Source: Escherichia coli
GTDB lineage: Bacteria; Pseudomonadota; Gammaproteobacteria; Enterobacterales; Enterobacteriaceae
Reading direction: 5' to 3' (one strand)
Assembly (NCBI RefSeq): GCF_003334355.1
Contig: NZ_QOWP01000015.1
Length of the DNA: 64,000 bases
In this document: in pieces, positions 1-64,000 of the stretch
How the letters are laid out: each line of letters starts with the position of its first letter
Position numbering within the stretch: the stretch's first letter is position 1
Notes under the pieces: model-generated
Database searches by the model: none
What the model was told of the DNA's origin: nothing
Seen by the model: only the letters and a program-made list of their open reading frames with translations
Made by a program: the position numbers and the translations under genes

Positions 1-88
1 AGTGGTGGCGCATTATAGGGAGTTATTCCGGCCTGACAAGAGGAAATTTAAAATAATTTTCTGACCGCGCATTTTTTATTCTTTATGC

Positions 89-634
89 TTATTTCAGCGT
101 CGGTTTGTCGGTTAAATGGGCGATTTCTCGGGCGAAATTCGCCACCTGCTCCCAATCGGTATAGACAACTTCTTTGCGCGTATCCGTTTCACCGCCTGAC
201 ATCTTCATAATCAGCTTGATCATAAAACGGTCGTACCAGCGATAACGTGGGTAACGCAGCGCCCCGGCAATGACCGCGCAGCGATCGGGACGCCATTGCG
301 AGTTCATCAGAAACTTGCGCGCGTAGCTGTTGGTCTGTGGAGTACGCTTCTCCGGTTTGCGCGCCACCAGATTCACGGAGTAAAAGGCGCTCGGCATCGA
401 ATTCAGCCGCGTCGCATGTTTTTTGACAAATTCCTGGAACGCTGAATGGTAGTGACCATAGCGAATAGAAGCACCAATGACCACACGGTCATAGTTTTCC
501 CACTGTGGTTCTTCAATGCGGTGCACATTGGCGACATCCGCCTGGATCCCCAGTTCTTTCAGTTCCGAAGCCAGGTAGGAGGCAATCTCGCGCGTTTGTC
601 CGTCCCTTGTTGAGAAAAGAATTAATGTTTTCAC
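89..634 (-). CDS. hemG: Protoporphyrinogen IX dehydrogenase, flavodoxin-like (HemG)
   Basis: 181-aa ORF with flavodoxin-like N-terminus ([14 protein letters not shown]); immediately downstream of trkH as in the E. coli trkH-hemG arrangement. Confidence 0.92.
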
Positions 635-645
635 GTATTACTCCA

Positions 646-2097
646 TCATTCACGCCAGAAAGTCGGGGTAAAGAGCACCAGCAATGTAAAGACCTCGAGA
701 CGACCAAACAGCATGTTGGCAATCAGGATCCATTTAGCCACCGGGTTCATACTGGTAAAGTTATCAGCAACCACGCCAAGCCCTGGCCCCAGGTTATTCA
801 ATGTCGCAACAACCGACGCAAAGGCAGAAAAGTCATCCACGCCCGTGGCGATAATCGCCAGCATACTGACAATAAACACCAATGCATAGGCGGAGAAAAA
901 TCCCCAAACGGCTTCGAGGATACGTTCCGGCAGTGCGCGATTCCCCAGCTTAATGCTATAGACGGCGTTCGGATGCACCAGTCGTTTCAGCTCACGGTTC
1001 CCCTGCTTAAACAGCAGCAGGATGCGGATCACCTTCAGGCCACCGCCCGTTGACCCGGCGCAACCGCCGATAAAGGCTGAACATAAAAGCAGTACCGGCA
1101 AAAAGAGCGGCCAGCGGGCAATGCTGTCAGTTGTAAACCCGGCGGTTGTCGCCATCGACACCACCTGGAAAAACGCCTGGTTAATTGTCATCAGCGCCGA
1201 ACTGTAGACATTATGAAACCACAGTACGAGGGTACAAATAACCACCAGCGTAAACTGTACGCCGATAAACATGCGAAATTCCGGATCGCGCCAATAAACC
1301 TTCAGACTACGCCCACTTAACAGTGAAAAGTGCAGACCGTAGTTACAGCCGGAGATCAGCAGGAAGATAGCAATGATAGTGTTAATAGTCGGGCTATCGA
1401 AATAACCGATACTGGCATCATGTGTCGAGAAGCCGCCAATAGCGATAGTCGCAAAGCTATGGCCGATGGCATCAAAGGCATCCATTCCGGCAAACCACAA
1501 CGCCAGCGCACAGGCGACGGTCAGCAAGACATAAATCAACCACAGGGTTTTCGCCGTTTCCGCAATTCGCGGGCGCATTTTGTTATCTTTCAGCGGGCCG
1601 GGCATTTCTGCGCGATAGAGCTGCATCCCACCCACGCCGAGGATAGGCAGTATCGCAACCGCCAACACGATGATCCCCATCCCGCCAAACCATTGCAGCA
1701 TCTGGCGATAAAAGAGGATGGCGTGAGGGAGCGAATCCAGCCCCACCAGCGTAGTGGCTCCCGTAGTGGTCAGGCCAGAGAAAGATTCAAAAAACGCATC
1801 GGTAATCGTGAGGTTCGGGCTTTCCGAGAAGATAAAAGGGAGCGCACCGACGCTACCCAGCACGGTCCAGAACAGCACCACTATCAGAAACCCCTCACGG
1901 GATTTAAGTTCGCCTTTCTCTTTGCGGTTCGGCCACCACAGCATAGAGCCAATGGCGAGGGCGACAAAAAAGGTCTGGGTAAAAGCGCGGCCCGCTCCAT
2001 CCCGGTAGATGAGTGCTACCAGCCCAGGGATAATCATGGTCCCTGAAAATAAGATGACCAGTAGTCCAACGATTCGGGTAATGGCGCGAAAATGCAT
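646..2097 (-). CDS. trkH: Trk system potassium uptake protein TrkH
   Basis: 483-aa polytopic membrane ORF recognised as TrkH; synteny pepQ-yigZ-trkH-hemG. Confidence 0.95.
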   Translation of the reverse strand: MHFRAITRIVGLLVILFSGTMIIPGLVALIYRDGAGRAFTQTFFVALAIGSMLWWPNRKEKGELKSREGFLIVVLFWTVLGSVGALPFIFSESPNLTITDAFFESFSGLTTTGATTLVGLDSLPHAILFYRQMLQWFGGMGIIVLAVAILPILGVGGMQLYRAEMPGPLKDNKMRPRIAETAKTLWLIYVLLTVACALALWFAGMDAFDAIGHSFATIAIGGFSTHDASIGYFDSPTINTIIAIFLLISGCNYGLHFSLLSGRSLKVYWRDPEFRMFIGVQFTLVVICTLVLWFHNVYSSALMTINQAFFQVVSMATTAGFTTDSIARWPLFLPVLLLCSAFIGGCAGSTGGGLKVIRILLLFKQGNRELKRLVHPNAVYSIKLGNRALPERILEAVWGFFSAYALVFIVSMLAIIATGVDDFSAFASVVATLNNLGPGLGVVADNFTSMNPVAKWILIANMLFGRLEVFTLLVLFTPTFWRE

Positions 2098-2135
2098 CTC
2101 TGCCGCTTCCTTAGTTCTGCAAAACGAAGTGGGGA

Positions 2136-2753
2136 TTATTCTTCAATCGCTAACAATTGCAATGAACCACGGCTAAAATCCGCCAGCTTTGCGGAAAATT
2201 CAGCCACTTTCGCCGCCGGAAGCGCCACCCGCAGCAGAACGAATGCCTGATAATCACTGTTGATAATTTTGCCGTCACACTGCCCCAGCAACGCTTCAAT
2301 GCCGGTTAACTGATGATATTCACATTGCAAAGTATATTCGGTTAATGGCGTCTTGCGTTGGGTCGTTAGCTGGCGCAGCGCCTGATTCACGCCGCCGCCA
2401 TACGCTTTCACTAACCCACCGGTGCCAAGCAATATGCCGCCGTAGTAGCGCACTACCACAGCGGTAATTTCCCCGACGCCGCTGCCCATTAGCTGGGCGA
2501 GCATCGGTTTACCTGCCGTTCCCGCCGGCTCCCCGTCGTCAGAGAAACCCAGCTGTTGAGAATCATCCGGCGCACCCGCGACCCACGCCACGCAATGGTG
2601 CCGGGCATCGGGGTGTTCTGCCCGCACCGATTCAACAAACGCTTTCGCCGCCTCAACGCCATCGGTATGCGCCAACATCGTTATGAAGCGGCTCTTTTTG
2701 ATCTCTTCAACGACCGTGACCGGTGCCGCAGGAATTAACCAGCTTTCCATCAC
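2136..2753 (-). CDS. yigZ: IMPACT-family protein YigZ
   Basis: 205-aa ORF recognised as YigZ; 4-bp overlap with pepQ stop. Confidence 0.9.
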
Positions 2754-4081
2754 GCCAGTTTCAGATCCCGGGTCATGTTTTCCACGTTGTTTTCGTGGAT
2801 CACCACGTTGTCTTCGATACGAATGCCGCCGAACGGTTTCAGTGCTTCAATTTTCTGCCAGTTGAAGTGCTTGCTGAACTGCCCTTCACGCCACGGTGCC
2901 AGTAGCGATTCGATGAAGTAGATACCCGGTTCGATGGTTAACACCATGCCCGGCTGGAGAATACGGGTGCAGCGCAGGTACGGATATTTTGCCGGTGCCG
3001 CGAGGTGCGTACCGCTATCATCCTGCATAAAACCAGCGACGTCATGCACCTGCAGGCCCAGCGGATGGCCGATACCATGCGGCATAAACGGCCCGGTAAG
3101 ATCGTTTTCGACCATCGCTTCTTCACTCATATCGGTGATGATTTGATGTTTACGCAGCAGTTTGGCGATGCGCTGATGGAACTGGATGTGGTAATCCACA
3201 TAGCTGACGCCTGCTTTCATGGTGGCGATCAGCGCCAGTTGTTCATCATTAACGTCCTTCACCAGCTGCGCGTAGTCGTTGTCACTTTTTGCCGACCAGG
3301 TACGGGTCAGGTCAGCCGCATAGCCGTTATATTCTGCCCCGGCATCCAGCAGGAAGCTGCGCATCTCTTCCGGTGCCTGATGGTCCAGTTTGGTGTAATG
3401 CAGTACCGCAGCGTGTTCGTTAAGCGCCACAATGTTGCTGTAAGGTACGTCGGTATCACGATGACCGGTCGCGGTCAGATAGGCAATGTTGATATCGAAC
3501 TCGCTCATGCCAGAACGGAACGCTTCTTCTGCCGCGCGGTGACCGTTGACCGCCATTTTCTGCGCTTCACGCATACAGGCCAGTTCGTACTCAGTTTTGA
3601 AGGAGCGATAGTAATGCAGGTAGTCGATAACCCCTTTCGGGTTGATGTTGCTGGCCTCAATACCCAGTTGCAGCGCACGTTCCGGCACCGGACCGATATA
3701 ACCGATATTGCCGCGCGCAGCAGGCAGCAGGCTACCAATGCCATCGGCTTTCGGCAGCGCGATCACTTCCACATCTTCAGTCCAGAAAGAGGTCGGCAGC
3801 GGTTCGACGTTGTGCCAGTAATCAACCGGCAGATAGAACCACAGTTTCGGCTTGTTCACGCCATCCACCAGCAACCAGCAGTTTGGCACCTGAGTTACCG
3901 GCACCCACGCTTTGAATTGCGGGTTCACTTTAAACGGATAGGGATGATCGTCGAGAAAAACATTGAACAGCTCGCCGGAGTGAATAAGTAACGCATCCAG
4001 CTTGAAGCGCGCCAGCGCATCGCGAGTCCGTTCTTGTAAGGTAGCTATATGATTTTTATAGAGCGAGGCCAGTGATTCCAT
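2750..4081 (-). CDS. pepQ: Xaa-Pro dipeptidase (prolidase) PepQ
   Basis: 443-aa ORF recognised as PepQ (M24 metallopeptidase, HGIGH motif); divergent from fadB. Confidence 0.95.
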
Positions 4082-4228
4082 TTTTTACCCTTCTGTTTTT
4101 TTGACCTTAAGTCTCCGCATCTTAGCACATCGTTCATCCAGAGCGTGATTTCTGCCGAGCGTGATCAGATCGGCATTTCTTTAATCTTTTGTTTGCATAT
4201 TTTTAACACAAAATACACACTTCGACTC

Positions 4229-4245
4229 ATCTGGTACGACCAGAT
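4229..4245 (+). promoter_or_regulatory. FadR operator in fadBA promoter (ATCTGGTACGACCAGAT)
   Basis: 17-bp palindromic sequence matching the FadR box (ANCTGGTCNGACCNGTT-type) about 25 bp upstream of the fadB start; coordinates +/-2. Confidence 0.6.
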
Positions 4246-4270
4246 CACCTTGCGGATTCAGGAGACTGAC

Positions 4271-6460
4271 ATGCTTTACAAAGGCGACACCCTGTACCTT
4301 GACTGGCTGGAAGATGGCATTGCCGAACTGGTATTTGATGCCCCAGGTTCAGTTAATAAACTCGACACTGCGACCGTCGCCAGCCTCGGCGAGGCCATCG
4401 GCGTGCTGGAACAGCAATCAGATCTAAAAGGGCTGCTGCTGCGTTCGAACAAAGCAGCCTTTATCGTCGGTGCTGATATCACCGAATTTTTGTCCCTGTT
4501 CCTCGTTCCTGAAGAACAGTTAAGTCAGTGGCTGCACTTTGCCAATAGCGTGTTTAATCGCCTGGAAGATCTGCCGGTGCCGACCATTGCTGCCGTCAAC
4601 GGCTATGCGCTGGGCGGTGGCTGCGAATGCGTGCTGGCGACCGATTATCGTCTGGCGACGCCGGATCTGCGCATCGGTCTGCCGGAAACCAAACTGGGCA
4701 TCATGCCGGGCTTTGGCGGTTCTGTACGTATGCCACGTATGCTGGGCGCTGACAGTGCGCTGGAAATCATTGCCGCCGGTAAAGATGTCGGCGCGGATCA
4801 GGCGCTGAAAATCGGTCTGGTGGATGGCGTAGTCAAAGCAGAAAAACTGGTTGAAGGCGCAAAGGCGGTTTTACGCCAGGCCATTAACGGCGACCTCGAC
4901 TGGAAAGCAAAACGTCAGCCGAAGCTGGAACCACTAAAACTGAGCAAGATTGAAGCCACCATGAGCTTCACCATCGCTAAAGGGATGGTCGCACAAACAG
5001 CGGGGAAACATTATCCGGCCCCCATCACCGCAGTAAAAACCATTGAAGCTGCGGCCCGTTTTGGTCGTGAAGAAGCCTTAAACCTGGAAAACAAAAGTTT
5101 TGTCCCGCTGGCGCATACCAACGAAGCCCGCGCACTGGTCGGCATTTTCCTTAACGATCAATATGTAAAAGGCAAAGCGAAGAAACTCACCAAAGACGTT
5201 GAAACCCCGAAACAGGCCGCGGTGCTGGGTGCAGGCATTATGGGCGGCGGCATCGCTTACCAGTCTGCGTGGAAAGGCGTGCCGGTTGTCATGAAAGATA
5301 TCAACGACAAGTCGTTAACCCTCGGCATGACCGAAGCCGCGAAACTGCTGAACAAGCAGCTTGAGCGCGGCAAGATCGATGGTCTGAAACTGGCTGGCGT
5401 GATCTCCACAATCCACCCAACGCTCGACTACGCCGGGTTTGACCGCGTGGATGTTGTGGTAGAAGCGGTTGTCGAAAACCCGAAAGTGAAAAAAGCCGTA
5501 CTGGCAGAAACCGAACAAAAAGTACGCCCGGATACCGTGCTGGCGTCTAACACTTCAACCATTCCTATCAGCGAACTGGCCAACGCGCTGGAACGCCCGG
5601 AAAACTTCTGCGGAATGCACTTTTTTAACCCGGTACACCGGATGCCGTTGGTAGAAATTATTCGCGGCGAGAAAAGCTCCGACGAAACCATCGCGAAAGT
5701 TGTCGCCTGGGCGAGCAAGATGGGCAAGACGCCGATTGTGGTTAACGACTGCCCCGGCTTCTTTGTTAACCGCGTGCTGTTCCCGTATTTCGCCGGTTTC
5801 AGCCAGCTGCTGCGCGACGGCGCGGATTTCCGCAAGATCGACAAAGTGATGGAAAAACAGTTTGGCTGGCCTATGGGTCCGGCATATCTGCTGGATGTCG
5901 TGGGCATTGATACCGCGCATCACGCTCAGGCTGTCATGGCAGCAGGCTTCCCGCAGCGGATGCAGAAAGATTACCGCGATGCCATCGACGCGCTGTTTGA
6001 TGCCAACCGCTTTGGTCAGAAGAACGGCCTCGGTTTCTGGCGTTATAAAGAAGACAGCAAAGGTAAGCCGAAGAAAGAAGAAGACGCCGCCGTTGAAGAC
6101 CTGCTGGCAGAAGTGAGCCAGCCGAAGCGCGATTTCAGCGAAGAAGAGATTATCGCCCGCATGATGATCCCGATGGTCAACGAAGTGGTGCGCTGTCTGG
6201 AGGAAGGCATTATCGCCACTCCGGCGGAAGCGGATATGGCGCTGGTCTACGGCCTGGGCTTCCCTCCGTTCCACGGCGGCGCGTTCCGCTGGCTGGACAC
6301 CCTCGGTAGCGCAAAATACCTCGATATGGCACAGCAATATCAGCACCTCGGCCCGCTGTACGAAGTGCCGGAAGGTCTGCGTAATAAAGCACGTCATAAC
6401 GAACCGTACTATCCCCCGGTTGAGCCAGCCCGTCCGGTTGGCGACCTGAAAACGGCTTAA
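4271..6460 (+). CDS. fadB: Fatty acid oxidation complex alpha subunit FadB (enoyl-CoA hydratase / 3-hydroxyacyl-CoA dehydrogenase)
   Basis: Track ORF 4145..6460; recognised N-terminus [16 protein letters not shown] begins at in-frame ATG 4271 (729 aa) preceded by GGAG. Confidence 0.95.
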
Positions 6461-7633
<1,173 letters not shown>

Positions 7634-7636
7634 CCA

Positions 7637-7822
7637 CTTGCCGGATGCGGCGTGAACGCCTTATCCGGTCTACAGATCCGGCACCAATGTAGGCCTGATA
7701 AGACGCGCCAGCGTCGCATCAGGCATCGTGCACCAATTGCCGGATGCGACGTAAACGCCTTATCCGGCCTACGGTTCGGACTATTTGTAGGCACGATAAG
7801 ACGCGACAGCGTCGCATCGGGC
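7637..7822. repeat. BIME / cluster of REP elements downstream of fadA
   Basis: Several alternating-orientation copies of the REP core (gccggatgcggcgtgaacgccttatccggcctac and its complement) with spacers. Confidence 0.8.
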
Positions 7823-7884
7823 ATGGTTTGCCAGATACGTCATAGATCTAAATGCCACTGAATAAAGTTTTAGTTGCCGTTCTT

Positions 7885-7910
7885 CCCGCCTGTCAGGGGC
7901 GGGTTTTTTT
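7885..7910 (+). terminator. Intrinsic terminator of fadBA
   Basis: GC-rich hairpin cccgcc-tgtcag-gggcggg followed by T7 run on the + strand. Confidence 0.65.
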
Positions 7911-7915
7911 ATATC

Positions 7916-8617
7916 TCAGATAAATGCAAACGCATCGCCAAACAGGCGATCTTCCCGCGCATTACGCTCACTGCAAAACAGGTCACGGGCAATTTTCGCC
8001 ATCTCAAAACGTCCGGCAATATAGATATCATGCTCTGCCAGCGTACCATGATCCTGCAATACCGCCGTTAACACGGTACCAGTACGCCCACGCCAGCCTG
8101 CTTCCGGTTGTTCAACCACCGGCACCACTTGCAGACCAGGGTGCTTTAACGAAAGCGCCTCAAGCTCGCAGAGATCATACAGATGCCGCTCTTCACGCCC
8201 GCCCCAGTAAATGGTGATATCACGGTTTGGGTTACGCGCCAACGCTGTCAGCAAAATCGAGCGGGCATAAGAGAACCCGGTGCCGCCCGCAATCAAAATC
8301 ATCGGACGCTCTTCATCATCGCGCAGCCACGCTTCTCCGTGGGGAATATCGACCACGATTTGATGATCTTTGAGGATGCGGTCCATGACTGCTTTCGCGT
8401 AAAGGTTGATTTCAGAAGCGCCAATATGCAGCTCGATAAACCCTTTTTCATCCGGCGTCGAGGCCATTGAGAACGGACGTTTGTCGCGCTCATCCATCAC
8501 TACCATCAAATACTGACCAGCACGAAAAGAAAAGGCCGCGTCTGGCACGATGCGGACACGATATACGGTATCCGTGATAGCTTCTACCGAGGTCACTTTA
8601 CAGCTTAAGGTTGTCAT
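7916..8617 (-). CDS. fre: NAD(P)H-flavin reductase Fre
   Basis: Track ORF 7916..8650; recognised Fre N-terminus [21 protein letters not shown] starts at in-frame ATG 8617 (233 aa). Confidence 0.92.
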
Positions 8618-8662
8618 GCGCTTTCTCTGTCGGATCGATAAATAGGGCAAAACAAACGCGCA

Positions 8663-10156
8663 TCAGGCGCTTTTACCGTTGTTAAAAATAGCCAGTTCAT
8701 CCCAGATGGCGTCAATATGCGCGACAACATCTGGATCTTTTTTGATGGGACGTCCCCATTCACGCTGGGTTTCCCCCGGCCATTTATTCGTGGCATCCAG
8801 CCCCATTTTTGAACCCAGCCCGGAGACAGGCGAGGCAAAATCCAGATAATCAATAGGCGTATTTTCTACCAGAACAGTATCCCGCGCCGGGTCCATACGG
8901 GTGGTAATCGCCCAAATCACATCGTTCCAGTCGCGTGCGTTAACGTCATCATCGCAAACGATCACAAATTTAGTGTACATAAACTGGCGTAAGAACGACC
9001 AGACGCCCATCATGACGCGCTTCGCGTGTCCGGCGTACTGTTTTTTGATTGTCACTACCGCCAGGCGATAAGAGCAGCCTTCCGGCGGCAGGTAAAAATC
9101 GACAATTTCCGGGAACTGTTTTTGCAGAATCGGCACAAACACTTCGTTCAGTGCGACACCCAGCACCGCGGGCTCATCTGGCGGACGCCCGGTATAGGTG
9201 GAATGGTAAATCGCATCTTCACGCTGGGTAATATGCGTCACGGTAAATACTGGGAAACTATCGACTTCATTATAGTAACCGGTGTGGTCGCCATACGGCC
9301 CTTCCGGCGCAGTTTCGCCTTGTTCGATATACCCTTCCAGCACAATCTCCGCACTGGCGGGCACTTCAAGATCATTGGAGATACACTTCACCACTTCGGT
9401 CTTGGTGCCACGTAGCAATCCGGCAAACGCATACTCTGAAAGCGTATCCGGAACGGGAGTGACTGCACCGAGAATCGTGGCGGGATCGGCACCCAGCGCC
9501 ACAGAAACCGGGAAACGTTCGCCCGGATGCGCCGCACACCACTCCTGATAATCCAGCGCGCCGCCGCGATGCGACAGCCAGCGCATAATCAGTTTGTTTT
9601 TACCAATCAGCTGCTGGCGATAAATGCCCAGATTCTGCCGCTCTTTATGTGGGCCGCGCGTCACTGTCAGCCCCCAGGTAATCAGCGGCGCGGCATCTTC
9701 CGGCCAGCAGGTCATAATGGGAATGCGATTGAGATCGACGTCATCGCCAGAGACGATTTTTTGTTGGCAGGGCGCACCACGCAGCCGCTTTGTCGGCATG
9801 TTCAATACTTGCTTAAACTGCGGCAGTTTATCAAACAGGTCGCGGAAACCTTTTGGCGGCTCCGGCTCTTTCAGAAACGCCAATAATTTACCAACTTCAC
9901 GCAGCGCCGAAACATCTTCCTGCCCCATGCCCATCGCCACGCGCTTTGGCGTACCGAACAGGTTGCACAGCACCGGCATTGAGTAGCCTTTAGGGTTTTC
10001 GAACAACAGCGCAGGCCCACCGGCACGCAAAGTGCGGTCAGCAATTTCAGTGATTTCCAGATGCGGATCCACCGGGAGCGTGATACGTTTTAGCTCACCC
10101 TGCTGTTCAAGCAGCGTCAAGAAGTCGCGTAAATCGTTATATTTCATGGCGTCCAT
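8663..10156 (-). CDS. ubiD: 3-octaprenyl-4-hydroxybenzoate decarboxylase UbiD
   Basis: 497-aa ORF recognised as UbiD. Confidence 0.95.
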
Positions 10157-10277
10157 TGTAGCCTCTTAATCTGCGCCCATTATACGGCGTTCATCTTTGC
10201 GATGCTGTAAATTTGTTAAATTAGCGTGAACTCTGACGGTATAACGCAAACCGGGGAATATAATTAACTTAGCGTAA

Positions 10278-11590
<1,313 letters not shown>

Positions 11591-11631
11591 CCTGTACTCC
11601 ATATGACAACCGCCCTGACGGGCGGTTGAAT

Positions 11632-12408
11632 TTATTCTTCAGTTTTTTCGCTTTCTGCTTCAGCGTCGTTTTCCTCTTCCCGATTTCGCCCTTTACCAAC
11701 GTAAAAGCGTGAGAAGAAGACACCGATTTCAAACAGACAGTACATCGGGATCGCCAACAGCGTTTGCGAGAAGACATCCGGCGGCGTCAGCAACATCCCG
11801 ACAACGAATGCACCAACCAGCACATACGGGCGTTTTTTGCGTAAGTCTTCTGGCGAGGTAATCCCCATCCAGCACAGCAGCACAATTGCCACCGGCACTT
11901 CAAAGGAGACACCAAACGCCATAAACAGCGCCATAACGAAGCTTAAATAGCTGGCGATGTCGGTGGATACCTGCACCCCTTCCGGCGCGGTATTGGCAAG
12001 GAAGCCAAATGCCAGCGGAAAGACCACAAAGTAGGCGAACGCCATGCCGATATAAAACAGCAGAGAGCTGGAAACCAGCAGCGGCACCACCAGGCGACGT
12101 TCATGCTTATACAGCGCTGGGGCGATAAATGCCCACACCTGATAGAGAATCACCGGCGCTGACAGAATCAGCGACACCATAAAGGTCAGCTTGATCGGCG
12201 TAAAGAACGGCGAGGCCACGTCGGTGGCGATCATCGTTGAACCTTGCGGCAACTGCTTGATCAATGGCGCGGATACCAGGTGATAGATGTCATTGGCGAA
12301 ATAGACCAGACACAGGAATATCACGATCACCGCGATAATGCAGTTCAGCAGACGCTTACGCAGCTCAATCAGATGCGTGATAAGCGGTTGAGTATCTTCT
12401 ACAGACAT
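11632..12408 (-). CDS. tatC: Sec-independent protein translocase TatC
   Basis: 258-aa polytopic membrane ORF recognised as TatC. Confidence 0.95.
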
Positions 12409-12410
12409 GT

Positions 12411-12926
12411 TTACGGTTTATCACTCGACGAAGGGGAAGGTGCAGCGGTTTTCGGTTCAGCGTCCGCAGCAGGTTTTACCACCGGCTCTGGCGTGGTTTC
12501 TGGCTTCTGTTCCGGCGAACTGGCCTGCGTTTGTGCAGCGGCAGGCGTTACGCCCTCATGCGCAGCTTCATTATCTTTCACCACCGGGTTATGGATGGTG
12601 TGCGCTTCATCGCTCGCCTTTTCAGGATCGTTTGCAACGTAGGAACGCTTCATCGACTCCGCGGCCTGGCGTAGTTCATCCATCGACGCTTTCAGTTCGG
12701 GTGTCAGGTTAGTGAGGCTCGCCTTTTCAACCTTTTTCAGACTGTCCTGAAACTCCTGGAGTTTTAACTCCTGGGTCAGTTCGTTCTGCACCGTTGTCGC
12801 CAGTGAACGCAACGCGCGAATCCAGCCCGCTACCGTTTTTACCGCCACAGGCAGTCGTTGCGGCCCCAGAACGACGAGGCCGATGATGAACACCAATAGC
12901 AGTTCGCTAAAACCGATATCAAACAC
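12411..12926 (-). CDS. tatB: Sec-independent protein translocase TatB
   Basis: 171-aa [29 protein letters not shown] recognised as TatB. Confidence 0.95.
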
Positions 12927-12929
12927 GGA

Positions 12930-13199
12930 TTACACCTGCTCTTTATCGTGGCGCTTCGCGTCTTCTGTTTTAGCCTGTTCCTGATTCGTATCCGCCTGCT
13001 TATCGGCGATAGTTTTCGCAGTAAAATCAGCATCCTGACTGGTTTTATCCTGCTTTGGTTCATCATCGCTCATTGCTTTTTTAAAGCCTTTGATCGACGC
13101 ACCAAGATCGGAACCGATGGAGCCGAGCTTTTTGGTGCCAAAAAGCAGTACAACGATGACGGCAATAATCAATAACTGCCAAATACTGATACCACCCAT
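12930..13199 (-). CDS. tatA: Sec-independent protein translocase TatA
   Basis: Track ORF to 13241; recognised 89-aa Tat[28 protein letters not shown] begins at ATG 13199. Confidence 0.93.
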
Positions 13200-13277
13200 A
13201 CATGTTCCTCTGTGGTAGATGATGATTAAACAAGGCCGCATTATACGTTACACGGCCCGCCTTGAGCGATGAAAAAA

Positions 13278-15520
<2,243 letters not shown>

Positions 15521-15533
15521 TTCCGGTCTCCTG

Positions 15534-16289
15534 TCAGAACTTATAACCACGATGCAGCGCCACAACCCCTGCCGTCAGATTGTAGTAGTCGACACTTTCG
15601 AATCCGGCATCCTGCATCATGGCTTTCAGGGTATCCTGATCGGGATGCATACGGATGGATTCTGCCAGATAACGGTAGCTGTCGGCGTCGTTCGCGACCA
15701 GTGAGCCAATACGCGGCAGCACATGGAAGGAGTATGCATCATAGGCTTTGCTCAGCGGCTCGATAATTGGCTTCGAGAACTCAAGCACCAGCAGGCGGCC
15801 GCCGGGTTTCAGCACGCGATACATTGAACGCAGTGCTTTATCTTTGTCGGTGACGTTACGCAGACCAAACGAAATGGTGATGCAATCAAAGGTGTTATCC
15901 GGGAACGGCAGCGCCTCAGCGTTCGCCTGAACATACTCAACGTTGCCAATCACACCGATATTACGCAGCTTCTCGCGGCCCATTTTGAGCATGGATTCAT
16001 TGATATCAGCAAGGACCACTTTGCCAGTTTCTCCGACCAGGCGGGAGAATTTCGCTGTCAGGTCGCCGGTGCCACCAGCCAGATCCAGCACGGTCTGCCC
16101 ACGGCGTACGCCGCTGCAATCAATCGTGAATCGCTTCCACAAACGATGAATACCAAATGACATCAAATCATTCATGACATCGTATTTTGATGCCACGGAA
16201 TGGAAAACGTGGGCGACCATATCCGCTTTTTGTTCCTTCGCGACGGTCTGAAAACCAAAGTGCGTCGTTTCTTGTGACTTATCCACCAT
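15534..16289 (-). CDS. ubiE: Ubiquinone/menaquinone C-methyltransferase UbiE
   Basis: 251-aa SAM-methyltransferase ORF (LDLAGGTGD motif) recognised as UbiE. Confidence 0.95.
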
Positions 16290-16383
16290 CTCAATGCCTG
16301 CTCATCAAAAAATTGTTCCAGAAGTGTAACAGATTGGGCGTCGATGCCCTAGATTTCTACCCGGCTTAACTACTCCCAATGGG

Positions 16384-17811
16384 CTAGCGCGACTGCTGAT
16401 TATATTCATCATCGCGTTGATAAGCTTCATCATTCGGCTGCTCCGGAACCGACCGAAGTCGATACTCTTCATCCTGGCTCACCGCCTGTTCAGCCAAATC
16501 CGGATTAATCTCGCGTTTAATTTCTACTCCTAAACCGCGAAACGCTTCTGCCTGCGCCAGCACATTTCCGCGCCCTGAAGAGAGTTTTTTCATTGCCTGG
16601 CGATAGTTATCCTGCGCTTTGTCGAGACTTTGACCAATCGCTGACATGTCATCGACGAACAAACGCATCTTGTCGTACAGCTTGCTGGCACGATCGGCGA
16701 TTTGCTGGGCGTTGCGGCTTTGATGCTCATAACGCCACAGGTTGGCGATAGTGCGCAGCGCCACCAGCAGCGTAGTCGGGCTAACCAGCATGATATTGTT
16801 TTTCAACGCTTCGGTGATCAGCTCCGGCTGGCGGTCAAGCGCCAGTAAAAAAGCGGGTTCAACGGGAATAAACATCAGCACGTAATCCAGAGTTCGCAGC
16901 CCCGGCAGCTGTTGATAATCTTTGCGTCCCAGCAAACGGATATGGTTACGCACCGACGCGATATGTTCCTGTAGCGCGCTTTCGCGGGTGTAGTCGTCTT
17001 CGGCGTTAAAATAGCGTTCATAGGCGACCAGCGTCATTTTGGCGTCGATCACCACATCTTTTCCCTGCGGCAGGCGCACGATGACATCCGGCTGCATCCG
17101 CGAGCGGGCGTCATTTTCGATGCTGACCTGGGTTTCATATTCATACCCTTCACGCAGACCGGAAGCCTCCAGCACCCGCGTCAATACTACCTCGCCCCAG
17201 TTGCCCTGGGTTTTATTGTCGCCTTTCAGCGCGCGCGTCAGGTTGATCGCTTCCTGGGCCATTTGCGCGTTGAGTTGCTGGAGATTGCGAATTTCGTGGG
17301 TCAGGGTATGGCGTTCTTGTGCTTCTTTACCGAAGCTGTCCTGAACCTGACGGCGGAAACCGTCCAGTTGTTCACGTAGCGGCGACAACAGGCTGTTCAG
17401 ACTCTGACGGTTTTGCTCATCAACCCGGCGATTGCTGTGCTCAAAAATACGGTTGGCGAGGTTTTCAAACTGCTCACTGAGGCGCTGCTCGCTGTTAATC
17501 ATCTGGCGAATTTTATCGTCAGCATGTTGCTGTGCGGCTTCCATCCGCGTGGTTACTTCACGCAGATCGGCCTCCAGAGAGGTGTTAATACTTTGCAGGC
17601 TGCGCACTTCGTTATTGAGTAACTCGCACTCTGCACGCCAGTGCTCGCTTTGGGTAATTTGTTGTTTTGCCGCGCTTAACTCCGCGACCATCTCTTCACG
17701 TTCAGCTAATTGCTCGGCTTTTTGCTGCGCATGTTGATAACTGGCAAACAGCCAGCCAATTGCCACACCCACCAACGCAATAACTGCGTAAACCATGATT
17801 GAGAAATCCAC
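16384..17811 (-). CDS. rmuC: DNA recombination protein RmuC (YigN)
   Basis: 475-aa ORF with N-terminal TM helix and long coiled-coil region; synteny udp-rmuC-ubiE. Confidence 0.92.
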   Translation of the reverse strand: MDFSIMVYAVIALVGVAIGWLFASYQHAQQKAEQLAEREEMVAELSAAKQQITQSEHWRAECELLNNEVRSLQSINTSLEADLREVTTRMEAAQQHADDKIRQMINSEQRLSEQFENLANRIFEHSNRRVDEQNRQSLNSLLSPLREQLDGFRRQVQDSFGKEAQERHTLTHEIRNLQQLNAQMAQEAINLTRALKGDNKTQGNWGEVVLTRVLEASGLREGYEYETQVSIENDARSRMQPDVIVRLPQGKDVVIDAKMTLVAYERYFNAEDDYTRESALQEHIASVRNHIRLLGRKDYQQLPGLRTLDYVLMFIPVEPAFLLALDRQPELITEALKNNIMLVSPTTLLVALRTIANLWRYEHQSRNAQQIADRASKLYDKMRLFVDDMSAIGQSLDKAQDNYRQAMKKLSSGRGNVLAQAEAFRGLGVEIKREINPDLAEQAVSQDEEYRLRSVPEQPNDEAYQRDDEYNQQSR

Positions 17812-17951
17812 AACGCCTCCTGACGCAACAACTTACCCGCACAAAATAGAATTGTGCTGTACAAACGTCCAGTTGGAAAGGCATTTCCTGCGAGGCGCTA
17901 CGCAAAAATACAAAAGGCCGAACGCGTCGGCCTTCAGACAGGAGAAGAGAA

Positions 17952-18713
17952 TTACAGCAGACGACGCGCCGCTTCCACCACGATTTTCACCGCTTGGCTT
18001 TCAGTTTGTTTCATCGTCTCAGCATTCGGGATCTCTTGCTGGGTGCGGTTAACGATAACACCCGCTACCATACCGGCACGCAGGCCCTGACTTGCACACA
18101 TGGTCAGCAGGGTTGCAGATTCCATTTCATAGTTCATTACGCCCATCGCCTGCCACTCTTCCATAGAACCTTTAAAGTGACGAACTACGCGACCAGAGTA
18201 AGTATCGTAACGTTCCTGACCTGGGTAGAAGGTATCAGAAGAAGCTGTCACGCCAACGTGAGTTGTCGCGCCAATGGATTTCGCAGCTTCAACCAGCGCA
18301 GTCGTACATTCGAAATCAGCGACAGCCGGGAATTCCAGCGGTGCGAAGTGCAGGCTCGCGCCATCCAGACGGACAGACGCCGTGGTAACCAGGACATCAC
18401 CCACATTAATATGCGGCTGAATAGCGCCCGTTGTACCGATACGCAGGAAGGTGCGAATGCCCAGCTGTGCCAGCTCTTCAACAGCAATAGAGGTAGACGG
18501 GCCGCCGATACCGGTAGAGCAGACGATAACAGGTTTACCATCCAGCTCTGCACGCCAGGTGGTGAATTCGCGGTGAGATGCCAGCTTAACCGGCTTATCC
18601 ATCAGCGCGGCGATCTTTTCCACACGATCCGGGTCGCCAGGGACGATGGCAAGCGTAGCCCCTTGTAAATCGTTTTTAGTGAGGCCGAGATGAAAAACAT
18701 CAGACTTGGACAT
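17952..18713 (-). CDS. udp: Uridine phosphorylase
   Basis: Track ORF starts at an upstream alternative start; recognised Udp N-terminus [13 protein letters not shown] at ATG 18713 (253 aa). Confidence 0.95.
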
Positions 18714-18786
18714 ATACAACTCCTCTGTGAATCGGTTTAGTCAGAAGAAGCAAAAAGACACTTTACCGAAGGGTTTAACATTTTTT

Positions 18787-18802
18787 CGTGATACTCATCA
18801 CC
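18787..18802 (-). promoter_or_regulatory. CRP site (promoter-proximal) in udp promoter
   Basis: cGTGAtactcaTCACc matches the TGTGA-N6-TCACA CRP consensus; coordinates +/-2. Confidence 0.5.
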
Positions 18803-18838
18803 ATGACGCAAATGCGTTGCATAAATTTACCCACCAAA

Positions 18839-18854
18839 AGTGATTCAAATCACA
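18839..18854 (-). promoter_or_regulatory. CRP site (distal) in udp promoter, CytR-type tandem arrangement
   Basis: aGTGAttcaaaTCACa; centre about 52 bp from the proximal site, the spacing typical of CytR-regulated promoters. Confidence 0.5.
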
Positions 18855-18974
18855 TAAATCACTCTTCATTCTGCAGGACTGCATAAAAGATGAGCCGATT
18901 CAGGCAATGTGATTTGTTGCATGCTGACTATAGTTAACATTGCGCAACATTTTTATAAGGGTACGGAGAATACC

Positions 18975-19790
18975 ATGGCAACAACACAACAATCTGGATT
19001 TGCACCTGCTGCATCGCCTCTCGCTTCGACCATCGTTCAGACCCCGGACGACGCGATTGTGGCGGGCTTCACCTCTATCCCTTCACAAGGGGATAACATG
19101 CCTGCTTACCATGCCAGACCAAAGCAAAGCGATGGCCCACTGCCAGTGGTCATTGTAGTGCAGGAAATTTTTGGCGTGCATGAACATATCCGCGACATTT
19201 GTCGCCGTCTGGCGCTGGAGGGGTATCTGGCTATCGCACCTGAACTTTACTTCCGCGAAGGCGATCCGAATGATTTTGCCGATATCCCCACGTTGCTTAG
19301 CGGTCTGGTAGCAAAAGTGCCTGACTCGCAGGTGCTGGCCGATCTCGATCATGTCGCCAGTTGGGCTTCCCGCAACGGCGGCGATGTTCATCGTTTAATG
19401 ATCACCGGATTCTGCTGGGGTGGACGTATCACCTGGCTGTATGCCGCGCATAATCCACAGCTAAAAGCCGCAGTGGCGTGGTACGGCAAACTGACGGGCG
19501 ACAAGTCGCTGAATTCACCGAAACAACCTGTTGATATCGCAACCGATCTTAACGCGCCGATTCTCGGCTTATATGGTGGTCAGGATAACAGCATTCCGCA
19601 GGAGAGCGTTGAAACCATGCGCCAGGCGCTGCGGGCTGCTAATGCGAAAGCAGAGATTATCGTGTACCCGGACGCCGGGCATGCATTCAACGCTGATTAT
19701 CGCCCGAGCTATCATGCCGCATCTGCAGAAGATGGCTGGCAGCGTATGCTGGAATGGTTTAAGCAGTATGGTGGGAAGAAGTCGCTGTAA
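18975..19790 (+). CDS. ysgA: Dienelactone hydrolase family protein (putative carboxymethylenebutenolidase) YsgA
   Basis: Track ORF from 18909; 271-aa form begins [12 protein letters not shown] at ATG 18975 after ACGGAGA RBS. Confidence 0.85.
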
Positions 19791-19794
19791 TGAG

Positions 19795-19831
19795 AAAAGA
19801 CCGGGTGGTATTACCACCCGGTTTGGATTTT
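19795..19831. terminator. Bidirectional intrinsic terminator between convergent ysgA and metE
   Basis: Hairpin ccgggtgg-tatta-ccacccgg flanked by an A-run upstream and T-rich tract downstream; overlaps the metE stop. Confidence 0.6.
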
Positions 19832-22091
19832 ACCCCCGACGCAAGTTCTGCGCCGCCTGCACCATGTTCGCCAGTGCCGCGCGGGTTTCTGGCCAGCCGC
19901 GCGTTTTCAGGCCACAGTCCGGGTTGACCCACAGGCGCTCTGCCGGAATGCGTTTTGCCGCTTTCTTCAGCAAGGCTTCAATCCATTCCACGCTCGGTAC
20001 GTTTGGCGAGTGAATGTCATAGACGCCAGGACCGATTTCATTTGGATAATCAAACTCTTCAAACGACTCCAGCAACTCCATGTCGGAACGCGAGGTTTCG
20101 ATGGTGATGACGTCTGCGTCCAGCGCCGCAATCGAATCCATGATGTCGTTGAACTCGCAATAACACATGTGAGTGTGGATTTGTGTGTCATCTTTCGCCA
20201 CGGCGGCGTTGATACGGAAGGCCTCTACGCCCCACTGGAGATACGCATCCCAGTCGCTACGACGCAGCGGTAAACCTTCGCGCAGCGCCGGTTCGTCAAT
20301 CTGGATGATGCCAATTCCAGCGGCTTCCAGATCGGCCACTTCATCACGCAGCGCCAGCGCAATCTGTTTGGCGATGGTTTCACGGCTGACATCTTCACGC
20401 GGGAACGACCAGCAGAGTATGGTCACCGGCCCCGTCAGCATCCCTTTCACCGGTTTGTCGGTCAGCGATTGCGCATACTTCGCCCACTCCACGGTAATCG
20501 GTGCCGGGCGGCTAATGTCACCAATGACAATCGGTGGCTTCACGCAGCGGGAACCGTAGCTCTGTACCCAACCGTTTTGCGTAAAGACAAATCCGTCGAG
20601 GTGCTCGCCAAAGTATTCCACCATGTCATTACGCTCGGCCTCGCCATGTACCAGCACATCCAGTCCCAAACGTTCCTGCTCAACAATGGCCTGCTTGATA
20701 TGTTCCGCAATGCCCGTGCGGTAGTTGTTGGCGTCGAGATTGCCCTTTTTGAAATCCAGACGCAGGGTACGAATTTCCGTGGTTTGCGGGAAGGAACCAA
20801 TCGTGGTGGTCGGCCACGCTGGCAGTTTAAAACGCGCACGCTGGGCTTCAGCACGCACTTCATAGACATTCGCACGCTGGCTGTCCTGGGCGGTGATCGC
20901 CGCCAGACGCTTTTCTACCGCCGGATTATGTACGCGGGTAGAGTGACGACGTGCCTGAATCGGGGCGCTCCACTCTGCCAGAGCTGCCGTGTCACCACTG
21001 TTCAGCGCATCGCGCAGCAGTGCCAGTTCATGGCATTTTTGTAGGGCGAAGGCAAACCAGCTTTTCACTTCTGCATCAAGACGCGTTTCCACGCTCAGGT
21101 CGATGGGGCTGTGCAGCAACGAGCAGGAAGATGCCACCCACAAATCACGTTTGCCGACAATGTCCTTAATTTGCGCATATTTCTCGGTAAGATCGGCGCG
21201 CCAGACGTTACGACCATTGATCAGACCCGCAGACAGCAACCAGTCAGAAGGCAGGCGCTTGTGCAGTTCAGCAACGTCATCTTTACCATGTACGAGGTCA
21301 ACATGCAGACCCTGAACAGGCAGCGCAGTAATCGTGTCGAGATTTGGCGTTACGCCTTCAAAATAGGTGGTCAGCAGCAGTTTCACCTGTCCCTGGAGCG
21401 CGTCGTAAGCGGGTTTGTATGCGTCCAGCCACGCCTGTGGTAGTTCCAGTACCAGCGCGGGTTCATCAATCTGTACCCACTCGATGCCGCGTTTCGCCAG
21501 TTCTGCCAGCACTTGCTGATAAACCGGCAGAATGTCGTTCAGCAGGCTAAGGCGGTCAAACTGTTCACCTTTCACTTTCCCCAGCCACAGGTAAGTAACC
21601 GGCCCCAGCAGCACAGGCTTAACGTTGTGGCCCAGCGCCAGCGCCTCGTCCACTTCCTCCAGCAGCTGCGTCCAGGTCAGTTTGAACTGTTGGCCTTTAA
21701 CGAACTCCGGCACCATGTAGTGATAGTTGGTGTTAAACCATTTGGTCATTTCCGCTGCCGCCGCAGGTTCGCCAGTCGGCGCACGTCCACGACCAATACG
21801 GAACAGGGTGTCGATATCTACCGAACCGTCTTTGTTCTGATGACGTGGCGGAACATTACCCAGCAGCAAACTGGTGGTCAGTACATGATCGTACCAGGCA
21901 AAATCGCCCACCGGCAGCAGGTCGATACCCGCTTGCTTTTGTTGATCCCAGTGACGAGCACGCAGTTCACGCCCTACTGTCAGCAGTTCTTCACGCATGG
22001 AGTTCCCCGCCCAATAACTTTCTTGCGCTTTTTTCAGCTCGCGACGCAGGCCAACGCGAGGGAAACCGAGGGTGTGATTAAGAATTGTCAT
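19830..22091 (-). CDS. metE: Cobalamin-independent methionine synthase MetE
   Basis: 753-aa ORF recognised as MetE. Confidence 0.96.
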
Positions 22092-22121
22092 TATATGCCC
22101 CTTATGGAATTTTTAGTATTT

Positions 22122-22145
22122 AGCCGTCCAGATGTTTACACATCC
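22122..22145. promoter_or_regulatory. Candidate MetJ operator (three tandem met-box-like octamers)
   Basis: agccgtcc-agatgttt-acacatcc, each 5-6/8 matches to AGACGTCT, in the metE-metR divergent promoter region. Confidence 0.4.
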
Positions 22146-22196
22146 ATAATTGGCGGTTACTGTATATTCCTCAAGCGCAAATTATTCATGCCGAAG

Positions 22197-22209
22197 TGAA
22201 GGACTTTCA
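22197..22209. promoter_or_regulatory. Candidate MetR binding site (TGAA-N5-TTCA)
   Basis: TGAAggactTTCA immediately abutting the metR start codon. Confidence 0.35.
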
Positions 22210-23162
22210 TGATCGAAGTAAAACACCTGAAAACGCTACAAGCGTTGCGGAACTGCGGCTCTCTCGCAGCCGCTGCGGCGACGTTGCATCAGACGCAATC
22301 CGCCCTGTCTCACCAGTTTAGCGATCTGGAACAACGCCTTGGCTTCCGGCTATTTGTGCGTAAGAGCCAGCCGCTACGCTTTACACCGCAGGGAGAAATC
22401 CTGTTGCAACTGGCAAACCAGGTGCTGCCGCAAATCAGCCAGGCACTGCAAGCCTGCAATGAACCGCAGCAGACGCGTCTGCGCATTGCCATTGAGTGCC
22501 ATAGCTGTATTCAGTGGCTGACGCCCGCGTTAGAAAATTTCCATAAGAACTGGCCGCAGGTAGAGATGGATTTTAAATCGGGCGTGACGTTTGACCCGCA
22601 GCCCGCGTTGCAACAGGGCGAGCTGGATCTGGTGATGACCTCCGATATCCTGCCGCGCAGTGGCCTGCATTATTCGCCGATGTTCGACTATGAAGTGCGT
22701 CTGGTGTTAGCACCTGACCATCCACTGGCGGCGAAAACGCGAATTACACCGGAAGATCTCGCCAGCGAGACGCTGTTGATTTATCCGGTACAGCGTAGTC
22801 GACTGGATGTCTGGCGGCATTTTCTTCAGCCGGCAGGCGTCAGCCCGTCACTGAAAAGCGTCGATAACACCTTATTGTTGATTCAGATGGTTGCCGCACG
22901 GATGGGTATTGCCGCGCTACCGCATTGGGTAGTAGAGAGTTTTGAGCGCCAGGGTCTGGTGGTGACCAAAACCCTGGGCGAAGGCTTGTGGAGCCGACTG
23001 TACGCCGCCGTGCGCGATGGAGAGCAGCGTCAGCCAGTTACGGAAGCGTTTATTCGCTCAGCGCGCAATCACGCCTGCGATCATCTGCCGTTTGTGAAGA
23101 GCGCGGAGCGACCCACTTACGATGCACCCACAGTGAGGCCAGGATCACCAGCGCGCCTGTAA
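22209..23162 (+). CDS. metR: LysR-family transcriptional regulator MetR
   Basis: 317-aa ORF with N-terminal HTH recognised as MetR. Confidence 0.95.
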
Positions 23163-23949
23163 TGAACGTTGGCCAGTGCGGCTGTTGGTGCCAGATAGCC
23201 AGGTTTACCAGCAGCCCTGCCGGAACGTGCATATTATTCATAATGCCCAGCGTTCCGGCGTCCACCTGCGTCGCGCCGTAGTTCCACATAAAGTAGCCAA
23301 TCCCGGAAGCCACCACGCCAAGAAACACCAGAATGCCCCATTGCAACGTGGTTTGCGGCATTTTCTGCGTATTTCCCAGCAAGAACCATGCAATTACCGC
23401 CACCAGGAACGCGCCAAGATAGAACCACGCAAAGGCGTTATGCTGCGGCATCGGGCGAGTTTCCATCAGGCGTTTGTAACCCACCATGCCGATGGCAAAA
23501 GTGATATTGGAGAGTTGCACCAGCAACAAGCCAGTCCAGAAATGGTCGGTGACCTGATCATAGCGAATAATCCCGGCACCAATCACCGCCAACAAGGCAC
23601 TAAAAGCATATCCCCAGCGCAGACGGCGCTTACTCATGATGTCATAAATCAGCGTGATGTAGAGCGGCGTCAGTACGGTGAACAGCAGCAGTTCGGAAAC
23701 CGTCAGGTAGAGATAAGCGCGGAAACTCAGCATATACATCACGCCGAGCTGCATCGCGCCCACCAGCATATACAGGCCGACTGTTTTCAGGCTATTGCCA
23801 CGGGTACGCAGAAACGGCAGAAAAACGAGTGCCGCCAGGCCAACGCGCACCAGCACCGCAAAATAGCTATCGACGTGCCCCGCAAGGTACTCGCCATAAA
23901 AGCTAAAGGAGAAGGCCCACAGAATCGTGGTGATGATAAGTAGCGCCAC
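23050..23949 (-). CDS. yigM: EamA/DMT-family inner membrane transporter YigM (biotin uptake, BioP)
   Basis: 299-aa polytopic membrane ORF recognised as YigM; 3' end overlaps the metR 3' end convergently. Confidence 0.88.
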
Positions 23950-24024
23950 AATGGAAAACTCTTTGATTAACGGGTATCCATTGTAGCGAAGTATCAGGTT
24001 GACAACTGACCAAATAAAGAACGA

Positions 24025-24825
24025 TTACGATAAATAGAGTTTACGCAGATAATGCGGCACCGCGTCGTCGGCATTAGTACCAATCACTTCCAGCTCGGGA
24101 TGAAGGTCTTTCAGACGCTGGTGCGCACTGCCCATAATGCAGCCTTTCCCCGCCATCGACAGCATTTCGGCGTCGTTCATCCCGTCACCAAACGCAATAC
24201 AATCCTTCAGGCTGTAGCCCAGTTTCTTCGCCACCGCTTCCAGCGCATGGCCTTTTGAAACGCCGCCCGCCATCACTTCCAGACAGGTTAAGGTAGAGAA
24301 ACTGACGTTGACGCGATCGCCCCAACGAGCGTTAATCGCCTGCTCCAGCGGCAGCAGTTGTTCATGGGAATCGCAGGTGAAGAACACTTTGCTGACGCCT
24401 TCCGGCTCCAGTAATCCAGGCTCATACAGCGCATATTGGAACACCGCTTCTTTAAAAAAGCGCATCTCTTCCGGGCGATGGCGATTCATAAACCATTCGT
24501 CGTCGCGATAAACGTTAGTAATGATGTCCGGATTGTCGTTGACTACGCCAAACAGATCGCTGGCAATGTCGCGATCCAGGTTATGAGCAAAAATCAGATT
24601 ACCATCCAGATCGTGAACGCGCGCACCATTGGAGGTAATCATGTAAGACTTAATCTCCAGATTATCGCGAATTTGCCCCACATCAACGTGGTGACGACCG
24701 GTCGCAAACACAAAGTTGATGCCGCGCGCGGTGAGCAGCTTCAGAGTTTCTTTGGCGTAAGGGGATAACGTATGGTCGGGAGAAAGTAACGTGCCATCTA
24801 AATCAGACGCAACAACCTGGTACAT
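24025..24825 (-). CDS. yigL: HAD-superfamily (Cof-type) sugar-phosphate phosphatase YigL
   Basis: Track ORF runs into pldB; recognised 266-aa YigL begins MYQVVASDLDGTLL at ATG 24825, 7 bp below the pldB stop. Confidence 0.9.
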   Translation of the reverse strand: MYQVVASDLDGTLLSPDHTLSPYAKETLKLLTARGINFVFATGRHHVDVGQIRDNLEIKSYMITSNGARVHDLDGNLIFAHNLDRDIASDLFGVVNDNPDIITNVYRDDEWFMNRHRPEEMRFFKEAVFQYALYEPGLLEPEGVSKVFFTCDSHEQLLPLEQAINARWGDRVNVSFSTLTCLEVMAGGVSKGHALEAVAKKLGYSLKDCIAFGDGMNDAEMLSMAGKGCIMGSAHQRLKDLHPELEVIGTNADDAVPHYLRKLYLS

Positions 24826-24832
24826 AAGAAAT

Positions 24833-25855
24833 TTAAACCTCTGTAGAGCGGTTTCCGCTGGGTGAGTTATGCCTGTTGAAAAAATCAACGATGGCGTGGA
24901 GCGCGACTGAGCGCATTGCGTCCTTTTCAAAAAGGATCTCATGGTAAGCACCTTTAATTACCAACGGCCGTCCTCCTTCGACAGGATGGCCCGCGGCGGT
25001 GCGGAGTTCACAAAAACGGTCATGCATGCGGTTATCCACCACGCGTTCCTCTTCAGCCTGCAAGAGAAGCGTTGGCGTGGCGTCATCACCCGCACCGGCT
25101 AACACCTGTTCGCCAGCCAGAATACTTTCGCGTACCCAATGGTAGGTCGGCCCACCGACGCGAATCGTTGGGTCATCAGCATAGAAGCGTAAGTTACGTC
25201 GATATCGCTGTCTGCTGTGGGTCAGTACGTTGATAGCAAACGGCAACGCGCGCCAGCGCCCGGTGCCTATTGCATAGCCATCACGGAAACGTGGATGCGC
25301 TTCGGCCCAGTTGAGGATCTGCCGTGCCATAAATGACGGCATACGAATCACGATCCCAAACATTGGCGCAGTTAGCGCAATGGCGTCACATACACCTGGA
25401 TGGCGTTGCAGAAATAATGTGGAGATCGCACCGCCCATCGAATGTGCCAGTATATAGCGTTTACGCCACGGACCGGGCTGAACCTCCTGCTGCCAGAATG
25501 CCGCCAGATCATCAACATAATCATTAAAGCGATTAACATGCCCGAGATGCGGATCGGCTAACAGGCGACCGGAACGTCCCTGCCCGCGATGGTCGATGAT
25601 TAAGACATCAAACCCCAAATGGAACAGGTCGTAGGCCAGTTCCGCATATTTTACGTAGCTCTCAATACGCCCCGGGCAGATGACTACCACCCGGTCATGG
25701 TGCTGTGCGCGAAAACGGACAAAGCGCACCGGAATGTCATCCACACCAGTAAACTCTGCTTCATCACGCTGACGCCAGAAATCAGTCAGCGGTCCCAGGG
25801 TAAAAGCAGCAAACGCGTTTTCTCTTGTTTCCCAGTCTTTTTGCTGCTGAAACAT
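24833..25855 (-). CDS. pldB: Lysophospholipase L2
   Basis: 340-aa alpha/beta hydrolase ORF (HSMGG motif) recognised as PldB. Confidence 0.93.
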   Translation of the reverse strand: MFQQQKDWETRENAFAAFTLGPLTDFWRQRDEAEFTGVDDIPVRFVRFRAQHHDRVVVICPGRIESYVKYAELAYDLFHLGFDVLIIDHRGQGRSGRLLADPHLGHVNRFNDYVDDLAAFWQQEVQPGPWRKRYILAHSMGGAISTLFLQRHPGVCDAIALTAPMFGIVIRMPSFMARQILNWAEAHPRFRDGYAIGTGRWRALPFAINVLTHSRQRYRRNLRFYADDPTIRVGGPTYHWVRESILAGEQVLAGAGDDATPTLLLQAEEERVVDNRMHDRFCELRTAAGHPVEGGRPLVIKGAYHEILFEKDAMRSVALHAIVDFFNRHNSPSGNRSTEV

Positions 25856-25965
25856 CGGGTAATCTGCCTCTTAAACCACGTAAAATCGTTTTTTTTAGCG
25901 TGCCTGACACAACGCTGCGACAGTAGCGTATTGTGGCACAAAAATAGACACACCGGGAGTTCATC

Positions 25966-26586
25966 ATGACCTTAGAATGGTGGTTTGCCTACCTGCTGAC
26001 ATCGATCATTTTAAGCCTGTCGCCAGGCTCTGGTGCAATCAACACTATGACCACCTCGCTCAACCACGGTTATCGCGGCGCGGTGGCGTCTATTGCTGGG
26101 CTTCAGACCGGACTGGCGATTCATATTGTGCTGGTTGGCGTGGGGTTGGGGACGCTATTTTCCCGCTCAGTGATTGCGTTTGAAGTGTTGAAGTGGGCAG
26201 GCGCGGCTTACTTGATTTGGCTGGGAATCCAGCAGTGGCGCGCCGCTGGTGCAATTGACCTTAAATCGCTGGCCTCTACTCAATCGCGTCGACATTTGTT
26301 CCAGCGCGCAGTTTTTGTGAATCTCACCAATCCCAAAAGTATTGTGTTTCTGGCGGCGCTATTTCCGCAATTCATCATGCCACAGCAGCCGCAACTGATG
26401 CAGTATATCGTGCTCGGCGTCACCACTATTGTAGTCGATATTATTGTGATGATCGGTTACGCCACCCTTGCTCAACGGATTGCTCTATGGATTAAAGGAC
26501 CAAAGCAGATGAAGGCGCTGAATAAGATTTTCGGCTCGTTGTTTATGCTGGTGGGAGCGCTGTTAGCATCGGCGAGGCATGCGTGA
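25966..26586 (+). CDS. rhtB: Homoserine/homoserine lactone efflux protein RhtB (LysE family)
   Basis: 206-aa membrane ORF recognised as RhtB. Confidence 0.93.
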
Positions 26587-26594
26587 AAAATAAT

Positions 26595-26628
26595 GTCGGA
26601 TGCGGCGTAAACGCCTTATCCGACTTAC
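26595..26628. repeat. REP element between convergent rhtB and rhtC
   Basis: ggatgcggcgtaaacgccttatccg REP core. Confidence 0.7.
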
Positions 26629-26647
26629 TCTGAAGACGCGTCTGGCA

Positions 26648-27268
26648 TCACCGCGAAATAATCAAATGAATGCCAAATCCGGCAAATAACGCCCCGGCAA
26701 AACCATCAATCCACTTCGCCAGACGTTGATAACCACGGCGCATTTGCGGCAGGGCAAACAGGCTGGCAACGACGGTAAACCACGCCAGTGTTTCGACAAT
26801 GATCAGCGCAAAAATGCCCCAGCGCGCGGTAGTGCCAACGTTATCACCGACAAACAATGAGAACACCGAGCCAAAGTAGATAATCGCTTTCGGATTAGCG
26901 AGATTGGTCAGTAAACCTTTCAGGAAACTGCGCCCGCTTTTCGCCAGCTCAATCTGTGGTGCAGGCGCAGATACAGCCTCTTTTTTCAGTGCACCGCGTA
27001 GCATCTGGTAACCCATCCAGCAGAGATACAGGCCACCGCCAACCATAATCAGCGTATGCAGCCAGGCCATTTTTTCGATAATCAAATGCAGGCCAAGCAA
27101 CGCAATCCCAGCCCAAACCATTACACCGCAGGTAATGCCCAGCACGCCCATCATCGCTTCTTTACGGGAACGACTGACAGCGGTCTGAGAGACAAAAAAG
27201 AAATCGGGACCGGGGCTCATAAGCGCCACAATATGCACCATGGCGACGGTGAGAAATAACATCAACAT
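26648..27268 (-). CDS. rhtC: Threonine efflux protein RhtC (LysE family)
   Basis: 206-aa membrane ORF recognised as RhtC. Confidence 0.93.
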   Translation of the reverse strand: MLMLFLTVAMVHIVALMSPGPDFFFVSQTAVSRSRKEAMMGVLGITCGVMVWAGIALLGLHLIIEKMAWLHTLIMVGGGLYLCWMGYQMLRGALKKEAVSAPAPQIELAKSGRSFLKGLLTNLANPKAIIYFGSVFSLFVGDNVGTTARWGIFALIIVETLAWFTVVASLFALPQMRRGYQRLAKWIDGFAGALFAGFGIHLIISR

Positions 27269-27331
27269 ACATTTGACTCGCGGGGGAAACGTTTACGGAG
27301 TCTTCATCCTGGCACTTTTTTATGCCGCTGA

Positions 27332-29161
27332 CTACTCTTCGTCGTCGCCGTCAACATGCGCGCGGATAAGCGCCATAAACGGTTTACCAAAGCGTTCCAG
27401 CTTGCGCATCCCAACGCCGTTAACGCTGAGCATTTCGCTGGCGGTGATCGGCATCTGTTCAGCCATCTCAATCAAGGTTGCGTCGTTAAACACCACGTAC
27501 GGCGGGACATTGCTTTCATCGGCAATCGATTTACGCAGTTTGCGTAATTTGGCGAACAGTTTGCGATCATAGTTGCCGCCGAACGATTTCTGCATCGCTT
27601 TCGGTTTGAGCGCCACGATACGCGGCACGGCAAGTTGCAAAGAGGATTCGCCGCGCAGCACCGGGCGCGCGGCCTCTGTCAGTTGTAGGGCAGAATGCTG
27701 GGCAATATTTTGCGTCACCAGGCCGAGGTGAATCAGCTGGCGGATCACGCTCACCCAATGTTCATGGCTTTTATCACGGCCCATGCCATAGACTTTCAGT
27801 TTGTCATGACCATAGTCGCGGATACGCTGGTTATTAGCACCACGAATCACTTCCACCACATAACCCATCCCAAACCGCTGATTCACACGACCAATGGTGG
27901 AAAGGGCAATCTGAGCATCGGTTGAACCGTCGTACTGTTTCGGCGGATCGAGGCAGATATCGCAGTTCCCGCACGGCTCCTGACGCCCTTCGCCAAAATA
28001 GTTCAGCAATACCAGACGACGGCAAGTTTGCGCTTCGGCAAACGCGCCCATCGCATTGAGTTTGTGGCGCTCGATATCCTGCAACTGCCCCTGCGGCTTC
28101 TCTTCCAGACAACGGCGCAGCCACGCCATATCAGCCGGATCGTAAAACAGCATCGCTTCCGCAGGCAGGCCATCACGCCCGGCGCGACCGGTTTCCTGAT
28201 AATAGGATTCGATATTGCGCGGAATATCAAAGTGGACCACGAAGCGAACGTTTGGTTTATTGATGCCCATGCCGAACGCCACCGTCGCCACCACAATTTG
28301 CAGGTCATCGCGCTGGAATTTCTCCTGCACGTCGGCGCGGACATTATTTTCCAGCCCGGCATGATAGGCCGCCGCGCTAATACCCTTGCTTTGCAGGCGC
28401 GCAGCGGTGTCTTCTACTTTCGCCCGGCTGTTGCAGTAGATAATGCCGGGCTTACCGCGCTGTTCCTGCACGTAGCTCATCAACTGATCGAGCGGTTTGA
28501 ATTTCTCCATCAGCATGTAGCGAATATTCGGACGGTCAAAACTGCTGATTTGAATCAGCGGATCGTTCAGCCCCAGCAGGCGCACGATATCCTGGCGCGT
28601 GGTGTCGTCGGCTGTGGCGGTCAGCGCCATAAACGGCAGCGTCGGGAACCGCTGGCGCAACTGACCGAGCGCGGCATATTCCGGGCGGAAATCGTGGCCC
28701 CATTGGGAGATACAGTGCGCTTCATCAACGGCTAATAACACCGGATTCCAGTGCGCCAGATGCTCAAGAAAGTTATCCAGCATCAGGCGTTCCGGCGCGA
28801 TATAAAGCAGGCGGATTTGCCCGGTGCGACAGCCTGTCATCACTTCAAGTTGCTGCTCGCGGGTTTGCGTCGAGTTAAGGCACGCCGCCGCCACGCCGTT
28901 GGCTTGCAGTTGATCCACCTGATCTTTCATCAACGAAATCAGCGGTGAAACAACCACGGTAAGGCCGTTTAGCAATAAGGCAGGAATTTGATAGCAAAGG
29001 GATTTTCCGCCACCGGTGGGCATGACGACCAGGCAATCGCGACCGGAAAGCACAGTGTCGATAATTTCTTCCTGGCCGGGGCGAAACTGTTGGTAGCCAA
29101 AGGTTTCTTGTAAAACCTGTTTAGCTCCGGACTCCAGATTCAACACTTCCGCCTGCGCCAC
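27332..29161 (-). CDS. recQ: ATP-dependent DNA helicase RecQ
   Basis: DExH helicase motifs, RQC and HRDC regions; start set at GTG giving [15 protein letters not shown] (609 aa); track ORF begins 2 codons upstream at another GTG. Confidence 0.95.
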
Positions 29162-29180
29162 ATTCACCCCGATTGCCTGA

Positions 29181-29210
29181 AATAAAAACAGGCGCTATTT
29201 TCAGCGCCTG
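29181..29210 (-). terminator. Intrinsic terminator downstream of pldA, just upstream of recQ
   Basis: On the minus strand caggcgct-gaaaat-agcgcctg hairpin followed by a T-rich run (tttttattt). Confidence 0.55.
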
Positions 29211-29293
29211 CGCGAGAAACTGCAATGCTTTTAGTCTCTGAGAGGGTAATCCTGGATGCTGGATTCCAGATTTGCCAACCACTCAACCGTTCA

Positions 29294-30163
29294 TCAAAAC
29301 AAATCGTTTAGCATAACCCCCACACCGACACGGGTCTGGTTGAAGTTATAGTCGATGAGCGATTCGCCATAGCCGCTGTAAACCTGAGTATAAAGGCGCA
29401 CATGTTTGGTGATCGGGTAACTTAAGCCTAACTCCGCGCCGCCGTAGCCGGTGTTCCAGTTATACTGTCCTTTCGCACTGAGCACCGCATCACCGAGGTG
29501 ATAGCCGATTTTAAGCTGGTAGTAACCCATATATTTGGTGATATCCGGGTTATCGTCAGTATTACCCACCACATACCACGGCTTCACTTCTACCAGCCAG
29601 TTACCGTTTTCTGCCATCAGGCGAGTATAAAGGCGGTTCCAGCTGCGGGAGGTCGGGTCTGAACGCCCGTTAGAGTCGTGGTTATACCCCATCTCCACAT
29701 CGCGCAGCGTCCAACCTGCAAAACGGTAATCGGTGGCAAAACCGAGGAACAATTGCGGTTCGTAGTTGGTTTCACGAAACGGTGAAGACTCTTCGCTATT
29801 GGACAGTTGCCACCAGGATTTTTGCGTATAAGACGCACCCAACACCGAGTTCGGGCCTAAAATCCCACGCCACAGTGGAAATGCCAGGCTCAACTGAAAC
29901 TTTACTTCATCCTTACGCGCATTTTCCGCCCAGTCGTAACTGGCAATCGCTTCTTTGTTCAGATCGCTGGTTTGGGTGTAGATGAGGTAGTTGGTGTCAT
30001 AAGGATAGAGCGTGAACGGATTGTCATGCTCCTGCAGCATATTGGCGATAATACTGCCACGCACCGCTGGCGCGTCATGCACCTCTTTCACCGTTGCCTC
30101 TTGTGCATATACTGCCATAGGCAACATAAACACCGGCAACAACCAGCCCTGCAGAGTCCGCAT
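29294..30163 (-). CDS. pldA: Outer membrane phospholipase A
   Basis: 289-aa ORF with signal peptide, recognised as PldA (OMPLA). Confidence 0.95.
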   Translation of the reverse strand: MRTLQGWLLPVFMLPMAVYAQEATVKEVHDAPAVRGSIIANMLQEHDNPFTLYPYDTNYLIYTQTSDLNKEAIASYDWAENARKDEVKFQLSLAFPLWRGILGPNSVLGASYTQKSWWQLSNSEESSPFRETNYEPQLFLGFATDYRFAGWTLRDVEMGYNHDSNGRSDPTSRSWNRLYTRLMAENGNWLVEVKPWYVVGNTDDNPDITKYMGYYQLKIGYHLGDAVLSAKGQYNWNTGYGGAELGLSYPITKHVRLYTQVYSGYGESLIDYNFNQTRVGVGVMLNDLF

Positions 30164-30327
30164 CGGTCGTGTTCTCCGTAACGAATTATTGATAAGGTGA
30201 ATGTTTTTCTGCGGGCTATTTTACATACTTAACTCCATTGCCGTTAGTTATCCCTTCCTAAAGTAGAAACCAACAACAAAGAAGCATAAAATCAACATTT
30301 CATTAACCAATGAAGTGTAAGGATGAT

Positions 30328-30795
30328 ATGTCTGCCGTACTGACCGCTGAACAAGCCCTGAAATTAGTGGGTGAGATGTTTGTTTATCACATGCCATTTA
30401 ACCGCGCATTGGGGATGGAACTGGAGCGTTACGAAAAAGAGTTCGCACAGCTGGCCTTTAAAAATCAGCCGATGATGGTGGGTAACTGGGCGCAAAGCAT
30501 TTTGCACGGCGGGGTCATTGCGTCGGCGCTGGATGTCGCCGCAGGTCTGGTGTGCGTGGGAAGTACCTTAACCCGCCACGAAACCATCAGTGAAGATGAA
30601 CTACGCCAGCGGCTATCGCGGATGGGGACCATTGATCTTCGCGTTGATTATCTGCGCCCAGGCAGGGGCGAGCGTTTTACTGCTACCAGTAGCCTGTTGC
30701 GTGCAGGCAATAAAGTCGCCGTCGCCCGCGTTGAATTACACAATGAAGAACAGCTTTATATTGCCAGTGCCACCGCCACCTATATGGTAGGTTGA
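30328..30795 (+). CDS. yigI: Hotdog-fold thioesterase YigI
   Basis: Track ORF from 30310; 155-aa form begins [12 protein letters not shown] at ATG 30328 after AAGGA RBS. Confidence 0.88.
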
Positions 30796-30846
30796 AGACA
30801 TAAAAGCAGGTAAACTGCTGTTACCAATTAAAAATGAGTATTCCCG

Positions 30847-31737
30847 ATGGATGCAAAACAAACGCGGCAGGGCGTATTACTCGCTCTTGCCGCTTATTTT
30901 ATTTGGGGTATAGCGCCAGCGTACTTCAAGTTGATTTACTACGTGCCCGCCGATGAAATCCTGACGCATCGCGTGATCTGGTCGTTTTTCTTTATGGTGG
31001 TGCTGATGAGCATTTGCCGCCAGTGGTCCTATTTAAAAACGCTGATTCAGACGCCACAGAAAATTTTTATGCTGGCAGTCTCTGCCGTGCTGATTGGTGG
31101 CAACTGGCTACTGTTTATCTGGGCGGTGAACAATCACCATATGCTGGAAGCGAGCCTTGGTTACTTTATTAACCCGCTGGTGAACATTGTGCTGGGGATG
31201 ATTTTCCTCGGCGAGCGATTCCGCCGGATGCAATGGCTGGCGGTGATTCTGGCGATATGTGGCGTGTTAGTCCAGCTGTGGACTTTTGGTTCGCTACCTA
31301 TTATCGCGCTGGGACTGGCATTTAGTTTTGCCTTCTACGGTCTGGTACGCAAGAAGATTGCCGTTGAAGCGCAAACCGGCATGTTAATTGAAACCATGTG
31401 GCTGCTGCCCGTGGCGGCAATTTACCTGTTTGCTATTGCCGACAGCTCAACCAGCCATATGGGGCAAAACCCGATTTCGCTGAATTTACTGCTGATCACC
31501 GCCGGTATTGTCACTACCGTACCGCTGTTGTGTTTTACTGCGGCTGCGACACGCCTGCGTCTCTCAACGTTAGGCTTTTTTCAGTACATTGGCCCGACGC
31601 TGATGTTCCTGCTGGCTGTGACGTTTTATGGTGAAAAACCGGGTGCCGATAAGATGGTGACCTTCGCCTTTATTTGGGTGGCGCTGGCAATTTTTGTGAT
31701 GGATGCGATTTATACGCAGCGTAGAACGTCCAAATAA
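30847..31737 (+). CDS. rarD: EamA/DMT-family permease RarD
   Basis: 296-aa 10-TM ORF recognised as RarD. Confidence 0.93.
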   Translation: MDAKQTRQGVLLALAAYFIWGIAPAYFKLIYYVPADEILTHRVIWSFFFMVVLMSICRQWSYLKTLIQTPQKIFMLAVSAVLIGGNWLLFIWAVNNHHMLEASLGYFINPLVNIVLGMIFLGERFRRMQWLAVILAICGVLVQLWTFGSLPIIALGLAFSFAFYGLVRKKIAVEAQTGMLIETMWLLPVAAIYLFAIADSSTSHMGQNPISLNLLLITAGIVTTVPLLCFTAAATRLRLSTLGFFQYIGPTLMFLLAVTFYGEKPGADKMVTFAFIWVALAIFVMDAIYTQRRTSK

Positions 31738-31831
31738 AAAATAAATATATTCTGAAAAAATATGCCGACTCTTGCATGAGAGTGGGCATATTGCCATGCT
31801 GACCGGAGACTCATACAAGGATGTAAAATTT

Positions 31832-32212
31832 ATGTTACGTATATTTATCCCAACATCTAACGGTAAGATTTCCAGACGTCGTTATATATTTTCATTTATT
31901 TTAATAAATTTCATTTTTGCCTTTCTTATTATCTTTTTTAACGATGGAGAAGCAGGCTTTCTTGTTATAGTCTCTACCATCGTACTCCATTATCTCGTCA
32001 TCAACATGAATTGCCAGCGACTCCGTGATAGTGGTTTCATCTATATAAAAACTTATGTTTTTGGTACATTAGCAGTATATATCATCTCTATCATCACAAT
32101 GATAGCCGAAGATTTTGCCTGTTCAGGCAATGGTTCGATGATTTTTTTGATTTGTTATTTTTCCACTTTCAGTATGCTAATGCTTGCACCTACTGATTCA
32201 TCAAAACAATAG
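31832..32212 (+). CDS. yigG: Small inner membrane protein YigG (function unknown)
   Basis: 126-aa hydrophobic ORF in low-GC DNA; start chosen at ATG 31832 ([12 protein letters not shown]) after AAGGA; in-frame upstream ATGs at 31772 and 31796 cannot be excluded. Confidence 0.7.
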
Positions 32213-32225
32213 TTATGGAGTATTT

Positions 32226-32606
32226 ATGAGTAAGGAATATATGAACGATGGTTCATTAAGTGAAAAATGGAAATACCGATTTAATTTTTATGATCAACAT
32301 GGTTTTCCTGGATTCTGGGGGGCAACACCAGAATATAAAGCAGCATTTAAAGCATTAAAAGTAAGACAACGCTTAACTATTCAAATGAATTTCATTGCTT
32401 TCTTCTGCTCCTGGATATATTTATTTGTCCTTGGGTTATGGAAAAAAGCAATTATAGTTCTATTACTTGGTATTCTATCTCTATTTGTTGGTGCACTAAT
32501 TGGCGTTAACATTCTGGGAATTGCCGTAGCAGCCTATGTTGCTGTTAACACGAACAAATGGTTCTATGAGAAAGAGGTAAAAGGGTTAAATACCTGGAGC
32601 CTTTGA
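32226..32606 (+). CDS. yigF: Small inner membrane protein YigF (DUF2628-like, function unknown)
   Basis: 126-aa ORF from ATG 32226 (MSKEYMNDGSL) after GGAG RBS, 13 bp after the yigG stop; two predicted TM helices. Confidence 0.75.
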   Translation: MSKEYMNDGSLSEKWKYRFNFYDQHGFPGFWGATPEYKAAFKALKVRQRLTIQMNFIAFFCSWIYLFVLGLWKKAIIVLLLGILSLFVGALIGVNILGIAVAAYVAVNTNKWFYEKEVKGLNTWSL

Positions 32607-32612
32607 ATAACA

Positions 32613-32650
32613 GGTGGCTTAGCCAGACTAAGCCACCGCTCTCGTTTTTT
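32613..32650 (+). terminator. Intrinsic terminator after yigF (overlaps the corA stop)
   Basis: Hairpin gtggcttag-ccaga-ctaagccac followed by a T-run. Confidence 0.55.
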
Positions 32651-33599
32651 ACAACCAGTTCTTCCGCTTAAAGTACAGATACGGTGCCAGGCCCGCGAGG
32701 ATCATAAAGATAATCGCGCCTGGGTAGCCGAAACTCCACTTCAGTTCTGGCATAAACTCAAAGTTCATCCCGTAGCTGGAGGCAACCAGCGTTGGCGGCA
32801 GGAACACGACGGATACCACCGAGAAAATTTTGATGATGCGGTTCTGCTCGATGTTGATAAAACCCATTGCCGCCTGCATCAGGAAGTTCACCTTCTGGAA
32901 CAGGGATTCGTTATGCGGCAGCAGGGATTCGATATCTCGCAGGATTTCACGCGCCTGCTCCAGTTGCCCACCCGGTAAACGCGCTTTACGCACCAGGAAG
33001 TTGAGCGCACGCTGGGTATCCATCAGACACAGGCGCACTTTCCAGCCGATATCTTCCAGTTCCGCCAGAGTGGAGAGCGCCTCGTCGTACTCATCGCCCT
33101 GATGCCCTTCCATAATCACCCGGCTCAACTGCTCCAGGTCGCTATAGATATTTTCAATTTCATCTGCCAACTGTTCGATTTTGGTTTCGAACAGATCCAG
33201 CAGCAGCTCGTAGGCGTTACCGTCCACCATCGACTGGCTACGGGCACGCATACGATACAGACGAAAAGCGGGCAGTTCACGCTCACGCAGAGTAAACAGA
33301 CGACCATCACGGATGGTAAATGCCACAGTGGAGTTACCGGCGTGATCTTCCGCATCTTCAAAGAAGAAGAAGGAGTGAATATGCAGGCCGTCGTCGTCTT
33401 CAAAGAAACGTGCCGATGCTTCGATGTCTTCCAGTTCCGGGCGGGTTGCCAGGCTCTGACCAAGTTCAGATTGTACGCGCAGTCGCTCGTCGTCGTCCGG
33501 TTCGACAAGATCAATCCATACTGCATTTACAAGGGGTTGTGACTCTTCGACTTCCAGCCGGGTCAGTCGGTTATTTTCCAGTTGAAATGCGCTCAGCAT
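32649..33599 (-). CDS. corA: Magnesium/cobalt transport protein CorA
   Basis: Track ORF to 33614; recognised 316-aa CorA begins [15 protein letters not shown] at ATG 33599; C-terminal GMNF motif and two TM helices. Confidence 0.95.
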
Positions 33600-33968
33600 G
33601 ACCGGGACTCCCAATGCTTAAAATATCGGACAGTTCGGTGGGCACACAGAAACAAATTGGGTTTCAGACCATTAAACAGCCTGACTCAGCGCGACGGGAA
33701 AAATTGAGGTCGCTGACAACCGCTAAGGCTATCAGCAAAAAGGGATAGCCTTAGGAGTTGATCCTGGATGACAGGATAGTGAGCCAGTATCTACTGGGTG
33801 TGTCCAAGGCGAATGTCCTCTTAGAGTGATCGTGCGCGCATGTTACGCCAGCAAAATTTTGCCGTCAACACGCAACAGAACACCACAGAACAATAGTTGA
33901 ACTTCGCGCTTTTTGGTACTCGTCAAGGTCGCTAACAGGATAAAAAAATCCCACATCCAGGACCTATA

Positions 33969-34733
33969 ATGGCGCATCGGCTACTCATTGGTAAAGGAAT
34001 GATCACCTTGAATCTCAAACGGATTTTTCTCGCCCTCACCTTACTTCCCTTGTTTGCTGTTGCCGCTGATGATTGCGCACTCTCAGATCCGACGCTGACC
34101 GTACAGGCGTATACCGTTAATCCTCAAACAGAGCGGGTGAAAATGTACTGGCAAAAAGCCAATGGCGAAGCGTGGGGAACGTTACATGCTCTGCTGGCGG
34201 ATATGAATAGTCAGGGTCAGGTGCAGATGGCGATGAACGGCGGCATCTATGATGAAAGCTATGCGCCGCTCGGTTTGTACATCGAAAACGGTCAGCAGAA
34301 GGTGGCGTTAAATCTCGCTTCAGGTGAAGGGAATTTCTTTATCCGTCCTGGCGGCGTGTTTTATGTCGCGGGAGATAAAGTCGGCATCGTTCGTCTGGAT
34401 GCCTTCAAAACCAGTAAAGAGATTCAGTTTGCGGTGCAGTCAGGGCCAATGTTGATGGAAAACGGTGTAATTAATCCGCGTATTCATCCCAACGTCGCCT
34501 CACGTAAAATTCGTAACGGTGTTGGGATTAATAAACATGGGAATGCCGTGTTTTTGTTGAGCCAGCAGGCGACAAATTTTTATGATTTTGCCTGTTATGC
34601 CAAAGCGAAACTGAACGTTGAGCAGCTGCTTTATCTTGATGGCACGATTTCACATATGTATATGAAAGGCGGGGCAATCCCGTGGCAACGCTATCCTTTT
34701 GTCACCATGATTTCCGTCGAGCGGAAAGGTTAG
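33969..34733 (+). CDS. yigE: DUF2233-family exported protein YigE
   Basis: 254-aa ORF with N-terminal signal-like hydrophobic segment; synteny corA-yigE-uvrD. Confidence 0.85.
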   Translation: MAHRLLIGKGMITLNLKRIFLALTLLPLFAVAADDCALSDPTLTVQAYTVNPQTERVKMYWQKANGEAWGTLHALLADMNSQGQVQMAMNGGIYDESYAPLGLYIENGQQKVALNLASGEGNFFIRPGGVFYVAGDKVGIVRLDAFKTSKEIQFAVQSGPMLMENGVINPRIHPNVASRKIRNGVGINKHGNAVFLLSQQATNFYDFACYAKAKLNVEQLLYLDGTISHMYMKGGAIPWQRYPFVTMISVERKG

Positions 34734-34772
34734 AATGATAGTTTTGTGTCAGATACTAAATATGGTGCTGAT

Positions 34773-34808
34773 GCCGGATGCGACGTAAACGCCTTATCCG
34801 GCCTACAT
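34773..34808. repeat. REP element between yigE and uvrD
   Basis: gccggatgcgacgtaaacgccttatccggcctac REP core. Confidence 0.7.
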
Positions 34809-34878
34809 GACGTTGCAATTTATTGAATCTGAATGATTTTTAGGCCAAATAAGGTGTACAGCACCGCATCCCGCAACG

Positions 34879-37041
34879 TTATACCGTCTCCAGCCGGGCG
34901 TAAGCCGCCACCAGCCATTTGATTCCCTGGCCCTGGAACGCCACCTGCAAACGGCTATGTTCACCGCTGCCTTCCATATTGACGATGGTGCCTTCACCAA
35001 ACTTAGCGTGGCGTACACGCTGGCCGAGCTTGTAGCCGCTGTCGTTCTCGACCATCGGCGTACCCATACGCTGATGGCTGACCGGGCGGCTTACCGTGGC
35101 GCGCAGGCGCACCTCTTCCACACACTCTTCCGGCAACTCACCGATAAAGCGCGACGGGCGATGGTAAACCTCTTTGCCATACAGACGGCGAGTTTCCGCG
35201 TAGGTCAGCGTCAGTTTCTGCATCGCACGGGTTACGCCAACGTAGGCCAGACGGCGTTCTTCTTCCAGACGACCGCCTTCATCCAGCGACATCTGGCTTG
35301 GGAACATGCCCTCTTCCATACCGACGATAAACACCTGCGGGAACTCCAGCCCTTTCGCCGAGTGCAGCGTCATCAACTGCACCGCGTCCTGCCAGGTATC
35401 CGCCTGCCCCTCGCCCGCTTCCAGCGCCGCATGGGAGAGGAATGCCTGCAGCGGCATTAAATCTTCGTCTTCTTCGTTGTAGCTGAACTGGCGCGTTGCC
35501 GTCACCAGTTCCTCCAGGTTTTCGATACGCGTCTGACCTTTTTCGCCCTTCTCCTGCTCGTACATGGTGCGCAGGCCGGAGTCTTTAATTACCCGGTCAG
35601 TCTGTACATGCAGCGGCATATCGGCAGTTTCTTGCGCTAAGGCGTCGATTAATTCCATAAATCGCTGCAAGGCGCTGGCAGCTCGCCCGGCGAGGGCTTT
35701 TTCCTGCAACAGCTCACGACATGCCTGCCAGAGTGTTAACTGGCGATCGCGCGATGTCTGACGTACCACGTCCAGCGTCCGGTCACCAATACCCCGCGTT
35801 GGCGTATTCACCACACGCTCAAAGGCCGCGTCGTCGTTGCGGTTGGCAATCAGGCGCAGATACGAGAGCGCATCTTTGATTTCCTGGCGTTCGAAGAAGC
35901 GCATCCCGCCGTAAATACGGTACGGCATACTGGCCTGCAATAACGCCTCTTCGAGCACCCGCGACTGGGCGTTGCTGCGGTAGAGAATGGCGCACTCGGC
36001 AAGCGCTCCGCCGTTGTCCTGCCAGGTTTTGATGCGGTTAACCACAAAACGCGCTTCATCGAGTTCGTTAAAAGCGCAATAGAGGGAAATAGGCTCACCG
36101 TCCGCGCCATCGGTCCACAGTTTTTTACCCAGACGCCCGTTATTGTTTTCAATCAGGGCGTTAGCGGCGCTCAGAATATTGCTGGTAGAGCGGTAGTTTT
36201 GCTCCAGACGAATAGTTTCGGCACCGGGGAAATCATTAAGGAAACGCTGAATATTCTCCACCTGCGCCCCGCGCCAGCCGTAGATTGACTGGTCGTCATC
36301 ACCGACGATCATCACTTTGCCGGTGTCGCCCGCCAGCAGGCGGATCCACGCGTACTGAATGTTGTTGGTATCCTGGAATTCGTCCACCAGGATATTGGTA
36401 AAACGTTCGCGGTAGTGTTGCAGGATATGCGGCTTGTTAAGCCACAACTCGTGAGCGCGCAGCAGCAGCTCGGCGAAGTCCACCAGGCCCGCGCGGTCAC
36501 ACGCTTCCTGATACGCCTGATACACCTTCTGCCAGGTCTGCTCCACCGGATTACCGTAGCTTTGAATATGATGCGGACGCAGGCCTTCATCTTTCTGGCT
36601 GTTGATGTACCACATTGCCTGCCGCGGCGGCCACTGCTTCTCGTCGAGGTTCATGGCTTTGATCAGACGCTTAAGCAGGCGTAGCTGGTCTTCACTGTCG
36701 AGGATCTGGAAATCCTGCGGCAGATTGGCGTCCATATGGTGCGCACGCAGCAAACGGTGCGCCAGCCCGTGGAAGGTGCCGACCCACATACCGCCCTGGC
36801 TCGTGCCCATCAGTTGCCCGATACGATGACGCATCTCCGCCGCCGCTTTGTTGGTAAACGTCACCGCCATAATCGAGTATGGCGAGCAGTTTTCCACGCT
36901 CATCAACCAGGCGATACGATGCACCAGTACGCGCGTCTTACCACTGCCCGCGCCCGCCAGCACCAGAAGGTTGCTGCGTGGCGCGGCCACCGCTTCGCGC
37001 TGTTTGTCATTAAGGCTGTCGAGCAGGTAAGAAACGTCCAT
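34879..37041 (-). CDS. uvrD: DNA helicase II UvrD
   Basis: Track ORF extends to 37230; recognised 720-aa UvrD begins MDVSYLLDSLNDKQREAV at ATG 37041; Walker A GAGSGKT. Confidence 0.96.
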   Translation of the reverse strand: MDVSYLLDSLNDKQREAVAAPRSNLLVLAGAGSGKTRVLVHRIAWLMSVENCSPYSIMAVTFTNKAAAEMRHRIGQLMGTSQGGMWVGTFHGLAHRLLRAHHMDANLPQDFQILDSEDQLRLLKRLIKAMNLDEKQWPPRQAMWYINSQKDEGLRPHHIQSYGNPVEQTWQKVYQAYQEACDRAGLVDFAELLLRAHELWLNKPHILQHYRERFTNILVDEFQDTNNIQYAWIRLLAGDTGKVMIVGDDDQSIYGWRGAQVENIQRFLNDFPGAETIRLEQNYRSTSNILSAANALIENNNGRLGKKLWTDGADGEPISLYCAFNELDEARFVVNRIKTWQDNGGALAECAILYRSNAQSRVLEEALLQASMPYRIYGGMRFFERQEIKDALSYLRLIANRNDDAAFERVVNTPTRGIGDRTLDVVRQTSRDRQLTLWQACRELLQEKALAGRAASALQRFMELIDALAQETADMPLHVQTDRVIKDSGLRTMYEQEKGEKGQTRIENLEELVTATRQFSYNEEDEDLMPLQAFLSHAALEAGEGQADTWQDAVQLMTLHSAKGLEFPQVFIVGMEEGMFPSQMSLDEGGRLEEERRLAYVGVTRAMQKLTLTYAETRRLYGKEVYHRPSRFIGELPEECVEEVRLRATVSRPVSHQRMGTPMVENDSGYKLGQRVRHAKFGEGTIVNMEGSGEHSRLQVAFQGQGIKWLVAAYARLETV

Positions 37042-37099
37042 TGGCACCGCCGCGTAAAAATAGGTTGGGCGGAGAAGCGCAACGCCCTCCGCCAAAAAG

Positions 37100-37115
37100 C
37101 TGGGTATATATACAG
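37100..37115 (-). promoter_or_regulatory. LexA (SOS) box in uvrD promoter
   Basis: Minus-strand CTGTATATATACCCAG (CTGT-N8-CCAG, near-consensus SOS box) about 60 bp upstream of the uvrD start; coordinates +/-1. Confidence 0.7.
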
Positions 37116-37124
37116 ATTTGCTGA

Positions 37125-37841
37125 TTATATCAGCGAGGTCAGAGATGCCAACCGGGAAATTTCCAGATGCGGCAGTAAACGGCTGTCCCAGGTTTGCATC
37201 AGATCGCCATTTTCCGGTCTGATCCAACAAGCCTGCATTCCGCTGCGAATTGCCCCACCCACGTCAGTGGTGAGATCGTCCCCAACATGTAAGATCTCGC
37301 CGATCGGCACGTTGAGTTTTTCCGCAGCCAAAAAGTACATATCGCTGAACGGTTTTGAGCGCCCGTGCGGGCCAGCGCGCAGCACAAACTCAAAATAATC
37401 CCCCAAACCAAACAGCTCCGGCTGGGCGTTACCGTTGGTGATCGCCACCAGCGGCCATTTCTTCGCCAGCTGTTTTAAGGTGTCGTGAGTTTGCTGCGGG
37501 ACGTCGATTCGGCTGCGCCATTTGGCAAAGTTGATCATTGCTGCGTGTGCGCCTGCACTGGCTTCTTCGGCACTCAGCCCGGCGTCGAGCATCGCTTGTT
37601 CAATCGAACGAAAACGCCAGCGCGTCACGTCGTGATAAATCTCGGGTTCCGCTTCCCGTACCGCCTGGCGCAGGCGTTGCAGATCTTCATTCTGGAAGCT
37701 GCGCAGCGCCGGATGATAATTTTGCACAAAGGTAAGCGCCTCTCGCTCGGTGCGCAAAATCACCGGACGGTTATCGTAAAGGGTATCATCCAGGTCAAAG
37801 GTGAGCGCCGAGATGCGCCCCAAAGGCCGGTAAAAACGCAT
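37125..37841 (-). CDS. yigB: HAD-family phosphatase YigB
   Basis: 238-aa ORF with HAD motif I (FDLDDTL); last gene of the dapF-yigA-xerC-yigB cluster. Confidence 0.9.
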
Positions 37842-38737
37842 TATTTCCCCCGTTTGGCGCGTGGATGCGCCGCATCGTACACCGAGGCAAGGTGTTGAAA
37901 ATCAAGATGAGTATAGATTTGCGTGGTGGAGAGGTTGGCATGACCCAGCAGCTCCTGCACACCACGAAGATCGCCGCTCGACTCCAGCATATGCGTGGCG
38001 AACGAGTGACGTAATTTATGCGGATGAACGTGATTATTCAGCCCTTGTTTTATGCCCCATTCGGCAAAGCGTTTCTGCACATTACGCGCGGAGATACGCT
38101 TGCCCAGTTTCGACAGAAAAAGCGCGTCGTCTTCGCTACCAAACAGGTCGCGCAAATCAAGCCAGTGCTCAATCCACGCCACAGCGTTGCGACCAATCGG
38201 CAGGCGGCGCTCTTTGCTGCCTTTCCCCATAACCCACACTTCACCAGACTCCAGGTCGAGGTGTTTAATATCCAGCCCCACCAGCTCAGAAAGACGCAGA
38301 CCCGCGCCGTACATCACTTCCAGCATTGCACGGTCGCGTACAGCGAGGGGATCATTGATATCAATATCCAGCAGCCGATTCATATCGTCGACGTCGATGT
38401 TTTTCGGCAGATGACGCGGCGCTTTCGGTGCCGAAACACCTTTCGCCGGGTTAGCTTTGAGTTCGTTCTGGCTGACCAGCCAGTCAAAAAAGCTACGTAG
38501 CGCAGAAAGCCGTAACGCCAGACTTGCTGCTCCCAGCCCTTTACGGCGACTGCGTACAGCAAAATTGCGCACCATCGTCACATCACATTGCTGCCAGCTT
38601 TGCAGGCCGTTTTCGCTGGCAAAATTGATGATCGCCTCAAGCTGACGCTGGTAGTTAAGCAGGGTTATCGGGCTAAGCTGGCGCTCCACGCTCAGATAAC
38701 GTAGGTAGCGTTCTACATCGGTGTGTAAATCGGTCAT
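37841..38737 (-). CDS. xerC: Tyrosine site-specific recombinase XerC
   Basis: 298-aa ORF with integrase C-terminal catalytic residues (HxxR ... Y). Confidence 0.95.
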
Positions 38738-39441
38738 ACGCGTTCAATCCAACGCTCCAGAAGCTCCGGCAACATCAGCGCAATTTCATGAAGTAACTGC
38801 GTTCCTTGCCCTTGTTGATAGTGACTGGCATCGCGACTGGTAAACAGCACGACACCCAAATCAGCATCGCTTCCCAGCATCGACATCGCCACCGATCCCA
38901 CCGCTTTCGCTTCCGGTAGCACCACCAGCAGCTCTGGTCCGTTAAGCGGCCCAAGATAGTGCTGTTCCTGCCCCAAACGCTGAATACGCAGCGGTTCGAA
39001 AGACTGACGGCTTAATGCCAGATGAGTGTGGTTCGACGGCGCACCTAAGCGCCAGCGATCCGGAAACAGGCGCAGACTCGCACCTGCCAGGCCGAGATCG
39101 CGCGCCCAGCGGTGAAAGCGCATCAGCATATCGTCGAGACTGCTGGCGGCGGTGAGACTGCGCTGCAGGTAGAGTAGGCGATAAAACAGGCCTTCGTTGG
39201 CGATAGCCTGTTCCATCAACAGCGCCATGTTCTCTTCCAGAACATGAATATGATTACGTGCGCGGGCCATGTGCCACTCGACCAACGAAACGGTGCCGCG
39301 TACCGGATGCGGCACACGTATCGCTTCTACTGCGCGCGCATTACGGATAAAAAACTCAGGATTTTTAATCAGATAATCGACAACCGCCCGGTCATCAAGC
39401 TCCGTGAGTGTTTCCTGCAGTTCTTCCCCTGGTTGCTTCAT
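38734..39441 (-). CDS. yigA: DUF484-family protein YigA
   Basis: 235-aa ORF; 4-bp overlaps with dapF and xerC. Confidence 0.88.
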
Positions 39442-40262
39442 AGATGAATAAATCCGTCGTAGACATGTACCGCCGGGCCAGTCATATATAACGGGTGACC
39501 CGGACCTTTCCAGGCGATATCAAGACGACCGCCGGGGAGTTCCACGCGTACTTCTTCGGCCAGCAAACCTTGCTGAATCCCTACTGCAACCGCCGCACAC
39601 GCGCCGCTGCCGCAGGCCTGGGTTTCTCCTGCCCCACGCTCATAAACGCGTAAACGAATATGCTCGCGCTTAACCACTTGCATAAAACCGATATTGGCGC
39701 GCTCCGGAAAACGCTCGTGGCTTTCCAGAACAGGACCAAGCGTTTCTACCGCCGCGGTATCGACATCATCGACCTGAATCACGCAATGCGGATTTCCCAT
39801 CGACACCACGCCGCATAAGATTGTCTGCTCGGCGGCGCGCATAATATAGGTCTTTTCCGCTTTGTTAGCGCGAAACGACACGGCGGAAGGTTCGAAGTTG
39901 GGTTCGCCCATATTTACGCGGACCAGATCATCATCGGTGACGGTCAGAACCATCCGCCCGTTGGCGGTGCTGACGCGGATATCACGCTTATTGGTCAGTC
40001 CTTTCAGACGCACAAAACGGGCAAAGCAGCGCGCACCGTTGCCGCACTGCGCCACTTCACTGCCATCAGCATTGAAAATGCGATAGTGAAAATCCAGTTC
40101 AGGATCATACGGCGGCTCAACCACCAGCAGTTGGTCAAACCCTACCCCCAGGTGCCGATCAGCCAGGCGACGAATCAGCTCCGGTGAAAAAAAGACATTC
40201 TGCGTTACCGCGTCGACGACCATAAAATCGTTGCCAAGGCCATGCATTTTCGAGAACTGCAT
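39438..40262 (-). CDS. dapF: Diaminopimelate epimerase DapF
   Basis: Recognised 274-aa Dap[18 protein letters not shown]; track ORF has one extra upstream ATG codon. Confidence 0.95.
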
Positions 40263-40298
40263 CATTTACTCCAATCACGCGGGTACAGAAACTGACTT

Positions 40299-40502
40299 TT
40301 AGTAATTCACCTGGGATGGACCATCGCCAGTGGCGCGATCGTTTTTATCCGGCACCGTGGATTGCGTTTGCGTCTCTACCGGTTTGGTCGGCGGCGGTGC
40401 GTTTTTATCTGCAGGCGGGAAATAGAGCGGACCTTTCAGACCGCAGCCCGTCAGGCTGAAGAGAGTAAGTAATACAGTGAGTGCCTTAAACACGTTTTTC
40501 AT
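40299..40502 (-). CDS. yifL: Small lipoprotein YifL
   Basis: 67-aa ORF with signal peptide and lipobox LTGC. Confidence 0.85.
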   Translation of the reverse strand: MKNVFKALTVLLTLFSLTGCGLKGPLYFPPADKNAPPPTKPVETQTQSTVPDKNDRATGDGPSQVNY

Positions 40503-40964
40503 TATGGATTGCCTGTAAAGTTCATCGCTTTCTGCTTTCTATCATCGCAGGAGAAGACGTAAAAGCAAGCGTTTAGCGACTCTTTATGAAGTCTGAAAAG
40601 TGAGGAAATGCTGCGAGTATAACGCTTACTCGTGGGGATTTATGTTTTGCTGGTAGTTTCGTGATCGGCACCTCGCGCCAGGATGGCTTTATGCACTATC
40701 GCAATGTGGTTTGTTTGTTGTCTTTTTTAGTTCCGTCAGCGTGAGGATGCTCGCTCGGTAAACCTGATCATAATGTTTACCAGAAACAGGGAAAGACGTG
40801 GTGTAACTGCGCCCTAATGAAGAGACAAATCTTTCGCTACACAGAGACATCATTATTCCGGTGACGGATGAATCGTGCCGGAACGCAGCCGCAGAGGTGC
40901 AAACTTTGAAGCCCTGACCCCATGCCGCTATACTGCCGCCATCACTTAAAAACAGGATACAACA

Positions 40965-41285
40965 ATGAACGACAGTGAATTTCATCGCCTGGCTGATCAA
41001 CTCTGGCTGACCATTGAAGAACGCCTGGACGACTGGGATGGCGACAGCGATATCGACTGCGAAATCAACGGCGGCGTACTGACCATTACCTTTGAGAATG
41101 GCAGCAAAATCATTATCAACCGCCAGGAGCCGCTGCACCAGGTATGGCTGGCAACCAAACAGGGCGGCTACCATTTTGACCTGAAAGGCGATGAGTGGAT
41201 TTGTGATCGCAGCGGCGAAACCTTCTGGGATTTGCTGGAACAGGCGGCGACGCAGCAGGCGGGTGAAACAGTCAGTTTCCGCTAA
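40965..41285 (+). CDS. cyaY: Iron-sulfur cluster assembly protein CyaY (frataxin homolog)
   Basis: 106-aa acidic ORF recognised as CyaY. Confidence 0.95.
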
Positions 41286-41324
41286 GATTGCATGCCGGAT
41301 AAGCCTCGCTTTCCGGCACGTTCA

Positions 41325-43871
41325 TCACGAAAAATATTGCTGTAATAGCGGCGTATCGTGATCCTGATTGGCAGGCGGCATGTTACCGATAGATTTTGTG
41401 CGGAACGGAATCACCTGTTCACGACCATCAACCTTCACAATCTGATAGAACTGCGGCAGGTTGAAGTTGATGAAGCTTGAGCCGTAGGTAAAACGGTCAT
41501 GCGATGACGAGTAGAAGCGACTGACGTCACGTACCAGCTCCTCTTTGCTGCCTTCGCAGTGGTGATATACCTCAACCCGGTTGCTTTCGTCGAGAATGTA
41601 GATATTAAAGCCATTCTCGTCTTGCGTTTCTTCGAAAAAGAACTGGATGATCCCTTCGCTGGCAAAGCCGTCCACCACCGCCGGTAATTTGACGTGATTG
41701 GTTTCAACCTGCACTGACAGGCCGTGCAGTTTGTTATGCGAAATCGCGCCATAAAACTCGATGGCGTTTTCCAGTTTCTGTACCGATACATTCAGGCGTT
41801 CGAAGAACAACCCCCAGGTTTGACCAGAAACGCGCAGCGCCTTGAAACGCCCGGTTTCCTGGCGGGTGCTGGAAAGACGCAATTCAATACACTCAGAAAC
41901 CAGTTGCTGCACGCGAGTACGAATTAAGCCGCGCAGATGCTGGCTATAACAGAAGACTTCCACGCTATCTGGCGGTGCGGCGTCCTGATGCATTTTGCCG
42001 AGAATAGTTTTCAGGGCTTCGATCATCGATTGCTCGCCGTTGAAGTGCAGCGTACGCACTTCGTTCCACGAGTTGCGGTACAGCAGGTCAACGCTACCTA
42101 CCAGGCAATTTTGATTCTCGCCAAAGCTGAAGACATCCAGCTTACGGAAATCGAAATGCACCACCTGATTGCGGAACGCCGCTGTCGGGTCATATTCCAG
42201 GTTAACGATAATCGCCAGATGGCGGATCTCACACGGGCTGTAGAGCGCCTTCGGTGTCGGTGCAGGTAAGCGCAGCGGGAAATGGTGCGACACGTCGGCG
42301 ACCATCTCCTGCAACTTAGGCAAATCGACAATGCCGTTACCTTTAATATACAAACGGGTGCGCGAGGTCAGCAGGCCGTTAAACCATGCCCACGCCACCA
42401 GTTTATTCAGGTAACGGTTATATTCCAGCGGCTGATGGCTGATGATCGACTCAATATTTGGCGCGCGGTTATACAGATACCAACCTGAACGGTTAGCCCG
42501 GCCCGGCGGCACATAAATAAAGGTCAGATTCGGTTCCGAGAGATCGGGTGAAATCTGCGGGTTTACCAGCGTCACTTTACCTGGTAATGCTTCAAACGCG
42601 GCATACAGCTTACGCGTCAGCACGCCGATATCCTGCGGACTGGCGGAGACGCTAAGGTTATTGCGACGCGCAAAGCGGATCAGATTACGGTAGCTCTGCA
42701 TCATCGCGTCGAGCAACTCGTTGTGCGCCTCACGCACCTGATCAATCTTCCAGTTAGCGCGGTTATCGAGCATTGCCAGACGAGCTTCGTCCCAACCCCA
42801 CTCGCTCACTAACTGGCTCAACACTGCGCGACGCCAGCCTACGCAGGCGCGTTCACGGCTGAGCTTTTCGCACACTTTTAAATAGAAGCAGCGACGTACT
42901 AAATCCAGACGGGTAAAATCTTCAATCGCCGTCAGGTATTCAGTAACACGCTCCAGCATCATGCAGTATGGATCGAGACCAAACGATACAATCTCGCCGT
43001 CGTGCAAACGCTGTTTGATATCTTTCGCCAGCAGACGTGGGTTCGGGTATTCCCAGGAATAGGCTTCCAGCAGCAGTGTTTTCAGTACCGCTTTGTATGG
43101 GGAATCGATACTCTTGTAGAGCTGCCAAAGGCTGGCACCAAAGTACTCTTCAGCAGAAAGCGAGCTTAAGCCACCGAGATCCAGCCATTCATTTGGCGTC
43201 AGCACGCCCTGCGCGTAAAGCGTCATCACATAGTCGTCGTAATGCTCTTCTTCGTCGCACGGCACCATATTCCACAGAATACGCTTACCGGCGAGACGCA
43301 CGGCGGTACGATAAAATTCGTCAAGCAGCAGTATATGCTGGGTGGAGCCACAATCTTCGCCCCCCAGGCTGCCGCTTTCATTATGACGGAAGCGGTTTTC
43401 ATCAATCAGGAAGAAGCTGACTTCCACACCCAGCGAGGCGGCCCAGTTTTCCAGCAGGCTACATTTACGTTGTAGCAATTGGCGCTCTTCGCTATCGAGC
43501 CAGGATTGATGACAGACCCAGATATCCAGGTCAGAGGAACAACTTTGCCCTACGGACGAGGTGCTGCCCATGGTGTATACACCAGTAATTGGAAGCTCAC
43601 CTTTCGGCGGATCCTGTACTGACATTCCACGATACAGTTCAAGCTCGTTCAGGTAGTGGCGTTGAGTTTCATCAGGCGTGTAAAGGCAAATGCCTTTGGG
43701 AACGTTACCATCAAGGTAACCCGGCATTAGCGGATGGTGATAGTGCAACAATGTCGGCAGTAGACTGTAGACCTGTTGGAATGCAGGCCCCATAGCAGCA
43801 AGCGCGCGATCCACACGCAATTGATTTATGGCATCCAGTCTCTGTTTCAGAGTCTCAATATAGAGGTACAA
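41325..43871 (-). CDS. cyaA: Adenylate cyclase CyaA (class I)
   Basis: 848-aa ORF recognised as CyaA; first codon is TTG (rc of caa at 43869-43871), the known non-ATG start of cyaA. Confidence 0.95.
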
Positions 43872-44026
43872 GACGTATCGCCTGATTTGCTACCCGTCAT
43901 GACTGTGATTCCGCCAACATCAACGGTAACACGCGGCATTCGGGATATTTCGTATGTCAAAGGTAACCGTTACCACTTTTCGCGCCTGGTTTTTTTAGTT
44001 TCACGACGAAAAAATGGTCTAAAACG

Positions 44027-44044
44027 TGATCAATTTAACACCTT
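44027..44044. promoter_or_regulatory. Candidate CRP site in cyaA promoter/leader
   Basis: cGTGAtcaattTAACAc, partial match to TGTGA-N6-TCACA in the cyaA-hemC divergent region. Confidence 0.35.
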
Positions 44045-44257
44045 GCTGATTGACCGTAAAGAAAGATGCGCTACATACAAGTGTAGCACCGTTTATTCTC
44101 TGTAAATTCCTTATTACAACGGCGTGAAACGCCTGTCAGGATCCACTGCCAGACCTCATTTTACGGTTTGCGCAGGCGTCTACGTTTCACCACAACACTG
44201 ACATCACTCTGGCAAGGATGTTAGGATGGACCACGGATGATAATGACGGTAACAAGC

Positions 44258-45199
44258 ATGTTAGACAATGTTTTAAGAATTGCCACACGCCAAAGCCCAC
44301 TTGCACTCTGGCAGGCACACTATGTCAAAGACAAGTTGATGGCGAGCCATCCGGGCCTGGTCGTTGAACTGGTACCGATGGTGACGCGCGGCGATGTGAT
44401 TCTTGATACGCCGCTGGCGAAAGTAGGCGGAAAAGGCTTATTTGTAAAAGAGCTGGAAGTCGCGCTCCTCGAAAATCGCGCCGATATCGCCGTACACTCA
44501 ATGAAAGATGTGCCGGTTGAATTCCCGCAAGGTCTGGGACTGGTCACTATTTGTGAGCGTGAAGATCCTCGCGATGCCTTTGTGTCCAATAACTATGACA
44601 GTCTGGATGCGTTACCGGCAGGCAGTATCGTCGGGACGTCCAGTTTACGTCGCCAGTGCCAACTGGCTGAACGCCGCCCGGATCTGATTATCCGCTCCCT
44701 GCGCGGCAACGTCGGCACTCGCCTGAGCAAACTAGATAACGGCGAATACGATGCCATCATTCTTGCCGTAGCCGGACTAAAACGTTTAGGTCTGGAGTCC
44801 CGCATTCGCGCCGCGTTGCCACCCGAGATTTCTCTTCCGGCGGTAGGGCAAGGTGCGGTGGGTATTGAATGCCGCCTTGATGATGCACGCACTCGCGAGC
44901 TGCTTGCCGCGCTGAATCACCACGAAACTGCACTGCGCGTTACCGCAGAACGCGCCATGAATACCCGTCTCGAAGGCGGATGTCAGGTGCCAATTGGTAG
45001 CTACGCCGAGCTTATTGATGGTGAAATCTGGCTGCGTGCGCTGGTCGGCGCGCCGGACGGTTCGCAGATTATTCGCGGTGAACGCCGCGGTGCGCCGCAA
45101 AATGCCGAACAAATGGGGATTTCGCTGGCAGAAGAGCTACTGAATAACGGCGCGCGCGAGATCCTCGCTGAAGTCTATAACGGAGACGCCCCGGCATGA
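44258..45199 (+). CDS. hemC: Porphobilinogen deaminase (hydroxymethylbilane synthase) HemC
   Basis: Recognised HemC; start set at [19 protein letters not shown] (313 aa); in-frame ATGs at 44237 and 44243 give a 320-aa alternative. Confidence 0.92.
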
Positions 45200-45936
45200 G
45201 TATCCTTGTCACCCGCCCGTCTCCCGCTGGAGAAGAGTTAGTGAGCCGTCTGCGCACACTGGGGCAGGTGGCCTGGCATTTTCCGCTGATTGAGTTTTCT
45301 CCGGGTCAACAATTACCGCAACTTGCTGATCAACTGGCAGCGCTGGGGGAGAGCGATCTGTTGTTTGCCCTCTCGCAACACGCGGTTGCTTTTGCCCAAT
45401 CACAGCTGCATCAGCAAGATCGTAAATGGCCCCGACTACCTGATTATTTCGCCATTGGACGCACCACCGCACTGGCACTACATACCGTAAGCGGACAGAA
45501 GATTCTCTACCCGCAGGATCGGGAAATCAGCGAAGTCTTGCTACAATTACCTGAATTACAAAATATTGCGGGCAAACGTGCGCTGATATTACGTGGCAAT
45601 GGTGGTCGTGAGCTAATTGGGGATACCCTGACGGCGCGCGGTGCTGAGGTCACTTTTTGTGAATGTTATCAACGATGCGCAATCCATTACGATGGTGCAG
45701 AAGAAGCGATGCGCTGGCAAGCCCGCGAGGTGACGATGGTCGTTGTTACCAGCGGTGAAATGTTGCAGCAACTCTGGTCGCTGATCCCACAATGGTATCG
45801 TGAGCACTGGTTACTACACTGTCGACTATTGGTCGTCAGTGAGCGTTTGGCGAAACTCGCCCGGGAACTGGGCTGGCAAGACATTAAGGTCGCCGATAAC
45901 GCTGACAACGATGCGCTTTTACGGGCATTACAATAA
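45196..45936 (+). CDS. hemD: Uroporphyrinogen-III synthase HemD
   Basis: 246-aa ORF overlapping the hemC stop by 4 bp. Confidence 0.93.
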
Positions 45937-45957
45937 CTCTCATAACAGGAAGCCATA

Positions 45958-47145
45958 ATGACGGAACAAGAAAAAACCTCCGCCGTGGTTGAAGAGACCA
46001 GGGAGGCCGTGGACACCACGTCACAACCTGTCGCAACAGAAAAAAAGAGTAAGAACAATACCGCATTGATTCTCAGCGCGGTGGCTATCGCTATTGCTCT
46101 GGCGGCGGGCGTCGGTTTGTATGGCTGGGGTAAACAACAGGCCGTCAATCAGACCGCCACCAGCGATGCCCTGGCTAACCAACTGACGGCATTGCAAAAA
46201 GCCCAGGAGAGCCAAAAAGCCGAGCTGGAAGGCATTATTAAGCAACAAGCTGCACAACTTAAGCAGGCGAATCGTCAGCAAGAAACGCTGGCAAAACAGT
46301 TGGATGAAGTCCAACAAAAGGTCGCCACCATTTCCGGCAGCGATGCTAAAACCTGGCTGCTGGCTCAGGCCGATTTTCTGGTGAAACTCGCCGGACGGAA
46401 GCTGTGGAGCGATCAGGACGTCACGACCGCTGCAGCGTTGCTGAAAAGTGCAGACGCCAGCCTGGCGGATATGAATGACCCGAGTCTGATTACCGTTCGT
46501 CGGGCAATTACCGATGATATCGCCAGCCTTTCTGCAGTATCGCAGGTGGATTATGACGGCATCATCCTTAAGCTTAATCAGCTTTCAAATCAGGTAGATA
46601 ACCTGCGTCTGGCCGATAATGACAGCGATGGTTCGCCGATGGATTCAGACGGTGAAGAGCTTTCCAGTTCCATCAGCGAATGGCGTATCAATCTGCAAAA
46701 AAGCTGGCAGAACTTTATGGACAACTTCATTACGATTCGCCGTCGTGATGACACCGCCGTACCGCTGTTAGCGCCAAATCAGGATATCTATCTGCGCGAA
46801 AATATTCGCTCTCGCCTGCTGGTCGCAGCACAAGCTGTACCGCGTCACCAGGAAGAGACTTATCGCCAGGCGCTGGAGAACGTCTCCACCTGGGTACGTG
46901 CTTACTACGATACTGATGATGCCACCACCAAAGCGTTCCTCGACGAGGTGGACCAGTTAAGCCAGCAAAATATCTCGATGGATCTTCCGGAAACCCTGCA
47001 AAGCCAGGCGATGCTGGAAAAACTGATGCAGACTCGCGTGCGTAACCTGCTGGCACAACCGGCAGCAGGGACAACGGAAGCTAAACCTGCACCTGCACCT
47101 GCACCGCAAGGTGATACTCCGGCAGCCGCGCCGCAAGGAGAATAA
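45958..47145 (+). CDS. hemX: HemX membrane protein (annotated uroporphyrinogen-III C-methyltransferase homolog)
   Basis: 395-aa ORF: N-terminal TM segment, Gln/Ala-rich coiled coil, Pro/Ala-rich C-terminus; AGGAAG RBS. Confidence 0.9.
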
Positions 47146-47147
47146 CC

Positions 47148-48344
47148 ATGCTAAAAGTGTTATTACTCTTTGTTTTGCTGATTGCGGGGATAGTGGTTGG
47201 CCCGATGATTGCCGGTCATCAGGGTTATGTGCTGATCCAAACCGACAACTACAATATCGAAACCAGCGTCACGGGCCTGGCGATCATATTGATTCTGGCG
47301 ATGGTAGTGCTGTTTGCCATTGAGTGGCTACTGCGGCGGATCTTCCGCACTGGCGCGCACACCCGTGGGTGGTTTGTCGGGCGTAAGCGTCGCCGTGCAC
47401 GTAAGCAGACCGAACAGGCGCTGCTGAAACTGGCGGAAGGCGATTATCAGCAAGTTGAAAAGCTGATGGCGAAAAATGCCGATCACGCTGAACAACCGGT
47501 GGTGAACTATCTACTGGCTGCCGAAGCCGCGCAACAACGTGGTGATGAAGCGCGCGCCAACCAACATCTGGAACGCGCAGCGGAGCTGGCCGGCAATGAC
47601 ACCATTCCGGTAGAAATCACCCGTGTACGTCTGCAACTGGCCCGTAATGAAAACCATGCTGCACGCCACGGCGTGGATAAGCTGCTGGAAGTTACGCCAC
47701 GCCATCCGGAAGTATTACGTCTGGCGGAACAGGCGTATATCCGCACAGGTGCATGGAGTTCTCTGCTGGATATCATCCCATCAATGGCGAAAGCCCATGT
47801 TGGTGATGAAGAACATCGTGCAATGCTGGAACAACAGGCATGGATTGGCCTGATGGATCAGGCGCGTGCCGATAACGGTAGTGAAGGTTTGCGTAACTGG
47901 TGGAAAAACCAAAGCCGGAAAACGCGTCATCAGGTAGCGTTGCAGGTGGCAATGGCGGAACATCTTATTGAATGTGACGATCATGATACTGCCCAGCAAA
48001 TTATCATCGATGGCCTGAAACGCCAGTACGACGATCGCCTACTGCTGCCGATTCCTCGACTGAAAACCAACAATCCGGAACAGCTGGAAAAAGTGCTGCG
48101 CCAGCAGATCAAAAACGTCGGCGATCGCCCGCTGTTGTGGAGCACACTGGGCCAGTCACTGATGAAGCACGGAGAATGGCAGGAAGCATCGCTCGCCTTC
48201 CGCGCAGCGCTGAAACAACGTCCGGACGCCTACGATTACGCATGGCTTGCCGACGCGCTGGACAGACTGCACAAGCCGGAAGAAGCTGCAGCGATGCGTC
48301 ACGACGGTTTGATGTTAACGTTGCAGAACAACCCACCACAGTAG
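47148..48344 (+). CDS. hemY: HemY protein (TPR-containing inner membrane protein)
   Basis: 398-aa ORF; AAGGAG RBS; last gene of hemCDXY. Confidence 0.93.
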   Translation: MLKVLLLFVLLIAGIVVGPMIAGHQGYVLIQTDNYNIETSVTGLAIILILAMVVLFAIEWLLRRIFRTGAHTRGWFVGRKRRRARKQTEQALLKLAEGDYQQVEKLMAKNADHAEQPVVNYLLAAEAAQQRGDEARANQHLERAAELAGNDTIPVEITRVRLQLARNENHAARHGVDKLLEVTPRHPEVLRLAEQAYIRTGAWSSLLDIIPSMAKAHVGDEEHRAMLEQQAWIGLMDQARADNGSEGLRNWWKNQSRKTRHQVALQVAMAEHLIECDDHDTAQQIIIDGLKRQYDDRLLLPIPRLKTNNPEQLEKVLRQQIKNVGDRPLLWSTLGQSLMKHGEWQEASLAFRAALKQRPDAYDYAWLADALDRLHKPEEAAAMRHDGLMLTLQNNPPQ

Positions 48345-48391
48345 TTCCTTCTCACCCGGGGGCAAGCACCTCCGGGGCCTTCCTGACACAT

Positions 48392-48598
48392 AAAAAAACG
48401 CCTGCTCTTATTACGGAGCAGGCGTTAAAACAGGTCTGTATGACAACAAGTGGGTGCTTCACTCAACGTTGTGTCCATGGTGTCTGATGAGGCATAAGCG
48501 ACATCTGTCAGTGGACGATAAGCACCGTAAACGGCTCTGCGTCATTCCGGAGTTTATGAGGCACTAAGGCGAACATAAGAGATGGAATGAGCATCTAC
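48392..48598 (-). ncRNA. glmZ: GlmZ small RNA (SraJ/RyiA), glmS activator
   Basis: Minus-strand transcript beginning GUAGAUGCUCAUUCCAUCUCUUAUGUUCGCC and ending in hairpin AACGCCUGCUC-CGUAAUAA-GAGCAGGCGUU plus U7; location (hemY/aslA intergenic) and about 207-nt length fit GlmZ; ends +/-2. Confidence 0.8.
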
Positions 48599-49022
48599 TC
48601 GTTTATTATGCCACAGAGAATCGGGAAATAACATCCCTTAACACTTGTTATGAGATAATTCTGTAATCCTCTTTGCTTCCTGAGTAATAACTTCCTGAGT
48701 GAATATTTAACCTGAGCTTGATCCTACACATACTTATTATGAATGATAAAATTCATTCAATTAATAACACATATATTAATTGCCGTTAAAACTAAAAACA
48801 GCATCAATAATCAACGCGATATAATAAACCTGCCTTACATATCAACTGCGCCAGAGGTAGGATTGAAAACGCTCTCCTGATTTTCCAATTCATTTTCTGG
48901 ATAAATAAATAATTTATTTTTGTCACTATTATTTATGTAATCATCCTGTCAGGGAGAGGGATCTCAATTATCAATGCTTAATTACGTCATCATTTTGATG
49001 ACATGAAACCGGAGCATTTTGC

Positions 49023-49184
49023 ATGGAAATTTCGTTTTCACCCAAACGTCTTGTTGTTGCTGTCGCCGCCGCTCTTCCTCTCATGGCCAGCGCAGCAGAT
49101 ACCCCGTCAACTGCCACCGCACGCAAAGGCTTTGCCGGATACGATCACCCAAACCAGTATCCACAGAACGCTGCAATTTATTGA
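49023..49184 (+). pseudogene. aslA: aslA (arylsulfatase) N-terminal remnant, about 53 codons
   Basis: ATG-initiated frame encoding signal peptide [27 protein letters not shown]...; frame ends after about 53 codons at the REP/terminator; too little space before aslB for an intact sulfatase. Confidence 0.6.
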
Positions 49185-49198
49185 ATTTGCACGATCAT

Positions 49199-49236
<38 letters not shown>

Positions 49237-49244
49237 AACCGCAG

Positions 49245-49269
49245 GCGGCCACAAAATGGCCGCTTTTTT
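49245..49269 (+). terminator. Intrinsic terminator (aslA 3' end), abutting the aslB stop
   Basis: gcggcca-caaaa-tggccgc hairpin followed by T6. Confidence 0.55.
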
Positions 49270-50503
49270 ACTTACTCACCACCAGCAAATGCGCATGCAT
49301 AATGTCACTGGCCGGGCGACCGTGCGCCAGCAAATCAGCCATTGCTTTAAGATATGGCGGTAGATGGCGGAAATAACGCTGATACCCGGCACACAAATAA
49401 TTCAGCCCCGGTTTGCCTCTGGCATCGAGCATGAAGCGGTGTTTCGGGCAGCCTCCCCAGCACGCTTTTAACACGTTACAACTGCGACACTGCGCCGGTA
49501 ATTGCTTAAATTTATCTTCACCAAACGCCTGCTGTTGCGGGGAATCGATCATTTCTGCAATTGTTTGCTGGTGCATATTCCCCAGCCGATATTGTGGATA
49601 AACATAGTGATCGCAGGCGTAAACGTCGCCGTTGTGCTCAACAATCACCGAGCGCCCACAGGTTGGCTGATGATGGCAAACCGCACCCGGCGCACCGACA
49701 AAATTGGCAAACGCCCATTCGATATTCATCACGAAAATCTTGCCGACGTCGCGTTTAATCCAGTGGTCGAATATCGCCACCAGAAATTCACCGAACTCCT
49801 CGGGGCGCACCGACCATTCCGTTAGCTCACCCTGAATATCACCAGGCGCATGCAATTTCAGTCCTTCGCGGGCAGCCATTTCATCAGCCAGGCGCTCGAC
49901 CACCGGAATAAACTGGATGAATTCCACTCCCGCATCGCACAAAAAATCATATACCTGCAACGGTTGCTGCGCGCTGGTGCGATTAACGCAGACCAGCACG
50001 TTATAGTCGACATGATGTTTTTGCAGCAGCGTCAGGGCACGCATCACCAGCTTATGCGTGGGTCTGCCACCTTTAGTCACGCGATATTGATTGTGGATCT
50101 CAGGCGGACCATCCAGCGATAAACCAACAAGAAAATGATGCTCCGCGAGAAACGCGCACCATTCGTCATCCAGCAGCACGCCGTTAGTCTGGAAGCTGTT
50201 ACTTATCTTCCTGCCAGCACCATATTTCGCCTGTAGCGCTACGGCACGGCGGTAAAACTCCAGCCCGAGTAGCGTTGGTTCGCCGCCCTGCCAGGTAAAA
50301 GCCACTTCGTTTTGCAGTTCGCTGGCGGCGATATAGTGACGGATATACGCTTCCAGCGTGTCATCGTCCATATGCGTGACTGGCTTTTCGCGGTAAAGGG
50401 ATTGTTTTTCGAGATAAAAACAGTAGTCACAGTTCAGATTACAATCGGAACCACTCGGTTTCGCCATCACATGAAAAGCACGCGTTGGAACCTGTTGCAG
50501 CAT
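49268..50503 (-). CDS. aslB: Anaerobic sulfatase-maturating enzyme homolog AslB (radical SAM/SPASM)
   Basis: Track ORF to 50533; recognised N-terminus MLQQVPTRAFHVMAKPSGSDCNLNCDYC at ATG 50503 (411 aa); CX3CX2C radical-SAM motif and C-terminal Cys clusters. Confidence 0.9.
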   Translation of the reverse strand: MLQQVPTRAFHVMAKPSGSDCNLNCDYCFYLEKQSLYREKPVTHMDDDTLEAYIRHYIAASELQNEVAFTWQGGEPTLLGLEFYRRAVALQAKYGAGRKISNSFQTNGVLLDDEWCAFLAEHHFLVGLSLDGPPEIHNQYRVTKGGRPTHKLVMRALTLLQKHHVDYNVLVCVNRTSAQQPLQVYDFLCDAGVEFIQFIPVVERLADEMAAREGLKLHAPGDIQGELTEWSVRPEEFGEFLVAIFDHWIKRDVGKIFVMNIEWAFANFVGAPGAVCHHQPTCGRSVIVEHNGDVYACDHYVYPQYRLGNMHQQTIAEMIDSPQQQAFGEDKFKQLPAQCRSCNVLKACWGGCPKHRFMLDARGKPGLNYLCAGYQRYFRHLPPYLKAMADLLAHGRPASDIMHAHLLVVSK

Positions 50504-50624
50504 GGTCACTCCTTGCCTGAAGTCATCCTTCAATACGTTAAGGGCGAAATCATACCGTGGGGCAATGAGTTATTACGGGCGTTTATTGCGAAGGGAGGGT
50601 GACGAAATGCACAGAAAACAAAAA

Positions 50625-50647
50625 ACCCCGCCGAAGCGGGGTTCAAA
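50625..50647 (-). terminator. Intrinsic terminator of the tRNA operon (after proM)
   Basis: Minus-strand hairpin ccccgc-ttcg-gcgggg followed by T5. Confidence 0.6.
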
Positions 50648-50649
50648 AT

Positions 50650-50726
50650 TGGTCGGCGAGAGAGGATTCGAACCTCCGACCCACTGGTCCCAAACCAGTT
50701 GCGCTACCAAGCTGCGCTACTCGCCG
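50650..50726 (-). tRNA. proM: tRNA-Pro (anticodon UGG)
   Basis: rc reads CGGCGAGTAGCGCAGCTTGGTAGCGCAACTGGTTTGGGACCAGTGGGTCGGAGGTTCGAATCCTCTCTCGCCGACCA; cloverleaf with TTTGGGA anticodon loop; encoded CCA; ends +/-1. Confidence 0.93.
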
Positions 50727-50768
50727 AAATACTGCTTTTTGAATTTTTAGTTCAATTCTTTAAAGTCG

Positions 50769-50855
50769 TGGTGCGAGGGGGGGGACTTGAACCCCCACGT
50801 CCGTAAGGACACTAACACCTGAAGCTAGCGCGTCTACCAATTCCGCCACCTTCGC
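50769..50855 (-). tRNA. leuT: tRNA-Leu (anticodon CAG)
   Basis: rc reads GCGAAGGTGGCGGAATTGGTAGACGCGCTAGCTTCAGGTG...CTCGCACCA; 87 nt with long variable arm; ends +/-1. Confidence 0.93.
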
Positions 50856-50875
50856 ATTGTCACAACTTCTAATAA

Positions 50876-50952
50876 TGGGGTGGCTAATGGGATTCGAACC
50901 CACGACAACTGGAATCACAATCCAGGGCTCTACCAACTGAGCTATAGCCACC
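50876..50952 (-). tRNA. hisR: tRNA-His (anticodon GUG)
   Basis: rc reads GGTGGCTATAGCTCAGTTGGTAGAGCCCTGGATTGTGATTCCAG...CCACCCCA with the His-specific extra 5' G; ends +/-1. Confidence 0.93.
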
Positions 50953-51009
50953 ACTACAAATCTTGTTACGCGGTATTACTACCACCGCAGCTCAAGCGCC
51001 GGGACTAAA

Positions 51010-51086
<77 letters not shown>

Positions 51087-51107
51087 TTAGCGCCGTTGCG
51101 GGGGTGG

Positions 51108-51136
51108 ATAATACGGACTTCCCACCCCTCTGTCTA
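51108..51136 (-). promoter_or_regulatory. Sigma70 promoter of the argX-hisR-leuT-proM tRNA operon
   Basis: Minus strand: -35 TAGACA, 17-bp spacer, -10 TATTAT, then GC-rich discriminator CCACCCCCGC about 20 bp upstream of argX. Confidence 0.5.
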
Positions 51137-51188
51137 GTCCCTTTTTAAATAAATTGCGCGTTTGGTTACGGTTTGTGCGTTTTGCTGC

Positions 51189-52574
51189 TTATTCCTCCAG
51201 TTTATGCGCTTTCCCGTGGCGATTAAGGCCAAAAACTTTATAAATCGCCGTCACCGCCAGCATAAAGATGATGCCAACAAACAGCGACATACGCGTATCT
51301 TCATTAAAGTACATGCCGATCAAAACGCAAATCAGGAATGCCATTGTTACGTAGTTGGCCCACGGGAACAGGATTGAGCGGAACGGATGGCTGGCAATCG
51401 CCGCTTTATGTGCACGCCGAAAACGCAGCTGGCTTATCAATATCACAAACCATGGCACCATCCCCGGAAGCACGCTGGCACTGTAGACGTAGACAAACAC
51501 ACGCTGCGGATTGGGAATGATGTAGTTCAGGCATGAGCCAATTAGCAGAATAGCAATAGATACTGCCACACCCGCAACCGGTACGCCGTGACGGGAAACT
51601 TTCGCCATCGCCGCCGGTAACTGACGGTTTTTCGCCAGTGCGTAGAGCATACGTCCGCAACTGTACATGCCGCTGTTACAGCCAGAGAGCGCAGCCGTCA
51701 GCACCACAAAGTTGATAATGCCCGCCGCTGCGGTAATACCGATTTTGGCAAAAGTCAGTACGAACGGGCTGCCGTTGCTGCCAATTTCATTCCACGGGAA
51801 GATGGTGACGATAACGAAAATCGCGCCTACGTAGAAAATCAGGATCCGCCACAGCACCTTGCCTACGGCACTGCGCAGTGTCACCTGCGGATTCTTCGCT
51901 TCACCGGCAGTAATGCCAATCAGCTCCACGCCCTGGTAGGACGCCACCACAATACACAGCGCGGTCAGGAACCCTTTCCAGCCACCCGCAAAGAAACCGC
52001 CATGCTCTGTGAGATTGCTAAAACCAATCGACTGCCCACCATTGCCAAAGCCAAAGAAAATCACGCCCAGGCCAATGACAATCATCACGATAATCGTGGT
52101 GACTTTGATCATCGCGAACCAGAACTCGATTTCGCCGTACAACCGCACCGCCGCCAGATTCGCCAACGCCACCAGCGCCACTGCGATCAATGCGGGTATC
52201 CACTGCGCCATCTCCGGGAACCAGAACTGGACATAAACGCCAATGGCGGTGATTTCTGAGATCCCCACGGCCATCCACATAAACCAGTAAGACCAGGCGG
52301 TGAGATAACCAAAAAACGGGCTCATATAACGATGCGCATAAACGGCGAACGAACCGGTAACCGGTTCGAGGAACAACATTTCGCCCATTGAACGCATGAT
52401 GAAAAAGACGAACAGCCCGGCGATGATATAGGCCAACAATACGGATGGCCCGGCCCATTTCAGGGTACTGGCGGCCCCCATAAACAGGCCGACGCCAATG
52501 GTGCCCCCCAGGGCGATGAGTTCGATATGTCGAGCTTCCAGCCCACGCTGTAGCTCTGGTTTGTTATCTGCCAT
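51189..52574 (-). CDS. yifK: APC-family amino acid permease YifK
   Basis: 461-aa 12-TM ORF recognised as YifK. Confidence 0.9.
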
Positions 52575-52699
52575 AAATCCTCGTGTTGTGTTTGCATGCT
52601 TTCCGGTGTTACCGGTTATCGTTATGGGTACATCGAGTGTTGCGAATGTTTTCGTAATTCAGGAGAAATGGCAAATAAAGCATTAAAAATTTGAATGCT

Positions 52700-52746
52700 T
52701 TGTGTAATAAAAAAGCAGACAGGCGACGAAGTGACCACTCCGTCGC
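52700..52746 (-). terminator. Candidate terminator downstream of wecG (end of ECA operon)
   Basis: Minus-strand hairpin gcgacggagtggtcacttcgtcgc followed a few nt later by a T-run; a second palindrome aaagcatt...aatgcttt lies just beyond. Confidence 0.4.
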
Positions 52747-52764
52747 TTTACAAAGAGAGGAAAA

Positions 52765-53505
52765 TCAGAGGTTGCCGGTGTAATGCCAGCGTAAATAACG
52801 CAGCAAACGAAGCTGACGCTTAATGCGGCTCGGCTGCGAAAGCAGGCGGTAGAGCCACTCCAGTCCCAGCGTTTGCCAGATTTTCGGTGCGCGTTTTACG
52901 TGACCGGTGAAAACATCGTAAGTCCCGCCAACGCCCATATACAGCGCATCTGGATGCACCAGACGGCAGTCGCGCATGAAGATCTCCTGCTTTGGCGATC
53001 CCATCGCAACGGTGACGATTTGCGCTCCGCTGGCATGAATGCGTTCAAACAGCGCCTGACGCTGCTCGGGTTTAAAATAACCATCCTGACTGCCAACGAT
53101 ATTCACATTCCATTGGTTGCGCAGTTTAGCTTCAGTTTGCGCCAGCACTTCAGGTTTACCGCCCACAAGAAATACCGGCGTCCCTTCTTTGCCTGCGCGC
53201 GCCATCAGCTCTTCCCAGAGATCGGCACCGGCAACGCGGGAAACCTGCGCCTGCGGGTACTTTTTACGTACTGAACGTACAACGCTGATGCCATCCGCAT
53301 ATTTAAATTCGGCAGCGTTAATTAACTCCCTGACCTCGGCGTTATCTTCAATGGTCAGCATTTTTTCGGCATTAATGGCAACCAGCGTTCCCTGCTTAAG
53401 CTGCCCGTCAGCAAACAGATAATCGAGGGCATGCTGCATATCACGCCAACCAAGCAACTGTAAGCCACGCAGCGTATAGGTCGGTGCCGTGGTGTTGTTA
53501 TTCAT
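52765..53505 (-). CDS. wecG: UDP-N-acetyl-D-mannosaminuronic acid transferase WecG (RffM)
   Basis: 246-aa ORF recognised as WecG. Confidence 0.93.
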
Positions 53506-53507
53506 TG

Positions 53508-54860
53508 TTATCCTTCAACCTGCGTCCGGAGCGATGATTTTGTACGTTTATGAATGAGTCCGGCGCTTTCAAAAAGCCAGTACAACAGTTTTGCGATCAT
53601 CAGACATGCGCCGAAGACCACGATAAAAAAGACTACGCGTGAGACAAACGAATCCAGCCCTTCACGTGCCAGCACGATCATATTGAAGATCGCCCCAAAG
53701 CAGAAACTGTGCAATATCGCAGCCTTATAGCGATTAGTCTCGCGGTTGCCCAGCTCATACAGCCAGTCGAACCATTTGATGATCAGTCCAACCACAATCG
53801 CCCCGAGTGGGATGAACAACGCGCCGCCCATCACCACCAGTGAGCCTATAAGCGTAGGCGAGATCGCCAGTCCGGAGTGGTTATTCAGCACTTCCCAGGT
53901 AAAGTAGTTGGCTGAGTTCAGCACCATACTCGGGCGCCCCGGCCACAGCCAGGAAGGGATAAAGACATAGAAATCGCGGACAATTGGAGCCAGGCCCTGG
54001 AAGTCGATGTTGTCGTAGTTCTGCAACAGCAACGCCAGATTCTCCCACGGCGAGAAGGTGTCGCGAGTGAGATAGAGAAACGTATAGAACGCTTCATCGC
54101 CGCTCACATTCATTCCATAGCGTTTTAACGCCAGCCAGAACATGCCAACAATCCCCAGCACGCCCGCCGCCGCCAGCATCCACAACGAAATCCAGCCGCG
54201 AATAATGCCAATAAACAGGAAGATAGCGAATGCAATGATGATATTGGCGCGAGTGCCGCCGACAATCATATAAGTCAGCAAGCCAAAAGCGACCGTGCTG
54301 ACGAGGAAAAACAGCCACGCTTTGCTGTCCTGGCGCAGAAAGTAGACCACCAGCATCGCCGGGATGAAAAAGTAAAAGAAGCGTTTTAACGCCACGCCGG
54401 AGACTTCACTGGAAAAGATCTGACTGTAGGAGTTAAGCCGGAACAGCAAAAAGCCGTTGTGCATGAAGAAGATGCCGACGCTTACCAGCGCGATGCCCAT
54501 CAGGATCACCCACGTAAGATTGGTCTCCACGCGGTTCATGGTAAACAGCGGACGGCGCGGTACATCAGCAACGCGTTTGCGTAGGCGGGTTTTGTAGGTG
54601 ACATAGTAAACCGCGTAGAAGCAGCCCGCAGAAAGCAACGCCTGCAACAAGATTTCTGGCGGCGCGACACCAACATCAAAGCGAAATACCAGCACGCTGG
54701 TCAGCGGGAAGCCGAAGAAAAAGGTGAGCAAAAACAGCAATGAAAAGAAGACATTGAAGTTAAAGCGCACACGGCGAAACTCAAACCAGGTCAGCGTGGC
54801 AATAAACAGCGTGCAGAGCAGCCAGACAACAAACAGGCCACTGAATTGCAGCAGACTCAT
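53508..54860 (-). CDS. wzyE: Enterobacterial common antigen polymerase WzyE
   Basis: 450-aa polytopic membrane ORF recognised as WzyE. Confidence 0.93.
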
Positions 54861-55936
54861 GCGACCTCCCCGGCGGCAATCGCCAACGCCCGCTGCCAGC
54901 CTTGTAGATAGTTAGGGCTAAAGAAGGCAATGGTGTTTTTATCCACCGACGCCAACTGGCGCTGCGCTTCACGCACAATATCCTCGTTGAGATCGTCGGT
55001 AGTAAACAGCACCGGCAAATGTTGTTCCGTCATATCCTGCCAGAACGGATTTTCCCGGTTAAGCACACAAGGAATGCCCGCCTGAATCAGTAAGCACAGC
55101 GTACCAATGCCCTGCTGGCGGGCAAAAATAAAGTAACCAAGATCGCACTGACGAAGTAGCGCCAGATAGGCGTCAAATTCCAGTTTTTCGCTCAGAATTT
55201 GTAGATTTTCTTCGCTGAATAACTCCAGCCCCGCCTGACGAACTTCCTCAATGTACGCTTCGTTATTAGGCGGATATCCCATCGGCACCACCACTTTTAC
55301 CGTATCGCCAAATTGCTGATGAACGGCGCGCAAGGCAGCAATATGCTCATTGCTGCGGTCGCCGGAGTTCCCCACCAGAATGGTCATTTTCCCTTCACGT
55401 TGCCGATCGTTCGCCATCGTATTGAGCGAAGGGTCCATCCGCGTCGGGAAGTACAGCAGTTCGCCCCGCACCTTTGGGTGCGTTTTGGCAAAAAAGCTCA
55501 AATCGCCGCGGGTGGCAAATACACAGCCGACTCGCTTTTGCGCCAGGCGACGTAGTGGGTAAAAAAGCTTATATCTCAAGCCACTGGAAAGCTCATACAG
55601 GTCTGCCCCCCAGATATGCCAGAAAAACTGGCTGGGCTTAATGCCACCACTCAGCAGAGCCAGCCACAGTGTGGGATTGAACTGACCGTGGAAGAAAAAA
55701 CGCTGCTGACGGTTAGCTTTTGCTTTCGCGATGACCGCTTCCGCCAGCGATTTTTTCCCAGGGAAAAATTGCACAGAAAGCGCCGGACAGCTATCACTTA
55801 AGCCGTCGTCCTTGCCAACAACCATAAACTCGCGCGCGTGCTCGCTCGTCGCGGCCAGCGCGTCATTGAAAAACCGCAAAACGGTTCGGTTATGGTGAGG
55901 GATATCCGATCCCAGTACGTGAATCAGTACAGTCAT
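54857..55936 (-). CDS. wecF: TDP-N-acetylfucosamine:lipid II N-acetylfucosaminyltransferase WecF
   Basis: 359-aa ORF recognised as WecF; 4-bp overlaps with flanking genes. Confidence 0.93.
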
Positions 55937-57183
55937 GCCCGCCTACGCCAGAGTAAAAACACGCCACAACAAAGAGAAAAATAGACGATATAAGTTGCCA
56001 TATATGCCTGCGCCGCGCCCAGTGCACCATGCGCAGGGATTAGCCAGTGGGCAAATACCATCAATAAAGTGAACTGGCTGACTTCCGCCAGAATATAAAA
56101 CCGCAGTGACGCTTTGGCGATCACCAGATAACCAAAGACATAAGCGCCCACTTTTAACACATCACCCACTAACTGCCAGGCAAAGAGATCGCGCATAGCG
56201 GTAAATTTATTCGACAACAGCAGCCAGATAGCAAAATCACGCAGCAGCCAGACGGTAAAACTCGCCGCCGCCACTGCCGGTAAGACGAATTTCAGCGATT
56301 TAACCACTTCCCGGGTGATATCGCGCTTTTCCGTTAGCCGCGACAACGTGGGCAGCAAATATACGCTGAACGATGCCGTAATAAATTGCAGGTAGGCATC
56401 GGAAATACTGCTCACCCCTTGCCAGATCCCCACCTCATCCCAGCTATACTGCGCCGCCAGCAGTTTACGCATCATGATGTAAGCAACAGGCAAGGTCACC
56501 GACGTAATCAACGCCATGAGCGTAAATTTGCTCAACTGCCCTGCCAGACCGTTATCCCAGCTGGGTTTCAGATAGCTTAACGGGATGACACCACGTTTGA
56601 TCAACATGATGGCGGCAGGAATTACCACCAGCGCGGGAATCAGCGCCAGACCCAGCAACGCCCCTTCATAACCGCCCAAACGGTAACTGACGTAGTACGC
56701 GAGAACGCCAATCAAGCTGCCGACAATCAGCGATAACGCATTACCTGCGGCATCGCGAAAGCCTTTCATCAGCGCCAGTAACAGGTTGCCCCAGGCGATC
56801 CCCATTTGCACCAGCGCCACTAAACGCACCAGCCCCTGATAGTCGGTATTACCAAACAATCCCTGGCTGATTGGCGCAGCTGCCAGCACAAAAACCAGCG
56901 CCATCAGCGTAGAGAAACCAAGTACCATCGCTGATGAAGTGCCGACCACGCGGCGCAGCTGTTGCGGATTATCATGGTACTGGGCAACGTATTTGGTTAC
57001 ACCGTTAAAGATGCCAGCCCCGGCAAGCACGCCGAGCACGGTAATCAACTGGCGGAAATTTGCCGCCAGCCCAAGCCCCGCCGGACCAAATGACACCGCC
57101 AGCAATTTACCGACCAGTAACCCGGCACCAATCTTGACCAGTGTACTGGCCGCCGTCCACAAGGACGCTTTTGCCAACGACAT
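55933..57183 (-). CDS. wzxE: Lipid III flippase WzxE
   Basis: 416-aa 12-TM ORF recognised as WzxE. Confidence 0.93.
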
Positions 57184-57184
57184 A

Positions 57185-58315
57185 TCAGGAAAAGTAGTTC
57201 AACAAAGTCGCAATTACCGTACGCTGATTGACGGGCGACAGGTTGTAGAACAGCGGCAGGCGCAGCAGGCGCTCGCTCTCTTTGGTGGTGTAGCGATCTT
57301 CACCGTGGAACTCACCAAAGTGTTCCCCCGCAGGGCAACCGTGCAGCGGAATGTAATGAAACACCGCCATGATTTCCGCTTCTTTCAGAAAGTTAATCAA
57401 CGCGCTCCGGTCATCAATATCCCGCAGTTTAATGTAGAACATATGCGCGTTCTGCACGCAGCCATCGGGAATCGACGGCAGCTCGATACGCCCGGCTTTC
57501 GCCAGAGGCGCTAACGCATCGTAGTAGTTTTGCCACAGCGCCAGACGTTGCTGGTTGATACGATCCGCTGCTTCCAGTTGCGCCCACAGGTATGCAGCTT
57601 GCAGATCGGACATCAAATAGCTGGAGCCAATATCGCGCCAGGTATATTTATCGACCTGACCACGGAAGAACTGGCTGCGGTTAGTGCCCTTTTCACGGAT
57701 GATCTCGGCTCGTTCGATTAACGCTTTATCGTTAATCAGCGTCGCGCCGCCTTCACCGCCCGCCGTGTAGTTTTTGGTTTCATGGAAGCTAAAGCAGCCA
57801 ATATGACCAATGGTTCCCAGTGCACGCCCTTTGTAAGTGGACATCACGCCCTGAGCGGCATCTTCTACCACAAACAAATTATGCTTTTTCGCCAACGCCA
57901 TAATGGTGTCCATTTCGCAGGCCACACCCGCGTAATGGACCGGCACGATAACGCGCGTTTTGTCGGTGATCGCCGCTTCAATCAGCGTTTCGTCGATGTT
58001 CATGGTGTCCGGGCGAACATCCACAAAAACGATTTTTGCGCCACGCAGCACAAAGGCATTGGCGGTGGAGACAAAGGTGTAGCTCGGCATGATCACTTCA
58101 TCGCCAGGCTGGATATCGAGCAGCAGCGCCGCCATCTCCAGCGAAGCGGTGCAGGACGGCGTCAGTAACACTTTGGCGCTGCCAAAACGTTGCTCCAGCC
58201 ACTGCTGGCAGCGACGGGTAAAACCGCCATCGCCACACAGTTTGCCGCTACCCATTGCCGACTGCATATAGTCGAGTTCGGTTCCCACCACCGGCGGTGC
58301 GTTAAATGGAATCAT
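57185..58315 (-). CDS. wecE: dTDP-4-amino-4,6-dideoxygalactose transaminase WecE (RffA)
   Basis: 376-aa DegT/PLP-aminotransferase ORF recognised as WecE. Confidence 0.95.
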   Translation of the reverse strand: MIPFNAPPVVGTELDYMQSAMGSGKLCGDGGFTRRCQQWLEQRFGSAKVLLTPSCTASLEMAALLLDIQPGDEVIMPSYTFVSTANAFVLRGAKIVFVDVRPDTMNIDETLIEAAITDKTRVIVPVHYAGVACEMDTIMALAKKHNLFVVEDAAQGVMSTYKGRALGTIGHIGCFSFHETKNYTAGGEGGATLINDKALIERAEIIREKGTNRSQFFRGQVDKYTWRDIGSSYLMSDLQAAYLWAQLEAADRINQQRLALWQNYYDALAPLAKAGRIELPSIPDGCVQNAHMFYIKLRDIDDRSALINFLKEAEIMAVFHYIPLHGCPAGEHFGEFHGEDRYTTKESERLLRLPLFYNLSPVNQRTVIATLLNYFS

Positions 58316-58319
58316 GTGA

Positions 58320-58994
58320 TCACCTGTATAACCAGTACGCGGTGCTTTCTACATTCGCACCACTTTGTATGTATCGTTTAAGCGCGGCGGTGTTGCCCAT
58401 TTGGGTCGCCACCCGCAAAGTTGTTTTACCGCGAGCATACGCCCAGTTTAGCGCCGTTTGCATCAGCTCAGCACCTGCACCGCGTCCAGCCAGCAGGCCA
58501 ATTCGCGCATCTGTCGCATTGAGTTCCCGTAAAGAGACATAGCCGCGAATATCGCCGGACGCCGCACGTAAAATCAGACATTGATGATCAAAGGTGCCGC
58601 GCACGGCATTTTCAATCCACTGTGCATAAAAGCGACTGCTGGCGTCAGGCGCATACCACGGCGCACGAAAACGGCTTTGCGCAAATGCGGCGCTGGCTAA
58701 CTGACGTAATGCGGGAATATCGGTCTCTTGTGCCACTACAGCACCGCTATCACTGGCATTGTTCACGGGTAGCGCCAAATCAACTTCACCTTCTACCAGG
58801 GAGAATCCCAGCTGTTGCAGGGCATCCAGTTCACCCGTATTTGATGCCGCAATTTTGGCCTGCACCCGTGACCACGGCGCTAACGCGTCTGGCGTCAGGA
58901 GCGGTGCTTCAGACGTAATGCGCACGATGGCGCTGTTAACACCAAAGAAGGCGTTTTCCCAGGTTAGTGGCTCAATACTGGCGCGGACGGGCAC
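58320..58994 (-). CDS. wecD: dTDP-fucosamine acetyltransferase WecD (RffC)
   Basis: 224-aa GNAT-like ORF; overlaps the rffH 3' end by 23 bp. Confidence 0.9.
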
Positions 58995-59853
58995 GAAGTA
59001 ACTCCAGCAGATATTGGCCGTAGCCAGTTTTCGCTAATGAACTGGCAGCACGCTTCACACCCTCGTCATCGAGCCAGCCGTTACGCCAGGCAATCTCTTC
59101 CAGGCAGGCAATCTTAAAGCCCTGGCGTTTTTCCACCGTCTGTACAAAGGTGCTGGCTTCAATCAGGCTGTCGTGAGTGCCGGTATCCAGCCAGGCAAAT
59201 CCGCGCCCGAGCAGTTCAACGGTCAGGTTGCCCGCCTCGAGGTACATCTGGTTGATGGAGGTAATCTCCAGTTCACCACGCTCCGACGGCTTCACCTGCT
59301 TTGCGTACTCCACGACTTTACTGTCGTAGAAATAAAGCCCGGTCACCGCCCAGTTTGACTTCGGCTGTTTTGGCTTTTCTTCCAGCGAGATAGCGCGGAA
59401 ATTGTCGTCAAACTCCACCACGCCAAAGCGTTCCGGGTCCATCACCTGATAGCCAAAAACCGTCGCCCCTTCGGTGCGCGCCGCAACATGACGCAGCTTC
59501 GGACTGAAGCCCTGACCGAAGAAGATGTTATCGCCCAGCACCAGACAAGAAGGTTCACCATTAAGGAAGGTTTCACCGATGATAAAGGCCTGCGCCAGAC
59601 CGTCCGGGCTGGGCTGTTCGGCATATTCCAGCTGGATACCGAACTCACTACCATCGCCCAGCAGGCGCTGGAAATAACCTTTATCTTCCGGCGTAGTGAT
59701 GATGAGAATTTCGCGGATACCGGCCAGCATCAGCACCGACAGCGGATAGTAAATCATTGGCTTATCGTAAATCGGCAACAGTTGCTTCGATACGCCGCGC
59801 GTAATCGGATGCAATCGGGTGCCGGAACCGCCCGCCAGGATAATACCTTTCAT
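58972..59853 (-). CDS. rffH: Glucose-1-phosphate thymidylyltransferase RffH (RmlA2)
   Basis: 293-aa [21 protein letters not shown] recognised as RmlA-type thymidylyltransferase. Confidence 0.95.
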
Positions 59854-59871
59854 GTTTGCCTCCGCTGAAAA

Positions 59872-60939
59872 TTAGCCTTTCAGACCTAAACGCTCGCCCT
59901 GATAGCTGCCGTCCTGCACCTGCTTCCACCAGCTTTCATTAGCCAGATACCACTGCACCGTTTTACGCATTCCACTTTCAAAGGTTTCCTGCGGCAGCCA
60001 GCCAAGTTCACGGGCAATTTTCGAAGCATCAATGGCATAACGCAGATCATGCCCCGGACGGTCAGCGACAAAGGTGATCAAGTCACTATAGTGCACCACG
60101 CCGTGCGGCTTGTTCGGAGCCAGTTCTTCCAGCAGCTCGCAAATGGTTTCCACAACATCGAGATTCTTACGCTCGTTGTGACCACCAATATTATAGGTTT
60201 CACCGACTTTCCCGGTGGTCGCCACGCAATACAGCGCGCGAGCGTGATCTTCCACATACAGCCAGTCACGGATTTGCTGCCCGTTGCCATATACCGGCAG
60301 CGATTTACCCGCCAGCGCGTTGAGGATCATCAGCGGGATCAGTTTTTCCGGAAAGTGGTAAGGACCGTAGTTATTCGAGCAGTTGGTGATAAGCGTCGGC
60401 AGACCGTAGGTCCGCAGCCAGGCGCGCACCAGATGGTCGCTGCTGGCTTTTGACGCGGAATAAGGGCTGCTCGGCGCATACGGCGTGGTTTCGGTGAAGA
60501 AATCATCCGTCGAGTGCAGGTCACCATATACTTCGTCGGTGGAGATATGATGAAAACGGAACGCTGATTTTTTATCTTCCGTCAGCGTATTCCAGTAAGC
60601 CCGCGCCGCTTCAAGCAATGTATAAGTCCCGACAATGTTGGTTTCAATAAACGCTGCCGGGCCGTCAATAGAACGGTCAACATGGCTTTCGGCTGCCAGA
60701 TGCATGACACAGTCTGGCTGATGCTCAGTGAATACGCGTGCCAGTTCTGCCCGATCGCAGATATCAACTTTCTCAAAGGCAAAGTGCTCGCTTTGCGCGA
60801 CCGGTGCCAGCGACATCAGGTTTCCGGCGTAGGTCAGCTTATCGACCACTACCACCGCATCGCTCGTTTCGTTGATGATATAACGCACCAGCGCCGAGCC
60901 AATAAACCCGGCACCACCTGTTATCAGAATTTTTCTCAT
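59872..60939 (-). CDS. rffG: dTDP-glucose 4,6-dehydratase RffG (RmlB2)
   Basis: 355-aa [25 protein letters not shown]. Confidence 0.95.
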
Positions 60940-62201
60940 CAGCGCCAGACTCCTTTGGCATCGACGACATACTGCTGATGGACATTGTCGCCATTGATAA
61001 CTTTGAACTGACTATGATCGACCAGCATCACCAGCACGTCTGCCGTTGCCAGCGCCTCGTCAAGCTGCGCCAGAGTACAAAGCCCGGTCAGTTTTTTCGG
61101 CAACTGGTGGATGTTAGGCTCAACAACCAGCGTTTCGCCGCTGTGCCACTGGGCGATCAGTTCAGCGATTTCCATCGCCGGGCTTTCGCGCAGGTCATCA
61201 ATATTCGGTTTAAACGCCAGACCAAAGCAGGCGATTTTCAGTTCACTGGCGCGTTTATCGGTAGCAGCAAGGCAGTCGGCAACCGCCGCTTTCACCTGAT
61301 CGATAACCCAGAACGGTTTGTGATCGTTAACTTCGCGCGCGGTACGGATAAGCCGCGCCTGCTGGGGGTTCTGTGCCACGATAAACCACGGATCAACAGC
61401 AATGCAGTGACCGCCCACGCCAGGGCCAGGCTGAAGAATATTAACGCGAGGGTGACGATTCGCCAGGCGAATCAGTTCCCAGACGTTAATCCCCTGATCG
61501 GCACAAATCAGCGACAATTCATTAGCAAAAGCGATATTCACATCGCGGAAGCTGTTTTCGGTGAGCTTACACATTTCCGCCGTCCGCGAGTTAGTGACGA
61601 CACACTCACCTTCGAGGAAAATTTTGTACAGTTCGCTGGCGCGGGCCGAACAAACCGGCGTCATACCACCAATCACGCGATCGTTTTTAATCAGCTCGAC
61701 CATTACCTGTCCTGGTAACACGCGTTCCGGGCAGTAAGCAATGTTGACGTCCGCCTGCTCGCCCACCTGCTGCGGGAAAGTGAGATCCGGACGCATCTCT
61801 GCTAACCATTCTGCCATCTTCTCGGTTGACCCCACCGGCGAGGTGGATTCAAGGATCACCAGCGCGCCTTTTTTCAGCACTGGCGCAATGGAGCGAGCAG
61901 CCGATTCAACGTAGGTCATATCTGGCTCATGATCGCCCTTAAACGGCGTGGGTACAGCAATCAGCCAGGCATCCGCTTCAACTGGCGTCGTGCTCGCTCG
62001 TAAAAAACCGCCTTCTACGGCAGTTTTTACTACACTCGCCAAATCAGGTTCGACGATATGGATTTCGCCACGATTGATGGTATCAACCGCATGTTGGTTG
62101 ATATCGACACCAATTACCTGTTTTTGCCGTGAGGCAAACGCTGCTGCCGTTGGCAGCCCGATATAACCCAGTCCGATAACAGAAATGGTCGCAAAACTCA
62201 T
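60939..62201 (-). CDS. wecC: UDP-N-acetyl-D-mannosamine dehydrogenase WecC (RffD)
   Basis: 420-aa UDP-sugar dehydrogenase ORF with GLGYIG Rossmann motif. Confidence 0.95.
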
Positions 62202-63328
62202 AGTGATATCCGATTATTTTTTAACGCTTCCAGAATGCGAGAGCATGCCTGACCATCACCATACGGGTTATGGGCGCGGCTCATAGCTTGATATTCGTTT
62301 TCGTCTTTTAAAAGACGCGTCACTTCCTCGACAATTCGCTGCTTATCCGTGCCTACCAGACGCACCGTACCCGCCGTCACCGCTTCCGGACGCTCAGTGG
62401 TATCGCGCATCACCAGCACAGGTTTCCCCAGCGAAGGCGCTTCTTCCTGAATGCCGCCTGAGTCGGTCAAAATCAGCCAGGCGTGGTTCATCAGCCAGAC
62501 AAACGGTAAATACTCCTGGGGATCGATCAGAATGACATTTTTCACATGCCCCAGAATGCGATTGACCGGCTCTCTGACGTTCGGGTTGAGATGCACCGGA
62601 TAGACAATCTGGATGTCCTGGTGCGTGGTGGCGATGTCTGCCAGCGCGTGGCAGATTTCTTCAAAGCCACGACCGAAACTCTCACGCCTGTGACCGGTCA
62701 CCAGAATCATCTTTTTATCGGGGTCGATAAACGGGTAATTTGCCGCCAGTTCTGAACGCAGCGTGTCGCTGCTCATCACCTGGTCACGCACCCATAACAG
62801 TGCATCAATGACTGTATTACCGGTAATGAAGATTCGGCTATCCGCAACGTTTTCACGCAGCAAGTTTTGCCGGGAAGTTTCGGTTGGAGAGAAGTGATAC
62901 ATCGCCAGATGCCCGGTCAATGTACGGTTAGCCTCTTCCGGCCACGGCGAATAGAGATCGCCCGTGCGCAGACCAGCCTCAACGTGACCAACAGGAATAC
63001 GCTGATAAAACGCCGCCAGGCTGGTTGCCAGCGTCGTCGTCGTATCGCCGTGAACCAGCACGACGTCTGGTTTGAACTCGGCAAGAATAGGTTTTAGCCC
63101 TTCCAGAATCCGACAGGTTATCTCTGTCAGGCCCTGTCCTGGCTGCATTATGTTGAGATCGTAGTCAGGTACAATGGAAAAGAGTTTCAGCACCTGATCG
63201 AGCATTTCCCGATGCTGCGCAGTGACGCAAACTTTAGCCTCAAAAAAAGGATCTTTTGCCAACGCATGCACCAACGGCGCCATCTTGATGGCTTCCGGGC
63301 GCGTACCAAATACAGTCAGTACTTTCAC
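62198..63328 (-). CDS. wecB: UDP-N-acetylglucosamine 2-epimerase WecB (RffE)
   Basis: Track ORF to 63370; recognised 376-aa WecB begins with GTG-encoded M (GTG AAA GTA CTG = [16 protein letters not shown]) at 63328. Confidence 0.93.
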
Positions 63329-63383
63329 ATCGATTCTCTTCGAATAAGCGGCGAGCGCCTTTGCGCTCACCGCAGCAGTGTTG

Positions 63384-64000
63384 CTATTTCGAGCAACGGC
63401 GGGTTAATGCGACACCAGCCCCGATCAGCCCCCCGACAATGCCCCACATAATCATCAGGAAGGCACGACGTGGGCTATCGCGTTTTACCGGTTCTTCCGG
63501 CGTACGCAAATAGCGATAGGTCTGAAAACGCGGATCCAGGGTTGGACCAACATTCAGGGTGTTTAACATGGCCCGATTCTGATCATAGTCGAGATCAAAG
63601 GCCGGACCGACGGCCTGTAAATTTTCCAGTCGAGCCTGAAGCATTGGACGCCCAAGCAGGAACATTTCTGAATCAGGTAATTCCTCGGCAGGTACATCTG
63701 TCGCACTGCGCGAAATATTATGCTGCTCAGCAATTTTCAGCGCCTGCTCAATGCTGTTCATCCGGCGGTCGTAGATGGCTTTCGCCACCTCTTCCTGACG
63801 CTTCACCTGAGCTTTCATCTGGATGGTACGCGCCGCCCATGCGCCTTTCAGCTCATCATTCAGATGGCTGGCTGCACGCTGGCTGGCAAAAGCAACATAC
63901 TGACGTAACAGGTTATTAGCGTCAGGCGCGGTTTCGGCAATAAGCTTCACGCTGTCATTGACCGCGCGGGTAAAGTCTCCGGGGATAAACTGGATGTTGT
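63384..64000 (-). CDS. wzzE: ECA polysaccharide chain-length modulation protein WzzE (3' part; 5' end beyond window)
   Basis: C-terminal part with terminal TM helix ([15 protein letters not shown]); reading frame stays open to the window edge; synteny with wecB. Confidence 0.85.

Follow-up and report, generated by a model that had tools for sequence, protein, structure and literature searches.

The locus lies in a 64,000-nucleotide stretch of Escherichia coli DNA, which was analyzed at its full length and which we call the window. All features described here are on the minus strand unless otherwise stated. The regulated gene is uvrD, which encodes DNA helicase II and occupies 37041..34879, with its ATG start codon at 37041..37039. 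Upstream of it is yigB (37841..37125), the last gene in the run dapF-yigA-xerC-yigB, whose TAA stop codon is at 37127..37125. The 83 bp between these genes (37042..37124) contain the last base of a −10 hexamer, the transcription start site, a LexA operator, a hairpin and T-run in the leader, and the ribosome-binding region. Genes were assigned using the list of open reading frames and the RefSeq annotation of E. coli genomes that are 100% identical to this DNA, and the gene names and the 83-bp gap are found in that annotation too. The control region equals that of MG1655, in which uvrD begins at 3997983, base for base over 241 nt. Of 5426 complete E. coli genomes, 5402 carry a 131-nt control region with at least 99% identity to this one. 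Next to the start codon, GGCGGUG (37045..37051), followed by CCA and AUG, is a putative Shine-Dalgarno sequence. In most Enterobacterales, either (c)ggcggtgcca or acggtgcyt is kept directly beside the ATG. Sequence, positions, motif strengths, promoter geometry, hairpin stability and conservation, as given here and below, were computed in this analysis.

A promoter scan identified a −35 hexamer, TTGGCA, at 37146..37151 (−34..−29), within Leu-Ala codons of yigB (cgg TTG GCA tc). It also identified an extended −10, TGaTATAAT, at 37124..37132, in which the TG is at 37132..37131 and TATAAT is at 37129..37124 (−12..−7). Together these elements form a sigma-70-like promoter with an 11/12 match, a 16-nt spacer and the TG preceding the −10. 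This is the sole sigma-70-like match in the surrounding 900 bp (36700..37600), where 0.5 would be expected, and no second consensus promoter was found in that interval. The extended −10 begins in the final two codons of yigB, continues through the TAA stop and ends on a single intergenic T, such that the stop codon supplies bases 3–5 of TATAAT. The entire −35 and five of the six bases of the −10 are inside the yigB coding sequence. An earlier note on this DNA had proposed that both the uvrD promoter and its operator are squeezed into the 83-bp gap, which is correct for the operator but not for the promoter.

Transcription of uvrD starts at an A at 37117 (MG1655 position 3997907), which lies 76 nt before the ATG. 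Arthur et al. are said to have mapped the uvrD start in 1987 using S1. This start falls 7 nt after T37124, where the −10 ends, and coincides with base 1 of the operator 20-mer. The MG1655 position is given in Reg-Seq supplement files 1 and 11, which cite Arthur et al. 1987, and the Reg-Seq notes mention a second validated uvrD start site (PMC7567609). An entry for uvrD (b3813) was not found in the portion of the TSS supplement of PMC3415461 that was available.

The LexA operator, or SOS box, is the 20-mer ATCTGTATATATACCCAGCT at 37098..37117, which was scored by its heterology index (HI). Tables 4 and 7 of PMC3009722 give the identical sequence for the uvrD box. Its palindromic core, CTG-N10-CAG, is CTGTATATATACCCAG at 37115..37100, and reads CTGGGTATATATACAG on the plus strand (37100..37115). 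The core is 9 nt from the yigB TAA and 58 nt from the uvrD ATG, in good agreement with the distances of about 10 bp and about 60 bp, and with the 83-bp gap, that the earlier note had given. Relative to the start site from the literature, the operator spans +1..+20, and it begins about 7–8 nt past the −10 and is wholly downstream of it.

The strength of this operator requires some care to describe. Its core matches the consensus at 14 of 16 positions, but the match over the whole of TACTG(TA)5CAGTA is 14/20. The promoter-proximal half-site is perfect, the distal half has two mismatches and the flanks are poor. We made four versions of an HI matrix from 17–18 published LexA boxes (PMC3009722 Table 4), which yield an HI of 5.66, 8.41, 7.82 or 10.44; these matrices differ from the original Lewis 1994 matrix, and the values are not directly interchangeable with published HIs. 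The highest value comes from the strictest matrix, from which uvrD was omitted and which was symmetrised. The published HI of the uvrD box is 8.5 (PMC11228462 Table 1). Both the published and the computed values (5.7–10.4) fall within the span of HIs seen for accepted E. coli operators, so the matrix scoring that the earlier note had suggested as a check favors a genuine site. With our matrices, the 18 known boxes have HIs of 0.1–12.3, among which the uvrD box is 11th to 17th. The description of the box as near-consensus is thus generous, and, judged by these scores, the uvrD operator is a mid-to-weak LexA site.

Given such a match, it is important to consider whether the palindrome is an AT-rich CTG-N10-CAG that arose by chance and has no regulatory role. 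The bare pattern is indeed common: the window has 30 occurrences, double the number expected from shuffling (14.9 ± 3.8), and the uvrD site has just 14 of 20 consensus positions. Nearly all of these occurrences are GC-rich, and the excess probably results from CTG/CAG codon usage. Because the pattern is over-represented throughout coding DNA, its count was dropped as a test of significance. However, under all four matrices ATCTGTATATATACCCAGCT ranks first among the approximately 128,000 20-mers of the window, and the second-best LexA-like site, the rmuC/yigN box, is itself an established SOS site. When the window was dinucleotide-shuffled 200 times and scored with the strictest matrix, an equally good site appeared in only 4 of the shuffled sequences, averaging 0.02 such sites per window. 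The uvrD site also coincides exactly with the start site from the literature. A box upstream of uvrD is also present in Vibrionaceae, Moritella and Alteromonas, with its position and orientation unchanged across three orders. No LexA-like box was found upstream of uvrD in Shewanella.

The repressor footprint and the LexA-dependent induction, like the start site, are taken from the literature. A mutational reporter assay revealed a repressor footprint at +6..+14, the only such site detected there, whose matrix matches LexA (Reg-Seq, PMC7567609). The curators of that study classified the uvrD LexA site as having "low evidence" in databases (PMC7567609). Expression of uvrD is induced 2.1-fold by AZT, with a 1.7-fold LexA dependence (PMC11228462). 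This small induction fits a weak operator, i.e., one that matches 14 of 20 positions and has a mid-to-low rank. Conservation and these published data have already refuted the chance interpretation, to which we assign virtually no probability. The box proposed in the earlier note is therefore confirmed as the uvrD SOS box: it is the best LexA-like site in 64 kb, is rarely equaled in shuffled sequence and is listed in PMC3009722.

We compared the promoter and operator among 45 species of Enterobacterales. At the −35, TTGGCA, TTGGCT or TTGGAT is present in 44 of the 45 species, and 44 likewise retain the G at the synonymous position of the TTG codon. The −10 region is still more uniform, in that all 45 species have a Leu codon ending in G (providing the TG), a last yigB codon of the form NTA and the stop codon TAA. 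The T following the stop is kept in 43. By comparison, third positions of yigB codons outside the promoter carry 0.03–0.9 bit in these species. Just past the −10, a LexA-like box with an HI of 6.2–16.9 occurs in 44 of the 45 species; the exception is Xenorhabdus, with an HI of 20. What varies in this region is the length of the leader, with yigB-uvrD gaps of 39 to 155 nt across orthologues. Outside of this order, placement of the stop codon within the −10 is also found in Moritella and in Aeromonadales-like genomes, and Vibrionaceae keep the module of a −10 followed by a box without yigB upstream.

These comparisons bear on whether bound LexA acts mainly as a roadblock to read-through from dapF-yigA-xerC-yigB, and not, or not only, as a repressor of the uvrD promoter. 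No terminator separates the yigB stop from the box, which lies 9 nt further on, so all upstream transcripts must cross it, and in 44 of the 45 Enterobacterales the yigB-uvrD adjacency and the box occur together. However, Vibrionaceae retain the −10 and the box even though yigB is gone from upstream. The box therefore goes with the promoter, and we rejected the idea that it is tied to the yigB-uvrD junction. Moreover, with respect to a near-consensus promoter, the box occupies +1..+20, the usual location for repressing initiation, and a weak operator (HI about 8.5) would make a poor block. We consider a primary role as a roadblock to be very improbable, and prefer repression of initiation at the uvrD promoter.

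Between the promoter and the start codon is a hairpin, GGCGGAGGGCG-UUG-CGCUUCUCCGCC, at 37068..37093 (+25..+50). Its stem has about 11 pairs and is GC-rich, and its loop has 3 nt. In E. albertii, the lower stem is retained via a change from G-C to G-U. The predicted folding energy of the 46-nt segment is −17.9 kcal/mol (z = −2.63), and 3 of 200 shuffled sequences were as stable; the whole 79-nt leader, taken together, does not exceed its shuffled versions in stability (z = 0.03). A T-run, UUUUU, at 37056..37060 (+58..+62) begins 7 nt past the stem, after the spacer CAACCUA. The earlier note did not mention a hairpin in the gap. The hairpin is present as a single copy in the window, and we therefore rejected the possibility that it is a repeated (REP-like) element. 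A scan of the window with Rfam gathering thresholds placed no family on the uvrD leader. A scan for canonical intrinsic terminators, which allowed 0–2 nt between the stem and the U-tract, did not call the hairpin, the T-run being too far from the stem, and we have not classified it as such a terminator. The available part of the Term-seq supplement of PMC7815308 yielded no entry for uvrD (b3813).

Our preferred reading is that this hairpin forms the stem of the uvrD attenuator. The title of the 1983 paper by Easton and Kushner, as given in a reference list, refers to control of uvrD "by attenuation", and states control by LexA and DNA damage as well. If the hairpin is the attenuator named in that title, then the UUUUU would likely be the release point of an attenuated transcript of about 60 nt. 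The alternative is that the hairpin is chiefly a leaky terminator of the yigB operon, or a 5' stem-loop that stabilizes the mRNA, as opposed to a regulated attenuator of uvrD. This alternative has some merit. With the promoter inside yigB, the uvrD leader is the only place where a terminator for that operon could lie, and the 79-nt leader showed neither a leader peptide nor an alternative antiterminator pairing that could make termination conditional. In a set of 39 orthologous leaders with a minimum length of 25 nt, z averages −1.35 and falls below −2 in 14, so hairpins recur in many genera, but their sequences are unrelated and most lack a T-rich tail, which is present in only about a quarter of leaders. 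Because the short leaders found in several genera have no hairpin and T-rich tails are few, attenuation is not a conserved requirement. On the other hand, the wording of the 1983 title favors attenuation, and the hairpin and UUUUU are positioned such that short RNAs initiated at the uvrD promoter could be released there too. In addition, roles in termination or stabilization and in attenuation are not mutually exclusive. We therefore regard a chiefly non-attenuating hairpin as unlikely, though it deserves to be taken seriously, and continue with the attenuator.

The overall picture is the classical control of E. coli uvrD, comprising a sigma-70 promoter embedded in yigB, a LexA operator on the start site and an attenuator in the leader. 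We are highly confident in this assignment. The SOS box, promoter and attenuator of uvrD are already known, and have been textbook material since 1983. In this mechanism, RNA polymerase recognizes the promoter with its TG-extended −10 in the last yigB codons and initiates at 37117. A LexA dimer on +1..+20 would cover DNA that RNA polymerase needs in the open complex, and so would repress initiation; we infer that this block is steric. Upon DNA damage, RecA-stimulated self-cleavage of LexA frees the operator. Since the operator is only moderately near the consensus, repression is leaky and induction small, and such leaky control suits a helicase whose constitutive presence is also required for mismatch and excision repair. 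Downstream, the GC-rich hairpin at +25..+50, with the U-run 7 nt further on, may halt a fraction of the transcripts. Because the promoter is inside yigB, the same hairpin and U-run would also be the first terminator-like element met by transcripts leaving the dapF-yigA-xerC-yigB operon.

These considerations suggest a broader hypothesis about the end of yigB. Its last approximately nine codons and TAA would be fixed by having to spell the −35, TG and −10 of uvrD, in a design that predates Enterobacterales, and the hairpin would consequently serve as both the exit terminator of dapF-yigA-xerC-yigB and the attenuator of uvrD, thereby coupling the outputs of both. The first part, that the yigB end appears to be dual-use and constrained, is well supported by the alignments. 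The dual role of the terminator and the coupling of the yigB operon with uvrD output are, like partial termination at the T-run, what we infer from the arrangement of these elements. Taken in its entirety, the hypothesis is tentative, and we judge its chances to fall slightly short of even.

The locus provides a small, clean example of a promoter that is embedded in a coding sequence and constrains synonymous sites and the choice of stop codon across a bacterial order. Such embedding matters when only "intergenic" DNA is scanned, or when yigB is recoded or deleted. The fact that a true operator was recognized from sequence alone while the promoter was misplaced has value for calibrating this kind of reading.

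Comparison with known systems places the locus as follows. It is the same locus as the uvrD region of E. coli K-12 (Easton & Kushner 1983, Arthur et al. 1987), without any difference. With ftsK and other SOS operators that overlap a start site, it shares CTG-N10-CAG, a TA-rich spacer, a location in the footprint of RNA polymerase and de-repression by cleavage of LexA; at ftsK, LexA is at −8..+4 (Reg-Seq, PMC7567609). It differs from other SOS operators in that its box is wholly past the −10, its induction is about 2-fold and its leader has an additional, terminator-like hairpin. The boxes of tisB, umuD, recN and recA have HIs of 1.8–5, whereas that of uvrD is weaker, at about 8.5 (PMC11228462). 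The leader resembles intrinsic terminators and attenuators in its GC-rich stem, 3-nt loop and run of five Us, but canonical intrinsic terminators have a U-tract directly after the stem, in contrast to the 7-nt spacer of the uvrD leader. The orthologous uvrD of Salmonella Typhimurium is likewise LexA-controlled, according to Pang & Walker 1983 as cited by others. Its expression is induced 13.9-fold by nalidixic acid, with basal expression that is LexA-independent. The Salmonella box is 105 nt from the ATG and has an HI of 11.48, as compared to 58 nt and 8.5 for uvrD in E. coli.

The window comes from the E. coli chromosome. Around the uvrD box, a stretch of 1401 nt is present in 5426 of 5426 E. 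coli genomes and is 100% identical to many complete ones, in which RefSeq names its genes xerC, yigB and uvrD. K-12 MG1655 shows no differences from the window over 241 nt around the box. The 131-nt control region reaches at least 99% identity in 5402 of the 5426 genomes and the 1401-nt flank in 2821, figures that are only roughly comparable given their different lengths. Both yigB (37841..37125, with its TAA at 37127..37125) and uvrD (37041..34879, starting with ATG) lie on the minus strand, and the gap between them (37042..37124) measures 83 bp, as it does in annotated genomes. Farther upstream, the stop of xerC (38737..37841) and the start of yigB share one base (37841), and dapF/yigA and yigA/xerC each overlap by 4 bases (38734..38737, 39438..39441). 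The genes dapF-yigA-xerC-yigB form a tightly coupled four-gene run with the uvrD promoter at its end; in strain ER1709 (L001), the upstream yigA has an internal stop.

The core of the LexA box, CTGTATATATACCCAG (37115..37100, minus strand), lies 9 nt from the yigB stop and 58 nt from the uvrD ATG; its sequence, position and distances, as well as the 83-bp gap, are as described in the earlier note. The bare CTG-N10-CAG pattern occurs 30 times in the window, where 14.9 +/- 3.8 copies are expected and none of 100 shuffles reaches 30. Nearly all copies have a GC-rich spacer and lie in coding DNA, and the excess likely reflects how common CTG and CAG codons are at in-frame distances, rather than operators. 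Because this pattern is thus uninformative, we built heterology index (HI) matrices of the Berg-von Hippel form from the 18 E. coli LexA boxes of PMC3009722 Table 4, where the uvrD box is the exact window sequence, and scored all 20-mers of the window on both strands with four matrix versions. The 20-mer ATCTGTATATATACCCAGCT (37117..37098, minus strand) ranks first in all four. Its HI is 5.66 (asymmetric) or 8.41 (symmetrised) with uvrD included in the matrix, and 7.82 (asymmetric) or 10.44 (symmetrised, the strictest version) with uvrD left out. In the same matrices, the 18 accepted boxes range from about 0.1 to 12.3 and random 20-mers average 37-41; the published HI of the uvrD box is 8.5 (PMC11228462 Table 1). 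The poor LexA score that might have spoken against an operator was therefore not found.

With the strictest matrix, an equally good site arose anywhere in only 4 of 200 dinucleotide shuffles of the full 64 kb. That the box is a chance palindrome is excluded by its rank and these shuffles, together with its position, its conservation and published functional data. At the sequence level the site has all the properties of a LexA operator; its binding by LexA and induction by damage rest on the literature. However, the description "near-consensus" overstated its quality: it matches the consensus at 14 of 16 core positions and 14 of 20 overall. The half-site nearer the promoter has no mismatch; the far half has two (ACCCAG instead of ATACAG), and the flanks on both sides are off consensus. 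Since it ranks only 11th to 17th among the 18 known boxes, it is a mid-to-weak operator.

A consensus scan of 36700..37600 found one sigma-70-like site, with 0.5 expected, that matches at 11 of 12 positions. Its -35 element, TTGGCA (37151..37146, minus strand), falls within the yigB codons cgg-TTG-GCA-tc (Arg-Leu-Ala-Ser), and a 16-nt spacer separates it from the -10 element, TATAAT (37129..37124, minus strand), which is preceded by TG. The -10 is spelled by bases 2 and 3 of the last yigB codon (ATA), its TAA stop and the T that opens the gap. All sequence features of an extended -10 sigma-70 promoter are present. The Reg-Seq study (PMC7567609 supplement files 1, 11), citing Arthur et al. 1987, places the uvrD start site at MG1655 3997907 and calls it "experimentally validated ... 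known to be regulated by LexA". As uvrD begins at 3997983 in MG1655, transcription starts 76 nt upstream of the ATG, at window position 37117. That position follows the -10 by exactly 7 nt and coincides with the first base of the 20-mer, so the operator spans +1..+20; the mutational footprint in Reg-Seq has a repressor site at +6..+14 with a matrix matching LexA (PMC7567609). The notes of that study mention a second uvrD start site, which we did not locate. The proposal that promoter and operator are squeezed into the gap therefore holds in part: the operator, leader and ribosome-binding region are there, but the promoter is inside yigB. The AT-rich GAAATTTC (37163..37156, -46..-39), which immediately precedes the -35 in the place expected for a proximal UP-element, is unusually conserved, with the Ile codon ATT in 43 of 45 Enterobacterales.

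We compared this arrangement across 80 species, retrieved by searching genomes with residues 1-250 of UvrD. Each of the 45 Enterobacterales has yigB immediately upstream of uvrD (gaps of 39-155 nt); in all of them its C-terminal peptide is conserved, with variants, its stop is TAA, its last codon is NTA, and the Leu codon before that ends in G, giving the TG of the extended -10. The Leu codon within the -35 is TTG in 44 of 45, and a T directly follows the stop in 43 of 45. Other nearby third-codon positions of yigB carry only 0.03-0.9 bit. The promoter-encoding positions of yigB stay fixed even where synonymous codons would be available. It is a mildly interesting by-product that there is such clear evidence of an embedded promoter fixing synonymous sites and stop choice across a bacterial order.

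Of the 45 Enterobacterales, 44 have a LexA-like box (HI 6.2-16.9) downstream of the -10, the exception being Xenorhabdus ehlersii, with a best site of HI 20. These boxes start 1-12 nt past the -10 and are therefore always inside the polymerase footprint. The yigB stop also lies in the -10 in Moritella, a gammaproteobacterial MAG and Oceanisphaera. In Vibrionaceae, yigB is gone from upstream of uvrD, yet TATAAT is followed after 8-10 nt by TGTATAAATAACCAGT. The promoter-operator module is thus old, and tied to the promoter and not to the gene junction. Bound LexA might instead be a pure roadblock to upstream read-through, but this is unlikely because promoter and box persist where yigB is not upstream. 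In Alteromonas the LexA box is between -35 and -10, and in Shewanella uvrD promoters (cTGTTATACT) it is absent.

The stretch from operator to start codon contains a leader hairpin, GGCGGAGGGCGUUGCGCUUCUCCGCC (37093..37068, minus strand, +25..+50), of -17.9 kcal/mol (z = -2.63; 3 of 200 shuffles are equally stable). It is single-copy in the window and matched no Rfam family. A CAACCUA spacer and then UUUUU (37060..37056) follow on its 3' side, and RNA from 37117 to this U-run would measure about 58-62 nt. With 7 nt separating stem and U-run, and no call from a terminator scan, the hairpin is not a canonical intrinsic terminator; the distance is compatible with partial termination. Two published end-mapping supplements list no uvrD 3' or 5' end in the portions searched. 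Attenuation of uvrD is named in the title of a 1983 paper by Easton and Kushner, and the hairpin and U-run may remove a fraction of uvrD transcripts. With the promoter inside yigB, transcripts leaving the dapF-yigA-xerC-yigB operon would also meet this structure before any other terminator-like element. It may act mainly as a uvrD attenuator, as a terminator of the yigB operon or as a stabilising 5' stem, and these roles are not exclusive.

The leader sequence is unconserved across other Enterobacterales; nonetheless, a hairpin directly after the box recurs. For the 39 leaders of 25 nt or more, z averages -1.35; it falls below -1 in 21 and below -2 in 14. A T-rich tail is present in roughly one leader in four, and no hairpin occurs in genera whose gap measures 39-49 nt. 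In E. albertii the lower stem is preserved by a G-C to G-U change. In the GTDB representative E. coli (L002), the 3' arm carries G->A (ctccAcc), which breaks one C-G pair and reduces the stability to -12.5 kcal/mol. The distance from box to ATG is highly variable (gaps of 39-155 nt), and some genera have long, very stable inserts (examples among loci L004, L009, L028, L037): the L004 leader (-49.7 kcal/mol, z -4.6) contains a REP-like GCCCGGTAAGCGAAGCGCCATCGGGC segment, and that of L009 a strong canonical terminator-like hairpin with a U-run. Conserved beside the ATG is GGCGGUG (37051..37045, minus strand), followed by CCA-AUG, which is likely the Shine-Dalgarno element of uvrD.

Elsewhere in the window, the second-best LexA-like 20-mer is AACTGGACGTTTGTACAGCA (17855..17874, box on the minus strand, HI about 10-11.4). 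A 475-aa ORF on the minus strand (17811..16384), in the rmuC/yigN position, has its GTG (17811) 43 nt downstream of this site; rmuC is a listed SOS gene with HI 8.8 (PMC11228462), and in Salmonella the yigN box reportedly lies 44 nt from the ATG. Another site, TACTGTATATTCCTCAAGCG (22158..22177, plus strand, HI about 11-13), has a perfect left half-site, TACTGTATAT, and a broken right half (CAAG for CAG). Two divergent ORFs, of 753 aa (19830..22091, minus) and 317 aa (22209..23162, plus), flank the 117-nt spacer that contains it, a metE/metR-like position; the site is probably not an operator. At the gathering score, Rfam hits in the window, all on the minus strand, are the Erse sRNA (14915..15166, 319 bits), GlmZ (48392..48598, 218 bits), naRNA4, a REP-derived nucleoid-associated RNA (7692..7769), and a cluster of four tRNA genes (50653..51086).

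Given the motif, its conservation and the start site in the literature, sigma-70 RNA polymerase would start at the promoter embedded in yigB, and LexA at +1..+20 would block open complex formation or escape, as its position and the reported repressor footprint suggest. DNA damage leads to RecA-stimulated cleavage of LexA, which would relieve the block. The earlier interpretation was correct as to the operator, while misplacing the promoter and overstating the strength of the site. The weak operator would imply substantial basal expression and small induction. The uvrD control region in the window is, base for base, that of E. coli K-12 itself, beyond mere likeness; it is already known and is no new element. 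In E. coli, uvrD shows 2.1-fold induction by AZT and 1.7-fold LexA dependence (PMC11228462), and Salmonella uvrD is placed by the literature in a group with LexA-independent uninduced expression.

Follow-up and report, generated by a model that had tools for sequence, protein, structure and literature searches.

A conserved palindrome upstream of the CRP-repressed P2 promoter of Escherichia coli cyaA: tentative assignment to a weak upstream promoter

The adenylate cyclase gene cyaA sets the cellular cAMP level and thereby acts on the whole CRP regulon, so that each layer of its control is physiologically relevant, and the quantitative effect of a UUG as compared with an AUG initiation codon on cyaA has been known from work of the 1980s. 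At the level of transcription, CRP represses cyaA of Yersinia pestis by binding over the -10 hexamer (PMC3050693), a crp mutation in Yersinia raises cyaA 5.3-fold (PMC4376681), and cyaA/hemC figures among the top cross-species CRP predictions (PMC1794230). A single start with a 133-nt UTR has been described for cyaA of Yersinia pseudotuberculosis (PMC4376681, supplement). In E. coli, Rho-dependent premature termination takes place inside the early cyaA ORF, with 3' ends at ORF positions +78 and about +193; it is gone in a fusion of the 5'UTR only, and rho-dependent read-through is seen only with the ORF present (PMC7815308). Furthermore, a GalR ChIP-chip peak at MG1655 position 3991055 between hemC and cyaA, which carries the motif GTGGTAACGGTTACC, has been validated by ChIP-qPCR (PMC5110547).

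The window analysed here, a stretch of 64,000 nucleotides, is E. coli chromosome as a whole, and the 386-bp spacer between cyaA and the divergent gene hemC is the classical, well-studied cyaA control region of this species (Table 1). An earlier note on this DNA, made from the sequence alone, had drawn attention to three features, of which two, initiation at UUG and the CRP site of the main promoter P2, are textbook knowledge, and the palindrome is the only one without an assigned function. The start point of P2 follows from the cloning oligo JW10390 for the 'cyaA 5'UTR', the gene-specific part of which begins GTTTTAGACC (PMC7815308, supplement), and is located 7 nt downstream of the P2 -10 hexamer. 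The block CTTTACGGTCAA around the P2 -35 hexamer is invariant in all loci, and 75 Enterobacteriaceae species hardly differ over the entire region 44005-44120, which takes in both P2 hexamers, the CRP site and the palindrome, in contrast to the flanking spacer with only 10-40% conservation. A consensus scan flags a promoter-like CTGACA-18-TAGGAT at 44198-44227 on the hemC side of the spacer; a second promoter-like site, CTAACA-16-TATCAT at 44264-44237 on the cyaA-sense strand, is conserved and overlaps the hemC start. A small conserved ORF was not found in the hemC-cyaA spacer, and a TyrR box (TGTAAA-N6-TTTACA) considered at 44101-44118 was discarded as a good match in E. coli only, with a right half that is not conserved.

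Table 1. Positions of the features discussed in the text, numbered along the window
Feature	Coordinates	Strand	Description and basis
cyaA coding sequence	41325..43871	-	class I adenylate cyclase, 848 aa; ORF, translation and RefSeq annotation of identical E. coli sequence
TTG initiation codon of cyaA	43869..43871	-	reverse complement of CAA; opens the 848-codon ORF; RefSeq start identical
Translation-initiation region	43872..43888	-	AUCAGGCGAUACGUC; invariant, weak AGG Shine-Dalgarno-like element just 5' of the UUG
GalR operator	43962..43976		GTGGTAACGGTTACC (GGTAAC-G-GTTACC); cyaA leader, about +57 from P2; partly conserved
CRP operator	44022..44043		AGGTGTTAAATTGATCACGTTT, core TGTTA-N6-TCACG; centred about -7.5 of P2 (44032.5)
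P2 (main promoter) transcription start	44025..44025	-	G; from cloning oligo JW10390; gives a 154-nt 5'UTR
P2 -10 hexamer	44032..44037	-	TAAATT; inferred from sequence and position relative to the start 44025; invariant
P2 -35 hexamer	44055..44060	-	TTTACG, 17-nt spacer, T-rich CATCTTTC ahead; inferred from sequence
Palindrome	44070..44087		GCTACATACAAGTGTAGC, GCTACA-N6-TGTAGC; perfect 6-nt arms, 6-nt spacer
Putative extended -10	44080..44088	-	TGcTACACT (TGCTACACT); TG 44088-44087, hexamer 44085-44080; inferred
Second conserved block	44101..44110		GGAATTTACA (+ strand TGTAAATTCC); holds a TAAATT -10-like hexamer facing hemC
hemC start codon	44258..44260	+	RefSeq; divergent gene, bounds the 386-bp spacer

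The assertion that cyaA starts with a TTG is borne out by the comparison of species, as the codon is kept in 75 of 75 Enterobacteriaceae species and the 26 residues ahead of the first methionine are conserved as protein despite synonymous changes. The ORF opens at the TTG without an upstream in-frame start, as a UUG-initiated gene does. More distant loci were fetched via CyaA protein matches, most of which are truncated fragments; among these loci, the same TTG is present in L083, L084 and L087-L092, while in L085 the gene is called from a GTG that directly precedes this TTG. Within the leader, the columns of AUCAGGCGAUACGUC are nearly 100% conserved in the 75 species, whereas the remaining leader is poorly conserved. 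A limiting effect of the TTG on expression, as proposed in the earlier note, fits the Rho-dependent termination within the early cyaA ORF (PMC7815308). The conserved UUG behind a weak Shine-Dalgarno-like element would keep adenylate cyclase synthesis low and leave the early ORF exposed to Rho-dependent termination. Sequestration of the UUG in a structured P2 leader was rejected, as the 184-nt fold is unremarkable (z = -0.78).

Equally, the proposed CRP-like half-site pair, cGTGAtcaattTAACAc at 44025-44042, turned out to be the already known cya CRP operator on P2. Its core TGTTA-AATTGA-TCACG (44025-44040) consists of inverted half-sites 6 bp apart with two mismatches to TGTGA-N6-TCACA. Cores with two mismatches are not enriched in the window (15 found versus 25 expected), and it is because of their conservation that the CRP core and likewise the palindrome stand above chance. 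The operator is invariant in the 75 Enterobacteriaceae species and recurs in about 100 further Enterobacterales loci, among which the metagenome loci had been fetched by a pattern that contains the site; a first metagenome DNA pattern, a variant with A before TGTTAAATT, gave zero matches. As the operator overlaps the P2 -10 hexamer and the start point, its position is compatible with repression, and cAMP-CRP bound to it would occlude RNA polymerase at P2, resulting in negative feedback on cAMP synthesis. Another CRP-like core, at 43904-43919 in the leader, has two mismatches, is not conserved and was put aside.

The palindrome was confirmed 199-216 nt upstream of the TTG, where the earlier note had placed it, which corresponds to -45 to -62 of P2 with the centre at -53.5; on the cyaA-sense strand it grows to 8 pairs (44068-44089) through a T.G and a G-C pair. 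By itself the palindrome is not statistically unusual: perfect 6+6 inverted repeats with a 3-10 nt loop occur at 2.8 per kb in the window, 0.8 of them are expected in the 386-bp spacer, and at least one is found in 50% of dinucleotide shuffles. Conservation across the Enterobacteriaceae, a point the earlier note had raised, does hold: the core TGCTA...GTAG(C/T)GCA is conserved in the 75 species, with a variable spacer between the arms. Depending on the genus, the GCTA...TAGC distance amounts to 17, 18 or 19 nt, with the one-base shift in at least three independent genera. The palindrome is also found in some more distant Enterobacterales and decays outside the Enterobacteriaceae (L086, L090, L092, L104). 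Of the two properties that, according to the earlier note, would together refute its proposal, namely a position outside any transcript and a lack of conservation, the palindrome shows the first with respect to the main transcript, yet it is conserved.

Most likely, judging from sequence features, the palindrome is part of a minor upstream promoter and not of a hairpin in the leader RNA. The left arm together with the loop would form an extended -10-type element on the cyaA strand as part of a weak tandem promoter, whose start would fall inside the right arm, about 48 nt before that of P2 (predicted at about 44072-44074), and which we take to be probably the minor 'P1' of cya in the literature of the 1980s. 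Among 48 distinct Enterobacteriaceae sequences, T14, G15, T17, A18, A20 and T23 of TGCTACAC-T show little or no variation, and changes affect the -10 and -8 positions of the putative element (C/A/G and C/A, respectively), while the TG, -12T, -11A and -7T are spared. Other lineages, anchored on the P2 -35 block, display TGcTAAACT, gcGCTACAAT, TGcTACATT or TAGGAT at the same offset, and in L104 and L172 a perfect TGtTATAAT is present with the palindrome lost, so that some lineages have a better hexamer, TATAAT or TACAAT, at the expense of the symmetry; at shifted offsets, L175 carries GGTGCTATACT and L183 and L194 carry GGTGCTATATT. Across 34 lineage clusters, the maximum of TAnnnT falls precisely on this offset (21% plus 12%, versus at most 6% at other upstream offsets). 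Within the 45 nt upstream, 33% of clusters have TGnTAnnnT on the cyaA strand, while the opposite strand gives 1% and control windows give 0-7%; taken alone, an estimated 0.75 occurrences of TGnTAnnnT are expected by chance in the spacer. The arm distance of 17-19 nt fits a promoter, because adjacent independent elements tolerate such variation.

According to this assignment, the right arm would serve both as start region of the upstream promoter and as the stretch that borders the P2 -35 hexamer on its upstream side. The perfect 6+6 symmetry in E. coli would then result from two conserved elements lying side by side, perhaps strengthened by a preference for dyads at this spot. A convincing -35 hexamer is missing, with a TTTACA just 15 nt upstream. 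The supplementary TSS tables of PMC3415461 and PMC4782308, which contain no entries for the locus, give no start near 44073, and P2 is the sole documented start, with a single analogous one in Yersinia. Also left unaccounted for by an upstream promoter are the invariant right arm GTAG(C/T)GCA, which is complementary to the left arm, and the enrichment of dyads in lineages with unrelated arms. Taken together, a UUG start, a CRP-repressed P2 and a palindrome that acts as a weak extended -10 promoter upstream of it are jointly assigned a probability of roughly 0.4, a tentative preference. If correct, such a secondary promoter, insensitive to CRP occlusion, would allow basal cyaA transcription to persist under repression of P2.

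The recurrence of dyad symmetry at the position of the palindrome in other lineages, with the unrelated arms ACCAGA, GCAATT and GGAGT, leads to an alternative of rather low probability: the dyad, some 17-19 bp ahead of the P2 -35 hexamer and with arms that differ by Enterobacterales lineage, would be a selected structure, either a small insulator terminator or a hairpin in the DNA by which the promoter for cAMP synthesis is shielded or tuned, or else the operator of an uncharacterised cyaA regulator. Folding potential is enriched in a 33-nt window at this place, with a mean z of -1.08; values below -1.5 are reached by 42% of lineage clusters as compared with 3-12% in control windows, and the enrichment stays when the GCTA..TAGC family is left out (7/25). 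In the lineages of group D, the same right arm is paired with a new left arm (TTGCGC-GTA-GTGCAA).

Among the specific forms of such a structure, an insulator or attenuator terminator appears unlikely. The cyaA-sense RNA would form the hairpin GUGCUACA-CUUGUA-UGUAGCGC followed by AUCUUUCUUU and stop upstream transcripts, for example from the conserved promoter-like site at 44264-44237 on the same strand, shielding P2 from read-through and occlusion. The palindrome is flagged as terminator-like by a consensus scan, its hairpin folds with -11.1 kcal/mol (z = -3.0), the loop length varies freely, and the change of C70 to T in 11 of 48 distinct sequences as well as the pair T88.G69 keep the pairing only as G.U on the cyaA strand. 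On the other hand, the stem, which passes a simple scan, is weak with 8 pairs (4 G-C, 1 G.U) and absent or displaced in several lineages; the large group A has a weak hairpin (-3.4 kcal/mol in L099), and several lineages have the dyad 8-18 nt away from the U-rich tract. Covariation within the Enterobacteriaceae is not significant: 90.9% of cells are paired, but only two changed on both sides in a compensatory manner, a figure matched by 33 of 500 shuffles; the pairs are mostly invariant or broken, the inner ones broken in about 20% of sequences. Neither is the strand asymmetry significant after correction for base composition (z = -1.07 versus -0.78, p = 0.08), and no 3' end is listed between MG1655 positions 3,990,900 and 3,991,099 in the Term-seq or Rho tables (PMC7815308). 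Since hemC is divergent, there is no co-oriented upstream gene, and the upstream transcript to be terminated is hypothetical. A scan of 43500-44500 against Rfam at a permissive E-value gave only two chance matches, to eukaryotic families.

No better placed is an operator for an unidentified dimeric transcription factor, which, centred at -53.5, would activate or repress P2, the putative upstream promoter and/or hemC. Both arms are conserved (core GCTA...TAGC) around a variable spacer, the excess symmetry appears on both strands, and a site upstream of the -35 hexamer is a typical place for regulators; moreover, the spacer attracts GalR, weakly PhoB and, by SELEX, FlhDC in genome-wide assays. 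The signals of these three factors are situated elsewhere, though, at 43969, 44125 and about 43877, respectively. Rigid dimers rarely tolerate that the arm spacing shifts by one base either way, as seen in at least three independent genera, the conservation is not mirror-symmetric (G15 is invariant and its partner C/T; C19 varies and G29 does not), and a conserved factor would not recognise the unrelated arms of other lineages. DnaA boxes (TTWTNCACA, up to one mismatch) were not found in the spacer and their number in the window equals chance expectation; nor does the spacer hold a second conserved CRP core. DNA looping with a second GCTACA-N7-TGTAGC inside cyaA (43458-43476) was considered and rejected, as the arms rest on synonymous positions which are different in almost every other species, also within Escherichia; this copy is treated as chance and gives no evidence of a looping pair. 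The palindrome as a protein binding site, a suggestion of the earlier note, keeps a low probability, with an arm spacing that varies and none of the few known factors checked mapping there.

Less probable still is a palindrome without own function, that is, a chance symmetry whose bases are conserved only as the upstream contact region of the strongly constrained P2 promoter. Such repeats are expected by chance in half of such spacers, the palindrome decays outside the Enterobacteriaceae, covariation is not significant, and the data examined contain no mapped 3' end, 5' end or factor. A lack of function is difficult to reconcile with 20 bases that are near-invariant across 75 species while neighbouring spacer bases vary, and with an extended -10 motif and a dyad symmetry that are both position-enriched across lineages versus control windows. 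A hairpin in the cyaA leader RNA, finally, as the earlier note had suggested, is not supported, because the transcript starts at G 44025 and the palindrome at -45 to -62 lies outside the 154-nt leader.

A palindrome that acts as terminator or operator would add an unrecognised input to cAMP homeostasis; whichever role holds, a modest effect is to be expected in a system that is already well understood.

In comparison with described systems, cyaA resembles genes with UUG initiation and Rho-dependent termination under poor initiation in its UUG, kept in all loci examined, its 3' ends and the ORF-dependent read-through. As at promoters with an insulator terminator placed immediately ahead of them, there is a stem-loop with a T-rich tract behind it that runs on into the P2 -35 region, but the cyaA stem is short and only half of it is G-C, interruptions split the U-tract, and the Term-seq tables show no 3' end. 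With respect to GalR operators of the OE/OI type (GTGnAAnCGnTTnCAC), GTGGTAACGGTTACC is the validated GalR-bound site and a different palindrome in the same spacer; the palindrome at 44070-44087 bears no resemblance to the GalR consensus, and GalR is positioned at about +57, not at -53. The repression of cya P2 by cAMP-CRP known from E. coli, Salmonella and Yersinia concerns the same locus and the same site without any difference. For the preferred upstream promoter, a close parallel is provided by tandem promoters whose upstream member has an extended -10 (TGnTATAAT), as in gal P1/P2 and other promoter pairs switched by CRP. In cyaA, TGcTACACT is found in coding orientation some 48 bp ahead of the main start, and the conservation of this putative element matches the positions key to -10 recognition by sigma-70 and sigma-S. 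While CRP at gal switches between two starts separated by 5 bp, CRP at cyaA would be placed about 41 bp downstream of the putative upstream start.

The inverted repeat GCTACATACAAGTGTAGC (GCTACA-N6-TGTAGC) was confirmed in the spacer between the divergent genes cyaA, for class I adenylate cyclase, and hemC, and the 501 bases around it and the cyaA start are matched with 93.6-100% identity in each of the 5426 complete E. coli genomes. Neither it nor the CRP-like site nearby is significant from a single sequence, since perfect 6+6 inverted repeats with a loop of 3-10 nt occur 181 times in the 64 kb, 0.8 are expected in the spacer and 50% of shuffled spacers contain at least one, while a CRP core with two mismatches is not enriched across the window. 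Their significance comes from conservation: when 80 Enterobacteriaceae species were sampled for the 5' region of cyaA and 75 upstream regions aligned, a block comprising the palindrome, TTTACG and TAAATT of the main cyaA promoter P2 and the CRP-like site is close to invariant; conservation in the remaining spacer and most of the leader is 10-40%. The block around the hemC start codon, which includes 21 nt upstream of it, is 100% conserved, more than the hemC coding sequence, and holds a promoter-like CTAACA-16-TATCAT on the cyaA-sense strand, whose TATCAT/ATGATA element distant Enterobacterales retain, 9 or 15 nt away from the hemC ATG. The element may serve as the -10 hexamer of hemC, as a divergent promoter or in both roles. 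Another conserved block, GGAATTTACA, reads GTGTAAATTCC....TACGG on the plus strand in most Enterobacteriaceae and has a TAAATT -10-like hexamer facing hemC, about 150 nt upstream of its start codon; a resemblance to a TyrR box (TGTAAA-N6-aTTACA) is confined to E. coli.

Features of the cyaA-hemC region in window coordinates
Feature	Position	Strand	Remark
cyaA coding sequence	43871 to 41325	minus	848 codons, RefSeq
hemC start	44258	plus	RefSeq
Divergent cyaA-hemC spacer	43872-44257		386 bp
P2 -10 hexamer TAAATT	44037-44032	minus	start G 44025 lies 7 nt downstream
P2 -35 hexamer TTTACG	44060-44055	minus	17 nt further upstream of TAAATT
CRP-like half-site pair	44025-44042
GATC site	44028-44031		-4 to -7 of P2, between -10 hexamer and start
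Palindrome	44070-44087		-45 to -62 of P2, centre -53.5
Putative minor promoter, start	near 44073
Near-invariant block	~44120 to 44005
Conserved block facing hemC	44101-44118
PhoB site	44112-44129		~-90 to -105 of P2
Block at hemC start codon	44237-44266
GalR site	43962-43976		~+57 of P2
Half-site related to GalR site	43922-43930
Term-seq 3' ends in cyaA ORF	~43794 and ~43679		MG1655 3,991,231 and 3,991,346 (PMC7815308)
Second copy of palindrome arms	43458-43476		within cyaA coding sequence
CyaA residue 142	43446-43448

The P2 start was inferred to be the G at 44025, because the cloning oligonucleotide for the cyaA 5'UTR, after a constant vector tail, begins there with GTTTTAGACCATTTTTTCGTCG, and the study in question (PMC7815308) relies for its start sites on the map published by Thomason et al. 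2015; this makes the leader 154 nt long. In Yersinia pseudotuberculosis one cyaA start has been mapped, with a 133-nt UTR, and cyaA is up 5.3-fold in a crp mutant (PMC4376681). The pair of CRP-like half-sites pointed out in the earlier note, cGTGAtcaattTAACAc, is real and already known, as it overlaps the P2 -10 hexamer and start and matches the cyaA/hemC site among the top cross-species CRP predictions (PMC1794230), the repression of cyaA by CRP in E. coli and the position of CRP over the -10 hexamer in Y. pestis (PMC3050693). The CRP site acts by promoter occlusion and so forms a negative feedback loop on cAMP synthesis. The 22-mer AGGTGTTAAATTGATCACGTTT, centred at about -7.5 and spanning the P2 -10 hexamer and start, corresponds to the cya CRP site given in classical compilations. 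A GATC (Dam methylation) site inside the operator is as invariant as the operator around it.

The TTG start of cyaA, likewise noticed from the sequence, was borne out: it is kept in 75 of 75 full-length Enterobacteriaceae loci and in the distant homologous loci L083, L084 and L087-L092, and the gene call of L085 opens at a GTG one codon upstream, directly abutting the same TTG. Across the 75 aligned regions the 17 bases preceding the TTG do not vary, and the CyaA residues ahead of the first Met (codon 27) are kept as protein through synonymous substitutions. That the UUG start limits cyaA expression is established, reportedly since Reddy et al. in 1985. In the work of Adams et al., RNA 3' ends lay 78 nt and ~193 nt inside the cyaA ORF, and Rho-dependent read-through was seen with a cyaA 5'UTR+ORF fusion but not with a 5'UTR-only fusion; such premature Rho-dependent termination has been attributed to regulated or poor translation initiation (PMC7815308). 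At residue 142 the window has LLENW, a strain-lineage Ser-to-Asn substitution, vs LLESW in 74 of 74 other species examined, with Escherichia albertii, a further Escherichia species and a second E. coli strain among those that read LLESW.

As a hairpin of the cyaA leader, which the earlier note had considered, the palindrome fails for the main transcript: its distance from the start puts it outside the P2 leader, the leader folds unremarkably (z = -0.78), and an Rfam search found no family. This position counts against a role of the palindrome, but its conservation across Enterobacteriaceae counts for one. On the cyaA-sense strand it lengthens to eight pairs (44089-44068) via T.G and G-C. Across 48 distinct Enterobacteriaceae sequences the invariant core is TGCTA...GTAG(C/T)GCA; two inner pairs are broken in ~20% and the outermost in ~23%, C70 is replaced by T in 11, giving G.U on the cyaA strand, and the arms lie 18 nt apart in most genera, whereas Kluyvera has 17 nt and several Enterobacter, Atlantibacter and other lineages have 19 nt. 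Covariation is not significant, since among the cells, 90.9% of them paired, only two are compensatory, which 33 of 500 shuffles equal. A second copy of the arms, GCTACA-TTTACGT-TGTAGC, stands 611 bp from the first (two arm-motif matches in the window vs 0.18 expected); it was rejected as a looping partner and looks like chance, because the synonymous positions on which its arms depend are different in nearly every other species.

The favoured reading takes the left arm, the half further from P2, as the -10 region of a minor promoter in tandem with P2, which would start about 48 nt upstream of it. Together, left arm and loop give TG-C-TACACT on the cyaA strand. Within this extended -10 motif (TGnTAnnnT), TG, -12T, -11A, -9A and -7T are invariant and -10 (C/A/G) and -8 (C/A) vary; its C at -13 is typical of sigma-S-type promoters. 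In a wider test of 11 more distant loci and ~100 metagenome loci chosen by a non-Enterobacteriaceae-type P2 core, with CTTTAC, invariant in the P2 -35 block, as the anchor for alignment, the largest group has TAAACT together with TG as the homologous hexamer, a Serratia-like group has TACAAT, L083 has TACATT and L115/L158 have TAGGAT; L104/L172, which have lost the palindrome, carry a perfect TGtTATAAT there. With 34 lineage clusters equally weighted, TAnnnT peaks exactly at the left-arm offset (21% + 12% of clusters vs at most 6% at other upstream offsets), and a TGnTAnnnT within the 45 nt upstream is present on the cyaA strand in 33% of clusters, compared with 1% for the other strand and 0-7% for control windows. 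L175 and L183/L194 have GGTGCTATACT and GGTGCTATATT at shifted positions, which might fit a self-contained promoter module. At the sequence level the palindrome passes the tests for an extended -10 promoter, and the minor promoter is favoured because of this enrichment by offset and strand, the spared positions and the lineage hexamers. Further weak cya promoters (P1, P1') upstream of P2 were reported in the 1980s, and the putative promoter is presumably one of these; a start near 44073 is not documented in the more recent literature covered. In E. coli SCPM-O-B-8794 (L002) the homologue of 44086 shows C-to-T at -13 of the putative motif (GGTGTTACACT), a change that also turns a palindrome C-G pair into U.G.

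The right arm, as conserved as the left, is left out of account by the promoter reading, and two rivals stay alive because the dyad recurs with unrelated arms and folding is enriched. Dyad symmetry returns at the same place as ACCAGA/TCTGGT in L175, GCAATT/AATTGC in Photorhabdus (L087), ACAAT/ATTGT in L089, GGAGT/ACTCC against TGGGG/CCCCA in L118/L160 and, in group D, TTGCGC-GTA-GTGCAA, the old right arm with a new left partner; the dyads are mostly centred 17-19 nt upstream of the anchor. Folding of the 33 nt that immediately precede the -35 block is better than in shuffles, at a mean z of -1.08 with 42% of clusters below -1.5, vs means of -0.33 to +0.25 and 3-12% of clusters in four control windows of the same loci; without the GCTA..TAGC family the signal is weaker but present (mean z = -0.77, 7/25). 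An RNA hairpin with a U-rich tract, serving as insulator terminator for transcripts arriving from upstream, would suit a consensus scan that marks the dyad terminator-like and the conserved promoter-like element of the cyaA-sense strand at the start of hemC, but is improbable: the hairpin is weak in the largest group, the sense-strand advantage (-5.75 vs -4.05 kcal/mol, p = 4e-4) loses significance once composition is controlled (z = -1.07 vs -0.78, p = 0.08), and the Term-seq tables have no 3' end between 3,990,900 and 3,991,099, so that the palindrome was rejected as a member of the terminator class (PMC7815308).

An operator for an uncharacterised factor, in line with the protein-binding site proposed earlier, gains from the conservation of the dyad but is doubtful, as the inter-arm spacing varies, against a rigid dimeric operator, conservation is asymmetric between the arms, other lineages have unrelated arms, a motif scan found no DnaA box in the spacer, and the factors known for the spacer map elsewhere. 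Positions in MG1655 (U00096.3) follow from 3,991,153 + (43871 - window), fixed by two published coordinates; the GalR peak at 3,991,055 maps onto GTGGTAACGGTTACC, a site found by ChIP-chip and ChIP-qPCR (PMC5110547), and the PhoB motif at 3,990,899 onto TTTCACGCCGTTGTAATA, a weak ChIP-seq site with no clear RNA effect on either gene (PMC10294691), while a FlhDC SELEX peak lies near the cyaA start codon. The GalR site is a tighter second palindrome, GGTAAC-G-GTTACC, in the cyaA leader, partly conserved in Enterobacteriaceae, and a related half-site, AACGGTAAC, recurs in the spacer; TTTCACGCCGTTGTAATA and ATTTACA (44101-44107) together form three TGTNA-like repeats of 11-bp period.

As a whole, the region is known biology plus one small, conserved dyad, function unassigned, in a classical promoter region. 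The chance that this dyad, conserved in position, is a structure under selection or an operator, and so would feed into cAMP homeostasis, is roughly one in four. Both the UUG start and the CRP operator belong to well-defined classes described before, with every testable defining feature present.

Follow-up and report, generated by a model that had tools for sequence, protein, structure and literature searches.

The closest described counterparts of the repeat analysed here are two markers used in the MLVA typing of E. coli. CVN014 belongs to the generic E. coli MLVA (the seven-locus scheme of Lindstedt et al. 2007; GECM-7, GECM-10). Its primers and its 6-bp unit are given in Table 1 of PMC8143711, together with an offset of 111, so that the repeat number is (size - 111)/6. 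CVN014 has been reported as the most polymorphic locus in its scheme. In non-O157 STEC it has 9 alleles in the range 4-15, with a Nei index of 0.83 (PMC3519732); it shows the largest variation among Swedish ESBL isolates (PMC5217547), and it spans 2 to 11 repeats in ST131 (PMC3407997). EHC-1 belongs to the EHEC MLVA of Izumiya et al. 2010 (the Japanese scheme, for EHEC O157, O26 and O111), and its primers are listed in S5 Table of PMC10062581. In O157, EHC-1 repeat numbers of about 4-13 are on record (PMC10062581 among the sources).

The window, by which we mean the whole 64-kb stretch of DNA that was analysed, carries a repeat of this kind in the chromosomal region cyaA-hemCDXY-aslB of E. coli. 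The region matches strain 720632 (NZ_CP025842.1) without a difference over 10 kb, and the locus is annotated as hemX in the matching RefSeq genomes (all among the matches listed). The repeat, CCTGCACCTGCACCTGCA, is a perfect array of three CCTGCA units, after which the sequence continues with CCG CAA GGT (Table 1). Tandem Repeats Finder places the array at 47085-47105 with a period of 6, 3.5 copies and 100% matches, and thus agrees with the direct reading of the sequence and with the original prediction of three perfect copies, followed by CCG, near the end of hemX. The prediction had also assigned the repeat to the C-terminus of HemX. The array is indeed in frame and close to the C-terminus, but 13 codons separate it from the hemX stop codon. 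Each unit, CCT GCA, consists of two codons and encodes Pro-Ala.

Table 1. Features in and around the hemX array (window coordinates)
Feature	Position	Strand	Remarks
hemX CDS	45958..47145	+	395 aa plus stop; array in frame
EHC-1 forward primer site GTGCGTAACCTGCTGGCACA	47038..47057	+	exact match
Low-complexity Pro/Ala-rich HemX C-terminal tail	47047..47142	+	residues 364-395, contains the array; beyond the Pfam domain end at 363; from comparison across Enterobacteriaceae
CVN014 primer site GCAGCRGGGACAACGGAAGC	47062..47081	+	exact match, unique in window; 4 nt upstream of array
(CCTGCA)x3 tandem hexanucleotide array	47086..47103	+	encodes (Pro-Ala)3, HemX residues 377-382
EHC-1 reverse primer site CGCGGCTGCCGGAGTATC	47113..47130	-	exact match
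hemY Shine-Dalgarno GGAG	47137..47140	+	34 nt downstream of array
hemY CDS	47148..48344	+	starts 2 nt past the hemX stop; array 44 nt upstream of the hemY start codon
CVN014 primer site TCCCCGCAATCAGCAAMACAAAGA, within hemY	47167..47190	-	exact match, unique in window

The 18-mer of the array has a single occurrence in the 64-kb window and was absent from all 100 shuffled sequences. The array is also the only perfect tandem hexamer of at least three copies in the window, and 200 dinucleotide-preserving shuffles gave none at all. Three other repeats were seen in the window. An imperfect tandem duplication at 7633-7824 (98-bp period, 1.9 copies, 84% matches), the units of which contain GCCGGATGCG...CTTATCCGGCCTAC motifs, looks like a REP/BIME intergenic element. 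The other two lie downstream of hemY: at 48676-48705 a near-tandem repeat of the 15-bp unit CTTCCTGAGTGAATAA (1.9 copies), and at 48901 a perfect (ATAA)x3.

The identity of the array with the typing markers was established by mapping primer sequences from MLVA papers onto the window. Because both primer pairs match exactly on either side of the array, and because the predicted CVN014 amplicon (47062-47190, 129 bp = 111 + 3x6) fits the published formula with n = 3, the array is CVN014 of the generic E. coli MLVA and EHC-1 of the EHEC MLVA. O157-19 was considered as the matching O157 locus and rejected, its primers being unrelated in sequence; EHC-1 matches instead. A literature search combining hemX with VNTR, tandem repeat or MLVA returned nothing on the locus, the sole mention of hemX being an unrelated Salmonella SNP. 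Among the papers found, neither hemX as the host gene nor the Pro-Ala dipeptide is named for CVN014.

The locus was matched in all of 5,426 complete E. coli genomes by megablast with 301 bp around the array. Among the matches listed, the matched spans step by 6 bp, and they always lie under hemX/hemY. Unit numbers were counted in two systematic 'spread' samples of 60 genomes each, drawn from the same 5,426 genomes. They were derived from the match spans, and 15 of the 120 sampled rows were verified against the sequence, as were four further loci (L013-L016) against the spans of a 10-kb search. Because a further 9-bp deletion lies upstream of the array in L008 and L020, the unit numbers of these two loci were read directly from the sequence. 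In total the 5,426 genomes contain 5,430 matching places, of which one is on a plasmid, so that a few genomes carry a second copy of the hemX-hemY junction.

In the two samples together, 21 genomes have 2 units and 5 have 3 units, two of these five being the forced top hit, one record that is present in both samples. Four units are found in 7 genomes, 5 units in 18, 6 in 17, 7 in 11, 8 in 10, 9 in 5 and 10 in 9. Arrays of 11 and 12 units occur in 3 genomes each and arrays of 13 units in 4, while 14, 15, 16, 17, 18 and 23 units are represented by 1 genome each, and 1 genome has an interrupted array. The 119 sampled genomes thus have 18 allele lengths, between 2 and 23 units. Arrays of 2 units and of 5-7 units are the dominant alleles in the samples, and the 3-unit allele of the window is uncommon (about 3-4% of sampled genomes). 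All K-12-labelled records in the samples have 2 units. This agrees with MG1655, in which hemX has 1182 nt (393 aa) and two CCTGCA units; the original prediction had put the K-12 protein at two residues, or one repeat unit, less than HemX of the window, and this was correct.

The hemX 3' ends of 17 other E. coli loci were read (L001-L009 and L013-L020). In 16 of them hemX is intact and the CCTGCA array is perfect, with 2, 4, 4, 7, 8, 8, 8, 9, 10, 10, 12, 13, 13, 16, 16 and 23 units. The comparison of hemX 3' ends that had been proposed for checking the prediction therefore finds pure arrays of 2-23 units, and the observation that would have spoken against it, exactly three units in all strains, is clearly contradicted by the same range of unit numbers in the samples. 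The exception among the 17 loci, L019, has an array broken by the 4-nt unit CCGC.

Several individual sequences deserve separate description. In L019 (NZ_CM172810.1, strain FCI5) the array reads (CCTGCA)5-CCGC-(CCTGCA)2, with 2 nt lost within one unit; hemX is annotated as 'frameshifted', and the translation ends in ...PAPAPPCTCTAS before the stop. This irregular array may be a real frameshift allele or an error of long-read assembly. L008 and L020 (strains 2020CK-00188 and MFDS1019527) represent a divergent hemX lineage in which 9 bp immediately before the array are deleted (protein sequence AQPAAEAK). The deletion takes out most of the CVN014 primer site at 47062-47081, and in this lineage amplification of CVN014 might fail or give a wrong size. 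A metagenome protein from ENA (P0001, 485 aa) is 100% identical to HemX of the window over 96% of its length. Some 90 aa of its C-terminal part are duplicated internally, and a Thr breaks up its array (APAPAPTPAPAPAP). P0001 is known from one contig only and may be a misassembly.

The array changes length even between closely related strains. Among the nearest matches listed, 10-kb haplotypes that are 99.6-100% identical to the window still vary in span from 6 to 78 bp. Four such haplotypes were aligned to the window for SNP lists. A single position in 10 kb separates the lists of L014 (10 units) and L015 (16 units), and the window (3 units) and L013 (8 units) are 13 SNPs apart. Three O157:H7 genomes share an identical flank of 500 bp (250 bp on each side) and have 13, 4 and 7 units. 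Since near-identical haplotypes differ in this way, unit number changes much faster than its surroundings, and does so recurrently on different backgrounds.

It could be argued that the length differences are artefacts of sequencing or assembly at a low-complexity site, or that they reflect only the horizontal import of alleles. Repeats can be collapsed by short-read assemblers, and one sampled record, L019, combines an irregular array with a 'frameshifted' annotation that may be due to long-read error. The genome collection, however, consists of complete-level assemblies only, and the arrays, at up to 138 bp, are below the typical read length. Moreover, the same range of repeat numbers (2-15 or more) has been obtained by PCR fragment sizing in many independent studies. 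Import, for its part, cannot explain differences of 3-9 units between haplotypes that are separated by 1 SNP in 10 kb or that have identical flanks. Artefact or import as the whole explanation is therefore hardly credible, although some of the length differences between strains could have arrived by recombination. The differences in HemX length between strains, from 393 aa to at least 435 aa, are explained by the array rather than by errors.

These observations are best accommodated if the array is a slippage-prone variable-number tandem repeat of hemX, tolerated and in frame, the one already known as CVN014/EHC-1, a reading that we hold with high confidence. By combining the population data it is possible to outline how such a repeat would evolve. 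It is most likely by replication slippage (slipped-strand mispairing) that the perfect CCTGCA arrays gain or lose whole 6-bp units. As the unit equals two codons, a whole-unit change always stays in frame, and each such change would lengthen or shorten the (Pro-Ala)n stretch in the low-complexity tail of HemX. The resulting variation would be tolerated, would probably be near-neutral, and would accumulate faster than point mutations; because of this tolerance and pace the locus works as a strain-typing marker. Slippage is proposed because the arrays are pure (16 of 17 loci), the alleles differ by whole units and the changes, of 3-9 units, occur on identical or near-identical haplotypes, a combination that a slippage-driven repeat would be expected to display. 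As judged from population data, it is the likely mutational process. The dominance of 2 units and of 5-7 units could represent a mutational equilibrium or could be due to selection.

The propensity to slip may depend on the length of the array. The repeat unit contains the palindrome TGCA, and single-stranded DNA with 10 units is predicted to fold into a hairpin of TGCA stems with an energy of -11.3 kcal/mol (z = -4.4). The predicted fold of the opposite strand has -13.7 kcal/mol (z = -3.0). For 3 units the prediction is a mere -1.4 kcal/mol (z = -0.8). According to these predictions, then, a structure capable of stabilising a slipped strand would form in long arrays only and not in the 3-unit allele. 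Because the hairpin is predicted only for long arrays and the K-12 records uniformly have 2 units, short alleles such as that of the window would seem to be comparatively stable. The threshold for frequent slippage may lie close to three units or higher, and alleles longer than the 3-unit one are probably much more mutable. The dependence of VNTR mutation on copy number, to the extent that PMC5183578 relates it from Vogler et al. 2006, fits such a stability of short alleles. The original prediction had described the repeat as a slippage hotspot that changes length in frame. The in-frame variation in 6-bp steps (2-23 units) supports this description, but the term hotspot suits the locus better than it suits the 3-unit allele.

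The position of the array, a perfect short repeat in an operon whose reading frames adjoin each other, 44 nt ahead of the hemY start codon, invites comparison with contingency (phase-variation) loci, in which case the repeat number would switch or modulate hemX or a translationally coupled downstream hemY. Changes by whole 6-bp units, however, always preserve the frame, and of the 17 arrays read, 16 are whole-unit variants with an intact hemX. The sole frameshifted allele, L019, owes its state to the 4-nt CCGC and not to the gain or loss of whole units, and may be due to faulty assembly. A scan of 46700-47300 for sigma-70-like promoters and for terminators found none. In addition, the hemY Shine-Dalgarno sequence and AUG keep the same predicted unpaired probability over the range 1-23 units. 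With a two-codon unit, no promoter-like site in that interval and an unchanged predicted accessibility of hemY, the array was rejected as a phase-variable contingency locus. Frame switching as its role is largely refuted, and control of hemX or hemY by repeat number in general is very improbable.

A separate feature was seen in the folding predictions for the hemX-hemY junction. In the segment 47104-47165, whatever the array length, the predictions pair the hemY GGAG (47137-47140) with CUCC (47117-47120). Compared with shuffled sequences this hairpin is not significant (z = -1.5); within that limit, the predicted pairing would fit a translational coupling of hemY to hemX.

HemX is annotated as 'uroporphyrinogen-III C-methyltransferase', which to our knowledge is a historical label rather than a demonstrated activity; Pfam words the activity as 'putative'. 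The Pfam HemX domain, PF04375, covers residues 130-363 (E = 3.7e-108, model positions 2-235 of 236), and the repeat residues 377-382 are outside it. A search of the PDB found no solved structure of a relative. An AlphaFold2 model from a shallow alignment of 21 sequences is poor (mean pLDDT 44). Its last helix spans residues 343-365 and is followed by coil, which weakly suggests that the tail beyond residue 365 is without secondary structure. Among Escherichia, Citrobacter and Salmonella the Pro/Ala composition of the tail is kept, while its sequence and length vary.

The homologous site of other Enterobacteriaceae has expanded in some cases. At the homologous codons, the hemX 3' end of C. gillenii (L010) has (GCA CCT)x5, the same hexamer, and that of C. 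sedlakii (L011) has three copies of the 9-bp unit GCACCTGCC. Database proteins of C. sedlakii of 394, 397 and 400 aa correspond to 1, 2 and 3 of these units. Salmonella (L012) has a single CCT GCC and no repeat at this site. The Citrobacter repeats are independent of the E. coli array and lie at homologous codons, so that repeats have expanded recurrently in this tail within the Enterobacteriaceae. The recurrence is a small addition to the typing literature.

The parallel expansions raise the question of whether the length of the tail is itself under selection. In a Mic60-like protein anchored in the membrane, the (Pro-Ala)n stretch might act as a semi-rigid spacer whose length would serve as a tuning knob, different lineages or niches favouring different lengths. 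HemX has been described as a distant Mic60 homologue without a mitofilin domain (bioRxiv 10.1101/2022.06.14.496148), and deletion of hemX is viable and reduces sensitivity to gentamicin (PMC12282077). The kept Pro/Ala composition, the independent expansions at the same site, the frequency of alleles of 5-7 units and the rarity of very long ones point in the same direction. Close strains and members of a single serotype, however, have very different lengths, as expected of near-neutral drift, and a unimodal mid-range distribution is also predicted by length-dependent slippage alone; a similar directional mutability has been reported for Salmonella VNTRs (PMC5183578). Tail length has no linked phenotype, and the tail is outside the conserved domain. 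Selection on tail length is for these reasons quite unlikely. At least as doubtful is the more specific idea that (Pro-Ala)n serves a Mic60-like protein of the inner membrane as an extended spacer, so that its length is functionally relevant and the array lets lineages tune it. If it were true, the parallel Citrobacter expansions would represent selection for an adjustable tail and not a shared mutational accident. The hemX array is probably a tolerated, near-neutral length polymorphism.

Placing the marker in hemX, where it encodes Pro-Ala dipeptides in a tail beyond the conserved domain, makes it probable that the variation recorded by MLVA is harmless. CVN014 and EHC-1 alleles can be read directly from genome sequence. 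As a discovery this matters little, as typing with the locus dates from 2007 (CVN014) and 2010 (EHC-1).

The array shares its presumed mutational process with several known systems. The contingency loci of Haemophilus and Neisseria also rely on slipped-strand mispairing at a perfect short tandem repeat. In these loci, either the unit length is not divisible by 3 or the repeat is positioned in a promoter, and changes in repeat number switch expression on and off; the hemX array, in contrast, has a two-codon unit at the 3' end of a gene, and no switching would result. A closer parallel is found in the in-frame VNTRs of Salmonella MLVA, such as STTR5 in yohM, which is likewise a 6-bp repeat inside a gene, varies by single units and is used for typing (PMC5183578). 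Mid-range alleles predominate in STTR5 and slippage is its accepted mechanism, as is proposed here (PMC5183578). STTR5 belongs to another gene and another species and is located between two protein domains, whereas the hemX array is in a C-terminal tail.

The closest match remains that with the E. coli markers themselves. CVN014 has the same 6-bp unit, and there is no difference at the level of the locus. EHC-1 is the same locus again and differs from CVN014 only in primer positions and amplicon size. The high polymorphism published for CVN014 agrees with the variation across the sampled genomes, where diversity is about 0.89 as compared with the published 0.83 (PMC3519732). Likewise, the EHC-1 range of about 4-13 in O157 agrees with the 4, 7 and 13 units of the O157:H7 genomes described above. 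The locus is thus already known, and the window simply carries a short, uncommon 3-unit allele of it.

Follow-up and report, generated by a model that had tools for sequence, protein, structure and literature searches.

Between the small RNA gene glmZ and the divergently oriented gene aslA, the chromosome of Escherichia coli carries a stretch of non-coding DNA that is strikingly poor in G+C, and in the strain studied here its far end leads into an aslA gene of which only the 5′ part is left. This raises the question of what the AT-rich DNA is for, and whether, next to a truncated aslA, it still holds functional regulatory sites for glmZ. Here, we examined it within a window of 64,000 nt (assembly GCF_003334355.1, contig NZ_QOWP01000015.1), in which glmZ ends at 48598 according to Rfam and the ATG of aslA stands at 49023, so that the spacer spans 48599-49022 and measures 424 bp. 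The first-pass annotation had described a strongly AT-rich segment of about 420 bp, which is correct except that its left end lies one base further out, at 48599 rather than 48600. The immediate neighbourhood is as follows.

48392-48598, minus strand: glmZ small RNA gene, full length, with +1 at 48598 (Rfam RF00083, 218.4 bits, model positions 1-214)
48397-48426, minus strand: intrinsic terminator of glmZ (terminator scan)
49023-49184, plus strand: aslA remnant of 53 codons, 46 original ones (signal-peptide region) followed by 7 new ones
49268-50533, minus strand: intact aslB, anaerobic sulfatase maturase (ORF list and annotation of matching genomes)

On the glmZ side hemY ends at 48344, and beyond aslB lie genes for tRNA-Pro, tRNA-Leu, tRNA-His and tRNA-Arg. 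The spacer is an already known and characterised piece of the E. coli chromosome, and we consider it highly probable that the segment is simply the standard aslA–glmZ intergenic region, composed of the sigma70 promoter of glmZ and an H-NS-bound control region of aslA that derives from an aslB–aslA module. The new material is comparative only, comprising a candidate promoter for aslA and a proposed structural explanation of how glmZ lost its control by GlrR and sigma54.

The compositional description given in the first-pass annotation holds. The GC content of the spacer is 0.325 (67.5% A+T), far below the mean of 0.528 across the window; relative to all windows of 424 bp it corresponds to z = -5.1, and only 0.33% of them are equally low. 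The long A/T tracts that had been quoted are present, the longest pure A/T run being 21 bp (48901-48921). The sole other comparable trough in the 64 kb lies at about 31.6-32.7 kb, where the interval 31772-32606 (GC ~0.31), flanked by a rarD-like gene (30847-31737) and, on the minus strand, a corA-like gene (32649-33614), holds two small membrane-like ORFs, 146 and 140 aa long; these two ORFs are presumably the yigG and yigF genes of K-12.

The absence of a credible ORF from the spacer could likewise be confirmed, as only frames of 20-45 aa occur there, and they are not conserved, having lost their start codon or gained stops in other E. coli lineages or Escherichia species. Could the spacer nevertheless hide an unannotated gene, be it for a small protein, an sRNA or an antisense transcript, driven for example by the minus-strand element TTGAGA-N16-GATGAT (48967-48940)? 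ORFs of 45, 40 and 27 aa are available for such a gene, and AT-rich, H-NS-bound DNA is known for its spurious promoters. Promoter-like sites on both strands emerge both from our scan and from a genomic SELEX study (PMC3946193). Against this, the ORF starts are lost in B2-like E. coli and stops interrupt the frames in other Escherichia species, a search of the spacer against Rfam at E <= 5 returned nothing credible (two chance-level matches to eukaryotic snoRNAs only), and the generic promoter scan found three sites where 2.4 are expected, which makes it uninformative. Moreover, the GATGAT hexamer is not conserved, and the RNA fold of the putative aslA leader does not stand out significantly (z = -1.08). 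We therefore regard a hidden gene as very unlikely.

The spacer belongs to the core chromosome. Megablast recovered it from 5424 of 5426 complete E. coli genomes, with a median of one copy and at most two; its identity reaches at least 99% in 3065 genomes, while 1939 fall into a 90-95% band. When compared base by base with K-12 DH5alpha, whose aslA is intact, the spacer and glmZ together show zero differences, and the spacer is also 100% identical in RR1 and further strains. Over the longer interval 48302-49161, five differences from DH5alpha were found, all located in hemY, in the hemY–glmZ gap or in codon 3 of aslA. The truncation of aslA itself, as noted in the first-pass annotation, is real: blastn revealed that 1579 bp of the K-12 sequence (L001 4313-5891) have been deleted, and the junction falls at 49161/49163. 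This deletion lies outside the spacer and begins 564 bp upstream of the glmZ +1. It is a common allele and not peculiar to this strain, since a 96-bp probe spanning the junction matched end to end in 1729 of the 5426 complete E. coli genomes, including an identical junction in the B1 strain E24377A, where RefSeq annotates a partial arylsulfatase pseudogene.

Because the spacer is base-for-base identical to that of K-12, control of glmZ is untouched by the truncation of aslA. The suspicion that the truncation might have cost glmZ some of its regulatory sites is thereby refuted, the more so as the deletion lies 564 bp away and, in K-12, everything upstream of -40 is dispensable (PMC3045617). The comparison with strains carrying an intact aslA, proposed in the first-pass annotation as a check, has thus been carried out and found the spacer identical in K-12 DH5alpha. 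Taken as stated, the finding matters little: it concerns a piece of core chromosome beside which an aslA pseudogene lies without effect on glmZ.

Several minor features surround this locus. No obvious microhomology is seen at the deletion junction. Downstream of the aslA remnant, 49171-49265 is occupied by a REP-type repeat, within which fall a sub-threshold match to naRNA4 (49202-49250; 42.5 bits, the gathering score being 59.5) and a partial minus-strand match to ES036 (49171-49192), and at its 3′ side sits a terminator-like hairpin (49243-49265). Among the matches listed, E. coli C9 (NZ_CP010129.1 49216-50943) is the sole 100% full-length match to a 951-bp query, and there the match is split by an IS1 insertion of ~777 bp that is absent from the window. 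In E. coli SA186, from the 94%-identity, B2-like lineage, RefSeq places a 591-bp hypothetical CDS between hemY and glmZ (positions 1-95 of the retrieved match), which the window does not have.

The first-pass annotation had further likened the spacer to curved, H-NS-type silenced DNA, and of these two properties only the H-NS-type character finds support. With a GC of 0.325 over 424 bp, the spacer has the extended high A+T content typical of H-NS-bound or silenced DNA, and its K-12 counterpart is on the list of divergent spacers to which RpoD holoenzyme as well as H-NS bound in genomic SELEX (PMC3946193, Shimada et al. 2014). That evidence was obtained in vitro with K-12 (PMC3946193); given the identical sequence, H-NS binding would be expected to carry over to our strain. 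The high-affinity nucleation motif TCGATAAATT is not enriched in the spacer (one match against 1.4 expected), and the closest match, TGGATAAATA at 48898-48907, has two mismatches and is not above chance. It is thus likely that A+T richness alone is the basis of the binding. Compared with other H-NS-bound AT-rich promoter regions (PMC3946193), the spacer is similar in its 67.5% A+T and is itself listed as H-NS-bound, whereas it differs from H-NS-silenced regions in that the adjoining aslA and aslB have a normal GC content (~0.51-0.55) and in that it shows neither excess curvature nor a high-affinity motif.

Curvature was predicted with the Bolshoy–Trifonov wedge model, which correctly ranked phased above unphased A-tracts in a control (41 versus 8 degrees). 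The mean predicted curvature of the spacer is 10.0 degrees versus 8.7 for the window, which places it at the 85th percentile. Composition-matched shuffles, however, had an equal or higher mean in 76% and an equal or higher maximum in 94% of cases, so that the spacer lies below the shuffle average, and the model does not predict strong intrinsic curvature. These figures also bear on the idea that the spacer is chiefly structural, that is, curved DNA organising the nucleoid or the promoter geometry and not a carrier of sequence-specific sites. Its AT-richness, its several A/T runs, a local peak of 25 degrees at about 49016 (among the highest 0.4% in the window) and a moderate rise at 48780-48820 would fit such a role, but a mean at the 85th percentile that remains below that of composition-matched shuffles speaks against it, and we give it only a slim chance.

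For glmZ itself, the spacer can be read directly against published work. The relevant elements are these.

48599-48638, minus strand: core constitutive sigma70 promoter of glmZ (-1 to -40), matching the published ATGTTA-N15-tggCATAAT
48605-48610, minus strand: -10 box CATAAT (-12 to -7 of +1), preceded by TGG at 48611-48613
48629-48634, minus strand: -35 box ATGTTA (coordinates checked)
48639-48668, no strand assigned: block at -41 to -70 of glmZ, conserved across five Escherichia species-level taxa

On the minus strand, the sequence leading up to the glmZ +1 reads ATGTTA-TTTCCCGATTCTCTG-TGG-CATAAT-AAACGA-G(+1), with both boxes at the published distance from the start site. The likeness to the K-12 aslA–glmZ region (PMC3045617) is complete, as all 424 bp and glmZ are identical and the boxes are equally spaced from +1; the difference is that in the window aslA has been cut to 46 codons by a deletion outside the spacer. 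In K-12, deletions from the 5′ side retained full glmZ activity down to -40 and abolished it at -20, and mutation of either the -35 or the -10 box destroyed promoter activity (PMC3045617). These deletion data come from plasmid-borne lacZ fusions assayed under a limited set of conditions (PMC3045617). As the sequence is the same, the promoter would be expected to function identically in our strain. A natural counterpart is found in strain PSS-16, where an IS1-associated deletion has left just 50 bp upstream of glmZ; we note that in this natural minimal-promoter variant the IS1A insertion and its adjoining deletion (L128 3001-3820) also removed the N-terminal part of aslA.

In most Enterobacterales, GlrR, IHF and sigma54 act on an activating region upstream of glmZ (PMC3045617). 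If the spacer still carried such a region, as in Salmonella and Yersinia, the aslA deletion might have damaged it, and the first-pass annotation had accordingly suggested a scan of the minus strand for sigma54 and IHF motifs. We scanned for sigma54, GlrR, IHF, CRP, Fis, Fur and H-NS motifs, with shuffle expectation as the control, and none exceeded that expectation in the spacer except for a weak excess of IHF-like sites. Allowing up to one mismatch, neither the GlrR site TGTCN10GACA, of which the Salmonella/Yersinia type has three within ~250 bp upstream, nor the sigma54 pattern TGGC-N8-TGC occurs in the spacer ±30 bp. Of the TGGCAC-N5-TTGCA arrangement, with GG at -24 and GC at -12, the -24 box is missing, with TCCCGA at -28 to -23. 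The IHF consensus WATCAANNNNTTR has four one-mismatch matches in the spacer versus 1.4 expected, which is what can be said for a surviving activating region; they are mislocated, at distances of 211-383 bp from the glmZ +1, with no GlrR site beside any of them. Furthermore, GlrR does not bind the K-12 fragment from -424 to +32, which contains the whole spacer, and K-12 glmZ expression is unchanged by deletion of glrR or rpoN (PMC3045617, Goepel et al. 2011). With a K-12-identical sequence that has no TGGCAC-N5-TTGC-type box and no TGTCN10GACA, and with the aslA deletion outside the spacer, 564 bp from +1, we give a damaged activating region practically no chance. In agreement with the published work, 48599-48638 is the complete glmZ promoter, and upstream activator sites are neither present nor needed. 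Some conditional input to glmZ may come from the -41 to -70 block, because it is conserved across Escherichia, yet dispensable in the plasmid lacZ assays.

How did E. coli glmZ come to differ from its relatives? Published accounts describe its loss of sigma54 control as gradual and leave it unexplained, with no mention of aslBA or the tRNA, and reviews speak of an 'evolutionary transition for reasons that remain elusive'. Among species-representative genomes, a pattern scan yielded at least 120 glmZ loci (Klebsiella and E. fergusonii are not among the loci listed), of which 92 Enterobacterales loci with at least 700 bp upstream of glmZ formed the comparison set. In eight of these, glmZ is linked to aslA (E. 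albertii, E. whittamii, two cryptic Escherichia, two Kluyvera, Pseudocitrobacter and Superficieibacter electus), and in the other 84 it is not. All eight linked loci have a spacer of 400-525 bp with a GC of 0.30-0.34, no sigma54 box and no GlrR site. By contrast, the sigma54 box with its overlapping -10, TGGCAC-N5-TGCAATAAT, is kept in 78 of the 84 loci without adjacent aslA, where the 424 bp upstream of glmZ have a GC of 0.35-0.54 and where most loci carry one to three exact GlrR sites and some none. Linkage to aslA and lack of the sigma54 box are thus associated (Fisher p = 3e-8, not corrected for phylogeny and resting on four genera). The position of tRNA-Pro differs as well: most loci without aslA have it on the same strand, at 180-1240 bp upstream, whereas the distance to glmZ is ~3.6 kb in those six aslA-linked loci with enough sequence to see it.

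Only one part of the spacer is shared with the sigma54-type loci.

48599-48615, minus strand: the sole part homologous to the ancestral sigma54/sigma70 glmZ promoter (-1 to -17), covering the -12/-10 region

Compared with the consensus of 46 sigma54-type loci, E. coli is identical at 13 of 17 positions from -1 to -17 and at 12 of 43 from -18 to -60. In blastn, homology to Salmonella and Raoultella stops at -17/-18, and homology between Salmonella and E. albertii extends as far as the tRNA-Pro terminator, at -268 in Salmonella and -3579 in E. albertii, and picks up again from -17. In Salmonella, Yersinia and most Enterobacterales, the glmZ and glmY promoters that depend on sigma54, GlrR(QseF) and IHF use the identical start site and resemble the spacer in the -12/-10 stretch (TGTGCAATAAT versus TGTGGCATAAT in the spacer), whereas the spacer lacks the -24 GG box and the GlrR sites that IHF sites flank in those promoters, and its similarity to them beyond -17 is at random level. 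Closer in type is the Klebsiella/Raoultella glmZ promoter, ATGCAA-N15-tgcGATAAT, which is likewise sigma70-only and has no sigma54 box, and in which some residual similarity may extend through the -35 box (ATGCAATTTCC against ATGTTATTTCC); this last similarity is an impression by eye only, since blastn detects no homology between Raoultella and E. coli upstream of -18. Raoultella differs in having tRNA-Pro directly upstream (~-190), no aslA, and an upstream GC of 0.50.

Between tRNA-Pro and glmZ, the arrangement aslB–aslA–spacer is present in Escherichia, Kluyvera, Pseudocitrobacter and Superficieibacter electus and absent from the same site in the other 84 loci (~30 genus-level groups). Such presence/absence polymorphism at a fixed site between conserved flanks is what a mobile module would produce, although there is no extra ORF, such as one for an integrase, between tRNA-Pro and glmZ, and the GC of aslA and aslB is ordinary (~0.51-0.55). 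The divergence of AslA and AslB between genera roughly parallels that of HemY, which argues that the module is old. Superficieibacter sp. 1612_C1 has no aslB–aslA module but has kept -68 to +1 of its aslA-bearing relative.

Taken together, the pattern among aslA-linked loci, the break in homology at -17 and the displacement of tRNA-Pro suggest that the AT-rich spacer is the inner end of the aslB–aslA module and occupies the place that the GlrR/IHF/sigma54 region holds elsewhere. The AT-rich DNA would then have arrived with the module, between tRNA-Pro and glmZ. We see about an even chance that the switch of Escherichia glmZ from GlrR/sigma54 to sigma70 was a single replacement and not a gradual decay. 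In such an event, an activating region of ~250 bp, from the tRNA-Pro terminator to -18, would have been exchanged for a 3.56-kb aslB–aslA module that brought along an AT-rich, H-NS-bound leader. As homology to the sigma54-type genera resumes only at -17, the breakpoint would lie between the -24 and -12 elements, and for that reason the overlapping sigma70 -10 box and the start site would have survived. The resulting junction type may then have spread to, or persisted in, Kluyvera, Pseudocitrobacter and Superficieibacter, and would have outlived the module itself where this was later lost, as in Superficieibacter sp. 1612_C1 and perhaps also Klebsiella and Raoultella. For those working on the GlmY/GlmZ circuit, this by-product of our analysis may be of use, as it offers a structural reason why E. 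coli glmZ escapes GlrR(QseF)/sigma54.

Some observations made in the course of this comparison deserve a separate record. The sigma54 -24 box of glmZ was lost independently, with no aslA nearby, in Citrobacter youngae, sp. Cu233, Phytobacter massiliensis, a Pluralibacter MAG and the MAG UBA5654; in the first two of these, CC has taken the place of GG, turning TGGCAT into CCGCAT. Relative to E. coli, glmZ of Raoultella ornithinolytica and Enterobacter sp. JUb54 has an extra 50-100 nt in stem-loop 2. An E. coli-type glmZ promoter with the 5′ end of the gene also turned up on a 279-bp, low-coverage contig of an Alkalicoccobacillus porphyridii assembly; its presence there, in a member of the Bacillota, is almost certainly due to contamination with E. 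coli.

The ~385 bp beyond the glmZ promoter are the upstream region of aslA. An alignment of eleven Escherichia sequences, seven of them from E. coli and the others from E. albertii, E. whittamii and two cryptic lineages, showed conserved blocks at 48599-48668, 48789-48884, 48902-48937 and 48943-49025, with variable DNA between them. Beyond the glmZ promoter, the features are the following.

48638-48667, plus strand: TTAACA-N18-TGTAAT, the best-match promoter listed in PMC3946193, overlapping the 48639-48668 block
48676-48705, no strand assigned: 15-bp tandem duplication, CTTCCTGAGTAATAA then CTTCCTGAGTGAATA, in a block poorly conserved in other Escherichia species
48789-48884, plus strand: best-conserved central block of the spacer (alignments), holding a TATAAT and the putative aslA promoter
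48834-48863, plus strand: putative aslA promoter, -35 CTTACA (48834-48839), N18, -10 TAGGAT (48858-48863), from cross-genus conservation
48901-48937, no strand assigned: conserved A/T block including the 21-bp pure A/T run ATAAATAAATAATTTATTTTT, candidate H-NS contact or 5′ UTR element
48943-49022, plus strand: conserved proximal aslA leader (alignment), with Shine-Dalgarno GGAG at 49011-49014
48986-49002, no strand assigned: inverted repeat GTCATCA-TTT-TGATGAC in the proximal aslA leader

Nine spacers, from Escherichia, Kluyvera, Pseudocitrobacter and Superficieibacter, each contain the pattern YTTACA-N18-TAnnnT exactly once, and the distance between its two elements is always 18 bp, in spacers from four genera that can otherwise barely be aligned. 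From this conservation we infer that CTTACA-N18-TAGGAT is the promoter of aslA, with a predicted start at ~48870 and a 5′ UTR of ~150 nt. With agreement to the consensus at 8 of 12 positions, this promoter would be weak; the generic promoter scan did not list it. In vitro, an aslA probe gave a sigmaS/sigma70 transcription ratio of 2.5 (PMC3141248). The aslA part of the spacer would thus combine three elements: the AT-rich DNA, a sigma70-type promoter of low strength, and a conserved leader that runs for ~150 nt up to the GGAG. Bound by H-NS in vitro, the AT-rich DNA most likely silences aslA in ordinary growth. The view that this non-coding spacer holds the divergent control regions of both genes, already put forward in the first-pass annotation, is hence supported. 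The candidate aslA promoter may be of use as well; in meningitic E. coli K1, aslA has been reported to act as an invasion factor.

Other candidates on the aslA side were rejected. The TATAAT at 48820-48825 has no -35 box to make it the aslA -10 and reads TATAAC in B2-like strains. Two elements from the SELEX study (PMC3946193) fared no better: the -10 of TTAACA-N18-TGTAAT reads TGCAAC or TGTACC in other Escherichia, and in the minus-strand TTGAGA-N16/17-GATGAT (48967-48940) the GATGAT is not conserved in other Escherichia species. The inverted repeat at 48986-49002 was considered as a selected hairpin or palindrome and dismissed because several E. coli lineages carry one or two mismatches without compensation; E. 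albertii shows one apparently compensatory double change, and one cryptic lineage has G-U-compatible changes.

What remains of all this in the present strain? With aslA dead through a common 1579-bp deletion, the elements on its side are probably vestigial, and the control of glmZ is unchanged. One may go further and regard the 385 bp on the aslA side as a functionless relic in this strain, still in place either because its loss would need more time or because a deletion extending into the glmZ promoter would be harmful. The reduction of aslA to a 53-codon remnant, the loss of nearly the whole spacer in PSS-16, and the tolerance of aslA loss that the identical junction in 1729 of 5426 genomes implies are all in line with such a relic. 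On the other hand, the spacers of strains with the deletion allele are 99-100% identical to those of strains with intact aslA and show no visible decay, although this comparison has little power because divergence within E. coli is low. We rate the relic as a serious possibility, somewhat short of an even chance, and it is compatible with, not opposed to, the reading of the spacer as the standard aslA–glmZ intergenic region. Small-scale length variation in the spacer was also seen among E. coli strains: MINF_1A has a single copy of the 15-bp unit that is duplicated at 48676-48705, and ATCC 8739 carries a separate 7-bp duplication (TCAATTA) at the position equivalent to ~48962.

Follow-up and report, generated by a model that had tools for sequence, protein, structure and literature searches.

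[quoted passage not shown] The PGAP feature table places the genes 3' of rho in the order wecA-wzzE-wecB-wecC-rffG-rffH-wecD-wecE-wzxE-wecF-wzyE-wecG, which is that of the ECA operon. Gene coordinates were taken from the PGAP annotation of an identical record and converted to window positions (Table 1); the ORFs listed there are all intact, with the ends given in an earlier note on this DNA. That note counted 11 genes between 52765 and 63384; the complete genes there number only 10, as wzzE simply ends in this interval, 55 nt from wecB. In a database comparison, E. coli chromosomes were 100% identical to the window, and the 12-kb wec stretch was found in 5426/5426 complete genomes. This is the ECA locus already deposited for E. 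coli: gene content and order agree with it, as do coordinates and start codons, at 100% sequence identity, and no difference was found. The locus is an ordinary, well-annotated E. coli operon whose genes are packed end to end.

Table 1. Genes, junctions and signals of the wec/rff operon, in window positions.
Feature	Position	Spacing (nt)	Strand	Basis
wecG (ManNAcA transferase)	52765-53505		-	PGAP, intact ORF
wzyE (ECA polymerase)	53508-54860		-	PGAP, intact ORF
wecF/rffT (Fuc4NAc transferase)	54857-55936		-	PGAP, intact ORF
wzxE (lipid III flippase)	55933-57183		-	PGAP, intact ORF
wecE/rffA (transaminase)	57185-58315		-	PGAP, intact ORF
wecD/rffC (dTDP-fucosamine acetyltransferase), GTG start at 58994	58320-58994		-	PGAP, intact ORF
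rffH/rfbA (glucose-1-phosphate thymidylyltransferase)	58972-59853		-	PGAP, intact ORF
rffG (dTDP-glucose 4,6-dehydratase)	59872-60939		-	PGAP, intact ORF
wecC (UDP-ManNAc dehydrogenase)	60939-62201		-	PGAP, intact ORF
wecB (UDP-GlcNAc 2-epimerase), GTG start at 63328	62198-63328		-	PGAP, intact ORF
wzzE, continues beyond the window	from 63384		-	PGAP
wzzE/wecB junction		+55	-	read from sequence
wecB/wecC junction, ATGA	62198-62201	-4	-	read from sequence
wecC/rffG junction, TGATG, one base in common	60937-60941	-1	-	read from sequence
rffG/rffH junction		+18	-	read from sequence
rffH/wecD junction, out of frame, GTGCCCGTCCGCGCCAGTATTGA	58972-58994	-23	-	read from sequence
wecD/wecE junction		+4	-	read from sequence
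wecE/wzxE junction		+1	-	read from sequence
wzxE/wecF junction, ATGA	55933-55936	-4	-	read from sequence
wecF/wzyE junction, ATGA	54857-54860	-4	-	read from sequence
wzyE/wecG junction		+2	-	read from sequence
wecD Shine-Dalgarno GGAG, 7 nt 5' of GTG, within rffH	59002-59005		-	sequence; duplex -5.9 kcal/mol
Conserved stem-loop GCGGUGAGCGC-AAAG-GCGCUCGCCGC in the 55-nt wzzE-wecB spacer	63348-63373		-	covariation
wecB initiation region AAGAG-AAUCG-AUGUGA, near-invariant, weak SD; AUG-UGA start-stop overlaps GUG start	63325-63340		-	cross-species comparison

Re-reading the sequence reproduced all of the wec spacings reported earlier (-4, -1, -23, +1, -4, -4 and +2), and the GTG start proposed for wecB agrees with PGAP and with an intact ORF. 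Two further points had been missed: GTG is also the start codon of wecD, and the rffG/rffH and wzzE/wecB junctions are loose. Six of the nine junctions from wecB to wecG are co-directional with spacings inside the range of about -4 to +3 nt that suits reinitiation (-4, -1, +1, -4, -4 and +2). Outside it lie wecD/wecE, just beyond, as well as rffG/rffH and rffH/wecD, and wzzE/wecB at the head of the block. This layout is a real, ordinary and known way of packing operon genes.

Compared with other same-strand neighbour pairs in the window, overlaps occur at 5/9 wec junctions against 6/29 (one-sided Fisher p 0.06) and spacings of at most +4 at 8/9 against 9/29 (p 0.003); with closely spaced background pairs only, the p values become 0.2 and 0.04, respectively. 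Spacings of -4, -4 and -1 also occur along dapF-yigA-xerC-yigB, elsewhere in the window. The wec genes are packed somewhat more densely than average, yet not beyond what is normal in E. coli operons, and the enrichment is modest. Tight junctions of this kind could reflect compaction without function, the overlaps being a by-product of streamlining and of the easy origin of NTGA from a start codon, with 30S subunits initiating independently at each gene and the spacing held by the protein ends. The overlaps among unrelated pairs in the window are in keeping with this, and so is the finding that no spacings are commoner genome-wide than -4 and -1, an abundance ascribed partly to ease of evolution (PMC12548453).

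Junction geometry was compared across 80 Enterobacteriaceae species, the number per junction being somewhat lower, and in distant loci (L084-L088 among them) gathered by a 50%-cluster search and contig look-ups; two of these contigs reach only the wecC/wecD junction. A WecD homologue search returned close matches throughout (at least 73% identity) and so added no phylogenetic depth. Six junction spacings are nearly invariant between genera, while two others are free to vary. ATGA is found at wecB/wecC in 76/76 species, at wecF/wzyE in 76/76 and at wzxE/wecF in 77/77, the last keeping its -4 spacing in L084, L085, L086 and L088 as well. The wecE/wzxE junction is +1 in 75/77 species although the spacer base varies, and wecD/wecE is +4 in 76/78 while its four spacer bases change freely; rffH/wecD is -23 in all 44 species that carry rffH and in L086. 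The two free junctions, rffG/rffH (3 to 153 nt) and wzyE/wecG (-8 to +19), take 13-14 distinct spacings at equal divergence and serve as an internal control. At wecC/rffG the spacing switches among species between -1 (TAATG/TGATG, 21 species) and -4 (TTGA/GTGA, 25 species). Where rffG-rffH has been deleted, a -4 wecC/wecD junction was formed anew in 16/34 cases.

The kept spacings show purifying selection on junction geometry. In part, it could be the ends of the proteins, and not translation, that hold the spacings in place. Compaction without function would nevertheless have to account for a wecD/wecE spacer fixed in length and free in sequence, for the regained -4 junction, and for wzxE, which keeps its +1 spacing with a varying spacer base and lacks a Shine-Dalgarno (SD) sequence in all 76 species.

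The 23-nt overlap between rffH and wecD is the longest in the operon, and longest-ORF annotation classically yields both GTG starts and long overlaps. An annotation artefact, with the true wecD start lying 3' of the rffH stop, would fit this pattern and the length of the overlap beside the other wec junctions. In E. coli, however, the reading frame from the upstream stop to the conserved W12 offers this GTG as its sole start. Through codon 16 at least, the frame holds no further ATG, GTG or TTG, and this stretch encodes the conserved motif I7-E-P-L-x-W12-E-N. A start codon occupies the position homologous to this GTG in 80 Enterobacteriaceae species and in 6 distant loci. Species without rffH have ATG, GTG or TTG exactly there, including unambiguous ATG, and in those with a spacer after wecC it is often the sole start candidate. 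Distant WecD homologues (42-55% identity) also start 11-12 codons before W12, three of them with ATG. Database annotations give WecD 224-225 aa almost throughout, and residues 2-224 match the TDP-fucosamine acetyltransferase structures PDB 2FS5/2FT0, the crystallised protein beginning at residue 2 of the ORF. ATT at wecD codon 7, next to the rffH stop, was considered as an alternative start and dropped, because species without rffH retain a canonical start at codon 1.

Column identity across species is 0.96 in the overlap, compared with 0.83 and 0.76 in its flanks, and wecD third positions reach 1.00 there versus 0.60. This pattern shows an overlap under dual-coding constraint, with synonymous sites frozen in both frames, which also speaks against an artefact; we regard that reading as highly improbable. 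The SD upstream of the GTG reaches a duplex energy of -3.5 kcal/mol or lower in 89% of species. The earlier note had allowed that ortholog alignments might move the start downstream of the rffH stop; they instead uphold GTG at 58994. As judged from comparative evidence, which shows its position, the annotated wecD start is real.

The genes of the block differ in their own initiation signals. SD duplex energies are favorable for wzyE (-11.7 kcal/mol), rffH (-9.5, GGAGG), rffG (-8.2), wecD (-5.9) and wecG (-5.5). At -3.3 kcal/mol, wecC has only a weak SD, and that of wecF has a median of -2.5 across species and -6.2 in this window. For wzxE the energy is +0.4 kcal/mol; 0% of species reach -3.5, and none of the 76 has any complementarity. 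The wzyE ribosome-binding site lies in an unusually stable predicted local structure, the most stable of the cluster (opening energy 13.8 kcal/mol, 94th percentile). None of the remaining nine start regions exceeds the 38th percentile; they are predicted to be accessible, the wecG site very much so. Their predicted accessibility would also permit independent initiation, as expected if the packing were mere compaction.

The wzyE site, a strong SD within the most stable structure, raises the prospect that coupling works chiefly by RNA unfolding: ribosomes on the upstream gene would melt the structure over the ribosome-binding site and a new 30S subunit would bind, without reinitiation by the same ribosome. 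Such a mechanism is established for atpHA, as quoted in part in the work cited here. As a general account of the operon we find it quite unlikely, since the other nine start regions open easily by prediction and an SD for the incoming 30S is missing at wzxE, wecC and wecF.

Reviews and reporter studies indicate that spacings of -4 to +3 usually couple in E. coli (PMC6728339, PMC12548453). When Huber et al. in 2019 examined five ATGA pairs native to E. coli, four were coupled; the fifth, bioBF, was not despite a weak SD (PMC6728339), so geometry alone is no proof of coupling, and this pair also favors compaction. The wec genes resemble the coupled pairs in being co-directional within one operon (a single RegulonDB operon, as quoted in PMC5230787 S3 Table), joined by ATGA, TGATG or gaps of 1-4 nt, with an SD that is variable and sometimes absent. 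They differ in that dependence was measured for the pairs of PMC6728339, whereas the wec junctions are known here from their geometry, and in that -23 at rffH/wecD lies beyond the reinitiation range. The systematic study of Tian and Salis, in the summary contained in PMC12548453, has reinitiation-type coupling absent at that geometry.

A translatome study found 137 kasugamycin-resistant transcripts and its authors tied the resistance to coupling (PMC5230787). The values cover three wec genes, and resistance is a correlate of coupling: rffD (wecC) and wzxE are resistant, with KEV above 2 (S3 Table), and rffA (wecE), with a KEV of 0.54, is not. The resistance of wecC and wzxE is a further point against compaction without function, which on the whole appears unlikely to us. 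Our literature search on the wec operon found no experiments on translational coupling, its overlap and start-codon matches being unrelated uses of the terms, and a 2025 review of ECA lists no translational regulation.

A weak or absent SD and a fixed -4 or +1 spacing make coupling plausible at wecC, wzxE and wecF. We consider it probable that initiation across the operon is a mosaic of modes rather than one uniform chain. At wecB/wecC, wecE/wzxE and wzxE/wecF, the ribosome ending the upstream gene probably reinitiates on the adjoining start, and expression of the downstream protein would then track that of its neighbour. At wecF/wzyE an ATGA overlap goes together with a strong SD that is predicted to be buried in structure, and ribosomes translating wecF may also help to expose it. 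With SDs of their own, rffG, rffH, wecD and wecG would be initiated largely de novo, wecD from the GTG 23 nt inside rffH, presumably by way of its GGAG. The earlier proposal of extensive coupling across 11 genes is thus upheld in part: the geometry, the invariant spacings, and the weak SDs and kasugamycin resistance of some genes fit it, while the loose +18 and +55 junctions, the genes with their own SDs, the KEV of wecE and the -23 geometry do not.

The layout of the operon and its gene packing are already known, and understanding of ECA synthesis and of translational coupling in general is unchanged. The practical value is limited: the annotated wecD and wecB starts are confirmed, and the junctions best suited to a coupling test are singled out. 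Deletions and tags call for caution, as the last 25-30 nt of rffH, wecB, wecE, wzxE and wecF also contain what the following gene needs to start.

Between wzzE and wecB, the conserved stem shows compensatory changes at all 9 consensus pairs, and 88% of its cells are paired; sliding the partner columns lowers this to 34-63%. The spacer (70 nt as folded) has a predicted energy of -29.6 kcal/mol and a z score of -4.7. A small second stem is predicted in E. coli with AAGAG in its loop; by eye, species variants break it rather than compensate. We rejected an intrinsic terminator because the stem is not followed by a U-tract, the E. coli tail being UUAUUCGAAGAG and that of most species CUAAUCGAAG, and the terminator scan does not call this hairpin. 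That scan gave 23 terminator-like matches for 12.6 expected, none in an inter-gene spacer; two start just 3' of the wecF/wzyE ATGA (54854-54837). A promoter consensus scan gave 5 promoter-like sites against 8.8 expected, hence no excess. Scanning 52000-64000 with Rfam 15 at a permissive threshold returned only two chance-level matches (E 0.27 and 0.44, far under gathering), neither of them in the spacer. As a GC-rich stem of 9-11 bp between cistrons, upheld by compensatory changes, the hairpin resembles intercistronic processing or stability hairpins; it differs from intrinsic terminators in its tail, belongs to no Rfam family, and is known here from sequence alone.

The structured spacer sets the wecB-to-wecG block apart from wecA-wzzE, with wecB starting at the conserved GUG in AUGUGA. 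A more speculative proposal, which we hold to be doubtful, makes the spacer a cis-acting control point: the stem-loop together with the weak SD, AUGUGA and GUG would set ribosome entry or stable mRNA for wecB to wecG, and this setting would be passed down the invariant -4 and +1 junctions. If true, the spacer would be one site fixing the dosage of ECA enzymes and the UDP-ManNAc supply, which also serves the phage N4 receptor glycan.

In 77/77 species the homologous codon of wecB is likewise GTG. Its context in E. coli is ATGTGA (63330-63325), an NUG-UGA start-stop, and among the 77 species it is ATGTGA in 65, TTGTGA in 11 and ACGTGA in 1, leaving a start-capable 5' codon in 76. PMC9841429 lists wecB among its 'atGTG' genes (Table 2). 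With AU before the GUG and an AUG-UGA start-stop over the real start, wecB is like the ambiguous AUGUG/GUGUG start sites described there for narQ; unlike narQ, it is listed without an assigned SD. At sites of this kind, expression from the 3' GUG would depend on A4 and on RF2-mediated termination of the start-stop; a search for experiments on wecB came up empty. Distant relatives have ACGUGA or CUGUGA at the wecB start; with ACG or CUG as 5' codon these lack the start-stop, and this speaks against its being strictly needed.

The 12 kb around the wec region showed 100% identity to deposited E. coli chromosomes and were found in every complete genome searched (5426/5426). The annotation of the identical record places the enterobacterial common antigen (ECA) operon on the minus strand. 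The range 52765-63384 holds ten complete genes, namely wecG, wzyE, wecF/rffT, wzxE, wecE/rffA, wecD/rffC, rffH/rfbA, rffG, wecC and wecB, and all ten ORFs are intact, with ends as annotated. The 3′ end of wzzE follows from 63384, and wecA and rho are outside the window. Both the locus and its tight packing are already known. When the junctions were read directly, all spacing figures of the earlier note were found to be correct, as was the GTG start of wecB at 63328; wecD, for which the note gave no such start, also begins with GTG. The description of 11 genes stitched together holds for most junctions, but two are not tight, and the eleventh gene, wzzE, lies 55 nt from wecB.

Junction spacings of the wec operon and features upstream of wecB (upstream>downstream gene; negative values, overlap; positive values, spacer)
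Feature	Coordinates	Spacing (nt)	Strand	Remark
wzzE>wecB		+55	minus	junction read from sequence
wecB>wecC		-4	minus	ATGA; junction read from sequence
wecC>rffG		-1	minus	TGATG; junction read from sequence
rffG>rffH		+18	minus	junction read from sequence
rffH>wecD		-23	minus	junction read from sequence
wecD>wecE		+4	minus	junction read from sequence
wecE>wzxE		+1	minus	junction read from sequence
wzxE>wecF		-4	minus	junction read from sequence
wecF>wzyE		-4	minus	junction read from sequence
wzyE>wecG		+2	minus	junction read from sequence
stem-loop in wzzE-wecB spacer	63348-63373		minus	sequence differs between genera, pairing kept
wecB initiation region	63320-63345		minus	GAAGAGAAUCGAUGUGAAAGUA; near-invariant across genera, mostly non-coding

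The 29 other same-strand neighbour pairs in the annotated remainder of the window served as the baseline for this packing. Overlaps are found at 5/9 wecB-to-wecG junctions versus 6/29 background pairs (one-sided Fisher p = 0.06), and spacings of at most +4 at 8/9 versus 9/29 (one-sided Fisher p = 0.003). Restricting the background to pairs that are closely spaced and probably operonic gives p = 0.2 and p = 0.04, respectively. The dapF-yigA-xerC-yigB run of the same window has spacings of -4, -4 and -1, and a recent review ranks -4 and -1 well ahead of all other prokaryotic spacings (PMC12548453). The wec packing is real and rather dense, yet not exceptional. In addition, the PGAP annotation of the window contains two convergent overlaps, of 113 nt between metR (plus) and bioP (minus) at 23026-23138 and of 4 nt between rfaH (plus) and tatD (minus) at 10784-10787.

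The E. coli proteins were mapped onto the wec clusters of 80 Enterobacteriaceae species, one genome each. The spacing was -4 for wecB>wecC in 76/76 species, for wzxE>wecF in 77/77 and for wecF>wzyE in 76/76, and the rffH>wecD overlap was -23 in all 44 species in which it was read (44/44). Similarly, wecE>wzxE was +1 in 75/77 species and wecD>wecE was +4 in 76/78. The wecC>rffG junction is -4 in 25 species and -1 in 21. Two junctions serve as internal controls: rffG>rffH takes 14 distinct spacings, from 3 to 153 nt, and wzyE>wecG takes 13, from -8 to +19. Because these controls drift at the same divergence, the invariant spacings are under selection. The 4-nt wecD>wecE spacer (58316-58319) and the 1-nt wecE>wzxE spacer (57184) differ freely in base sequence from species to species at a constant length; the constraint is on length, not on sequence. 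In distant loci (WecD 42-55% identity), wzxE>wecF is still -4, wecF>wzyE and wecB>wecC are mostly -4, and one distant locus, which has rffH, keeps the -23 overlap.

Several of the clusters fetched for comparison (L numbers) were unusual in themselves. L088 (GCA_003600245.1) has a rearranged ECA-like order, wecB-wecD-wecE-wzxE-wecF-wzyE-wecG-wecC, adjoining a Ser/Thr kinase and a PMT-family glycosyltransferase, and L085 is a rearranged ECA-like cluster with wecB reversed; the proteins of both are 31-68% identical to their E. coli counterparts. L058, from a record titled Chryseobacterium sp. 18061, carries a wec cluster typical of Enterobacteriaceae, pointing to mislabelling or a mixed culture. 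The rffH, wecE, wzxE and wzyE matches of L007 (Citrobacter koseri NCTC10786) are fragmented, suggesting frameshifts or assembly errors.

The earlier note had raised the possibility that the 23-nt overlap hides a wecD start downstream of the rffH stop. Ortholog comparison places the start at the GTG at 58994, and the downstream alternative is ruled out by the start-codon scan, the homologous starts and the dual-frame constraint. Indeed, in E. coli this GTG is the sole in-frame ATG, GTG or TTG from the upstream stop to at least codon 16; codon 7 opens the conserved WecD motif I-E-P-L-x-W-E-N-x-F-F. In the 34 species without rffG-rffH in the cluster, wecD starts at the homologous codon (ATG, GTG or TTG), 11 codons ahead of the conserved Trp in 23/34 and within five codons of that position in the rest; in loci with a spacer after wecC, there is often no other start candidate. 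Distant WecD homologues start 11-12 codons ahead of the same Trp, three of them with ATG. Among 43 distinct sequences, mean column identity is 0.96 in the overlap versus 0.83 and 0.76 in the flanks belonging to rffH only and wecD only. The wecD third-codon positions are invariant within the overlap versus 0.60 downstream, and those of rffH are at 0.88 versus 0.67 upstream; third positions frozen in both frames are the signature of two translated frames. Moreover, crystallised WecD (2FS5/2FT0) begins at residue 2 of the window ORF, database entries for WecD are almost all 224-225 aa long, and a GGAG precedes the GTG by 7 nt (duplex energy -5.9 kcal/mol).

Loss of rffG-rffH offers a natural experiment. 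The pair is absent from the ECA cluster in 34/80 Enterobacteriaceae species (L005, L011, L016, L018, L025, L026, L029, L030, L033 and others), patchily even inside Citrobacter, Klebsiella and Raoultella, and also from the distant locus L084; the missing function presumably comes from rfbB/rfbA paralogues. In Raoultella and Klebsiella, a 78-nt wecC-wecD spacer keeps ~20 nt from the rffG 5′ end and ~25 nt from the rffH 3′ end, and one distant locus retains an rffG stub of 48 codons. In several Citrobacter species, the GTGA formed by the wecC stop and rffG start is fused to wecD codon 2, a precise fusion at two GTG start codons that re-creates the -4 spacing. Overall, wecC>wecD is -4 in 16/34 species lacking the pair. 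The re-formed junction fits selection for a tight junction, but does not prove it.

The earlier note read the packing as translational coupling across 11 genes. In E. coli, spacings from -4 to about +3 allow efficient coupling, although of the five native ATGA pairs examined one was not coupled. With longer overlaps coupling drops quickly, and a systematic series found none at -25 (PMC6728339; PMC12548453). A literature search on translational coupling in the wec operon found no experiment; direct observations on this operon concern only geometry, its conservation and start positions, and we infer the initiation modes. The wzxE start has no complementarity to the 16S 3′ end (+0.4 kcal/mol; 0/76 species reach -3.5), and that of wecC (-3.3 kcal/mol) and wecF (-6.2 in the window, with a median of -2.5 over the species) is weak. 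Complementarity is good at rffG (-8.2), rffH (-9.5), wzyE (-11.7), wecD (-5.9) and wecG (-5.5). A kasugamycin translatome counts rffD (wecC, -4) and wzxE (+1) in its set of 137 resistant transcripts; its authors saw this class enriched for operon genes that lie close behind their neighbours and proposed that it reflects reinitiation. For rffA (wecE) the KEV is 0.54 (PMC5230787). Both resistant wec genes belong to the three that are poor in Shine-Dalgarno (SD) complementarity. Every wec start except wzyE is predicted to have ordinary or high local accessibility. The strong SD of wzyE lies inside the most stable predicted local structure of the cluster; such burial fits coupling by unfolding at wecF>wzyE. 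From these three indirect lines, SD energies, kasugamycin resistance and accessibility, we read the operon as a mosaic of initiation modes. Reinitiation is probable at wecB>wecC, wecE>wzxE and wzxE>wecF, reinitiation and/or unfolding may act at wecF>wzyE, and rffG, rffH, wecD and wecG would initiate largely independently. The note's reading is supported in part: coupling is likely at some junctions, but a single chain through all eleven genes is unlikely.

Upstream of wecB, which starts with GTG in 77/77 species, the 55-nt spacer carries a stem-loop with compensatory double changes at all nine consensus pairs (70 Enterobacteriaceae sequences). Its cells are paired in 88% of cases versus 34-63% with partner columns slid, and double-change cells number 115 versus 45 ± 8 in shuffles. 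For the E. coli spacer, the predicted folding energy is -29.6 kcal/mol (z = -4.7). The stem-loop has no U-tract, the terminator scan made no call and an Rfam search gave no match. Hardly any variation is seen in the ~25 non-coding and early coding bases 3′ of it, GAAGAGAAUCG-AUGUGA-AAGUA. Around the start, 65 of the 77 species read AUGUGA, 11 read UUGUGA and one reads ACGUGA; in AUGUGA, an AUG-UGA start-stop, with its AUG at 63330 in the window, overlaps the wecB GUG. Such start-stop sites can supply the 3′ GUG via termination-reinitiation (PMC9841429); wecB is listed there as an 'atGTG' gene and would be a candidate for this effect. Two distant loci keep the wecB GTG and an AAGAG-like motif, with ACG or CUG replacing the AUG, and just one of them has a hairpin. 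The stem-loop and the initiation region may be regulatory, and adjoin the finding rather than form part of it. Finally, a second small hairpin, GUUGCUCGAAAUAGCAAC (63380-63397, minus strand), spans the wzzE TAG stop in Escherichia and is not conserved beyond that genus.
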